Shown piece after piece: positions 1-45,264 of a stretch of 45,264 bases of DNA. The translations under genes were made by a program, and so were the position numbers. Position 1 is the stretch's first letter; every line of letters begins with the position of its first letter. The DNA lies in NCBI GenBank assembly GCA_024231775.1, contig JAAEQG010000440.1, forward strand, positions 1 through 45,264. The letters run 5' to 3'. The DNA is from a bacterium (GTDB taxonomy: Bacteria; Planctomycetota; Phycisphaerae; UBA1845). The notes under the pieces are model-generated. The model made no database searches, was not told the DNA's origin, and saw nothing but the letters and a program-made list of their open reading frames with translations.

Positions 1-2
1 CC

Positions 3-290
3 CGATGCCCCGACGGGGTCGATACCGACACGGTCGATGATTGGGTCAAGCTCAGCGGACCCACCGATGGAAGTGACGGTTGCGTGCCGATTACCCCGGA
101 CCTGCCCAACTCCGCAAGCTGTGGCGGTGACTATGATGGCGACGGAGACTACGACCTCGACGACTTCGCCGCGTTCCAGCAGTGCATGGACACGGCATCC
201 GCGGAGTGTTCAGCCCTGGAGCTGGACGGAGTATGCGGGATCGACTTGGGCGACTACGAGTTGTTCAACCCGCTGCTGACCGGACCCTGA
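3..290 (+). CDS. C-terminal fragment of a secreted protein, ending in a planctomycete dockerin-like/EF-hand Ca-binding module (5' end outside window)
   Basis: Frame is open from base 3: RCPDGVDTDTVDDW...TPDLPNSASCGGDYDGDGDYDLDDFAAFQQCM...GIDLGDYELFNPLLTGP*. The DxDGDGDxDLxDF motif and terminal TGP are typical of these modules; the preceding RCPDG.DT..W..TP..PN resembles the end of a lamin-tail domain. Confidence 0.7.
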   Translation, partial: RCPDGVDTDTVDDWVKLSGPTDGSDGCVPITPDLPNSASCGGDYDGDGDYDLDDFAAFQQCMDTASAECSALELDGVCGIDLGDYELFNPLLTGP

Positions 291-382
291 CCCGAGGCGC
301 CATCCGCCAAACCGGACCTCGAGACGAGAGGGCCAGCAACCCCCGTCTCACGCCGAGGGGGCGCTCTGGTGAACCTGCGTCG

Positions 383-2098
383 TCAATCCGCCGAGTCGGC
401 CAGGCTGTCCAGCTCTGCCATCAGCATGTCGACCAAAGGACTGATAGTGTCGTAGCTGAAGTCGAAGCGGATCGCCGCGGTCGAGAACAGTTCCGGAAGC
501 GGGCGACTGCCGCCCAAGGCCAGCGCGTCTTGATACGCCCGGACGGCCCCCGCCCGATCCTTCCGTGCGTTTTGCCAAACCTGCAACGCGCCCAGTTGGG
601 CGATCCCGTACTCGATGTAGTAGAAGGGCACCTGGAACAGGTGCAGTTGGCGTAGCCAGTACAGCGCCAGATCCTGTCCGTACCCGTCGAAGCTCTCCCG
701 CCCGCCAAACCGCTCACGCAGGCTCAGCCAGCAGTCTCGGCGGGCTTCCGCGGGATGCTCAGGATGGGTGTACAGCCAATGCTGAAAGGCATCGATGGTA
801 GCGATCCACGGGAGCACGGTAATAACCCCGCGGAGCTGTTTCCGCCGGGCCCTCCGCAGGTCCTCGCCGGTGTAGACCAGATCCAGGTGATCGTACGCCA
901 GCAACTCCATGGCCATCGAAGCGACCTCCGCGAACTCCAACGGAGAGCTGCGATACGCCATCAATGGATCGTGACGGGCGGCGTAGGTATGAAACGCGTG
1001 CCCGCCCTCGTGCAGCAGCGTCTCCACGTCGCGATGCAAACCGACGGCGTTCATGAAGATGAACGGATGGCGGGCCTCCTCGTACGTGGTCTGGTATCCG
1101 CCCGGGGCTTTGCCCTTGCGACTGGCCAGGTCCAGATGGCCGCCCCGACTCATCTCCTCAAACTGGGCACCCAGTTCCGGAGCTATCCGGTGAAACATCT
1201 GCGAACATAGCGCCCCCAACTCGTCAGTGGTCTCGAACGGCTTGAGCGGCGGCTGACCCTGCTCGTCCACCGCAAGATCCCAGGGGCGCAGCACCTCGAC
1301 CGCCAGGGCCTGCCGGCGCCGTCCGTGTAGCTCCCGCAGCGCCGGAACCACCGCCCGTTCCACGGAGTCGTGGAAGGCTAGACAGTCCTCCGGGGTGTAG
1401 TCGAAACGCTCTTTGGCTTTGAAGGCATACTCCCGGTAGTCCGCAGCGCCGGTGTTCCTGGCGATGCGTCCGCGCAGCGTCAGTAGCTCCTCGAACAGGG
1501 CTTCGAGCTTCGACGCGTCCTCGAGGCGCCGCCGGCTACTCGCCTCCCAAGCTCGCCGGCGCAGAGGCCGATCCGTCCGCTCCAGGTACAGGTCCATTTG
1601 CTGAAGGGTCCGTTCGTCGCCCTCGAAGCCCACCGTCTGCGCCCCGCTGATCTTCTGGTACTGCTGGCACAGCTTGGCTTCCTCGACCTGGAGCGGGACG
1701 TTCTCGTCCCGGAACAGCTCCACCTGATTGCGCATGCTCCGATCGTAGACCGCGAACCGCGCCGTGGGCAGTTCGCGCGCATGGGGGCACGACGCATACT
1801 TGATGCGCAGCGCCTGCCAGCGCGGTTCGCACCGCGGGGTGATGCTCTCGATGAACTCCAGGTAAGCCTGCTCGCGCTCGGGGTCGTCGGTCTGGCAGGT
1901 CATCCGCACGTACCGGTCCACGCCGATCTGGTCGATCGCCGCCTCCAGCTCGCTGCAATCCAGTGTCCATTGATTCAGCGCCTGTACCGTATCGAGGGTG
2001 CGCCCCTCCAATTCCTCGAAGTACGGTTCGATGACCGTCCACTCCGCCAGTACGTCCTCACGCCCGAGGTAATGACGGCTGAACGCCGCGTCCGACAT
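383..2098 (-). CDS. M3 family oligoendopeptidase (PepF/M3B-like)
   Basis: 571 aa; HEGGH zinc motif, KGKAPGGY, EFAEVAS and HLFQVPFYYIEY motifs. Confidence 0.93.
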   Translation of the reverse strand: MSDAAFSRHYLGREDVLAEWTVIEPYFEELEGRTLDTVQALNQWTLDCSELEAAIDQIGVDRYVRMTCQTDDPEREQAYLEFIESITPRCEPRWQALRIKYASCPHARELPTARFAVYDRSMRNQVELFRDENVPLQVEEAKLCQQYQKISGAQTVGFEGDERTLQQMDLYLERTDRPLRRRAWEASSRRRLEDASKLEALFEELLTLRGRIARNTGAADYREYAFKAKERFDYTPEDCLAFHDSVERAVVPALRELHGRRRQALAVEVLRPWDLAVDEQGQPPLKPFETTDELGALCSQMFHRIAPELGAQFEEMSRGGHLDLASRKGKAPGGYQTTYEEARHPFIFMNAVGLHRDVETLLHEGGHAFHTYAARHDPLMAYRSSPLEFAEVASMAMELLAYDHLDLVYTGEDLRRARRKQLRGVITVLPWIATIDAFQHWLYTHPEHPAEARRDCWLSLRERFGGRESFDGYGQDLALYWLRQLHLFQVPFYYIEYGIAQLGALQVWQNARKDRAGAVRAYQDALALGGSRPLPELFSTAAIRFDFSYDTISPLVDMLMAELDSLADSAD

Positions 2099-2175
2099 GG
2101 CACCGCACCTCCACTCGCATCGGTCCTCCAGCCCAGTGGGGTGAGTCTAACCGAAGCAGCACCGCCCGCAAGCAA

Positions 2176-3132
2176 TCAGTCCGCCGCCCGCGTACCAGCC
2201 AGCCCGGCTACCAGTGCACCGGCACTGTCCCAGGTTAGCCAGTGCTCGAACCACCAGGCCAACTGCTTCCAGCGACCGAAGCGCTTGTAGATGTTCTCGA
2301 TCTGCTGATGTGTAGGCCGGCGTCCCCGGGTGTGCGTTCGGGCAACATGGGCCACCGTCGATGAGTCGATCGAGAGGCGGTCGTGGTGCCCCATTATGCC
2401 CAGCAGGTAGTGCGCACTGGCCGGTCCTATACCCCGAATGGAGCGCAGGTGCTTGAGCAAAGCGTCGCTGGATTCGTTCCGCGCCAGTGCGTCCAGCGCG
2501 CCGTCATCGAACTCGCCGCCGCGCACCCTGGTGCAGAACTCCAGTATCGCGTCTGCGCGGTAGCCCACCCGGGCCACCTCCACCAGGTAACCACGCCCGG
2601 CGCGCAGAATCTCCCTCACCGTCGGCCATGCGTTGAGATTGCGGAAGTCCGGCGGATAGGGGCCGAGCTGCCCGATACGGTTGATCATCTTCACCGCTTG
2701 GGTCCAGGTCACGTTGGTGCTGCACAGCATCTTCACGATGTTCTCGCTCATCGACGCCGCCCGCAGGGTGCGCCCGGCGCCGAGCCGTGGAATGACCCGG
2801 AGGGCGGAGTCCCCTCGACACAGTTCGTGAAACTCGGACAAGTCCTCTTCCGCGCGTATCACGATCTTCACTCGGCGGCGCATCTCGGTGACGAGTTCGT
2901 CGTTCAGCCGCGGCGCCTCGATCAACACGCGTAAGCTCGTCCCCGTCCGACGCCGGGCTGACTGGGTCACCCCCAGGCGGCACACCTGTTCGTCAAACCG
3001 TTCGATCAGTTGAAGACATCCCCCCGCCTCGCACCAACTCAATGGGGAACACTCGTGCCAACCGGCCCCCAGGGACGTCGCCCGCAGATCGAAACAGCCT
3101 CGCACCCTCAGGGACGTTTCCACTCGCTCCAT
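2176..3132 (-). CDS. HhH-GPD superfamily DNA glycosylase (AlkA/OGG-like)
   Basis: 318 aa; L..IRGIGPASA helix-hairpin-helix followed by catalytic-type Asp (SIDS); STNVTW and VGYRA motifs. Confidence 0.8.
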   Translation of the reverse strand: MERVETSLRVRGCFDLRATSLGAGWHECSPLSWCEAGGCLQLIERFDEQVCRLGVTQSARRRTGTSLRVLIEAPRLNDELVTEMRRRVKIVIRAEEDLSEFHELCRGDSALRVIPRLGAGRTLRAASMSENIVKMLCSTNVTWTQAVKMINRIGQLGPYPPDFRNLNAWPTVREILRAGRGYLVEVARVGYRADAILEFCTRVRGGEFDDGALDALARNESSDALLKHLRSIRGIGPASAHYLLGIMGHHDRLSIDSSTVAHVARTHTRGRRPTHQQIENIYKRFGRWKQLAWWFEHWLTWDSAGALVAGLAGTRAAD

Positions 3133-3411
3133 GTCCGAACTCCGCTATTTCCGCCGGTTCGCTGATCGAGAAACGGGCTACGCCCACCGACCCGCCCCGC
3201 GCAGCCCTCTTTTTCTCTAGCCTCATAACCAGTCGGAGGTTAGCACAGTCCACCCCCTTTTTCACCCGGCTGCGCTGGCGCCGTCGCTCAAAAACTGGGG
3301 CATATTCCCGTCTGTGATTTTTTGTATCACCAGGGGCCATACAGAAACGTAACCTCATTGTCCGGCGCGAGTTGTCGCCTAAATGCAATAAGCTCCACTT
3401 TCGTTTGACCC

Positions 3412-3458
3412 AGTGCATATCTTGTGGTATTTAAGAGGGTGCCTACTAAATATCGGGG
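3412..3458 (+). promoter_or_regulatory. Tandem NrdR boxes overlapping the putative nrdJ promoter
   Basis: agtgcatatcttgtgg (3412-3427) and ctactaaatatcgggg (3443-3458) resemble the NrdR consensus acaCwAtATaTwGtgt and start 31 bp apart. TTGACC -35-like hexamer at 3405-3410. Both lie upstream of an RNR gene. Confidence 0.7.
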
Positions 3459-3648
3459 GCACTGGACCCTTGGGTCCTTTCGCGAAACGCCGGAAGGATC
3501 ATCGGACTGGCGGAGCCATTCGGGCTTTGTTCAGGTGGGTTCTTGTGTGCTTTGCTCGCCGGCGAGACGGGGGCAGTGGTTGTGGTAGGGCAACGTGGGG
3601 ATTCGACTCTAAGTGTCTCTCACCGCCGGTAGTGGCGTGGAGTCTTTG

Positions 3649-6285
3649 ATGATCGGGGCAACGAAGGATCGTTCTGGGGCGCACACGGATGGCGTAGATG
3701 TTTCAAGGGCGGGGTGGACGGAGAACAGCCTGCGGGTCCTGAAGACTCGGTACCTCAAAAAGAACGATAAGGGCGAATGCGTGGAGAGCGTCACCGACAT
3801 GCTCGAGCGCGTGGCGCGGGCCATTGCGGACATAGAGCTGCTCTACCATGACGACCCGGCGAACCGCAGCGAGTGGCAGGACCGGTTCTACTCGATGATG
3901 CTCGAACGCCGGTTCATGCCCAACAGCCCGACGCTGATGAATGCGGGCCGGGAGATGGGCCTCTTGAGCGCATGTTTCGTGCTCCCCGTGGGGGACAGCA
4001 TCAACGAGATCTTCGACGCGATCAAGCACACCGCCCTGATCCAGAAAGCCGGCGGAGGTACCGGCTTTGCCTTCGACGAACTCCGCCCCACCGGCGACTA
4101 CATCAAGAGTTCCGGAGGAACCACCAGCGGACCGATCAGCTTCTGGCGGGCGTTCTCCGAAGCCACCAACGCGATCCAGCAGGGGGCCTTCCGCCGCGGA
4201 GCCAACATGGGGATGATGTACATTCACCACCCCGACGTCCTCAAGTTCCTCCATGCCAAACAGAAACTGGATCAATTCACTAACTACAATATATCGGTCA
4301 AAGTTACTGATGCCTGGATGCAGGCCCTCCGGGACGACCCGCAGGCGCCCCACGTGGTGCGCAATCCCCGGAACGGCGACGAGTACTTTCTACCCAAAGA
4401 CCTGAACATCTCGGAGTACGACATCCGTAACCTGGTACCGGCGGCCCGGGCGGCGGAGCGTCCTGACCGCGCCCCGTTCTACTCCCGCCAGGATATCTGG
4501 GACATCATCACCAAGCATGCCTGGCAGACGGGCGAGCCCGGAGTGGTCTTCATCGACCGCATCAACCAGGACAATCCCACCCCGCAGCTCGGGCGGATCG
4601 AAGCCACCAACCCGTGCGGCGAACAGCCGCTTCTGCCCTACGAAGCCTGCAACCTCGGGAGCGTCAACCTGAGCGCCTTCGTTCGTCAACCTTCCACGGA
4701 ACAGGCGGACATGGACTGGGAGGCGCTCGGCGAAACCATCGACACCGCGGTGAGATTCCTCGATAACGTGATCGATGCGAATCGCTACCCCCTTCCGCAA
4801 ATCGAGCAGATGTGCAAGGGTAATCGCAAGATCGGCCTGGGAGTCATGGGATTCGCCGATGCCCTGTACAAGCTCGGGGTCGGGTACAACACCGCGGAAG
4901 GGCTGGCGTGGGGCGAACGCTGCATGAAGTTCCTCAGCGAGCGCTGCCACGCCTACAGCGAGGAGTTGGCTGAGCAGCGGGGATGCTTCCCCAACTGGCG
5001 AGGTAGCCTGTGGGATACGCGCGCGCATCGGCCGATGCGGAACGCCTGCTGCACCACGGTCGCCCCCACCGGTACGATCAGCATCATCGCGGGGTGTTCC
5101 TGCGGAATCGAGCCGCTCTTCGGAGTGGTGTTCTACCGTAACGTATTGCGTGGCCAGGATGAGGATCAGGGGGTGATGCTCGAAGTCAACCCGGTTTTCG
5201 AACGGACCATGCGTCAGCGAGACCTGATCAGCGAGGGTACGATGGATCGTATCGCCAGGGATGGCACCCTCGCTCAGGTTTCGGAAATCCCCGAAGCGAT
5301 GAAGCGGGTGTTTGTCTGTGCCAACGACGTGACACCCGAATGGCACGTCAAGATGCAGGCCGCCTTTCAGAGGCATTGTGACTCCTCGATCTCCAAGACG
5401 ATCAACTTCCCCAATGATGCCACCGTCGAGCAGGTCGCGGGCATCTACGAGATGTGCTACGACTCGGGGTGCAAGGGCGTCACCGTTTACCGGGACGGCT
5501 GCCGTTCCCATCAACCCATGACCCGGGCCGGCGAAACCCAAGAGGACTCCGCCGAGGTCCGCGTCGTCGAAAAAGTGAAACAAGTCATCGTCCACGTGCC
5601 TCGCGAACCACAGCCCGTGGAGGAGTTCACCAGTGGTATCCGCATGCGCCAGATGACCCCGTTCGGCAACATGCACGTCCACATCACCGTCGACCCCCAT
5701 TCCGGACGCGAGCTGGAGGTGTTTGCCCAACTCGGTAAAGGTGGCGATCTGGCCAACAGCGACCTCGAGGCGATCTGCCGTCTGGTCAGTCTGTGGCTAC
5801 GCTCGCACGGCGAGCTCCACCACGTGATCGCCCAGCTCAAGGGGATCGGGTCCAGCCTTCAGGTCAGCACGCGCGAGGGGAAGATCATGAGCCTGGGGGA
5901 CGGCTTGGCCCGGGCCTTGGCTCGCTACGCCCATGCCAAGATGCGCGTCGGAACGCGAGCACTGTTGCTGGGTGAATGCGACTGGAGCCAGGTGGATCAA
6001 GCCAAGCCCGGGTCCGCCAACGGCGGCAACGGCAAAGAGAATGGAAACGGGAACGGAAATGGCAACGGCCAGAATGCTGCCAACGAGAGCGTCGACAGCA
6101 TTAGCCAACAAAGCCGTACCGTGCGCCACGGTGGAGCTGCGGAACCGCTCGCATCCTCGACGGATGCGAGCGGTCCACGCTCTCAACTGGAGAGCTTCAA
6201 GGTTCTTTGCCCAGATTGCCAGGGTCCGGTCCGATTCAGTGAAGGCTGCGTAACCTGTGAAGCCTGTGGATATGCGCAGTGCTGA
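3649..6285 (+). CDS. nrdJ: Class II (adenosylcobalamin-dependent) ribonucleotide reductase with fused TSCPD-like domain and C-terminal zinc ribbon
   Basis: PNSPTLMNAG, SACFV, GGGTG, NPCGEQ (thiyl Cys), TVAPTGTISII, SISKTIN and KGVTVYRDG motifs; C-terminal CPDC...EGCVTCEACGYAQC. ATG 3649 follows GGAG (ORF track starts at 3613). Confidence 0.95.
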   Translation: MIGATKDRSGAHTDGVDVSRAGWTENSLRVLKTRYLKKNDKGECVESVTDMLERVARAIADIELLYHDDPANRSEWQDRFYSMMLERRFMPNSPTLMNAGREMGLLSACFVLPVGDSINEIFDAIKHTALIQKAGGGTGFAFDELRPTGDYIKSSGGTTSGPISFWRAFSEATNAIQQGAFRRGANMGMMYIHHPDVLKFLHAKQKLDQFTNYNISVKVTDAWMQALRDDPQAPHVVRNPRNGDEYFLPKDLNISEYDIRNLVPAARAAERPDRAPFYSRQDIWDIITKHAWQTGEPGVVFIDRINQDNPTPQLGRIEATNPCGEQPLLPYEACNLGSVNLSAFVRQPSTEQADMDWEALGETIDTAVRFLDNVIDANRYPLPQIEQMCKGNRKIGLGVMGFADALYKLGVGYNTAEGLAWGERCMKFLSERCHAYSEELAEQRGCFPNWRGSLWDTRAHRPMRNACCTTVAPTGTISIIAGCSCGIEPLFGVVFYRNVLRGQDEDQGVMLEVNPVFERTMRQRDLISEGTMDRIARDGTLAQVSEIPEAMKRVFVCANDVTPEWHVKMQAAFQRHCDSSISKTINFPNDATVEQVAGIYEMCYDSGCKGVTVYRDGCRSHQPMTRAGETQEDSAEVRVVEKVKQVIVHVPREPQPVEEFTSGIRMRQMTPFGNMHVHITVDPHSGRELEVFAQLGKGGDLANSDLEAICRLVSLWLRSHGELHHVIAQLKGIGSSLQVSTREGKIMSLGDGLARALARYAHAKMRVGTRALLLGECDWSQVDQAKPGSANGGNGKENGNGNGNGNGQNAANESVDSISQQSRTVRHGGAAEPLASSTDASGPRSQLESFKVLCPDCQGPVRFSEGCVTCEACGYAQC
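6016..6075 (+). repeat. Low-complexity Gly-Asn repeat in the nrdJ C-terminal linker
   Basis: Encodes ANGGNGKENGNGNGNGNGQN with varied synonymous codons. Confidence 0.8.
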
Positions 6286-6299
6286 CTGACGAATCGTTT

Positions 6300-6540
6300 T
6301 CATCAATAGGTCTGGAATCTGAACACGAGGTCCGGTAACAATGGAGTTACCGAGGTGGTAGTCGTACTGAGGTTGGGTACGATTTTCAGAACAGTAATCG
6401 GCTCCGAAAGCCGATATAGTCTGGGGCGATGATTCGGTGGGGCTGGCGGGCTCTGCAGCGTCATCGTCCACGGGGTAACGGCTTCATAGGGGGATGCGAC
6501 ACGAGGCGGCTAGCCTCATCGTCTTGGACTATTCGGCTTC
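6300..6540 (+). ncRNA. Candidate structured non-coding RNA of unknown family
   Basis: Nested helices: 6318-6323/6385-6390 encloses hairpins 6333-6339/6346-6352 and 6362-6367/6377-6382. A long stem pairs 6408-6432 with 6516-6539 and contains four G-U pairs. Inner stem 6441-6447/6509-6515. Followed by a terminator; no credible ORF. Confidence 0.45.
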
Positions 6541-6551
6541 TTTCCCCTCCG

Positions 6552-6594
6552 GAAAGCACCGTGGATGCCTTCGGGCTCGCGGTGCTTTCTTTAT
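6552..6594 (+). terminator. Intrinsic terminator-like hairpin
   Basis: gaaagcaccg (6552-6561) pairs with cggtgctttc (6580-6589); cUUCGg apical loop; T-rich tail tttcttta. Confidence 0.65.
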
Positions 6595-6789
6595 GGTATC
6601 AGCCTGATATCAGCGCCGGGGGCCAGAGGCCCGAAAGTTCCTGCCCGCAGCCATGCCGAGCCCGATCCAGCGACGACACGTCAGTGGAGGCTTGCCCCCC
6701 CCCCTTCAGGCTATTAAAGTGACAATTCAATGCGGCCCCGGCTTGCACGTGGCCGCGGTCTCCGGACTGACTCGCCGGCGGTTTGCCGC

Positions 6790-6817
6790 TTGCCGAACTA
6801 CGCAGGCCTGCTATACT
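6790..6817 (+). promoter_or_regulatory. Sigma70-type promoter of the rpsP operon
   Basis: TTGCCG-16nt-TATACT with extended -10 TG at 6809-6810, about 70 nt upstream of rpsP. Confidence 0.55.
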
Positions 6818-6887
6818 GGCTGGACTTGGGGTTTTTGCGCACAGCAGGCACCTTTCCGGAGCCTGCCATAGGATAGAGGAGAATCTG

Positions 6888-7136
6888 GTGGCCGTGAGGC
6901 TGAGACTGAAACGGTTTGGGCGTCGGCATCGCCCGTTCTACCGGTTTACCGCGATTGACCAGCGCCGAGCGCGCGATGGACGGCCGATCGAGGAGTTGGG
7001 GTACTTTGATCCCCTGGTTGCAGATCCTGAGCAGCAGGTGAAGCTGAAGCGCGAGCGTATCGAGTACTGGTTGAGCGTCGGTGCGCAGCCGTCTCGAACC
7101 GTGCGCAATCTGCTGAAGAAGAACGGTATCGGCTGA
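6888..7136 (+). CDS. rpsP: 30S ribosomal protein S16
   Basis: GTG start after GAGGAG; MAVRLRLKRFGRRHRPFYR...RDGRPIEELGYFDP...YWLSVGAQPS. Confidence 0.97.
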   Translation: MAVRLRLKRFGRRHRPFYRFTAIDQRRARDGRPIEELGYFDPLVADPEQQVKLKRERIEYWLSVGAQPSRTVRNLLKKNGIG

Positions 7137-7169
7137 TCCTCAGTTGACGCCAACCGGTTCCATGACGCG

Positions 7170-7868
7170 ATGCGCATCCATGTTTTGACGCTTTTTCCCG
7201 AGGTGTTCGCTCCTTTTGTGGAGACGAGCATCGTCGGGCGGGCGGTCGAGGCTGGCATCGTCTCATTCGGTTTCACGCAACTGCGGGAGTACACCGAAGA
7301 CAAACATCGCAGTGTCGATGACCGGCCGTTCGCCGGGGGAGCGGGCATGGTTCTAACCTGCGGACCGGTGTTCCGTGCGGTGGAGGATATCTCCGCTCGT
7401 TGCGGTCCTGGTCTGACTCGGATCCTGCTCACTCCGCAGGGTGAGCGTTTGAGTCAACCCCTGGTGTGGGAGTTGTCCCGCCAGGACGAGTTGCTGCTGA
7501 TCTGCGGACACTACGAGGGATTCGACGAGCGCATCCGAACAGGTTTGGGGGTGCGAGAGGTTTCCATCGGAGACTACGTGGTTTCGGGAGGGGAGTCCGC
7601 GGCGGTGGTGTTGATCGATGCGGTGGTCCGGTTACTGCCGGGTGCCCTGGGTGACGCCGCTTCGGTGGAGGAGGAATCACACGAAGGGGGCCTGCTGGAG
7701 TATCCGCAGTATACCCGACCGAGGGTGTTCCGCGGCATGGAGGTTCCCGAGGTGCTGATCTCCGGCGATCACGCGAAGATTGAGGCGTGGCGCCGGGCGC
7801 AAGCGATTGAACGAACGCAGGCCCGCCGCCCCGATTTGCTGGCGGATGATGGGCCGGTAGTAGAATGA
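7170..7868 (+). CDS. trmD: tRNA (guanine-N1)-methyltransferase
   Basis: [40 protein letters not shown] and [10 protein letters not shown] motifs; lies between rpsP and rplS. Confidence 0.97.
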
Positions 7869-7938
7869 CGGTTCCGGGACGACGTTGGGTGGGGGAGCGC
7901 CCGCCAACGCGAGTTTCTTCGGCAGTGGGAGTATCAGA

Positions 7939-8373
7939 ATGAGTCAGCAGTTGTTGCAGCTTGCCGAGAAGGCTTGCCTGAAGAAAGAGGTCCCGGAGTT
8001 TTCGGTGGGCAATACGGTTGATGTGTCCGTGAAGATCATCGAGGGCAGCAAGGAGCGCGTGCAGATCTTCAACGGGGTGGTGATTGCCCGGCGTGGGGCG
8101 GGCATGAACGAGATGTTCATTGTCCGGCGCATCGTGAATAACGAAGGGGTGGAGCGCACTTTCGTGCTGCATTCGCCGCTGGTGGTGGACGTCAAGGTCC
8201 GTCGCCGGGGCAAGGTTCGCCGGGCCAAGTTGTACTATCTGCGCGATCGGGTGGGCAAGTCCCGTCGGCTTCGTGAGCAGCGCGTCTCGTCCACCAAGAC
8301 CAAGCGCGGGGCGGAGAAAACCGTAGCCGCCCCCGAACCGCCCGCCGAGGAATTGGCTACGGCCGGCGTGTAG
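7939..8373 (+). CDS. rplS: 50S ribosomal protein L19
   Basis: F.VGNTVDV.VKIIEGSKERVQIFNG, GVERTF and GKVRRAKLYYLRD motifs; ATG 7939 after GGGAG. Confidence 0.97.
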   Translation: MSQQLLQLAEKACLKKEVPEFSVGNTVDVSVKIIEGSKERVQIFNGVVIARRGAGMNEMFIVRRIVNNEGVERTFVLHSPLVVDVKVRRRGKVRRAKLYYLRDRVGKSRRLREQRVSSTKTKRGAEKTVAAPEPPAEELATAGV

Positions 8374-8382
8374 TCTGCCATC

Positions 8383-8778
8383 ATGCTATGGGGACGCCGA
8401 TACGCGCGCCTCTCCAAGGATCAACTCGGGCGCCTGGGCGAGAAGCTCGGCGCTCGTTTTCTGCGCCGCAGGGGGCATCGCGTTCTCGCCCGCAATTACA
8501 CCTGCACCGCCGGCGAGATTGACCTGATCATGCTTGACGCTCCGACCGTCGTTTTCGTCGAGGTCAAGACCCGCCGGGCCGATGGCGCGTCCTGGCCCGA
8601 AGATGCGGTCCATACCCGCAAGCGGCGTCGGATCACCGCCGCCGCCAAGTGTTACCTAAAGCAGACCGGTGCGGAAGCCCGCCCCTGCCGTTTCGATGTG
8701 GTGGCGGTGGTGCTTGGCGAGGGACGCAAGCCCGAGATCGAGCACTTCGTTGACGCCTTCGGGCCTACGCCGCGATAA
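8383..8778 (+). CDS. yraN: YraN (UPF0102) family endonuclease-like protein
   Basis: G..GE..A..FL, GEIDLI, VFVEVKTR and RFDVVAV motifs; usual position after rplS. Confidence 0.92.
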   Translation: MLWGRRYARLSKDQLGRLGEKLGARFLRRRGHRVLARNYTCTAGEIDLIMLDAPTVVFVEVKTRRADGASWPEDAVHTRKRRRITAAAKCYLKQTGAEARPCRFDVVAVVLGEGRKPEIEHFVDAFGPTPR

Positions 8779-8787
8779 TCCTCCTTC

Positions 8788-9588
8788 ATGGCTACAAGAC
8801 TCTTTGACACCCACGCCCACCTGACCCTCGGCGCCCTGGCGGAGGACGTGCCGGGTGTTCTGGAACGGGCTCGCGCGCACGGCGTGTTCCGGGTGATTAC
8901 CGTGGGGACGGATGTGGCGGATTCGCGCCGAGCGGTCGAGCTGGCTTCCGCTTGCGACGGCGTGTCTGCTACGGTGGGCATTCATCCGCACGAAGCATCC
9001 AAGGTGGAATCCGCCGGTCTTGACGAACTGGGCGAGTTGGCCCGGCACCCTCGAATCGTCGCCATGGGGGAGATGGGCCTGGACTACTACTACGATCATT
9101 CTGACAGGGTCTCGCAACGTCGGGTCTTTGCCGCGCAGCTCGAGCTGGCCCAGCCGCTCGAGCTTCCCCTGGTCATCCACTGCCGGGAAGCCGTCGCGGA
9201 CGCGGTAGCCCTGCTGTGCGACCACGGGTTCGACGGTCGGCGCGTGGTGTTTCATTGCTTCACGGGTACGGCGGACGAAGCAAGGCAACTCGCTGATCAC
9301 GGGTGGCAGATGTCGTTCACGGGCATCGTCACCTTCCGTAAGTCCACGGAGCTGCAGGCTGTCGCCCGCGAATACCCCGCGGACCGCCTGATGCTGGAGA
9401 CGGACGCCCCGTATCTCTCTCCCGAGCCGGTGCGCAGCGTGCGGCCCAACGAACCGAGCCATTTGCCCCACACCGCGAGATTCCTGGCCCGACTGCGCGA
9501 CGAGCCGCTGGAGCGATTGGCCAGTCAGACCACGCGCAACGCCGAAGTGTTCTTCGGGATCCCTGAGGACGAAGCGTCGCTGAGCTGA
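8788..9588 (+). CDS. tatD: TatD family hydrolase
   Basis: DTHAHL, GIHPH, GEMGLDYY, IHCREA, HCFTG and ETDAPYL motifs. Confidence 0.93.
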   Translation: MATRLFDTHAHLTLGALAEDVPGVLERARAHGVFRVITVGTDVADSRRAVELASACDGVSATVGIHPHEASKVESAGLDELGELARHPRIVAMGEMGLDYYYDHSDRVSQRRVFAAQLELAQPLELPLVIHCREAVADAVALLCDHGFDGRRVVFHCFTGTADEARQLADHGWQMSFTGIVTFRKSTELQAVAREYPADRLMLETDAPYLSPEPVRSVRPNEPSHLPHTARFLARLRDEPLERLASQTTRNAEVFFGIPEDEASLS

Positions 9589-9633
9589 CGCCCTCGTTTG
9601 GCACAAACCGAGCCAAATGCTATAAAGTGTCGC

Positions 9634-12369
9634 ATGAAGGCCGCCAAGAACTCCCCCAGAATCGAGCGCAGCGTGGGTCAGGCTCAACCAGTACCCCTGG
9701 AGCCCACCAAGCCGGCCAACGGGTTCGAGCGCTGGGTGCTGCCCATCATCGTGTTCCTGCTGGCCATCGCGGTCTATGTCCCATCCCTGAACAACGGTTT
9801 CGTCAGTTGGGATGACGACCACTACATCTACGACAATCGTCAGCTTGTCCATCCGCACGGCTTCAACGATCTGTGGACCAACACCAAGTACAGCCGCTTC
9901 AAGAATGAGGGTCTCAAGGACAGCACCCACCAGTACTACCCGTTGCTGTTCACCATGTTCTGGGCGGAGCACCAGGTACACCATCGCCTTAATGACCAGT
10001 TTCTCTTCAGCCTGCCGGCGGAGCTGGAATCGTCCCTGGGCAAGTCAACCCTTCCGGCAGCACTCCAGGAAGCGTTCACGGAGCACGGCGTCGAGCTTCG
10101 CTACGGAGCGCGGTCCTTCGTCGTCGAGCGCGATCGTCGGTGGGTTGTCGGTCGCCCACGCATGCGGCAGAGCACGTACTTCGCTCTGGAGGACGGGTAC
10201 GGGGTCCGCAAGGAAGACGGGGCGCTGAACGTCTACAGCAGCGACCCGGCGATCTTTGTCAAGCATGACCAGGCTTGGAGCTTCCATTTCGTCAGCATGC
10301 TGATGCACGGAATTACCTCGGTCGTACTGATGGGCCTGTTGCGGCGTCTGGGCATGAGCGTGTGGGTATCGTTCGTGGCGGCGGCGCTGTTCGTCGTGCA
10401 TCCTATGAACGTCGCGTCGGTGGCCTGGGCGACGGAGCGCAAGAATATTCTCGCCCTGTTGTTCTACGTGATCGCTCTGCGCTGCTACCTGAGGCACCGG
10501 CGGACCGGAGGGTGGCTGCCCTATCTAGCCACGTTTGTGTTCTTCCAAGGCGCCCTGTTCAGCAAGACGGTGGCGCTGACCTTTCCGCTGGTTCTGTTCC
10601 TCACCGACTGGCTGATCGACGGTCGGCGCGGTTTCCGCCATCTGCTGCGTCGGGGGCTGCCCATGCTGGCGGTGGTGGCGGTCGCCTTCTTGCCCTGGTG
10701 GGTGTTGTCCAAGGGGCATGCGTGGCAGCTTCCGCATCTCCTGCTGCTGGTGGTTCCCCTGCTTCTGGTCGGGGCGGTGGCCATCGCCGTGGATCGCCAA
10801 CTGCATCGCCGGTTGCAGCTCAAGAGGCTGGCGCCGTTGCTCCCGGCCTTGATTATGTGCGCGGTGGCTTGCTCTCCGACGATTCTGCTGGGGAACCGAT
10901 ACCTGTTCAATACCAAGAGCGAGTATTCCGTCGAGCTGGACGGCGGCAGTCTGCCGAAGGAGCTGCGTCAGAGGATGCTCAAGGCTGATGTCCTGCGCTA
11001 CACGGAGACGCCGACGGTGTCCGTGGTTTCACCGGGTAGCAAGTGGGTTATCACCACCGACAAAGCCCAGAGGTTCACGCTTAAATCCTCGGGCGACGAG
11101 CTCGAGTTCTACGTCAGCCGTTGGCATCCGGGGGCGGTCGTGCTGCGCTTCCTTCCGCTCATGCTGATAATCGCAGTGTTGTTTGTCGTCGACCGCGTCG
11201 GGGGTCAGCGTCTGGACATCGGCAGTCTCCTGCGCATCGCCCCGTTGCTGGTGATGTCGGTTCTCTCGGCGGACACGACGTCGTACATGGAGGATCGGGC
11301 CCGTCCGGTTCCCCTGAACGGTCCCCAGCGGCCGTTCGTGGCTTCGGCGGCTGCGTGGTTCTACGTGGGCAAGCTGGTGGTTCCCATCAACCAGTTGCCG
11401 ATCGGGCAGTTGTGGAACCCCGACCCCATCGAGCACGAGCGCTGGAGCCCAGGCGCGTCCCCGGTCTGGTGGTTGCCCGTGCTCGGCGTGCTCGTGGTGG
11501 CGTGGTTGCTGTTCAGGTGGCGCAGGCGTATTCCGGCGCATCTCTATTGGGGGCTTGGTTTCTATCTGATCACCCAGTTGCCCATGCTGGGCTTGAAGAA
11601 CATCAACATCTTCCAATTCTCCTATGTGCACGAGCACTACATCTACAATGGGGGGATCGGGGTGTTGGTGATCTTTGCCCTGCTGCTGGACATGCTGCGC
11701 CAGCGGTTGAGCCCCGCTCGGCGAGGTTCTCTGATCGTCACCGGGGTCATCTGCGCGGCGCTGGTTGCGTACGGTATCAAGACCGTGGTCTACTCCAGGG
11801 TCTGGGAATCAGCCGAGACGTTCTGGCTGACGACCCTGGAAGGCAACCCCAAATGCTGGGCCGGCTGGTACAATCTGGGCAACCAGTATAACCGTGAGGC
11901 GGAGGCGTATCGCCAGGACGGTGACGGGGCCAAAGCGGAAGCCAAGGCGGCGCGGGCGCAGCAGGACCAAGCCTTGGCGAAGTCGAAGACGGAGGAATAC
12001 CGCCAGCACTATGCGAAGGTCACCGAGCGCCGGGACAAAGCCATCAAGTTCTACAAGCAGGCCATCATCGCCAAGCCGAACCTCGTCCAGGCGTTCAGGA
12101 CGCTGCTGGAATTGCTCGTCACGCGGGGTCGTGTTGACGAAGCGGAACCCTACTGCGGGCAGGTTGAACGCCTCAGCCCCTTCCTGGCGAACTACTATCG
12201 ATGCCGAATCCGCTACGCCCAGAAGGAATGGGACGAGGCGGAGGCATTCTGTGAATCGGCCCTCCGCTACGAGCCGAACAACCGTAACGCGAAAGCATTC
12301 CGTGACTCGGCCCGCAAGCAGAAGGCTCGGGCGGAGCAGGAAGTTTCTCCGCAGTCTATGATGCCTTAG
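9634..12369 (+). CDS. TMTC-like GT-C membrane glycosyltransferase with C-terminal TPRs and two inserted soluble domains
   Basis: GFVSWDDDHYI (DD motif), YYPL, LFVVHPMNVASVAWATERKNIL, FSK and EHYIY motifs, then VWES.ETFW..TL..NP and TPRs. Start uncertain (9598 or 9634). Confidence 0.8.
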   Translation: MKAAKNSPRIERSVGQAQPVPLEPTKPANGFERWVLPIIVFLLAIAVYVPSLNNGFVSWDDDHYIYDNRQLVHPHGFNDLWTNTKYSRFKNEGLKDSTHQYYPLLFTMFWAEHQVHHRLNDQFLFSLPAELESSLGKSTLPAALQEAFTEHGVELRYGARSFVVERDRRWVVGRPRMRQSTYFALEDGYGVRKEDGALNVYSSDPAIFVKHDQAWSFHFVSMLMHGITSVVLMGLLRRLGMSVWVSFVAAALFVVHPMNVASVAWATERKNILALLFYVIALRCYLRHRRTGGWLPYLATFVFFQGALFSKTVALTFPLVLFLTDWLIDGRRGFRHLLRRGLPMLAVVAVAFLPWWVLSKGHAWQLPHLLLLVVPLLLVGAVAIAVDRQLHRRLQLKRLAPLLPALIMCAVACSPTILLGNRYLFNTKSEYSVELDGGSLPKELRQRMLKADVLRYTETPTVSVVSPGSKWVITTDKAQRFTLKSSGDELEFYVSRWHPGAVVLRFLPLMLIIAVLFVVDRVGGQRLDIGSLLRIAPLLVMSVLSADTTSYMEDRARPVPLNGPQRPFVASAAAWFYVGKLVVPINQLPIGQLWNPDPIEHERWSPGASPVWWLPVLGVLVVAWLLFRWRRRIPAHLYWGLGFYLITQLPMLGLKNINIFQFSYVHEHYIYNGGIGVLVIFALLLDMLRQRLSPARRGSLIVTGVICAALVAYGIKTVVYSRVWESAETFWLTTLEGNPKCWAGWYNLGNQYNREAEAYRQDGDGAKAEAKAARAQQDQALAKSKTEEYRQHYAKVTERRDKAIKFYKQAIIAKPNLVQAFRTLLELLVTRGRVDEAEPYCGQVERLSPFLANYYRCRIRYAQKEWDEAEAFCESALRYEPNNRNAKAFRDSARKQKARAEQEVSPQSMMP

Positions 12370-13252
12370 TCAGGCTCGCCAACCAGTCGCCCAACGGATC
12401 GCCGGCGCCGTAGAACCAGGGGTGGATCCAGGGCATTACCACGATAAACGCAATGTTCACCGCGACGGTCACGTCGTACGGGATGCTGCCGCGCGGATAA
12501 CGCCAGGGCTGCAGCAAACTGAATCCGGAGCGTGCCGGCGGCGCCGCGCCGGTCCGATTCGCCCGCATGGTGGCCCGAGCATGGTGCATACGCAGCAGGA
12601 AGGTGAAGAACGGCGAGATGGCCTGCTGCCACAGCACCGTCGGAACATGGCAGGACATCCCCGCGAAGAGCATCGCGGCGCTGCGTTCCCCGCGCTGCCA
12701 GAAGCCCACCCCACAGTGTTCGATGCTATCCTCGGCTCGGGACTTGGTGTACGCGATCATCAACCCATTGCACAGAGCGATCACCGCCAAAGCAGCATAC
12801 GTGGCATTGCCGATCACCGCGAAGTGAATCACAATCCCCACGTAGACCACAATCTCAGAGAGGCGATCGAGTACGGAATCAAGTAAGCCGCCGAAATCGG
12901 TGCCCAGGTTACCCATGCGGGCCACGGCGCCGTCCAACACGTCGCAGGATCCCGCCAGCAGGATGCCCCCAGCCGCCAGCAGCGGCCAGAAGCTCCGCGA
13001 GACCCCGCTCACCGCCAGCTCCGCAGGAGAGTGGTGCCCAGCCCCCATCACCAAGCAGACCGCCGCCCCGCAACTGGCGATGAACCCGGCGACGGTGATG
13101 TGGTTCGGCGTCACCCCCAGGCGGACCAGGCGGCCACCAAGAGCGTACCGGGTGGCGATGAACCCCTGGCCGATCGCCCGTGACGTACCTGCGGACAGAT
13201 TCGACTCACCCAGTTGGCGAAAGTCCTGGTCCTCGGGAGATGCGGTGTTCAT
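12356..13252 (-). CDS. CDP-alcohol phosphatidyltransferase (PgsA/phosphatidylinositol-phosphate synthase-like)
   Basis: TPNHIT and signature D.LDGAVAR.....FGGLLDSVLDR; YTKSRAE and G...RGER as in the PIP-synthase subgroup. Confidence 0.88.
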   Translation of the reverse strand: MNTASPEDQDFRQLGESNLSAGTSRAIGQGFIATRYALGGRLVRLGVTPNHITVAGFIASCGAAVCLVMGAGHHSPAELAVSGVSRSFWPLLAAGGILLAGSCDVLDGAVARMGNLGTDFGGLLDSVLDRLSEIVVYVGIVIHFAVIGNATYAALAVIALCNGLMIAYTKSRAEDSIEHCGVGFWQRGERSAAMLFAGMSCHVPTVLWQQAISPFFTFLLRMHHARATMRANRTGAAPPARSGFSLLQPWRYPRGSIPYDVTVAVNIAFIVVMPWIHPWFYGAGDPLGDWLASLTKAS

Positions 13253-13293
13253 CGTTCCTCCGATGGCAGGCGCGGGGGCTGATTTTGCACTAG

Positions 13294-13420
13294 TGTTCCG
13301 TCAATCCTCAAACAACGGGTGCCATGGGCAAGCAGCAGCTTGCCCGTGTCCTCGGAAGACCAACGCGCACGGGCAAACGAGTTTGCCCATGCCACCCGAA
13401 GGACTACGGCTGACAAAACA
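13294..13420. mobile_element. MITE/REP-like palindromic insertion (127 bp) flanked by a CTAG duplication
   Basis: CTAG at 13290-13293 and 13421-13424. Terminal inverted repeats TGTTCCGTCA...TGACAAAACA. Internal palindromes gggtgccatgggcaagcagcagcttgcccgtg and cacgggcaaacgagtttgcccatgccaccc. Confidence 0.75.
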
Positions 13421-14204
13421 CTAGTCCCCGGGCACTATCATGGCTGACGTGGGCGGCGACCGCCGCGTAAACTGCCCGGGCACCCGCGTTCAGCAGGATC
13501 CGGGCGCATTCGTTTACAGTGGCTCCGGTGGTCATCACGTCGTCAATCAGACAAAGCGTCGCGCCGTCCACGCGCACGCCACGCGCCACGGCGAACTTCC
13601 CGCGTACGTTCTCGACTCTCTGGTGGTTCGTCAAGCCGATCTGCGACGGCCCACCTTTCACCCGGCGCAGGGCAGGGATCACCGGAATCCCGGTCGCCCG
13701 AGAAGCCCGCCGGCCTAATAACGCCGGGGGGTAGTCCCCAGCGAAAGGCCGCCGCAAGATCCATTGGGGCACGACTACCAGGGCCTCGACCTCCTCCAGC
13801 CAGGGGGCCTGTTGCAGCGCCGTCGCCAGGCGATCTCCCAAGCTCGCCCCCAGTCGCCAATTGCGTTGATACTTGAAGGCGCGGAGCGCGGCGCCGAGTT
13901 CGCCGCCATAAGGTCCGATGCGGACGACTCCCGCAATCCGCGCCTTCTGCTCGCGGCAGTGTCCGCAGCGTCCGTCGGAGACTGCGAACGGCGGCGTGGT
14001 TCGAGCACAGGTGGGGCAATAGGCGGTGTGGCCTTCCTCTTCCACGGAGCTCGCGCACGACTCGCAGAGCAAGCCGGGTCCGTCAACGCCTGGGCTCCGG
14101 CAGAGGGGGCAAGTTGGGGGATAGAGCATGTCGAGGAGTGCGCGGACCCCGCCCTGCAGAGTGTACGCAGCCCAGTCTGCCATGTCCCCGGACACCGTGT
14201 TCAT
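13404..14204 (-). CDS. comF: ComF family protein (double zinc ribbon plus phosphoribosyltransferase-like domain)
   Basis: LLDMLYPPTCPLC..LCESC..CPTC..CGHC, FKY, R.ENVRGKF and LIDDVMTTGAT motifs. Start uncertain (14234, 14204 or 14183). The last codons come from the inserted element. Confidence 0.88.
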   Translation of the reverse strand: MNTVSGDMADWAAYTLQGGVRALLDMLYPPTCPLCRSPGVDGPGLLCESCASSVEEEGHTAYCPTCARTTPPFAVSDGRCGHCREQKARIAGVVRIGPYGGELGAALRAFKYQRNWRLGASLGDRLATALQQAPWLEEVEALVVVPQWILRRPFAGDYPPALLGRRASRATGIPVIPALRRVKGGPSQIGLTNHQRVENVRGKFAVARGVRVDGATLCLIDDVMTTGATVNECARILLNAGARAVYAAVAAHVSHDSARGLVFCQP

Positions 14205-14301
14205 CCCCCTAACATTTGGCAGAAATCCGCGCATAGTCTATAAGACACGGCTGGTGGAGGGAACGCGCACTTGGCGCCCTGATTAGGCGAGGTGAGGCTA
14301 C

Positions 14302-15564
14302 ATGAACTGCCGGAGTGGTTGGATTGTGACGTTGGTGGTCATGGGTTCGAGCGCTGCGTTCGCCCAGATGCCCCGGACGAAAGTCGTGGTGGAGCGGGCG
14401 CAAACGCGAGCGCTCCCTGCCACGATGCGCCTGGTGGCGACGGTCAGACCGGTGGTCCGCAGCGTCCTCGGCTCGGAGGTTGAAGGGCTGGTCGTGGAGA
14501 TGCCGGCCCGCGAAGGCGACCTCATGGAGAGGGACGGCGTGGTCTGCCGGTTGAATGGCGAGACGCTCGCCGCACAACTGGCATCCGCCCGGGCGAACCT
14601 GGGGGCGCTGCAAGCCAGGCTGAAGGAACTCCAGACCGGAACACGGGCGGAGGAGCTGGCCCGCCTCAAAGCTGCTCTCGAGGAGGCCAAAGCTCGCCAC
14701 GTTCAGTGGACCCAGGAGGTGCAACGTGTCGAGGGCCTGCAAAGCAAAAGCAGGTCCAACCCCAAGGAGGTCTGGGACACCGAGGCGGAATACCGGGCGG
14801 CTGAACAGCGCATGCTCTCCGCACAGGCAGCGTACGACGAAGGCGTCAACGGACCGCGCGCAGAGGTGATCGCCCAGGCCAGCTTCGCCGTGGCGGAGCA
14901 GGCTGCCGTGGTCGAACGGATAGAGCGCGATCTGGCCAAGACGGTGATTCGCGCTCCGTTCTCCGGGCATGTCGTTCGCCGAGAGGCGGAGCGTGGTCAG
15001 TGGGTGGAACGGGGAGGAGCCATCGTCGAACTGATCGATCTGTCCAGTGTGCTGGTGAGGGTGGACGCCCCCGAGCAGGCGTTTCCTTATGTCCACGTCG
15101 GTGACGAAGCCCGCCTTCGCGTGGACGCGCTCGGCGCGGTGTTCACCGGACGGATCAAGCATGTGATCCCTCAGGCCGACGAAGCCTCCCGGACGTTTCC
15201 GGTCGAGGTGGTGATCGACAATGCGGACGGGAGACTCAAGGGGGGCATGATCGCCTGGGCCACCCTGATCACCGGTCCGGAGAGGGACGCGGTGGCGGTG
15301 CCGAAGGACGCGGTGGACGTTCGCGGGGGGACCGCCCACGTGTGTGTGGTAATGCCCACCGAACAGGGGCTTACCGCGATCCCCACGGCGGTGACCACCG
15401 GGGCGGACATTGACGACTGGATCGCGGTTACCTCGGGGAATGTTGCTCCGGGGACGCAGGTCGTCGTGCGGGGAAATGAACGGATTTCCTTTCCGACTCC
15501 GGTCGAGTTTTCCGGTGAAGAGTCCCCGGACACCCCGCCGCCCGCGAGCGAGACCCAACCGTGA
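14302..15564 (+). CDS. RND efflux periplasmic adaptor (membrane fusion protein)
   Basis: Signal peptide, SEVEGLV..M.AREGD lipoyl half, long alpha-hairpin, IRAPFSG and SRTFPV motifs; precedes the RND permease. Confidence 0.92.
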   Translation: MNCRSGWIVTLVVMGSSAAFAQMPRTKVVVERAQTRALPATMRLVATVRPVVRSVLGSEVEGLVVEMPAREGDLMERDGVVCRLNGETLAAQLASARANLGALQARLKELQTGTRAEELARLKAALEEAKARHVQWTQEVQRVEGLQSKSRSNPKEVWDTEAEYRAAEQRMLSAQAAYDEGVNGPRAEVIAQASFAVAEQAAVVERIERDLAKTVIRAPFSGHVVRREAERGQWVERGGAIVELIDLSSVLVRVDAPEQAFPYVHVGDEARLRVDALGAVFTGRIKHVIPQADEASRTFPVEVVIDNADGRLKGGMIAWATLITGPERDAVAVPKDAVDVRGGTAHVCVVMPTEQGLTAIPTAVTTGADIDDWIAVTSGNVAPGTQVVVRGNERISFPTPVEFSGEESPDTPPPASETQP

Positions 15565-15654
15565 CCGCCCAGGCAGGGTTTGCCCCGCCGCGAGGTGGCC
15601 AGCTTCCCAGACCGGCTACGTGCCGCTTGGCATTCCACAGTTGACGAGATTCCG

Positions 15655-18600
15655 ATGCCCATCATCCGATACGCCATCGACAACCCCGTGAAGGTCTCCG
15701 TGGGAGTGATTCTCCTGGTCCTCTTCGGGGTCCTGAGCATCCTCCGCATCCCCATCCAACTCACCCCGGACGTGGATCAGCCCAAGGTGACCGTGCAGAC
15801 ATACTGGGCTGGGGCCAGTGTGCAGGAGATCGAGCGCGAGATCGTCGAGCGTCAGGAGGAGAAGCTCAAAGGTGTCCCCAACCTGCGGAAGATGGCCTCC
15901 ACCTCAAATGAGGGCTGGGGGCAGATCGACCTTGAGTTCTTCGTGGGCGTTGACAAGAACAACGCTCTGCGCGACGTGTCCGAAAAGATGCGCCAGGTCA
16001 GCGGATACCCGGAGGAAATGGAGGAACCGGTGATCCAGGCGTCCGACGCAGCCAACGAGTCAGCCATCGCCTGGCTGATCTTCCGAGGGCGCCCCGAGGA
16101 GGATGTTTCCACTCTGCGTGACTACGTGGAGGATCGGGTCAAGCCGATGCTGGAGCGCGTTCCGGGGGTGGCATCGCTGGATGTGTATGGCGGGCGCGAG
16201 CGGGAGGTCCATATCCGGGTGAATCCCGAGAAGCTGGCTGCCCGCGGGCTGACTTATCAGGATCTGCAGGGTTCCCTCCGCGGCGAGAACGTGAGCGTCT
16301 CGGCAGGTACGATCACCCAGGGCAAGCGCGACTACACCTATCGAACCGTCGGGAAGTACGAGCAGGTTGCCCAGGTCGAGAACACGGTGATTGGCTACGA
16401 TGTCGGCGGGCCTGTTTTTGTCCGCGACGTCGCCAAGGTCGTCAATACGCACAAGAAGCAGCAGTCGTTCGTCACTTCCATGGGGGACTACGTAATCGCC
16501 CTTCCGGTCCGGCGCGAGACCGGGGCGAACGTGATCGCGGTGATGGACCTACTGAAGGAGCGCATCTCCGAGATCAACCGAGACGTGCTCGCCCCCGAAG
16601 GGCGAAGCCTGAAACAGGTATATGACGAGACGATCTACATCCATTCAGCCATTAACCTGGTGAAGAACAACATTCTGTTCGGTGGCGTCCTGGCGGTGGC
16701 CGTTCTGCTGTTGTTCCTGCGCAGCGGGCGGGCGACGTTCGTGGTTGCCGCGGCGATCCCGATCTCGGTCATCGGAACGTTTCTGGCGGTGACGTTGCTC
16801 GGGCGGAACCTGAATGTGGTCATGCTCGCCGGGCTGGCCTTCGCCGTCGGCATGGTCGTCGATAACGCGGTGGTGGTATTGGAGAACATCTTCCGCCATC
16901 GACAGATGGGGGCGGATCTCTTTCAAGCGGCGCTCAAAGGCGCCAGCGAGGTTTGGGGAGCGGTGCTGGCCAGCACGCTCACCACCATGGCTGTGTTTGT
17001 TCCGGTCGTTTTTGTCGAGGAGGAGGCTGGCCAGCTTTTCCGGGACATCGCGATTGCGATAAGTGCAGGCGTCGGGCTGTCGCTGCTGGTCTCGATTCTG
17101 GTGATTCCGCCGCTGGCGAATAAGGTCTTGCACATTCGGGAGCAGCATCGCCGTGATGGTGAGCGCACCGGCCGGGTCGCGGGGATTGTTGCCGGAACAG
17201 TTGAGCGGATCAACCGTTCGGTATTCGCCCGTCTGGGCCTGGTGGCCTGCCTTACCGCAGCCTCACTGGCCGGCGCGAAGTTCCTGATGCCGCCGACCGA
17301 CTATCTTCCGAGCGGCAACCAGAACCTCATCTTCGGGCTCATCTTCACGCCGCCCGGGTACTCGATGGACGAGTTCAGGCGCATGGGCGACACGCTCATG
17401 GACGGCAAGCCGGGGCAACCGTTCGGACTCCGGCAGTTCTGGGAGGCTGAACTCGGTTCTACCGCAGCCGCCAACCTTCCCCCGGTGACCATGTCATCCG
17501 GGGAGGGTGACTCGTTCGAGATGATCCCACCTCCGGTGGAGAACTTCTTCTATGTAGCGTGGGGCGGAATGTGCTTCATGGGCTGCAGCAGCCAGGACCC
17601 CGCAGCGATCACACCTCTGGTTCCGGTGCTCGCCCGGGCGGCGGGTCTGGTCGAAGGGACCTTCCCGGTTTTCTCGCAGATGTCCATCTTCGAACAGCTT
17701 GGCGGAGGAAACAAGGTCGACCTGGAGATACTGGGCACCGACCTCGAAGAGGTCACCCAAGTGGCGGGGATGTTGTTTGGCCAGTGTCTCCAGCGCTTCG
17801 GTTTTCCCCAGCCGAACCCGGGCAACTTCAACCTGCCGCGCGACGAGATCCGGTTCGTCCCCAATCGGGTGAAGGCTGCGCACGTCGGTCTGAGTGTGCG
17901 CGACGTGGCCTTCATCGTTGAGGCGGCAGTGGACGGCGCCTATGTCGGCGGGTTTCGCGACCGGGGTGACGAGATCGACATGGCGGTGATGATCGAGCAC
18001 GACCTGAACACCAAGGAGGGGATCGGCCAGATTCCCATCCACACCCCGCGCGGGCGGATCATCCCCCTGTCGTCGGTGGTGGACATTGTGTCGACGACCT
18101 CGCCCCAACAGATTCTGCGGATCGAGGAGCTTCCCGCGGTCAGCCTGAGCATCACTCCGCAAGGTCAGCCTCTCGAGCAGATCATGCAGACCATCGAGGA
18201 GGAGATCATCAAGCCGGGGCGCGAGGCGGGCATGATTCCCCCCACGGTGACCACGCGGTTGGCTGGCACGGCGGACAAGCTGACCGAGACCTTCACCGCG
18301 GTCAAGTGGAATCTGGCGTTGGCGATCCTGATTACGTATCTACTAATGGCCGGTCTCTTTGAGTCGTTCACCTACCCGTTCGTGATCATGTTCTCCGTGC
18401 CTCTGGCTACGGTGGGCGGGTTCATCTCCCTGGCGATCATGCACTGGGTGACGGGGCGCAACCCGTTGGTGCCCACGATCCAACTCGACGTGGTGACCAT
18501 GCTGGGGTTCATCATCCTGATCGGGATCGTGGTGAACAACGCGATCCTGATCGTTCATCAATCATTGAACAACATGCGCGACGGCGGGATGGAGGGTCAG

Positions 18601-18852
18601 CAAGCGGTGGTCGAATCCGTACGCACGCGCGTGCGTCCGATCTTCATGACCGCCCTGACCAGCATCTGCGGCATGGCTCCGCTGGTGATCATGCAGGGCC
18701 CGGGCAGCGAGCTGTACCGAGGGCTGGGTTCGGTGGTGGTGGGGGGGCTGCTAGTTTCCACGGTGTTCACTCTGTTCCTGGTCCCGGCGTTGTTTTCGCT
18801 GCTGCTCAGCGCCCGGGGTTGGTTGACCAACACGCTGAGCAACTCGTCGTAG
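15655..18852 (+). CDS. RND efflux permease (AcrB/AcrD/AcrF family)
   Basis: About 1065 aa; AIPISVIGTF, GMVVDNAVVVLENI, GIVVNNAIL and RVRPIFMTALT motifs. Confidence 0.95.
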   Translation: MPIIRYAIDNPVKVSVGVILLVLFGVLSILRIPIQLTPDVDQPKVTVQTYWAGASVQEIEREIVERQEEKLKGVPNLRKMASTSNEGWGQIDLEFFVGVDKNNALRDVSEKMRQVSGYPEEMEEPVIQASDAANESAIAWLIFRGRPEEDVSTLRDYVEDRVKPMLERVPGVASLDVYGGREREVHIRVNPEKLAARGLTYQDLQGSLRGENVSVSAGTITQGKRDYTYRTVGKYEQVAQVENTVIGYDVGGPVFVRDVAKVVNTHKKQQSFVTSMGDYVIALPVRRETGANVIAVMDLLKERISEINRDVLAPEGRSLKQVYDETIYIHSAINLVKNNILFGGVLAVAVLLLFLRSGRATFVVAAAIPISVIGTFLAVTLLGRNLNVVMLAGLAFAVGMVVDNAVVVLENIFRHRQMGADLFQAALKGASEVWGAVLASTLTTMAVFVPVVFVEEEAGQLFRDIAIAISAGVGLSLLVSILVIPPLANKVLHIREQHRRDGERTGRVAGIVAGTVERINRSVFARLGLVACLTAASLAGAKFLMPPTDYLPSGNQNLIFGLIFTPPGYSMDEFRRMGDTLMDGKPGQPFGLRQFWEAELGSTAAANLPPVTMSSGEGDSFEMIPPPVENFFYVAWGGMCFMGCSSQDPAAITPLVPVLARAAGLVEGTFPVFSQMSIFEQLGGGNKVDLEILGTDLEEVTQVAGMLFGQCLQRFGFPQPNPGNFNLPRDEIRFVPNRVKAAHVGLSVRDVAFIVEAAVDGAYVGGFRDRGDEIDMAVMIEHDLNTKEGIGQIPIHTPRGRIIPLSSVVDIVSTTSPQQILRIEELPAVSLSITPQGQPLEQIMQTIEEEIIKPGREAGMIPPTVTTRLAGTADKLTETFTAVKWNLALAILITYLLMAGLFESFTYPFVIMFSVPLATVGGFISLAIMHWVTGRNPLVPTIQLDVVTMLGFIILIGIVVNNAILIVHQSLNNMRDGGMEGQQAVVESVRTRVRPIFMTALTSICGMAPLVIMQGPGSELYRGLGSVVVGGLLVSTVFTLFLVPALFSLLLSARGWLTNTLSNSS

Positions 18853-18889
18853 TCGACTCCAGCCAAGCCGAATCGAGACGCGCGGGTAC

Positions 18890-18917
18890 CCCGTACCTTG
18901 CGCAACGCAAGGGCGGG
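18890..18917. terminator. Hairpin between the convergent RND permease and tsaA genes
   Basis: ccttgcg-caa-cgcaagg core extended by cccgt/gcggg; lacks a clear U-tract. Confidence 0.35.
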
Positions 18918-18920
18918 AAC

Positions 18921-19412
18921 TCACCGACTGAATCGGTCATCGGCACCACCCCCTACGCTGTCGGGCAGCGTGGAAGGCACCCAACCGGAGGTCGCCTCCG
19001 GGCGGGCGTCAAAGCGTGGTACGAACGGCTTGATGTCCAGGAGCGGGGTGCCGTCGAGGATGTCCAACTCCCGGACACGCAGGCGCGAACCCTCTCGCCT
19101 CACCAGGCGCACGATGGACAGGCCGAGTCCGTTGGGTCTGGCGGGGGCTCGCGTAGCGAAGACCCCGCGGGGTTTGTCGTCGAGGAACGGGACGCAGGTC
19201 AGCGTCGGGGTCCGGGCGCGATCGAACGCGTACAGCAAATGCAGATGGGAGAACGCATCCACGTCGCCAAGCCCCTCGGCGAACTCCTCGAATACTTCGA
19301 CCGTGCCCTCCGCCTGAGGGGCGAGCACACTCTGGATCGGTGTGCCCGCCGACTGTTTGAAAGGAGAATGGATGATTCCGATAGGTTTAAACGTGATCGT
19401 CTGTCCTTGCAC
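18921..19412 (-). CDS. tsaA: tRNA (N6-threonylcarbamoyladenosine(37)-N6)-methyltransferase TrmO/TsaA family
   Basis: PIGIIHSPF, GVFATRAPARPNGLGLS and LDILDGTPLLDIKPF motifs. Confidence 0.92.
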   Translation of the reverse strand: MQGQTITFKPIGIIHSPFKQSAGTPIQSVLAPQAEGTVEVFEEFAEGLGDVDAFSHLHLLYAFDRARTPTLTCVPFLDDKPRGVFATRAPARPNGLGLSIVRLVRREGSRLRVRELDILDGTPLLDIKPFVPRFDARPEATSGWVPSTLPDSVGGGADDRFSR

Positions 19413-19460
19413 GGCTGGTCGCCCCCTTTCATGATCGTACCTGTTCGACTCGATCGATGG

Positions 19461-20300
19461 TCACGGCAGGGTGATCTCCAGACCGGCTGACGCGGGGATA
19501 CACCGCTCCCCGAAGACCTGCATCATGCCGGCGATGGCCCGCATGCCGGTGCAGTGCGCCGGGTAGACCCGCTGCACATCATGGCGATGCAACGCCGCCG
19601 TGGTCTGGGTGATGCGCTCCTCATCGGCACCGTGTAGGTGAAACCCCCCGAGCACGGCGTACACCTGCCGTCCACCGGTCAGTTGGGATATGTAGTGCAG
19701 CGTGTTGACCAATCCGGAATGAGCGCAGCCGGTCAGCACCACCAGCCCGGCGGCGGTCTCGACAAACATGGCTTGATCGTCGAGCAGGTGATCCTCCCGG
19801 GTGCAGGCTTCGTCGAGGTAGAATGGGGCGTCAGACTCCTCGAAGGCGTGACGCCGTGGGATTTCTCCGGTGAGCTGGACGCCCTCGGCCAACCGAGTGG
19901 GTTCCTCCGTCGTAACCACGTGCGACACCCGGGCGCGCAGGTCCTCGAGGCTGCTCACCATCGACCCAACGCTACGCACCACGCCGTCCTTCCTCCGGCC
20001 AAACTTGGCTTCAAACGCTCGCGGATGGACATAGACCGTGGCCCGGGGGCACAGATCCAGCACCTCGGGCAAGCCGTCTGCATGATCGTAATGCCCATGA
20101 CTGAGCACGATGGCGTCGGCGCGGGCCAGGTCCACGCCCAGTACCTCGGCGTTATGGCGCAGGACCATCCCCTGTCCGGTGTCAAACAGAAGGTTCAGAC
20201 CGTTAACTTCCATCCACAAGGCCAGCCCGTGCTCCGCCAACACCCCGCGGGCGCCCGCGGTGTTCTCCGCCAGAACCACAATACGCAGATTTCCCGCCAT
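19461..20300 (-). CDS. MBL-fold metallo-hydrolase (7,8-dihydropterin-6-yl-methyl-RFA-P synthase-like family)
   Basis: AEHGLA, LFDTGQG, LSHGHYDHADG, DDQA, GCAHSG, GGFHL and HCTG motifs; likely start MAGNLRIVVLAEN. Confidence 0.88.
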   Translation of the reverse strand: MAGNLRIVVLAENTAGARGVLAEHGLALWMEVNGLNLLFDTGQGMVLRHNAEVLGVDLARADAIVLSHGHYDHADGLPEVLDLCPRATVYVHPRAFEAKFGRRKDGVVRSVGSMVSSLEDLRARVSHVVTTEEPTRLAEGVQLTGEIPRRHAFEESDAPFYLDEACTREDHLLDDQAMFVETAAGLVVLTGCAHSGLVNTLHYISQLTGGRQVYAVLGGFHLHGADEERITQTTAALHRHDVQRVYPAHCTGMRAIAGMMQVFGERCIPASAGLEITLP

Positions 20301-20498
20301 GATTACTCGCCGGGGACTCAGCCGCCGCCTCGTTTTCGCCACACCGGCAGCAAACGTGTCTCCGTCTGCGCCGGTCCCACGCTTCATCATAGCCCCAGCG
20401 CCCACAGAGGACAGCAGGGCGCTCCAATCAGTGCCGTTTCCAAGAGGGTGGCGTTGGGCTCTACGGTTGTTGTCGCGGTCGGGGTCTTGCCACGGGCG

Positions 20499-21938
20499 CT
20501 ACCCCCACTGCGGCTTGAGTATCGTCCGGTAGTTCGAGGCGACCACCAGCAGCATCACGATCATGACCGCAAGCGCCACCAGACGGCGCAGACCCGAAGC
20601 CGAGCGCCACTGAAGGCCCGGCTGGGCCAGAAAGCTCGCCGTGGCGATCATCAGCAGGGGCATGAAACCCAAACGAAACCGGGAGCATGCGAATGTAATC
20701 AGCGTCGGGAGCACCTGACTGCCGATGAAGAGCGCGAACAGATTGGCGAAACGACGATGCGGCGTCAGCACCAGTCCGCCAACCCCAGGTACCACCACGC
20801 ACACATACACTCCCACCGCCAGAACCACCATCACCACGCGTACAGCCGGCGCATTGAGCACCTCCGGTCGGAAGTGGTAGCCCCATTCTCCCGCCCAACC
20901 GGCGGCGCCCGGGGTCCCCAGCAGGCGCCCGACCGCAAAGGAGTTGGGGGTGAACAACCGGGGCACGTCCCGGCGGATCTTCTCGACAGGCCACCAGGGC
21001 AGGCGCTCGGCGATCGCCGCCAAGGCCAACCGGCGGGCGGCCAGCTCACGCTCCGAGCGAGTCTGCCCCAACATGCGATAGTGGGTCTTGGGACGTACCC
21101 GCGGGCCGTCCGGCTCGAGCTGCACCGGACGCCCATTGCCTATGTAGAGGTTCAAGTAGCTCGTGTAGCTCAGCAGAACGAAGTGATCGCTCGACCTGTT
21201 GACCCGCAACGTCCACGGGAGGATCACCAGTCCCGCCGTCAGAGCGAACGTTGCGCCTGCAGCCAACGCCCAGCCAATCCGCTGCCGCCCGATCCATACC
21301 AGCCAACCGGCTGCGAAAGGCAGAAACATCAGGCCCGCTTCACGGGTTAGTGCTCCACCTCCCAAGACCGCGCCGGCGAGAATAACCTTCCACATTCGCG
21401 GCGCACCTTCATGCCAGACGAGCACCGACAGACCGGCGGTGACGATCAGCACATAGAGCGATTCGGTCCACAGGTAGTGACTGTAGGCTATGAAGGTTGG
21501 GTAGAACGCGGCGATGCCCGTGGCCCACAACCCCACGCGTGTTCCGCCGAATCGCCGCCCCAGGTAGAAGATGAACGGCAGGGCCAGCACGCTTAGCGCC
21601 ACATTGCCCGCCCGGGCTACCGTAACCGAGGGTTCCCCCAGAGAGAACAGCCCCCCCAGGAAGCACCAAAACGCCGGCGGCCGCTTGCCCTCATCAAAGA
21701 CAGGCTGCCCGGCGGCGAGCTGACGCCCGCGCAGCATATACTCCCCTTCGTCCCCCACCAGCCCCGTCGGTTCCACCGTCCAGACCGCCAGGCCGCGAAT
21801 CAGCAGCGCCAGGAGGATGATCCCCAGCAGCCACGGTATCGCCCGGGAGCGGCGGTCGATGGCGGCGTCCGATCCCCGCGGGGTCTCCGCCGTTCGCCGC
21901 GGCTTGTGCCGATGCTGCTGCTTCTTGTTCCTGGCCAT
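20499..21938 (-). CDS. GT39/ArnT-like (PMT_2) membrane glycosyltransferase
   Basis: GDEGEY after the first TM, RPP, FYPTFIAYSHYLWTE, LTR, PWTLR and RFRL motifs; multiple TM helices. Confidence 0.82.
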   Translation of the reverse strand: MARNKKQQHRHKPRRTAETPRGSDAAIDRRSRAIPWLLGIILLALLIRGLAVWTVEPTGLVGDEGEYMLRGRQLAAGQPVFDEGKRPPAFWCFLGGLFSLGEPSVTVARAGNVALSVLALPFIFYLGRRFGGTRVGLWATGIAAFYPTFIAYSHYLWTESLYVLIVTAGLSVLVWHEGAPRMWKVILAGAVLGGGALTREAGLMFLPFAAGWLVWIGRQRIGWALAAGATFALTAGLVILPWTLRVNRSSDHFVLLSYTSYLNLYIGNGRPVQLEPDGPRVRPKTHYRMLGQTRSERELAARRLALAAIAERLPWWPVEKIRRDVPRLFTPNSFAVGRLLGTPGAAGWAGEWGYHFRPEVLNAPAVRVVMVVLAVGVYVCVVVPGVGGLVLTPHRRFANLFALFIGSQVLPTLITFACSRFRLGFMPLLMIATASFLAQPGLQWRSASGLRRLVALAVMIVMLLVVASNYRTILKPQWG

Positions 21939-22024
21939 CGGTGCCTCAGAGAAACACGGTCCGATCGTCGTTGATCGGGATGGAGTCAGGTGTGATCGCC
22001 ATAGAGCGCGGTCGTCGGCCCCAA

Positions 22025-22492
22025 TCACCCGCTTCGCTTGCCTCGGGAATCATCCGCGAAGAACGTGGCCTCAGCCCGGGCGCAGGTTTCCTCTTCCTGC
22101 ACAAGCTCCGCTTGGAGAATGTATAACGGCGGTGTCGTCTCCTTGATGCGGGCTCGAACCACCGCGTCCACGCCGAGTCGAACCGGGTGGCGAAAGCGAA
22201 CGCTCAGCTTCGCTGTAACCGCGCGAATCTTCTGCAGGAAGAGGCAGTTCGTCATCGCGGCGTCGAGCAGCATGGAGACCACGCCACCATGCAGCCGATC
22301 CGGATAGCCCTGATAGCTGGCGTCGCACGCGAAGTGTCCGACCACGCTCCCGTCAGCCTCCGCTTCAAAGCGAAGCCCAAGACCGCCCTCATGCTCCCCT
22401 CGGCAGACGAGGCACGAAGGGTGACAGGCCTGGCTTAGTCCACTCGAACTCTCGACTTGGCTGTGCGCTTCATCCATCAATACTCTCCCCAT
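22025..22492 (-). CDS. PaaI family hot-dog-fold thioesterase
   Basis: CLVC.....GLGLRF, YQGYPDRLHGGVVSMLLDAAM and VTAKLSVRFRHPV motifs. Confidence 0.88.
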   Translation of the reverse strand: MGRVLMDEAHSQVESSSGLSQACHPSCLVCRGEHEGGLGLRFEAEADGSVVGHFACDASYQGYPDRLHGGVVSMLLDAAMTNCLFLQKIRAVTAKLSVRFRHPVRLGVDAVVRARIKETTPPLYILQAELVQEEETCARAEATFFADDSRGKRSG

Positions 22493-22601
22493 TTCTGGTT
22501 CGTGGCATCATAATCCCCCTTCGAGCTGATTGACAGTAAAGTGGCCATCGTGGACCATGCATTCTCACGACACGGCACGTGCATCGGTGGAGCAGATCAG
22601 C

Positions 22602-22916
22602 ATGGTCATCGTCAACACAGAGACCGTCCCCGGTTATACGATCACGGAACTCAAGGGTTTGGTGCAGGGCAACACTATTCGGGCCAAGCACATGGGGCGA
22701 GACATCGCCGCCGGATTCAAAAACCTCGTGGGTGGCGAACTCAAAGGCTACACCGAGCTGCTCACCGAAGCCCGGCGACAGGCCTTGGAGCGGATGATGG
22801 CCCAGGCTCAGGAGTTGGGGGCCAACGCTGTCGTCAACGTGCGCTTCACCACGAGCGCGGTGACCCAAGGCGCCGCCGAACTGTACGCCTACGGCACGGC
22901 GGTGATCATCGAGTAG
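22602..22916 (+). CDS. YbjQ/UPF0145 family protein
   Basis: GLVQGNTIRAKHMGRDI.AGFKNLVGGEL.GYT.LL.EAR..A..RM and ELYAYGTAV motifs; ATG 22602 after GGAG. Confidence 0.93.
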   Translation: MVIVNTETVPGYTITELKGLVQGNTIRAKHMGRDIAAGFKNLVGGELKGYTELLTEARRQALERMMAQAQELGANAVVNVRFTTSAVTQGAAELYAYGTAVIIE

Positions 22917-22929
22917 GGAGAGACCGCTC

Positions 22930-23394
22930 GTGTTTCAGACTTGGTTCAACATTGCATCCGTGCTCTTCCTGCTCGTGCTCGGGTATGTGGTCGGTCGGGC
23001 GCGCGAGCGTCGTCACTTCCGCTCCCTGGCGATTCGCGAGGGTCAGTATGCCGACATCACCATCACCAACCTTAAGCAGGTCCACGACGTCGGCGCAGTA
23101 TGTCGATCGGGGCTGGTGATGGGTGAGGCGGTCATCGCCACCGACTACTTCAAGAGCTTTGCCGCCAAACTGCGTAACATCGTCGGCGGAGAGATGCGCA
23201 CCTTCGAGACCCTGATGGTCAGAGCCCGGCGAGAAGCTTCATTGCGCATGCTGGCACAGGCCCGTGCGCTGGGGGCTGTCGAAGTCTGCAACGTCCGCTA
23301 TGAGACCTCCAATATCCGCAGCGGCAGCGGCCGTCGCAACCCGGGGGTCAGCGTCGAGGTCTTCGCCTTCGGGACCGCGGTGGTGCGGGAATAA
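22930..23394 (+). CDS. Membrane-anchored YbjQ-like protein (second paralog)
   Basis: N-terminal TM, ERRHF, DYFK.FAA.LRNIVGGEM..FETL..RARREA.LRM and EVFAFGTAV motifs. Confidence 0.88.
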   Translation: MFQTWFNIASVLFLLVLGYVVGRARERRHFRSLAIREGQYADITITNLKQVHDVGAVCRSGLVMGEAVIATDYFKSFAAKLRNIVGGEMRTFETLMVRARREASLRMLAQARALGAVEVCNVRYETSNIRSGSGRRNPGVSVEVFAFGTAVVRE

Positions 23395-23399
23395 CCATC

Positions 23400-24284
23400 G
23401 TGGGTGGAAGCGAAGACGAACATATCGCCGGTCGCGAACCTCACTTTCAGTCAAGGCGCGCCGAGCCTGACCCCTCCGAAGAGAAAGTCCGCCGCCAACT
23501 CGAGCACGAAGCCGCCCGAGACCGAGCGCCATATCGACCGGGCGAAAGCGTCTACGACGAACCGGACATCCTCCCCGGCCGGGACCATCAGCCCATCGAG
23601 CAGGAATGGCGTTGCAGCGAATGCGGCTACAACCTGCAGGGTCTGCCCGCCGGGCATCCTTGCGCCGAGTGCGGTCACCGTGAACTGTACCGCCCTCCAC
23701 CACCGGGGGTGAACAGCTACTACACCTGGGTGCGCTCCCATCTGGCGAAGACGTCTGCGGGCACGGGTTGGGCGGTTGCGGTCGCAGCCGCCTTGGCTGG
23801 GGGACTTTGGGCGGTGCTGGCATCGCTGATCGGCCAGGCTACCCAAGGGGGCGGAGCGGGCGTTCTGCTGCTACTGGTCGTATTCGGTCCGGCCATTGAA
23901 GAGACGATGAAGATCGCCGTCGCAGCCTATGTGGTGGAACTCCGCCCGTACCTGTTCCGGCGTATCGAGCAGTTGCAGTTGGCGACCATAGGCTCGGCTG
24001 CCGTTTTCGCCGTCATCGAGAATATGATGTACTTGTATGTTTATTTTCCTAACCATACCCGCGAATACGCTCTCTTCCGCTGGACGGTCTGCGTCGCACT
24101 GCACGTCGTCTGCACCCTGGTAGCCTGTCGGGCGCTGTTTGGGCCTTGGCGCGAGGCACTCTCCGAGGGACGACAACCGCGAATCACCCGGCAGTCCCGC
24201 TGGATACTGGCGGCGATTGTGCTCCACGGCATCTACAACGGATCGGTGTTCCTGTACGAATCGTTCGGGACGCCCCTGCGCTAG
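23400..24284 (+). CDS. PrsW-family intramembrane glutamic/metallo-protease with N-terminal zinc ribbon
   Basis: GPAIEETMK (EExxK), FAVIEN, H in LHVVCT and LHGIYN; N-terminal CSECGYNLQGLPAGHPCAECG. Confidence 0.82.
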   Translation: MGGSEDEHIAGREPHFQSRRAEPDPSEEKVRRQLEHEAARDRAPYRPGESVYDEPDILPGRDHQPIEQEWRCSECGYNLQGLPAGHPCAECGHRELYRPPPPGVNSYYTWVRSHLAKTSAGTGWAVAVAAALAGGLWAVLASLIGQATQGGGAGVLLLLVVFGPAIEETMKIAVAAYVVELRPYLFRRIEQLQLATIGSAAVFAVIENMMYLYVYFPNHTREYALFRWTVCVALHVVCTLVACRALFGPWREALSEGRQPRITRQSRWILAAIVLHGIYNGSVFLYESFGTPLR

Positions 24285-24312
24285 CCTGCGCCCGTCGCCT
24301 CGAGCCTGTTGA

Positions 24313-27126
24313 TCAGGGCTCGCGACACGGTTGGTGATTCTGGTAACTGGCCATTCGTATTCTGATTCTTTGGGCGAGGCTGGCTTGCTTGCCCTGGTCC
24401 GCAAGTTTTGCGGCACGCCGAGCGGTGGCGATCGCCTCATCAAACTGCCCGGCTTCTGCGTAGGCGGCGGCCAGCGTGTCCAGCACACTGGCATCTTTCC
24501 CTCCGGCTGCGGCATCAGCCAGTCCTGCCAACCGCACGGCTTCCGCTCCGTCGCGGAGCTTGGCGTCCGCCGAAGTCGCCAGGCGCCAGGCGAGGTCGTT
24601 GGCGAGAGTGGGATCGTCGGGCAGCACCGCCAAGCCCTGGCGGATTGCTTCCATGGCTCGGACTGCATCCCCCTGGGTGTCGAAGAACGCCGCGGTCTGG
24701 ATGTACGCGTCTGCTTGGTCAGAATTAGCCTTCAACAAGCGGACATACACCTGCTTCGCCTGATCGTTCCGCCCTGACTGCTCGAGCACCCGGGCGAGTT
24801 CCACAAATGCTCGGGTGTAGTCCGGCTTCAGCTCGATAGCCTTGCGGTATTGGGCGATGGCTTCATCAAGCTTACCGCACAGCGCCAAGTTGAGACCGTA
24901 GTTGAGCCGTGCCTGCGGAATCTCCGGCTGAAGGTCTGCGGCGCGTTGAAGATGCTGCGTGGCGGCACGGTGGTTGCCCGTCTGTGCGTGCCACTCTGCC
25001 AGCCGTCGGTGAATCGAAACACTGTCCGGCGCCGCTTGCGAGGCACGCGTCAACACATCGATCGCCTCGGCGATGCGCCCGGCTTTATGCAGCATTTCGC
25101 CGAGGAACGCCGTAGCCTGGCCATGCTCCGGATCCAACCGGACGGCGGTCTTCAGCTTATCGATCGCCTCGTCCTGCCGGCCGAGCGCCCGAAAGACCAT
25201 CCCCCACTTGAAGTAAACCTCCGCGCGGTTGGGAGCCAGACTCGCCGCAGTTTGATACTCGATCAGGGCCTCGTCGTAGCGCTCGTCTTCGGCGTAGATA
25301 TTAGCCAGCCCGAGATGAGTTCCCGCCAGCGTGGGATCCGCGGCGATAGCCCGCAAGTAGCTCGCCTCCGCCTGCTCGAGATCACCCTGGTACTCCTGCG
25401 CAGCCGCCAGGGCGAACTGAATCTCCGGGCTGTGCGGAGCCAGCTCCAGGGCCTTCCGGTACGCCTCCAGGGCCGGCTCCGCTTTCCCCTGGGCGAGCAG
25501 TGCATTGCCCAGCTCTTGCATGGCGCCGGCGTTGTCCGGCTCCATCTCGAGAAAACGACGGTAGTGCTCCTCCGCCTCGGCGTAGGCTCCGGCCCGCATG
25601 GCGCCGAGCCCCAGGCTACTCATCTCGATCACCGCAATGCGATCGCGCGGGTGGGGACCTACCGGAGCGAAATGATCCAGTTCGCTTCCCCCAGAGGTGG
25701 ACTCTCTGCGGTTGGGGTCAGCTCCGGTCGCCAGATATCCCAGGGCTTGCAGCTTGCGGATCTCGTCCGGACTCATGACCTTTTCGGCGACGCGGCTCCC
25801 TGGCGGAGCGGGGGAGGTGGCGATCAGCTCGCGCAGCCGATCGCGCATAGCCGCGGTGCGCTCCGTCTCTCGCCCAGCCAGATTGAATAGTTCCATCCTG
25901 TCTTCGGCAACGTGATACAGTTCCGGCTGTGGTCCGTGGATGTACTTCCAACCGTCTGCGCGCAGGCAGCGCAGCGCCGCATACCCAAACTCCATCTGGG
26001 CACTGAGCGTGTCGCTGTAACACGGTCGCCCATCGCTCTCTCCGTCGGTGCCCAGCAGCGGGAGCAGGCTGGACCCCTGCATTTGCCTGGTGGAATCCAT
26101 GCCCACCAGGGCGAGGATCGTCGGGGCCAAATCAACCAAGCGAACTTGGTCTTCCACCACTCTCCCGGCGGGGATTAGTCCGGGTCCGCGCATGATCAAG
26201 GGCACGTGCAGGGTCGCGTCGTAGAGGAAGAACGCGTGGGTCCTCTCGCCGTGCTGGCCGCGCCCTTCGCCATGGTCGCCGGTCAGGATCACCACCGTGT
26301 TGTCCGCCAACCCCAGCTCATCCAGCGCGGTGAGGAACAAACCCACCTGTTCGTCCACAAAGGCGATTTCCGCCAGGTAGCCGTCCGCGTACTGGCGGGC
26401 GAAGCGCTCGGGAGCGGCGTAGCTCTTATGCGGATCGAAGTAGTGCAGGAAGAGGAAGAACGGTTCATCCTGGTGCTTCTTGAGCAGTTCGATCCCGTGC
26501 CGAGTGATGTCTTCCGCGGTGCGCTCGAAGTACTCCGCCAGCACCTGAGCGCGCCGATCGGTTACCGTGGCGGTCATGGTGTCGTTGTAGGTGTCGAAGC
26601 CCTGGGCCAACCCGTATCTCCGGCCTATTACGCCGGCAGCCACTTCGGCGTGGGTGGAGATCCCCTCCTGCCGAAGGACTTCCGCCACGGTCACGTTCTC
26701 CTCGCCCAGCAAGAATAGGCCGTTATCCCGCGCCCCATGCACAAAGGGATACGACCCCGTCATCATGGTCGCGTGCGAAGTCAGCGTTACCGGGCTGGAC
26801 GAAACGCAATTGGCGAATCGGGTGCCTTCCTCCGCAAGACGATCGAGGTTGGGTGTGCGGATTTTCTCGCAACCGTAGCAACCCAGGTGATCGGCACGCG
26901 TGGTGTCCATGCTGATCAGCACAATGTTGGTGGCGGTTGGACTCTTTCCCCGGACACCGTCCGATTTCCTTGTCGAGGCGTCTTCACCCGCACATCCGCC
27001 ACCGAGCAGCAGCAGTATCCCCCACGCACAACAGGCGACATGGAACCGCCGGTCACGCGGCGCCGGCTTGCTCGACCAGAATGACCCGGTATGTGCGAAC
27101 AGTGTGGTTGTCATGGCTATGATCAC
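24313..27126 (-). CDS. Sulfatase-like (alkaline phosphatase superfamily) hydrolase with C-terminal TPR array; probable lipoprotein
   Basis: ISMDTTRADH, PVTLTSHATMMTG, HYFDPH, GDHGE and L.ALGY motifs, then many TPRs; LGGGC lipobox-like segment. Confidence 0.88.
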   Translation of the reverse strand: MIIAMTTTLFAHTGSFWSSKPAPRDRRFHVACCAWGILLLLGGGCAGEDASTRKSDGVRGKSPTATNIVLISMDTTRADHLGCYGCEKIRTPNLDRLAEEGTRFANCVSSSPVTLTSHATMMTGSYPFVHGARDNGLFLLGEENVTVAEVLRQEGISTHAEVAAGVIGRRYGLAQGFDTYNDTMTATVTDRRAQVLAEYFERTAEDITRHGIELLKKHQDEPFFLFLHYFDPHKSYAAPERFARQYADGYLAEIAFVDEQVGLFLTALDELGLADNTVVILTGDHGEGRGQHGERTHAFFLYDATLHVPLIMRGPGLIPAGRVVEDQVRLVDLAPTILALVGMDSTRQMQGSSLLPLLGTDGESDGRPCYSDTLSAQMEFGYAALRCLRADGWKYIHGPQPELYHVAEDRMELFNLAGRETERTAAMRDRLRELIATSPAPPGSRVAEKVMSPDEIRKLQALGYLATGADPNRRESTSGGSELDHFAPVGPHPRDRIAVIEMSSLGLGAMRAGAYAEAEEHYRRFLEMEPDNAGAMQELGNALLAQGKAEPALEAYRKALELAPHSPEIQFALAAAQEYQGDLEQAEASYLRAIAADPTLAGTHLGLANIYAEDERYDEALIEYQTAASLAPNRAEVYFKWGMVFRALGRQDEAIDKLKTAVRLDPEHGQATAFLGEMLHKAGRIAEAIDVLTRASQAAPDSVSIHRRLAEWHAQTGNHRAATQHLQRAADLQPEIPQARLNYGLNLALCGKLDEAIAQYRKAIELKPDYTRAFVELARVLEQSGRNDQAKQVYVRLLKANSDQADAYIQTAAFFDTQGDAVRAMEAIRQGLAVLPDDPTLANDLAWRLATSADAKLRDGAEAVRLAGLADAAAGGKDASVLDTLAAAYAEAGQFDEAIATARRAAKLADQGKQASLAQRIRIRMASYQNHQPCREP

Positions 27127-27218
27127 AAATCAAGGTACAGGTGGGCGGACACGAAGCCGGACACCCCGTGATCGCGGACGGAGCCACAAGCTTCCCCAGT
27201 CCCCGGCGGCCAACCGGG

Positions 27219-29639
27219 CTACGATGGCCCCGGAGGCTGCACTGGCGGAACCGCGGCACCAGCCCCTTGCTGGCGGGCGGTTTCCATCTGCTTCACCAGT
27301 CCCTCGGCGGCGCCGGCGGCTTGCGCGTCGCCGGCCTGGGTCGCCATTTCCTGGGCACGCTTCGCCATCGCAATCCCCTCGTCGAATCGTCTCCCGAGTC
27401 CATAGGCGACGCCCAGCCAATGCACCGCTCGGTAGTCCGCATAGCCCGTTCTTTCGCAGAAGCGCTCCAGCAGCCTCACTGCTTCAGCCGGGTTGCGGAT
27501 CTCCGCTGACGGGCACTGAGCCAGAAACATGGCCAAGTTCGCGATTGCCTGCTGGTCGTCCGGAGCCAGGGTCACCCCCTCGCGAAGCAGCCCCTCCGCC
27601 CGTACATAGTCCTCCGCCTGAACGTAGTACTGCGCCAGGGCCCCGCGCAGCACGGCGGACTGCGGAGTCGTCGCCAAGTGAGGCTCGAGGATCCCGGGTA
27701 GTTCGTCCGCCCGAGCCGCCGCGGTGAAGGCACGGGCCATATTCTGTACGCACTTCGGCGAGGCGGGGTCCAGTTCGAATGCGGCTTTGAGCTCCTCCGC
27801 CGCTTTGCTGAATTGCTGCTGTTGCACCAAGAGCATGCCCAGCCCGAAACGGGCCTCGAAATGCGCCGGGCTGTCCTCGACAATCCCCTCCAACAGTTGT
27901 CCCGCGGAACGAAAGTCGCCCCGCATCATCTTCACCGTTGAAAGCGCGTAGCGCATGCCGATTGACTCTGGGTGCAGCTCCAGACCTCTGGAGAAGGCCT
28001 CGTCCGCTTTGGCCATCTCCCCGGTGCGCTGGTAGGAGAGCCCCAAGTAGCGGTAGACCGGGAAGAAGTCAGGGTACTCGTCGGCGACTTCCACCAGCAG
28101 CTCGATGGTCCGTTCGATCTCGCCGAGCGCTGACAGGAGCAAAGCCATCTCGCACCGGTTCAACAGCGGAACCATGCGCTTCGGGTCCTCACGCTCCACC
28201 GGTCCCTTGCTCAGCCCCGCGTCACCCGCATAGCCCAGCCCAGCCAGCTTGGCCCGGTCCGCAGCACTCAGTCTGATCGTGGGCGCGCCCAACGCCGCAT
28301 TCTCTATCTCCGCCCCGAACATTCGCCCCAGCACCTCACGCAACTCCCCGGCTACCTCGGGTTGGGCGGTTGCGAGGTTGCGCAGTTCGAACGGGTCGCC
28401 AGCCAAGTCGTACAACTCGGGGTCGGGGCCGTGAATGTATTTGCGGTCTCCCTCAACCACCCCGAACAGCGCTGCCCAACCGTGTTGGAGCAACCCGTGA
28501 TACGTCTCGAAGAACACCGGGCGAGGCTCACCGAACGACGCCCGCGTCAGATCCGCACCGTCGATACCCTGGGGGGCTTCGACGTCCAGCAGCGCCAGCG
28601 CGGTGGGCATGACGTCCACCTGCGAAGCCCACCCCGGCAGGTGAACGCCTCCACCCAGACGCTGGCCGCAGTGCATGAGCAGGGGGACGCGCAGGGTGGC
28701 GTCGTACAACAGGTATCCGTGGGCTAGCTCGTCATGGTCGCCCAGCCCCTCGCCATGATCGCCCACGACCACGACCAGGGTGCGCTCCGTTACGCCGAGC
28801 TTCTCAACGGTCTCCATCAAGTGCCCCAATTGGGCATCGACGAACGCGATCTCCCCGTCGTAGGGATTGTCTGCGTAACGCTCCAGATACGTTTGCGGCG
28901 GAGCGTAGCTGGCGTGCGGATCGAAGTAGTGCACCCAAAGGAAGAACGGATCCGCGGAGTGCGCCTCCATCCACGCCACCGCCTGCACCGTGGTCCGATC
29001 GGCGGGACGTTCCTGAAAACGAGATGCTTCCGGGTCCGCTTCGTCATCAAGGTTGTCGTCGTAGTCGTCAAACCCCTGCGACAAGCCGAAACGTCGGTTC
29101 AACACGAACGCGGACAGAACCGCCCCCGTCGCGTATCCGCGCTCAGACAGCACTTCTGCCAGCGTCGAGAACTCCTCGTCCAGGTGGTAGAAGCCGTTGG
29201 TGCGCGCCCGGTGATGAACCGGATACAAGCCCGTCAGGATCGAGGCGTGGGATGCCAAGGTCGTCGGCGAGGTTGCCAGGGCGTGGGAGAACAGCACCCC
29301 CTCACGGGCCAGGCGATCCAGCGTCGGGGTCTCCACCGCGGTGTTCCCGTAGCAGCCCACCCGGTCGGCCCGCAGCGTATCGATCGTCACCAGCAGCAGG
29401 TTGCAGCCCTTCAAGGCGCCCGGTTCGGCGGGAAACTGCTCCGCCCTCGTAAGCCCCTCCGGGATGCGTATCTCCTGCCTGGGCACGGCTAACGCCGTCA
29501 GCCCCACCGGCTTATAGCTCTTCCAGAAGTGATGCCCGACGGCGGCGAGGACCAGGCAGATCCCCAAAGCCAGCTGCCACCGCGAACGTGAACCCCGCTG
29601 CGGCGGGACGGATTCCTCTGATGGTGTCTCGTTATTCAT
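27219..29639 (-). CDS. Sulfatase-like hydrolase with C-terminal TPR array (tandem paralog)
   Basis: VTIDTLRADR, PTTLASHASILTG, HYFDPH, GDHGEGL and LAGLGY motifs, then TPRs; N-terminal TM anchor. Confidence 0.88.
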   Translation of the reverse strand: MNNETPSEESVPPQRGSRSRWQLALGICLVLAAVGHHFWKSYKPVGLTALAVPRQEIRIPEGLTRAEQFPAEPGALKGCNLLLVTIDTLRADRVGCYGNTAVETPTLDRLAREGVLFSHALATSPTTLASHASILTGLYPVHHRARTNGFYHLDEEFSTLAEVLSERGYATGAVLSAFVLNRRFGLSQGFDDYDDNLDDEADPEASRFQERPADRTTVQAVAWMEAHSADPFFLWVHYFDPHASYAPPQTYLERYADNPYDGEIAFVDAQLGHLMETVEKLGVTERTLVVVVGDHGEGLGDHDELAHGYLLYDATLRVPLLMHCGQRLGGGVHLPGWASQVDVMPTALALLDVEAPQGIDGADLTRASFGEPRPVFFETYHGLLQHGWAALFGVVEGDRKYIHGPDPELYDLAGDPFELRNLATAQPEVAGELREVLGRMFGAEIENAALGAPTIRLSAADRAKLAGLGYAGDAGLSKGPVEREDPKRMVPLLNRCEMALLLSALGEIERTIELLVEVADEYPDFFPVYRYLGLSYQRTGEMAKADEAFSRGLELHPESIGMRYALSTVKMMRGDFRSAGQLLEGIVEDSPAHFEARFGLGMLLVQQQQFSKAAEELKAAFELDPASPKCVQNMARAFTAAARADELPGILEPHLATTPQSAVLRGALAQYYVQAEDYVRAEGLLREGVTLAPDDQQAIANLAMFLAQCPSAEIRNPAEAVRLLERFCERTGYADYRAVHWLGVAYGLGRRFDEGIAMAKRAQEMATQAGDAQAAGAAEGLVKQMETARQQGAGAAVPPVQPPGPS

Positions 29640-29700
29640 AAGCTCTCAGATATCGGCCATTCTGCGGCTGGGGATGCGTACCCGCCCGTGAGAAAGACCG

Positions 29701-29728
29701 ATTCTAGCGGGGGCGACAAGTCGGTCAA
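29701..29728 (-). promoter_or_regulatory. Sigma70-type promoter of the sulfatase-TPR pair
   Basis: Minus strand TTGACC-16nt-TAGAAT, about 60 nt upstream of the start. Confidence 0.5.
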
Positions 29729-30081
29729 CCCGGCCCGATAACGGGCCACGCTCGCCCAGGCCTGGTCTCACGAATTGTGCGACCATGTTTCATCCACATA
29801 CCCGCCCTGGATCCAATAACAGGCTGCTCGCGGTCCAGAGCGTCTCGCTGGTGCGCTTTGACAATGCAGCGTTACCCCTGGTGGGCGACGAGAAATGCGG
29901 ATCCTCCCATCGCCAAAGCAAATGAGCCGTTCGCCTGCAGTTCCGGTTGTCTGCCCCGCCAAGTCAAACGTCAGGTTCGGCGCATAAGTAACGCCCTGCC
30001 GCGAGTCGCGACAGGGCGTGGATTAGGCACAATTACCCCGGGCCGGCTGTCAGAGCAACCGGACCCGAGCAGTCGTCGCGC

Positions 30082-30741
30082 TTAGCGACGGCGAATCAGC
30101 GCCAAGGCGCCCATACCCAGCAGAGCCAGGGTCGTGGGCTCGGGCACGAAGGTGATCTCACACTTCATGTCCAGGTGATAGCCGGTTGTCGGGGAGTTCA
30201 GGTTCGGCACCGCCGAACCGGTGGTCCCGATGGTCGGAGCATCGATGCTGCCGAACCAACGGCCTTCCGTAATCGGATAGGCCCCCCCACCAACGACCCC
30301 GTTGTTCGCCCACATCTGGCAGTAGCCATCGGCGGGGACCAGGAACGGGGTGTTGATCGTGACCGTCCAGATCCAGTTCCCCGGATCGGGCAGTTGCGAG
30401 CCGAAGCCGCCCACGTACGCGCCGGTGGTGTCGAAGAACGTGAAGAATACCACACCGTTGCCACCAGCACCCGTAGCACCGCCAGCGAACTTGAACTCCG
30501 TAAGCCAGTTGGTTCCGAGAGTCTCCACGCCGTCGTAGTCATCCACTGCGACAACGCCGCCGAGAGTGCCACTCGATGCCGCCCAAGCTACCGTGAAATC
30601 CATGTTCGAGTAATTAGTCGTGGTCCGCAGGCCTGCGCCGGCGTCCGTCGTCGCAGTGTATATCGGGAGGTCACTACGCTCGGCCATCGCCGGAACCGCC
30701 ACGAAACCAACAATCGCTAATACGGCTAGTAATCGCATCAA
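30082..30741 (-). CDS. PEP-CTERM sorting domain-containing secreted protein
   Basis: Signal peptide ending AMA; C-terminal VPEPTTLALLGMGALALIRRR; GGAGGAG RBS. Confidence 0.93.
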   Translation of the reverse strand: MMRLLAVLAIVGFVAVPAMAERSDLPIYTATTDAGAGLRTTTNYSNMDFTVAWAASSGTLGGVVAVDDYDGVETLGTNWLTEFKFAGGATGAGGNGVVFFTFFDTTGAYVGGFGSQLPDPGNWIWTVTINTPFLVPADGYCQMWANNGVVGGGAYPITEGRWFGSIDAPTIGTTGSAVPNLNSPTTGYHLDMKCEITFVPEPTTLALLGMGALALIRRR

Positions 30742-31216
30742 AAAGTCTCCTCCAAAATCCTAATTAGAGAGCCACCAGCTCCACTCTGTTTCCTACAGAG
30801 CAGAACTCATGAGAGAGCCTCACTCACCATTCCAGCCCGCCGTTCCTACCAGACCGGCCCAAAAGGTGATGCCATTCGCCCTTCCTTATCCGCAGGAACG
30901 GCAAGCCTTCCCCGCGTCAGGGCCGCAAACCAGATGCCTCTATGACGCCCGGCACGTCAACACCGGACAACCACGTCCATCGCAGATGCAGGACCCACGC
31001 AGAGACGGTAATCTGTGCCCGTTCAGCGCCCGTCACAGCGCCAAAGAACACCCACTAAACACAACCCGCTGAGGTTGTGCCCAACCGCATCAACCAACCC
31101 GCTAAAGCCGATCCGCAGTCAGGTCTTAAGCCGAACCAAACCTCTCTCTGCTGGGGTCGATCAGGGTATCGATAAGACGTGATCGATTCCTTCCCCAAGT
31201 CCTCCCTATGTACGCT

Positions 31217-31245
31217 ACTCTATCAGGCTCACCACCGCCGGTCAA
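31217..31245 (-). promoter_or_regulatory. Sigma70-type promoter about 470 nt upstream of the PEP-CTERM gene
   Basis: Minus strand TTGACC-17nt-TAGAGT with extended -10 TG. Confidence 0.45.
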
Positions 31246-31422
31246 GGTTTTTCCACAGCCCCAGATTATTTTCCATCCAGCCTTGACCACCTTTCCACGG
31301 CTTCGCCCAGCCCCCCCCCAGTCATCCCCTGAAGCCCGCTATTTGGTGGGCGGGAATCGCCCAAGAACGGCGTCATCGGCGGACATTATAGGACCTTGCC
31401 GAACGAAGGGGGCGCAAAGGCG

Positions 31423-31443
31423 GACCCGGTTTAAGACCGGGTC
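31423..31443 (-). terminator. Hairpin immediately 3' of the tRNA
   Basis: gacccggt-cttaa-accgggtc (8-bp stem) followed by a weak T-tract (cgccttt) on the minus strand. Confidence 0.45.
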
Positions 31444-31446
31444 GAG

Positions 31447-31520
31447 TGGGCCCGGAGGGACTCGAACCCCCGACCCATCGATTATGAGTCGACTGCTCTA
31501 ACCAACTGAGCTACGGGCCC
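31447..31520 (-). tRNA. tRNA with CAT anticodon, most likely tRNA-Ile2 (lysidine-modified); CCA not encoded
   Basis: GGGCCCG/CGGGCCC acceptor stem with discriminator A; D-arm GCTCAGTTGGTTAGAGC; anticodon arm GTCGA-CTCATAA-TCGAT; T-loop TTCGAGT. Lacks initiator features (C1 mismatch, three GC anticodon pairs). Confidence 0.92.
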
Positions 31521-31726
31521 GTGATGGCGATCTCCTGCCAACGATGCTCCTGGACACCGGGGACGTGGTGGCCGGCTCTCAGGTGCGGGTCGGCAACCGC
31601 TCGCATACCCCCGGGGACGCCATGCACACGGACGGGAGACCGGGCATCCAGCCCATTCGTACCACGATGCCAGGCAGCCCGTCAATCCCTGAGCAAGTCC
31701 GCGGTGCCAGAGTTCGAGCCAGCCCC

Positions 31727-32761
31727 CTATGGTCCTCTAGTGGGGCGCCGCGAGCACCACGCTAACCACTCCAGCTTGAAGGCGTGCAGATTATCCGCCG
31801 ACACAGTCCGCGGCTTGGCCAGCTGCACTCGCCATTTGACCAGCGTGCCCTCCATCGCGGTGCCACATTGCCTCACGGCGTTCTGGGCGATTTCGTCGTA
31901 ATCGGCAGCCACCATGGCAAAGCACCCGCCCGTCGCCAAGTGCTCCCAGACCCCGGGGTGGGGGTCAGTGGTCACCAACCGAGCGGAGGGGGGGAGCAGC
32001 GGCTTTGCAGCGTCCAGCCCCCGCAGCGGCCAATTGTCGATCGCCACCCATCCATCCAGACGCGGAAACCGTTCCATGTACCGTCTGATCATGTCCTGGG
32101 CACGCTGGGCGTTCCCGCCGCAGTCGAACTCGCGCAGGACAGTTATCCCCGGATGCTGCCGAATCCGGACGATGAACGCATCGTATCTCCTGCGGGCGTA
32201 GTCCGACTTCGAGTTCGCGTGAATCACGCCGATCGTTCCCCGCTCCTCGAGCGCCTCCGCGATGGTGTCGGCCAGGGTCTCGCCGATCAGCATCGAATCG
32301 ACACCGCAGTGCATCAGGGATTGCACCGCGGATACGCGATGGATCATGGTCGTCACCGCGACCCCCTCGTTGACCAGCCGCTCCAGGTGAGGGGCGATCG
32401 CTACGGGGTCGATCACCTGCAAGCACAGGCCGCGCATCCCTTCGGAACGCAGCTCGCGCAGAAGACGAGCCTGAGCGTGGCTAGACACCATCGAGGGGGC
32501 GGCAACGCGGATCGGCACATCACCGAGGGTGTTCTCGAGACGCAACGCCGACGCACGCAACACCGGCCACAGGGGATCGTCCTGCCCAGCTCCGACTACG
32601 GCGATGAACCCGGCCGGCCGGCTCCAGGTGGGGGAGTCCTGGGGATCGCAGCCTGCCAAGCCCAGGGCCAACAGGGCGCACCCTACCACGCCTGGCCCAT
32701 GCCGCAGAACCGGTCCGAACCCGGTTGAGCGTTGCTGGAGTCGTTCTGCGCCAACAGCCAT
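31727..32761 (-). CDS. Periplasmic sugar-binding (type 1, RbsB/LacI-fold) lipoprotein without adjacent transporter genes
   Basis: LAGC lipobox; DPLW, Q..LLREL, GV.V.T, GVDS..IG, RR..AF and P.LDG motifs of Peripla_BP_4-like proteins. Confidence 0.72.
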   Translation of the reverse strand: MAVGAERLQQRSTGFGPVLRHGPGVVGCALLALGLAGCDPQDSPTWSRPAGFIAVVGAGQDDPLWPVLRASALRLENTLGDVPIRVAAPSMVSSHAQARLLRELRSEGMRGLCLQVIDPVAIAPHLERLVNEGVAVTTMIHRVSAVQSLMHCGVDSMLIGETLADTIAEALEERGTIGVIHANSKSDYARRRYDAFIVRIRQHPGITVLREFDCGGNAQRAQDMIRRYMERFPRLDGWVAIDNWPLRGLDAAKPLLPPSARLVTTDPHPGVWEHLATGGCFAMVAADYDEIAQNAVRQCGTAMEGTLVKWRVQLAKPRTVSADNLHAFKLEWLAWCSRRPTRGP

Positions 32762-32964
32762 GGAATGCGTCCGTACTTCAATCCGTGACGCCCCTCCCCC
32801 TGCGGAACACGCGCTCGTTTACCCCAAACCCACATACCGTGCAAGGCAGGGCAAGGCCAACGCTACATCAATGTCTTGCAGCACGTGCCGCCCTGTGCAT
32901 AATGGACTCGACGCCACCGGGACCGCATTCCGATAGGCCCAGCCAGGAGGTATCGAACAAGCCC

Positions 32965-33687
32965 ATGGGTGACATCCTCGACGCGCTGCAACGTCTTCAG
33001 GAGGCAGAGCGACAGCTTGGTGAACTGCGAAGTGGTGAGGAGGCCCGGCGCACCCAAGTCCGTGCATCCCAGCGACAGCTCGAAGAATGCCAACGCCAAT
33101 TGGACGACCGAGTGGATTCACTCCGCCGTCAGGATGTCGACATTCAGAGCGCCGAACTGGATGTCGCCTCCCGAGAAGAGATCATCAAGAAACACCGCGT
33201 AGCCCTGAACCAGGCCAAGACCAACAAAGAGTACGCCGCGGTGCTCACCACGATCAATACCGAGAAGGCTGACACCTCCAAGCTCGAGAGTCGGCTGCTC
33301 GAACTCATGGGCGTGCGCGACACCGCGCAGGAGGCGCACGATAAACAAGCCACCGAACAGGTCCGCCTGGGCGAGCGGCAGGCGCGCTGCGCGGCGAACC
33401 TCAGCGAGTACCTCGAACGGACTCGGGAGCGGATGGAGGAGCTGACCCGGGAACGTGCGGAAATCGCCGAGACGCTGCCTCCGACTGCGGTAGCCACCTT
33501 CGACCGCGCCGCGGAGCGGCATGAGGGAGAGGCTTTGGCTCCCGTGACCAAGACCAGCCCCAAGCGCGACGAGTACGTGTGCGGCGGGTGTAACATGGCG
33601 ATCACGCTGGAGACGGTCAACGCACTGTTCAGTCGTGATGAGGTCGTGCTCTGCAAGATCTGCGGTCGAATCCTGCACCGGGAGTAA
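32965..33687 (+). CDS. Coiled-coil protein with C4 zinc ribbon (DUF164 / CT398-like)
   Basis: L..LQ..E, KTNKEY.A...I, long coiled coil, CGGCNM and CKICGRIL; AGGAGG upstream. Confidence 0.88.
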   Translation: MGDILDALQRLQEAERQLGELRSGEEARRTQVRASQRQLEECQRQLDDRVDSLRRQDVDIQSAELDVASREEIIKKHRVALNQAKTNKEYAAVLTTINTEKADTSKLESRLLELMGVRDTAQEAHDKQATEQVRLGERQARCAANLSEYLERTRERMEELTRERAEIAETLPPTAVATFDRAAERHEGEALAPVTKTSPKRDEYVCGGCNMAITLETVNALFSRDEVVLCKICGRILHRE

Positions 33688-33980
33688 CCCCCACCACCAC
33701 CCCACAAAGGGAATCGCACGCCGGCCACCGAGGGTGGCGCGATCGCGCTGCGCCGACTCCCGTCAGCCTGAACGCCGCCAAGCACCGGATCGTGCGTAGC
33801 GATGAGTATGGGCCTTGCGGGAGGCGAGCTGCCCCGCGCACAGATTCGTTTGACCGGGCGGGAGCACCCGACCGATATTCATTAAGACGTACCGTGCGGA
33901 TGCGCCACTGGCATCGTTGCTGCACGGGGCGATCCGGAACGGTGGCAGCGCGAAGTGCCCGGCAGGGGAGTGGCTCGACC

Positions 33981-34667
33981 ATGAAACGCTTACTGCTTGT
34001 CTCGACCAGCCTGATGTGGGTCGGCTGGTCCCTCGGGTGCAGCACGGCGAAGCACGGTGTGCTCGGCGACCTGCCCGATCCAGTCTTCGCCACACGAGCC
34101 GCAGTCGCGCCGGTAGTGGTGCCGGCGATCGAACCCCGCAGAGAGAGGCCCCGGAACGCCTGGCGCGTTCCCCGCGGCTGGATGCCACCCTCGGGGGTCA
34201 GTTCGCGATGGACCTGCATTGTCGTCCATCACAGCGCCAGCTCGTCCGGCGGGGCAGAGGCCTTCGACCGACACCACCGCAACGTCCGCAAGTGGAGCGA
34301 ACTGGGCTATCATTTCGTCATTGGCAACGGAACCGACACCGCGGACGGCGAGATCGAGGTGGGCTCGCGCTGGAACAAGCAGAAGCACGGGGCTCACTGC
34401 AAGACGGCGAACAACCACTACAACAACCACGGAGTGGGCATCTGCCTGGTGGGCAACCTGAACCACCACCCGCCAACCCGGTCGCAAATGGACTCGCTGG
34501 CTCGGCTGGTGAACTTTCTCATGCGGGAATGCGGGATAGGCTTGAACGGCCTCCACACCCATGGAGGCGTCACCCGGCGAACGGAGTGTCCCGGAGCGCG
34601 ATTCTCGCTGGCGGCGCTGAAATCGCGTCTGCGGACCGAGGTAACGGCGGTCAGCCACCCGCGCTAG
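33981..34667 (+). CDS. N-acetylmuramoyl-L-alanine amidase (Amidase_2/PGRP) lipoprotein
   Basis: SLGC lipobox; IVVHHSA, LGYHFVIGNG, GAH, GICLVGN, H..V..TECPG zinc ligands. Confidence 0.88.
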   Translation: MKRLLLVSTSLMWVGWSLGCSTAKHGVLGDLPDPVFATRAAVAPVVVPAIEPRRERPRNAWRVPRGWMPPSGVSSRWTCIVVHHSASSSGGAEAFDRHHRNVRKWSELGYHFVIGNGTDTADGEIEVGSRWNKQKHGAHCKTANNHYNNHGVGICLVGNLNHHPPTRSQMDSLARLVNFLMRECGIGLNGLHTHGGVTRRTECPGARFSLAALKSRLRTEVTAVSHPR

Positions 34668-34966
34668 CGCCGCCTCCGGCGGGAGCGTTGTCGCGCCCAT
34701 GGGACTGCTGGGCGTTCCGGGCTGGTTCGCAGAGGCGTCAGCAACGAACTCCACCTCAGCCCCCCCCGGCCGCTGCCCTGCTCCACTCGACGCGGCAGAA
34801 GATATCGGATGTTCTAAACCGCAGCCGTTCCCCTTCCGATGTGTATCACACAGAAGCTGACGCGGTCCGATACGGCATGCGGATTGCGTGGGTCCGGGAA
34901 TTCGACTATCGTCCCGCCGTGAGCGGTTAATCCCGGCGGTCCGAGACCAGATGAGGAGCGAACGCC

Positions 34967-35188
34967 ATGGCGAAACAGGGCTTGAAGAGGCGCTTGCTGG
35001 GGTTGGTGACGGCGGCAGCGATGGGGGGAACGGTGTTCCAACTAGGAAGTTGTGACCCCACGGTGCGAACCACTCTCCTGACAGGCTTGGAGCAGACCAC
35101 GGCGAGTCTCGCCAACACGGTGATCACGGCGTTCTTCGTCAGCCTCGATGACGACACGACCGACTCGACGGGTCTTACCACACCATAG
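34967..35188 (+). CDS. Small (73 aa) exported or lipoprotein-like hypothetical protein
   Basis: GAGGAG RBS; basic N-terminus, hydrophobic stretch, FQLGSC, amphipathic helix and acidic tail; followed by hairpins. Confidence 0.65.
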   Translation: MAKQGLKRRLLGLVTAAAMGGTVFQLGSCDPTVRTTLLTGLEQTTASLANTVITAFFVSLDDDTTDSTGLTTP

Positions 35189-35611
35189 GCAATCGGGAGC
35201 CGGTCGGGCTCCTCAACCAACCGTTGTGGGGCGAAGTCTGGACTTCGCTTCTCCGCGGTGGGTTGCCATGCGCGGGGCGGGCCGGGCCGCGGATCGGAGA
35301 TGCCATTTGCGTGGCCACCGGGCTTTTCGCCAATCCTTACCCCAGGGGTTTCGAGCGCCCTACTGATCCAGTCGGGGGCACGAATGTGCGAAACTGTTGA
35401 TAATGAGGAAGCACACCTGACGGGGGCTGGTCTGAGCACCCCAAACAGCTTAAAATAGCCGCCGAGGCAGTGTGGGGTCGTATACGTGCGCGCCTTGACG
35501 GGCACCAAGGCTCCACAAGCCGCCATCGCCGGAGCGGAATGCGACGGGGAGGTACTTGGTGCGCCCGCGTGATCCGGCGGATGTTGATCGGCCTAGATCT
35601 CCGAATCCGAG

Positions 35612-37972
35612 GTGACGAAGATGTCCATCTGCAGCAGTAGTACTAGGTGTTCGCAGTCAGCACCCCTCGCGGCGAAGGTGTACCGGTGCCGAGGTCGATC
35701 GCTGGCGACCATCATTGCCATGGTTGTGGTGGTATCTGGTCGGGGCGATCCCGCCTGGGGTCAGAGCCAGTCGGCGGAAGTGCGTGAGAGGTGCGACCAC
35801 GCGACGGTCATGGTGCTCACCAAGTACTCCAAGAGTTCTGAGGGTGATACGCTGTTCGGCACGGGATCAGGATACTTCATCAACCGGACCGGTCTCTGCA
35901 TCAGCAACAACCACGTGGTCGATCCCGGCCACCACAAGTCTCAGCAAGAGAAGTTCGAGCTTAAGGGTTCCTTGAACCGCTTGGTATGGAACGTGGTGGT
36001 GGACGGTGGCACCGATGATGAGAAGGTGTATCGCGCCGACGTGCTCTACCAGAACGAGAGGGCCGATCAAGCCCTGTTGCAGGTCTACGGCGAAGACGGC
36101 GATTTTCTGGAGTGGGAACACTATCTGGGTTTCTTCCCAGGGCGCCGGCTGCGAATCGGGCAGAAGGCATGGTGTTACGGATTCCCCGGCGGGAACTCCC
36201 GGAAGGGTGATAAGGGCGAGCACTCGCGCGTCGCGGTGACTGATGGTCACGTCGTGGATCTCCCGCGCCGGCCCGATGGCGACGTCAAGATGATAGAGAC
36301 CGATGTGTTGGCCAATCCGGGCAACAGCGGCGGGCCGTTCGTGGACATCGACGGCAACCTGCTCGGGACGCTGACCCTCGGCGCCCAGACTGAAGGTCGG
36401 ACCAACACGACCGAACTGGTGCCAGCCGACCTGACCAAGGAGTTCATCACCACGGCGTTCCAGCGTGGGAAGGTCCCTTCCGGGATCGACCTCGAGCCGT
36501 TTTATACTCATCTGGTGGGCGAGGACGGGTACGTTGCGGTGCCTGGATACCCCCGGTTGGACAGGTCGGACTGCCTGGTGCTGGAATCGAAGGACCGGAT
36601 GTGCGGCGCTCCGGTCGGCGAATCGATCACGTTACCGACCCCGCTAGGGAAGCTGAGACTGCCTTGTGCCCAGATGGCGTACCTGCTCAAGCAGGATCGC
36701 GAGTTCGGCGTTATTCTGATGGACGGCGGCGAGCGTTTGCCGTTTCTGCGCACCGATCCTGAGGCGGTGATCGAGTTTCGACCGACCGTCGGGAAGGCGT
36801 TCACCCAGGCGTTGGGCAACGTGGAGGCCGTCGCCTTCCGGAAAGGTAACGACCTGGGTGATCCTCCGAGCGGCCGCAATGTGCTGATTGGGGGCACGGG
36901 ATACCACGTGCTAGTCTCGTCGCCGGAGGGTGAAGCTAGGTTCCGCACGAAACTGGGCGTGGAACTGCCCCTGCCTATCGAATCCATCTCTCATGTGAGC
37001 ACCGATAGGACAACCGGCGACCGGATCATCGTGATCACGGACGGGTCCGAGGTTACCGGGGAGTTCCTGCCCCACGAGATTCGGGCAACGCTTTCGATCA
37101 ATGGGGCTCCACTGAAACTCTCTCTGGCGGGTGTGGAATACGCGACGATCGAGGTCCTCAAGGGCAAGGCGCGACGTACGCGAGGCCACAGTCTCATGGA
37201 CCTGTTCGGGGACGCCGCATCCGATATGCAAGGAATGGCGCAGGCTCTCGACAACGGCGAGGTGGAGAAGGTGGAAAGCCAGTTGGCCCGCCGTTACGGT
37301 ACGGCCGTCTTCAAGAGGCAGGCCCCGCTGAAGAAGAATCAGATCCGACTGCTCAGGGGGGTGTGTCACTGGCACAGCGGACGGTACGCTCAGGCCAATC
37401 GCGAGTTCAGGAAGCTCAAACGCTGCGAAGAGGAGGGTATTCGCTGGTACGCGCATGCCGTGGCGGCGGTATACGAGCGGTTTCCCGGCGGGGAATACGG
37501 CGAGCGTCCCCTCAGTGATCCGGCGGTGTTCAAGCAGGCAGGGGCTGTGATAGCGGAGGAGGCCCTGGGGAATGCTCTCGATCTGCTCAGCGAGGTTGAT
37601 GCGCCTCCACCAGGTAATCGCGGGATGTTCATGCGGATGCGTAAGCGGCTTCAGAACCAGTCCGACGACCTTATGGTTGCCAGTCGGCTGGGGAACCGCG
37701 CAGCTGACGACGCCGTTGTGCGAATATGGAATTTCGAGGCTAGACTCTGCGAGGGCGAGATCCGTCGCTTGGAGGAGGAAATCGAGAAGAAGGGAGAGGA
37801 ACTGAGCGGCCTCGATTCGAATGCGCGTCAGTGGAGAGGGCGCCGCATTGAACGAGATGTCGACTCTCTTGTTCAAGCCAGGGATGCCACCGTAGAGTGG
37901 TTTGGCGAGGTTCAGGAACGCCTCGCGGAAGTCGGCTTCATCATTGACGACCCTGATCGGGATATAGACTAG
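35612..37972 (+). CDS. Secreted trypsin-like (S1C) serine protease with long C-terminal extension
   Basis: GTGSGYFI, SNNHVV, D.ALL, GFPGG and ANPGNSGGP catalytic motifs; C-terminal beta-rich, TPR-like and coiled-coil segments. Confidence 0.85.
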   Translation: MTKMSICSSSTRCSQSAPLAAKVYRCRGRSLATIIAMVVVVSGRGDPAWGQSQSAEVRERCDHATVMVLTKYSKSSEGDTLFGTGSGYFINRTGLCISNNHVVDPGHHKSQQEKFELKGSLNRLVWNVVVDGGTDDEKVYRADVLYQNERADQALLQVYGEDGDFLEWEHYLGFFPGRRLRIGQKAWCYGFPGGNSRKGDKGEHSRVAVTDGHVVDLPRRPDGDVKMIETDVLANPGNSGGPFVDIDGNLLGTLTLGAQTEGRTNTTELVPADLTKEFITTAFQRGKVPSGIDLEPFYTHLVGEDGYVAVPGYPRLDRSDCLVLESKDRMCGAPVGESITLPTPLGKLRLPCAQMAYLLKQDREFGVILMDGGERLPFLRTDPEAVIEFRPTVGKAFTQALGNVEAVAFRKGNDLGDPPSGRNVLIGGTGYHVLVSSPEGEARFRTKLGVELPLPIESISHVSTDRTTGDRIIVITDGSEVTGEFLPHEIRATLSINGAPLKLSLAGVEYATIEVLKGKARRTRGHSLMDLFGDAASDMQGMAQALDNGEVEKVESQLARRYGTAVFKRQAPLKKNQIRLLRGVCHWHSGRYAQANREFRKLKRCEEEGIRWYAHAVAAVYERFPGGEYGERPLSDPAVFKQAGAVIAEEALGNALDLLSEVDAPPPGNRGMFMRMRKRLQNQSDDLMVASRLGNRAADDAVVRIWNFEARLCEGEIRRLEEEIEKKGEELSGLDSNARQWRGRRIERDVDSLVQARDATVEWFGEVQERLAEVGFIIDDPDRDID

Positions 37973-38012
37973 ACGGGACCTGCCTCCTTGGCAGCTGAGG
38001 TTGATCGAAGTG

Positions 38013-38438
38013 ATGAGAACTCCTGTATCGGTCCGATTCGCAAGGGGGTACGGGCTTCTGACCGTGCTCGTCCTCTGCCTAGCGTTCGCCGGCTGCAAGG
38101 ATGACGACCCCGGCTTCAAGACCGTTACGCTCTCCGGAACGGTGGAGGCGATCGACCTGGATAAATCGCGGGTGCGAATCACATTCCACAGCGAGAAGTA
38201 CGATCGCGAGATCACCGCCGAAGCAATCGTCACGCCGGAGACCGAGATCCTCATCAACGGTATCGCTGCGGAACTGGCTGATGTTGAGGTGGGCGAGCGT
38301 GCCGAAGGAGAGACCATCGTCACCCATGAGGAGGGGGGTGACCGGGTGATCACCGTGACTCGGGTACGGATTGAGCGGGGCGAGCTGATCGCCCCCATCA
38401 AGCCCGCACCGCCGGGTCAACCCGCCACGGGGTCTTAG
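38013..38438 (+). CDS. Hypothetical lipoprotein (OB-fold/DUF5666-like)
   Basis: FAGC lipobox; GTVEAID....I, V.PETEI.ING....L.DV.VG pattern. Confidence 0.65.
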   Translation: MRTPVSVRFARGYGLLTVLVLCLAFAGCKDDDPGFKTVTLSGTVEAIDLDKSRVRITFHSEKYDREITAEAIVTPETEILINGIAAELADVEVGERAEGETIVTHEEGGDRVITVTRVRIERGELIAPIKPAPPGQPATGS

Positions 38439-38505
38439 GTTCGATGGGACTCAGTTCCGGATACTCCTCGACTCCCGCGGCGGCTCGTCCCCGGGCCGCT
38501 GGCAA

Positions 38506-38533
38506 TTGACATCGCGGAATGTCTCCATACCCT
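38506..38533 (+). promoter_or_regulatory. Sigma70-type promoter of the selenoprotein-cysE unit
   Basis: TTGACA-16nt-TACCCT, about 70 nt upstream of ATG 38602. Confidence 0.45.
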
Positions 38534-38601
38534 TTCATGGTCGTAAGGCGGGCCGGGCTGGGCCGCCTGAATAAGAGGTTGGTTCCTCTGGAGCACCGAG
38601 C

Positions 38602-38829
38602 ATGAAGATCACCATCGAATACTGCGTTGAATGAAACTACACGCCCAAAGCCGCCAGTCTGGCGGCGGCGATCAAGGACGAGTTTGAGGTTGACTGCGAG
38701 CTGATCAGAGGCGGCGGAGGTATCTTCGACGTACATGCAGACGGCGAGTTGATGTTCAGCAAGCATCAGGCTGGACGCTTTCCCGAGCACGCCGAGGTGC
38801 TTGAGCGGATCGCTACGAAAGCTCCGTAG
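38602..38829 (+). CDS. Rdx family (SelW/SelT/SelH) selenoprotein, CxxU; TGA at 38632-38634 read as Sec
   Basis: Not in the ORF track. Reads MKITIEYCVE(U)NYTPKAASLAAAIKDEFEVDCELIRGGGGIFDVHADGELMFSKHQAGRFPEHAEVLERIATKAP*. Rdx motifs lie on both sides of the TGA (I.IEYC..U, G.G.FDV..DG.L.FSK...RFP). GGAG RBS; downstream hairpin. Confidence 0.9.
38642..38670 (+). promoter_or_regulatory. Bacterial SECIS-like stem-loop
   Basis: cgcc-caaa-GCCGCCA-gtc-TGGCGGC-ggcg: 7-bp upper stem starting 15 nt after the UGA, G first in the apical loop, bulged lower stem. Confidence 0.7.
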
Positions 38830-38844
38830 TAGTGAGGATGGGTG

Positions 38845-39807
38845 ATGGACTTCTCCCTGGGTGATCGGCTGGCGGGTCTGGTCGACCGCATGATCGTGAG
38901 CTACGACGCCAACGATGCGACTCGTCATATCGAACGAGCGTTCTTGCCCTCGCGGCGGCGGGTTGTCGAGATGACCGAGAAACTGCTCGAGCTCATCTAT
39001 CCCGGGTTCCTCGGTCGCCAGAACCTGAATCGGCATAACGTACAGTATCACGTGGGGGAACTTCTGCCGCTGGCGGGAGATCTGGTCTTCAGTCAGAGCT
39101 ACGAAGCCCTCTGCTACGTCGAGTCCGCGGCGCAGCCTGAGCAAGATGACCGCAAGCCTTGCGATCGCAAGGCCCGACAGATCACTGAGCAGTTTCTCGA
39201 ACGCCTGCCGGACGTGCGGGACTCCCTGGCGGCGGATGTCCAGGCGGCGCTGGATGGCGACCCCGCGGCGATGAATACCGACGAGATCATCCTGGCTTAT
39301 CCGGGAATGTTCGCGGTGTCCGTGTACCGGTTGGCCCATGAGTTGCATACCCTGGGCGTACCCCTGCTGCCACGGATCATGACCGAGTGGGCTCACTCGG
39401 TGACCGGGGTGGACATTCACCCGGGCGCCCGCATCGGGCGGAGCTTCTTCATCGATCACGGAACCGGGGTGGTCATCGGCGAGACCACCGACATCGGCGA
39501 TGACGTCAAAATATACCAGGGGGTCACCCTCGGAGCCCTGTCGTTTCCCAAAGACGAGCGCGGCCAGTTGATCCGTGGAGCCAAGCGTCACCCGACGGTC
39601 TGCGACCACGTGACGATCTACGCCAACGCGATTGTGCTCGGCGGCGAAACCGTGCTGGGCGAGGGTGCGGTCATCGGCGGATCAGTCTTCGTGACCAGCA
39701 GCGTGCCACCCCACTCGACGGTCACCATTAAACCTCCGGATCTGCGCATTAAAGACCACTCCCCAGCACCCGAGACCGGGGCCGCGGAATCGGGCCAAAA
39801 GAAGTAA
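38845..39807 (+). CDS. cysE: Serine O-acetyltransferase (long EpsC/CysE type)
   Basis: DV.AA..GDPAA, YPG..A...YRLAH, TGVDIHPGA.IG..FFIDHGTGVVIGET, IYQGVTLG and KRHPT motifs. Confidence 0.92.
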   Translation: MDFSLGDRLAGLVDRMIVSYDANDATRHIERAFLPSRRRVVEMTEKLLELIYPGFLGRQNLNRHNVQYHVGELLPLAGDLVFSQSYEALCYVESAAQPEQDDRKPCDRKARQITEQFLERLPDVRDSLAADVQAALDGDPAAMNTDEIILAYPGMFAVSVYRLAHELHTLGVPLLPRIMTEWAHSVTGVDIHPGARIGRSFFIDHGTGVVIGETTDIGDDVKIYQGVTLGALSFPKDERGQLIRGAKRHPTVCDHVTIYANAIVLGGETVLGEGAVIGGSVFVTSSVPPHSTVTIKPPDLRIKDHSPAPETGAAESGQKK

Positions 39808-39995
39808 CGCTCCTTCCGGCAAGGTCGCACCGGCCGCTTCCGGGCTGTTCCAGCGATGGTGTAGGCCTTGAGGCTGCGTGAGGCTGTCCTGGACTTCCCA
39901 TTCCCCGAGCATCGGCTAGGATGAACGGCGTGCGATGTCCGGCCCGGGGTCCGCGGGCCTTCCGCTCAACCGTCGAGTTTACGGTGAGGTGACGC

Positions 39996-41186
39996 TTGGC
40001 CCGGTCTTCGGTCACCCGAATAACCATCTACCCTCTGGCGATACCTCTGCGGAGGGAGGTTACGCACGCCTCCGGTGAGCGGACGGTCTCCGACTCCGTA
40101 GTGGTGGCGGTCGAGTTGATGGACGGTACGGTCGGGTATGGCGAGACGCTCCCGCGCCCCTATGTCACCGGCGAGACGCCGGAATCCGTCATCAGTGCGG
40201 TGCGCCAGGTCTTCATAGACCCGTTGCTGGAGTATCACCCCTCGAGTTTCTTCGACGGGGTGGAGTCTATCGAGGGTCTTCCGTGGTGCGACGCCGAGGG
40301 TCAGGGAGTTTCCGCAGCCCGGGCTGCGGTCGAGCTGGCGTTGCTGGATGCCTCGTCCCGCTACTTCCAGGTTCCTTTGGCCCAGATTGTGGGCTGGGCG
40401 GATCTGGCTGGTTTCGGCCCGCCGGGTAGCTTACCCCAGGCCCGCTACAGCGTTGTGCTGGCTAGTCGCTCTCTCGAAGGAACGACGAAATGGATGCGCC
40501 GGGCGTGGTGGTTCGGGCTTCGCGATTACAAGCTCAAGGTCGGCCTGCCTGACGACGACCGGCGCGTGCAGGTTGTGCTGGACTATCTGTGCCAGCCGAT
40601 CCAGAAGGGGCGGGCCACTCTGCGTCTGGACGCCAACGGCGCCTGGTCCAAGAGCGAAGCCGTAGACCGCCTGGACCGCTGGAGCGAGTTGCCCATCGCA
40701 TGTGTCGAACAGCCGCTTCCGAGAGGCGCTGAGGAGGACCTACAGACGGTCAAAGCCTGCGTCACCCAACGGCTGATGCACGACGAATCACTGGTCACCC
40801 TGGAGGACGGAGCCCGCCTGATCGACCAGAAGGTGGCCGACGGTTTCAACATCCGGATCAGCAAGTGCGGGGGATTGCTGCCCTCGCTGCGGTTGGCCCA
40901 CTTGGCCCGCAAGAACGGAGTGATGATCCAACTGGGCTGTATGGTGGGGGAGACCAGCATCCTCTCGGCGGCGGGGCGGCGTTTCCTCGAGCTGACTCCG
41001 CAGGTCCGGTTCGCGGAGGGGTGGTATGGTTCATTCCTGCTGCGTGGCGATGTCACCCACCGGCCGCTGCGGTTCGGTTATGGCGGGCGCGGGTGCGGGC
41101 TAGGCCCGTATGGTTGGGGGATCGACGTCGAGCCCGCACGCCTCGAGGCGCTCTGTCTCGACCGCCCGATCGTGTTGGAGCTGTAG
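39996..41186 (+). CDS. Enolase-superfamily (MLE subgroup) protein, dipeptide epimerase-like
   Basis: GYGE, KLKVG, DANGAW, EQP, DES metal ligands, NIRISKCGG and GCMVGET motifs. Confidence 0.82.
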   Translation: MARSSVTRITIYPLAIPLRREVTHASGERTVSDSVVVAVELMDGTVGYGETLPRPYVTGETPESVISAVRQVFIDPLLEYHPSSFFDGVESIEGLPWCDAEGQGVSAARAAVELALLDASSRYFQVPLAQIVGWADLAGFGPPGSLPQARYSVVLASRSLEGTTKWMRRAWWFGLRDYKLKVGLPDDDRRVQVVLDYLCQPIQKGRATLRLDANGAWSKSEAVDRLDRWSELPIACVEQPLPRGAEEDLQTVKACVTQRLMHDESLVTLEDGARLIDQKVADGFNIRISKCGGLLPSLRLAHLARKNGVMIQLGCMVGETSILSAAGRRFLELTPQVRFAEGWYGSFLLRGDVTHRPLRFGYGGRGCGLGPYGWGIDVEPARLEALCLDRPIVLEL

Positions 41187-41205
41187 GCTACGCCGCCTGA
41201 TTGCA

Positions 41206-43743
41206 TCAGGCGTTCATGTCATCCCAACGCTTAGCCAACTGGCCAAAGATAAAGAGGGCAATGGCGGCGATCACCCCAATCGCCGCAAACGGAATCCACA
41301 CCCGGTACTGCGGTCCGTACCGATCCCAGAGGTGCTTCGTAGTCGTTAACCCCGAGTGGTTGATCTCCGCGGCGACCACCGCCCGAGCTTCGTACGGGTT
41401 CAGACCCAACAGGTGGGCAGCCTGATCCGGGACCTGCGACCAGTCCTTGGCGGCCAGCGCCAGCTGGATGAGATCCTGCTTCCCCGCCAGGCGGGTGTAG
41501 TTTACCCCCTCCGGGGTCACATCAGCCGGGTCGTCGCCGCTCCCGAGCCACCCCATCACCCGCTCGCCCAGGGTGCTATGGTCGATGCCCGCCAGGACTA
41601 CCCGTAGCGCAGCTTCGTCCGAGCCGATGAGCGCACGCAATAGCTTCCGGTCCCGGGACCAGTCCTTCCTCGCCACCGCCGCGAACCGTTGATACTCCTG
41701 ATTGACCAGGTACACGAAGGCCCGATCCGCCAGGTTCTGGGTGGGGACGTCCAGTTTGCCCAGCTCTTGATCGACGGCGGCGGGGTCGGCCCCGGTGGCG
41801 GCGCTGAGGGCGGGAAACGACTTTGTCCGGCCGATGCCGAGACGCTTCTCGATTTCCCCGATCCGCTCACCCATAGCTTCAACCGGATGCTGGAACGCCA
41901 TGCGTTGGGCGGCGTCGTGGACCAGGTCAGACGCCTGAGCCAGATACTCCAACGCCAGGTTATTGAGCACCTCCGGGTCATCGCCGAAACGCTGCCAGAG
42001 CAGCTCGACGACCTCCCCATCGTCCAGCCCCTGGCCGGAAGGCTGATCTTCGTTGACCATCGTGCAGACCCGCCCGAACGCGGAAGCCCGGTTCTCCCCC
42101 AGGGCGGCGGGAAGAGCGCTCACCCAGGCAGCGGGTTTCACCTCGGCAGGCGTTGCCGTTCCATCCGCCAGGCGCGTACCCAAGCCGTCGCCAAGGGGCC
42201 TGTACCGCTCCTCTTGGAGCACCTTGGGCAACTCCGCAGCTACACTGTCGCGATACTGCTCGGAGGCGCTCATGTACAGCAGCGCCAGATTGGTTATCTG
42301 CCCGCGGTCATTGGCGAAGAGACGACGCAGGGCGTCGGCGCCCTGTTCGTTGTTCATCTTCAGGTGAGCACACGCGGTGTCGAACGCTTCGGCGCGATTC
42401 AGACCCGTCAGCGTGGGCACCAGCTCCAGGGCATCGCTCCAGTCGGAGGCCTGCGCCGCCCGGGCGAGCAACGCCGGGCGCGTAGCCATCTCCTTCAACG
42501 CCAGGGTCGCCTTCTCCCCATAGGTTCCGTAGACATGGCCGGCGATCCACGATCCGAACCCGACGCCAATGCCGATGGGGATGTTCACGTAGCCCAGATA
42601 CAAACCCTTCTTGCCCGGGGGGGCGATCAAGCTGAGGTATTGGTTCTTCTTCGGGCCGGTGAGCATCTCGCCTAAAGAGAAGCAGATGATGCCCAGGAGC
42701 AGGATCCAACCGTTATCGGTCAGGCCAGCCACGAGGACTCCGGCGGTGGCTATGAGCATGCCGATGAGCATCGCCGATAGCGTGCGCATCTTGCGTACTA
42801 GCCAGGAGACCGGCACCATGAAGAACACGATCAGCAGGGCGTTCAGCGAGATAAGCACCTGCTGGGGTACGCGAATCAGTCCGCGGTCTCCCATTTCCTG
42901 CCAGGAATCGAAGGGCATGTACGCAGCCACCATCGAGCTGTCGATCCAGTCCTCGATGAAGTTGGGCTGCAAATCCCAGAGCTGGTACATCATCAGCCAG
43001 AAGCATGACATTATCAGCAGCCAGGTGATCAGGCGCGGCTCGACCACGTTGACAATGGTACGCCGCAAGACTTGCAGGGGGCTTTCACTCTTGGACGCTC
43101 CGGAAGGAACGTCTTTGAAGGTGAACAGCATCAGATAATTCATCGCCGTACACGCAGCGCAGAACAGGAAGACGTTCCGCCATCCATCGGAGCTGTGAGG
43201 CTGACCGAGCAGCAGTGGTGAAATGTAGTGGCCCAGCACGGACCCGACGTTGACCACCCAGTAGAAGATTCCCCAACCCAGGGACGAGGTCCCCTCGGTC
43301 AGTTGGTGGGCGATGGTGCCCTGCAGCGCCGGCTTGAAGAACGCGGTACCGATCGCCAGGGTGATGATGCCCGCAAAGAACCCGAGATAGCTGTGGGTGT
43401 AGGCCATCAGCAGGTACCCGAAGATGTTCATCGTAACCGCGAATGAGAGGGTCTTCTTGTACCCGTAGCGGTCCGCGTAACCTCCGGTGACCATGGGGAG
43501 GAAGGATTGGAAGATGGCCCACCACATGTAGATCCAGCCCTTGGTGGCCTGGGGCAGGTGCAGACCACCGGGTTCACTGGCTTGGCAGATGTAGATGGGG
43601 GCGATCGGCCGGAGCACGTAGTAGGCCAGCCGCTCCCACATCTCGATGGCGTTGCACATCCAGTATGTTGCCCCCAGCCGGCGTTCGGTCACTGGAGGAG
43701 TCGGGGGCGAGGCGGCGGTAGGTTCGCTCATCTGGACGCACAT
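41206..43743 (-). CDS. MFS transporter (POT/peptide-transporter-like) with a ~400-aa insertion before the last TM helix
   Basis: EMWERLAYY (ExxER motif), GGYADRYGYKK, GTAFFKP, FYWVVNVG and GEMLTGP motifs; 845 aa. Start 43743 or 43731. Confidence 0.85.
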   Translation of the reverse strand: MCVQMSEPTAASPPTPPVTERRLGATYWMCNAIEMWERLAYYVLRPIAPIYICQASEPGGLHLPQATKGWIYMWWAIFQSFLPMVTGGYADRYGYKKTLSFAVTMNIFGYLLMAYTHSYLGFFAGIITLAIGTAFFKPALQGTIAHQLTEGTSSLGWGIFYWVVNVGSVLGHYISPLLLGQPHSSDGWRNVFLFCAACTAMNYLMLFTFKDVPSGASKSESPLQVLRRTIVNVVEPRLITWLLIMSCFWLMMYQLWDLQPNFIEDWIDSSMVAAYMPFDSWQEMGDRGLIRVPQQVLISLNALLIVFFMVPVSWLVRKMRTLSAMLIGMLIATAGVLVAGLTDNGWILLLGIICFSLGEMLTGPKKNQYLSLIAPPGKKGLYLGYVNIPIGIGVGFGSWIAGHVYGTYGEKATLALKEMATRPALLARAAQASDWSDALELVPTLTGLNRAEAFDTACAHLKMNNEQGADALRRLFANDRGQITNLALLYMSASEQYRDSVAAELPKVLQEERYRPLGDGLGTRLADGTATPAEVKPAAWVSALPAALGENRASAFGRVCTMVNEDQPSGQGLDDGEVVELLWQRFGDDPEVLNNLALEYLAQASDLVHDAAQRMAFQHPVEAMGERIGEIEKRLGIGRTKSFPALSAATGADPAAVDQELGKLDVPTQNLADRAFVYLVNQEYQRFAAVARKDWSRDRKLLRALIGSDEAALRVVLAGIDHSTLGERVMGWLGSGDDPADVTPEGVNYTRLAGKQDLIQLALAAKDWSQVPDQAAHLLGLNPYEARAVVAAEINHSGLTTTKHLWDRYGPQYRVWIPFAAIGVIAAIALFIFGQLAKRWDDMNA

Positions 43744-44165
43744 CCTTTCGCGGTTCGGGGGATCCGGGCACGGCTGGGCAGGCTGGACCAGCGTTTCCGG
43801 TCGCGCGATGGCCGATTCGGACCCGGACGGGTCGGAACCTATCGGAAACCGCCGCCTCGTTCAACGCACGTGGGTCGGTTTCCTCCGTCCGGTGGAGCTT
43901 CGGCGACCGTCTGGGGACCGAGAATCGCCTATCCCGCTGCGGCCTGACGAACCTATGGATGGCGGAGCTTCTGACGTAAAAGTAGTTATTCGGGCGATGA
44001 CGAGCGGACTCAACGGAGCTTGTACGCCACTGGAGAATCCTCCGGAGCTTGGGTTGGGCCGGCGTCAAGTCACAGTGCATATTCTGTGTTCCCCTGCGGA
44101 TTCTGGAGTTCCGGAACACCCGTGCGGCGTGTTTCTCGCAAGGGCGAGGAAATGTTACCAGCATC

Positions 44166-44194
44166 TTGTAAATGGTGGTTAGGTGCCCTAGAAT
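44166..44194 (+). promoter_or_regulatory. Sigma70-type promoter upstream of the last gene
   Basis: TTGTAA-17nt-TAGAAT in an AT-richer intergenic patch. Confidence 0.45.
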
Positions 44195-44535
44195 GGCCTG
44201 TCGGTGAGCGCGGTACGAGAAACGCCGCTGCTCTGCTCCGCCGCACAATCTGGTCTCCCGTGTAGTGCTCCGTTGGATCGGTGTTCATGCAGGGGTGTGT
44301 CCAGTCTGGTTGTGTCGGGGTCGGGCCTATCTCGAAGGCGCCCACCGCGATTAACCGAGGGGAGGCCGGGAGGCGAGAATCGGTGAGGAGGAAGAAGCGG
44401 CACTCATACCCAACGGATGCCCTTCTCAGTTCTGCCCGAGCTCCTTTGAACGGGAGCGGTGGTCAGTTAAGTCGCCCGTATCACCCGGCCCACAAGCCAG
44501 GTGGGGTTGCGCCCGTGGATTGCACAGGAGGAATC

Positions 44536-45264
44536 ATGGTGACAGAGTCAAGTAGCAAGAGATTGTGGTGTTGTGGTACTGGTGCGTGGGTGATCGCCGC
44601 CTTGGTCGTGTGGGCGTGCGCCCCCTCGGCCTACGCCCAGGAGGCCTGCGCCGTACTCGAGCAGGATCGCACGTTCCCGGACTGCAATGGGGACGGTATT
44701 GAAGACGTGGATGACATCGCCCAAGGTACCAGCCTGGATGCCAACGGGAACCAGATCCCGGATGAGTGCGATTTCCAGATCTGCGACGACCTGTGGGATG
44801 GCTTTCAGCCCAACCCGCCGTTCAGCTACACCAAGCAGATAGGCCTGATCGACTACAACGGCGACGGGATATACTGGGACGACCCCGAGGGTAAAGGGTC
44901 CATTGATAAGCGCGGTTGCGGTCCCAACGGCCGTTTGGACCAAACCCTCAAGATTGGCGTGCACAGCGACAATCCTGCCGCGGGCTACGTGCAGAGTGAG
45001 TACTTCCGGACCCTGGCAGGCGAGCTCGATTGCGGGGCTTCGAAGTACTCGCTGGCGTTTCAGTTCAAGACCGACGTGACGATCGCCTCCGAGTACGACT
45101 GGTTGTACGACGTTTTCGACGGAGTGAGCGATTCCCGGGTTGTGCAGTTGGCGTTCACATCCTTGAATTCTGACGTAGACCCCGCGGATCGAGGGTACGT
45201 CCTGGTCAAGAACCCCGCAGGAACTCCTGAATGGATCAACACAGGCGTCGCGCTCAGCCTCGGC
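44536..45264 (+). CDS. Secreted protein with DCNxxxxPDEC-type Ca-binding repeats (runs off the 3' end of the window)
   Basis: Not in the ORF track because there is no stop. AGGAGG RBS; signal peptide ending AYA-QE; DCNGDGIEDVDDIAQGTSLDANGNQIPDECD; frame open to the window end. Confidence 0.8.
   Translation, partial: MVTESSSKRLWCCGTGAWVIAALVVWACAPSAYAQEACAVLEQDRTFPDCNGDGIEDVDDIAQGTSLDANGNQIPDECDFQICDDLWDGFQPNPPFSYTKQIGLIDYNGDGIYWDDPEGKGSIDKRGCGPNGRLDQTLKIGVHSDNPAAGYVQSEYFRTLAGELDCGASKYSLAFQFKTDVTIASEYDWLYDVFDGVSDSRVVQLAFTSLNSDVDPADRGYVLVKNPAGTPEWINTGVALSLG

What the first reader, a model, noticed from the sequence alone, without database searches (positions are those of the whole stretch)
38602..38829. 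Hidden CxxU Rdx-family selenoprotein with in-frame UGA and SECIS hairpin
Seen: ATG 38602 with an RBS, TGA at codon 11 exactly in the second position of a CxxC-type motif (YCVE-U), an open Rdx-like frame for 64 more codons, and a stem-loop at 38642-38670. Established: SelW/SelT/SelH (Rdx) proteins carry CxxU/CxxC, and bacterial SECIS elements lie just 3' of the UGA. Inference: this organism recodes UGA as Sec. Standard gene callers would miss or truncate this gene, and to my knowledge the Sec trait is little studied in this lineage.
Basis: partly seen in the sequence, partly recalled or inferred. Interest (0 to 1): 0.72.

Follow-up and report, generated by a model that had tools for sequence, protein, structure and literature searches.

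The report
Truncated-in-databases bacterial SelW-like selenoprotein gene
A small redox-protein gene carries an internal UGA stop codon that is very likely read as the amino acid selenocysteine, so a database lists it cut short; it is a correct catch but an ordinary member of a bacterial protein family known since about 2005.

Summary
Confirmed and ordinary. 38602-38829 encodes a 75-aa Rdx/SelW-like protein with C8-x-x-TGA11; the read-through passes the cut-offs of PF10262, TIGR02174 and NF041051, and Cys aligns to the TGA in solved homologues. The genome holds selA, selB, tRNA-Sec(UCA) and a TGA-containing selD. TGA is kept in 110 of 110 related loci. The conserved SECIS is the upper hairpin 38650-38666, not the whole 38642-38670: it covaries, and in a family-based sample it is in 30 of 30 TGA genes and 0 of 18 Cys-codon genes. 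The database call is a 56-aa stub lacking the motif. Against: 39 of 150 database homologues show Trp there, most likely mis-decoded TGA. Sec insertion and substrate are untested. The family is long known, Sec use in planctomycetes was reported in 2016, and this scan noted such a gene before in another Planctomycetota genome. Side lead outside the window: alpha-2-macroglobulins with TGA at the thioester cysteine (24 of 27 metagenome hits), also noted earlier by this scan on other DNA.

The parts
38590..38593 (+). Shine-Dalgarno-like GGAG, 8 nt before the ATG
   Evidence: sequence; function inferred
38602..38829 (+). Rdx/SelW-like gene, 75 aa when TGA11 is read as Sec; no signal peptide visible
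38623..38625 (+). Cys8 codon, first residue of CxxU
   Evidence: invariant in 40 aligned proteins
38632..38634 (+). in-frame TGA, predicted Sec11
   Evidence: TGA in 110 of 110 related loci; Cys at this column in the 4 PDB alignments shown
38650..38666 (+). conserved bacterial SECIS hairpin: 6-7 bp stem, loop AGUCU with invariant G at 38657; -12.0 kcal/mol
   Evidence: fits the model in PMC13188914 Fig. 2 legend
38842..39807 (+). downstream neighbour, serine O-acetyltransferase (CysE/EpsC-like), starting 12-15 nt after the Rdx stop; likely co-transcribed; not required for the finding
   Evidence: TIGR01172 166.7 bits, under its cut-off 210.65; NF041874 149, cut-off 150; linked in 7 of 21 kin loci

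Best explanation
The gene has a conserved in-frame UGA at the second position of a CxxC-type motif, followed by a conserved hairpin, in a genome that encodes selA, selB, selD and tRNA-Sec; it very likely makes a 75-residue SelW-like selenoprotein that likely acts as a small thiol/selenol oxidoreductase on an unknown partner. Shown: the frame, family membership, the machinery genes, conservation of TGA and of the hairpin. Inferred from established bacterial Sec biology: SelB-GTP-Sec-tRNA binds the hairpin's loop G and delivers Sec to UGA11, in competition with termination. Predicted: the product folds as an Rdx domain with Cys8 and Sec11 in the loop between the first strand and first helix, where they would cycle between selenol/thiol and a Se-S bond. 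Untested: Sec insertion, expression, activity and substrate.
For: PF10262 71.4 bits; NF041051 89.6 (cut-off 88); TIGR02174 59.3 (cut-off 34.2). SelA C1193, SelB C1143 (652-aa frame with winged helix), tRNA-SeC(tca) C763, SelD with one TGA C360; their contigs lie within the genome's tetranucleotide range. TGA in 30 of 30 kin matches and 80 of 80 other loci. Core stem 95.5% paired, 49 cells changed on both sides, 0 of 500 shuffles as high, above all slid controls (75 of 110 rows, one of them a wrong-strand row). Full 5-bp stem in 83 of 109 sequences against 10-13% after synonymous recoding. Hairpin in 30 of 30 TGA genes and 0 of 18 Cys-codon genes. In 151 class genomes all 22 with an Rdx gene have TGA and SelA; none of the 96 without a SelA match has an Rdx match. 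Model pLDDT 92.1; TM 0.87-0.93 to bacterial SelW-related structures, 0.68 to mouse SelW. Other TGA genes of known selenoprotein families in the same genome: FdhA, two HdrA, a TlpA-like protein, two DUF1573-like proteins.
Against: No expression or proteomic evidence. 39 of 150 best database homologues read Trp at this column; their DNA was not seen. Two of the 30 kin genomes with the TGA gene (G004, G007, both 90% complete) gave no selA match and no SelB over the cut-off, though both have tRNA-Sec (65-70 bits) and a TGA-containing selD. The genome is a 1677-contig assembly with 6% contamination and a second SelB fragment on a 928-nt contig; selA runs off its contig end. The loci were found with query-derived patterns and kin are not independent, so counts overstate independent support. 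Part of the hairpin's conservation follows from the conserved helix-1 residues.
Confidence: 0.96

Rival explanations
1. The TGA is a true stop or an assembly error, and the gene is dead or makes only the 56-aa C-terminal stub from CTG 38659.
For: The public gene call is exactly that stub. TGA is the commonest end of long open frames in this genome (1575 of 3556).
Against: The same TGA in 110 of 110 loci across many phyla; the first ten codons are conserved and carry the RBS and Cys8; the stub lacks strand 1 and the motif.
Confidence: 0.015
2. UGA is read as Trp (or Gly) under a changed genetic code, giving a CxxW protein.
For: 39 of 150 database homologues show W at this column.
Against: TGA ends 1575 long frames here; the one tRNA-Trp found has CCA and the only UCA tRNA is tRNA-Sec. 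No TGG at the column in 110 + 48 loci. The 8 W clusters examined come from contigs of at most 2154 nt, and 31 of 41 W proteins carry the hairpin-compatible residue signature of the TGA genes against 13 of 64 Cys proteins, as expected if gene callers mis-decoded TGA.
Confidence: 0.01
3. UGA11 is read through mostly with Cys or another near-cognate residue, and the hairpin is a by-product of the protein sequence.
For: 65 of 150 homologues have Cys; helix-1 residues constrain the hairpin's letters.
Against: Synonymous recoding gives the full stem in 10-13% against 76% observed; paired amino-acid changes (Ala/Ala to Ser/Glu in 25 of 109) keep the stem; 0 of 18 Cys-codon genes have it; the gene tracks SelA.
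Confidence: 0.015

Closest known systems
Bacterial SelW-like (SELENOW-like) selenoproteins, Pfam PF10262 Rdx, NCBIfam TIGR02174 CXXU_selWTH and NF041051 SelTWH_Campy
   Same: CxxU near the N-terminus, about 75 aa, in-frame UGA with a 3' bacterial SECIS; passes all three cut-offs. Listed as a high-confidence predicted family in PMC13188914 Table 1; 48 genes in the Sargasso data (PMC1088965) and 427 in GOS (PMC2398784).
   Different: Nothing in the protein. New only as to host group: a near-universal gene of one order of what is probably class Phycisphaerae (22 of 23 order genomes, 0 of 128 others in the class sample), often near rho, a metal-dependent hydrolase and cysE.
Cys-containing bacterial Rdx proteins with solved structures (PDB 2fa8, 3dex, 2oka, 2obk, 2ojl, 2p0g)
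   Same: Same predicted fold (TM 0.87-0.93); CxxC aligned to CxxU.
   Different: Cys instead of Sec; Cys-codon genes lack the hairpin; 27-34% identity.
Animal selenoprotein W (2npb) and MIEN1/C17orf37 (2ljk)
   Same: Rdx fold (TM 0.68 and 0.77).
   Different: Eukaryotic Sec decoding uses a SECIS of another structure (PMC13188914) in the 3' untranslated region (recalled); partners of the animal proteins need not apply.

Membership tests
Rdx / SelW-like family | Score above the curated cut-offs of PF10262 and TIGR02174 | tested here: met
   71.4 vs 22.6 bits; 59.3 vs 34.2; also NF041051 89.6 vs 88
Rdx / SelW-like family | CxxU/CxxC motif after the first strand, Cys in homologues at the U column | tested here: met
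   C8xxU11 after strand 3-8; Cys in 4 of 4 PDB alignments shown and 65 of 150 representatives
Rdx / SelW-like family | Thioredoxin-like Rdx fold | tested here: met
   predicted model with Cys for Sec, pLDDT 92.1; best matches are SelW-related structures
Rdx / SelW-like family | Thiol/selenol oxidoreductase activity | not testable with these tools
   needs an assay; PMC13188914 says functions of these predicted families are largely uncharacterised
Bacterial selenoprotein | In-frame UGA conserved at a Cys column | tested here: met
   110 of 110; 28 of 31 matches in another phylum have TGA, the three others Cys codons
Bacterial selenoprotein | SECIS: 3-9 nt loop, 4-16 bp stem, G in first two loop positions, 16-37 nt from UGA, at most -7.5 kcal/mol | tested here: met
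   own implementation of the model quoted: loop G 22 nt after UGA, 7 bp, -12.0 kcal/mol; bSECISearch itself not run
Bacterial selenoprotein | selA, selB, selC, selD in the genome | tested here: met
   other contigs of a 6%-contaminated assembly, composition compatible
Bacterial selenoprotein | Selenium in the protein | not testable with these tools
   needs 75Se labelling or mass spectrometry
UGA=Trp or UGA=Gly genetic code | TGA not used as stop; tRNA-Trp/Gly with UCA | tested here: not met
   TGA ends 1575 of 3556 long frames; the only UCA tRNA found is tRNA-SeC

The most novel reading that the evidence does not exclude
The Sec codon also works as a selenium sensor for the gene behind it: when Sec-tRNA is scarce, ribosomes stop at codon 11, the rest of the Rdx message is left bare, and polarity lowers cysE, so that O-acetylserine supply is tied to selenium status. 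cysE starts 12-15 nt after the Rdx stop here and lies within 1.3 kb downstream in 7 of 21 kin loci, with rho upstream in 7 others. The linkage is loose and may be plain inherited gene order.
Probability: 0.05. Interest if true: 0.6.

Novelty: new member of a known kind. Interest (0 to 1): 0.2.

Why it matters
It fixes an annotation: the public call is a 56-aa stub that starts inside the SECIS and lacks the active-site motif, and 34 of 150 best database homologues are cut the same way. It also shows that one order of probable Phycisphaerae uses Sec almost throughout and keeps this gene only in the Sec form, with SelA in 55 of 151 class genomes. That is useful for selenoproteome catalogues, not new biology. 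The function of bacterial SelW-like proteins is an open question, but this uncultured locus does not make it easier to test than known members. The side lead, alpha-2-macroglobulins with a UGA at the thioester cysteine, would matter much more if Sec is inserted, because the trap would use a selenoester in a non-redox role.

Tried and rejected
Reads: 3 runs listed, all with small shares; no RNA holder listed. One 151-nt contig of X1 covers 38618-38768 without differences, but the TGA is 14 nt from its end, depth 2.8, and the run may be the source, so it is not counted. Promoter and terminator scan found nothing above shuffles; a lone TTGACA at 38506 has no good second hexamer. The longer hairpin 38642-38670 as the conserved element: rejected. 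Folding 100 nt from the UGA gives a different, unremarkable structure (z -0.87). A fixed Rdx-cysE operon: only 7 of 21 kin loci, some limited by contig ends; no cysE match in the 80 non-kin loci. DNA of the Trp-type database proteins: not obtained; the viral scan gave 3 spurious hits, one inspected, and an order-level search reached only 42-46% relatives, all 3 with TGA. Plasmids: 26 distant records under 60% identity, codons not inspected. Tree of 110 Rdx rows: 74 columns, many forks open; 26 of 30 kin rows fall in one group (94/89, not starred) with four Planctomycetota-titled records, so neither one origin nor transfer is shown. The class name Phycisphaerae rests on that tree and on record titles, not on marker genes. 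The genome-wide TGA screen used a weak codon model and printed many false candidates; it is not a full selenoproteome. The alpha-2-macroglobulin pattern was found in 1 of 401 class genomes, only this assembly. Taxa for the macroglobulin clades remain unknown. Text searches in PMC12013277 and PMC5029168 for Planctomyc, SelW and macroglobulin gave 0 hits (figures and their supplements not seen).

Full report
Observation. The sequence shows GGAG at 38590-38593, ATG at 38602, Cys8 at 38623, TGA at 38632-38634 and 64 further open codons to TAG at 38827-38829. The hairpin 38642-38670 folds at -17.5 kcal/mol, z -3.06. The window is contig C440 of a 6.7-Mb, 1677-contig assembly, 97.6% complete and 6% contaminated.

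Family. With the TGA read through, the 75-aa protein passes the cut-offs of Pfam Rdx PF10262 (71.4 bits), TIGR02174 (59.3) and NF041051 (89.6). Seven PDB sequences match, and Cys aligns to the TGA in the four alignments shown. An AlphaFold2 model with Cys for Sec has pLDDT 92.1 and matches bacterial SelW-related structures at TM 0.87-0.93 and mouse SelW at 0.68; the motif lies between strand 3-8 and helix 14-28.

Machinery. The assembly encodes SelA (C1193, cut by its contig end), SelB (C1143, 652-aa frame with winged helix), tRNA-SeC with anticodon UCA (C763) and SelD with its own in-frame TGA (C360). These contigs have a tetranucleotide distance within the range of the long contigs. One tRNA-Trp was found, with CCA, and TGA ends 1575 of 3556 long frames, so the code is standard. 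A rough screen found further TGA genes of known selenoprotein families: FdhA (C348), HdrA (C1206, C1241), a TlpA-like protein (C651), two DUF1573-like proteins (C1314, C1501) and two secreted thioredoxin-like UxxC proteins (C1314, C1323). The HdrA, DUF1573 and thioredoxin-like labels are recalled from motifs, not from a profile hit. The FlpD/MvhD and NiFe-hydrogenase matches had no stop inside.

Conservation of the UGA. Thirty of 41 kin genomes have the gene, all with one TGA. The 80 best of 149 confirmed loci from other genomes also all have TGA. In a family-based search of another phylum, 28 of 31 matches have TGA. In 151 genomes of the class, 22 have an Rdx gene, all in this order, all with TGA and all with SelA; SelA is in 55 of 151. 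Against: G004 and G007 have the TGA gene but no selA match and no SelB above cut-off; both are 90% complete and have tRNA-Sec and a TGA-containing selD, so assembly gaps are the likely cause. Kin are not independent.

SECIS. The conserved element is the upper stem-loop 38650-38666 with loop AGUCU. On all 109 distinct sequences the loop G is invariant, the full stem is in 83 of 109 against 10-13% after synonymous recoding, and Ala/Ala changes to Ser/Glu together in 25, which keeps the pairing. In 48 loci (two repeat earlier loci) the stem with loop G is in 30 of 30 TGA genes and 0 of 18 Cys-codon genes. The element meets the four constraints of the bacterial model quoted in PMC13188914 (passages; my check).

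The Trp test. Among the 150 best of 738 representative proteins, the column has Cys in 65, Trp in 39 and other letters in 12, and 34 start after it. However, no TGG was seen in any DNA, the 8 Trp clusters examined come from contigs of at most 2154 nt, and 31 of 41 Trp proteins carry the hairpin-compatible residues against 13 of 64 Cys proteins. I infer that gene callers chose a UGA=Trp table on short contigs; their DNA was not seen.

Annotation. The collection holds this gene as a 56-aa product that starts at CTG 38659, inside the SECIS, without the motif.

Neighbourhood. A serine O-acetyltransferase gene follows after 12-15 nt. In 21 kin loci (20 fetched plus the window) cysE lies within 1.3 kb downstream in 7, a metal-dependent hydrolase downstream in 9 and rho upstream in 8. 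The order rho, Rdx, hydrolase, cysE looks like a decaying inherited cluster; a functional link is possible but not shown.

Mechanism. Most likely SelB with Sec-tRNA binds the hairpin and inserts Sec at UGA11 (established mechanism, inferred here), giving a small cytoplasmic Rdx protein whose Cys8-Sec11 pair would do thiol/selenol exchange on an unknown partner (inferred). Confidence 0.96 for Sec; stop or error 0.015, Cys read-through 0.015, Trp code 0.01.

What is known. SelW-like CxxU proteins were the most abundant family in the Sargasso data (PMC1088965, passages) and in GOS (PMC2398784, passages), occur in cultured anaerobes (PMC1794560, passages) and stand in Table 1 of PMC13188914 (section 7 parts 1-2 of 3). 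The Sec trait was reported in four planctomycetes (PMC4807772, passages); its candidate table lists no SelW-like protein (supplement S9 read whole). BSepDB's genome list has 139 occurrences of Phycisphaer (PMC13326102, passages and supplement search; file cut when stored; the database itself not seen), so these genes may already be catalogued. Searches (listings only, apart from the papers named) showed no paper on this gene in Phycisphaerae; PMC8938466 (passages) reports sel genes in about half of its sediment MAGs without naming the class. This scan had noted the same kind of gene in another Planctomycetota genome (e1-4844531). The class is inferred from record titles and a weakly resolved tree.

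Side lead. The TGA screen turned up contig C1152 (774 nt) with an alpha-2-macroglobulin fragment whose thioester motif reads YPYG-TGA-AEQ. A pattern scan of metagenomes gave 27 loci; 24 are macroglobulin frames open on both sides of the single TGA, in several groups at 25-100% identity, and 3 are chance hits. They use TGG for Trp and several end in TGA, so this is not a changed code; a stem of 4 or more pairs with a loop G 16-24 nt downstream is in 20 of 23 distinct sequences against 8.3 expected after synonymous recoding, though many stems are weak. The family is not in Table 1 of PMC13188914, no NCBIfam model matched two of them at E 1e-8, and two literature searches listed nothing relevant. 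No Cys-codon control or SelA co-occurrence test was done. The pattern is in 1 of 401 class genomes, so C1152 may be a contaminant; composition could not tell. I found it before looking, but this scan had already reported it several times on other DNA.

Verdict. Real, correctly read, new member of a known kind; interest 0.2.

Noticed in passing
G000:C1152:661-663 (L173); metagenome loci L146-L172: Bacterial alpha-2-macroglobulin with an in-frame TGA exactly at the thioester Cys (YPYG-TGA-xEQT): 24 of 27 pattern hits are open macroglobulin frames in several divergent groups, with a loop-G hairpin in 20 of 23 distinct sequences (8.3 expected). Likely an uncatalogued selenoprotein family whose trap would use a selenoester; absent from the 119-family table of PMC13188914; noted before by this scan on other DNA. 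C1152 may be a contaminant of this assembly.
   Followed up: partly
G000:C1314 (- strand, offset 20570) and G000:C1323:2867 (L174, L175): Two secreted multi-domain proteins with an N-terminal thioredoxin-like UxxC (T-U-GGC, G-U-SHC), good hairpins and a Cys paralogue on C545; family not assigned.
   Followed up: partly
G000:C1314:17514 and G000:C1501 (- strand, offset 5925) (L174, L177): Two secreted Ig-like proteins with GG-U-G where a paralogue on C882 has SC-GC; resemble DUF1573 selenoproteins (label recalled), but Sec would replace the first Cys of the motif.
   Followed up: partly
G000:C348, C1206, C1241, C651, C360: In-frame TGA with hairpins in FdhA, two HdrA-like genes, a TlpA-like DUPGC protein and SelD.
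   Followed up: partly
G000:C452:1-928 (L003): Second, divergent SelB C-terminal fragment on a tiny contig, probably contamination.
   Followed up: no
L126-L145: Loose cluster rho - Rdx(Sec) - metal-dependent hydrolase (PRK00685) - cysE in the family.
   Followed up: partly
P0007-P0156: Database artefact: 39 of 150 Rdx homologues carry Trp at the Sec column and 34 are N-terminally cut, probably mis-decoded or skipped TGA.
   Followed up: partly
window 41206-43743 (-): 845-aa MFS/POT-family transporter with an insertion of about 400 residues, without a Pfam match, before its last helix.
   Followed up: no
window 30082-30741 (-): 219-aa secreted protein ending in a PEP-CTERM-like tail (motif recalled).
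   Followed up: no
window 31446-31520 (-): tRNA with CAT anticodon.
   Followed up: no
window 35612-37972 and 38001-38438 (+): 786-aa trypsin-like peptidase and a 145-aa lipoprotein-like ORF without Pfam match, upstream of the Rdx gene in the two same-genus genomes that have it.
   Followed up: no
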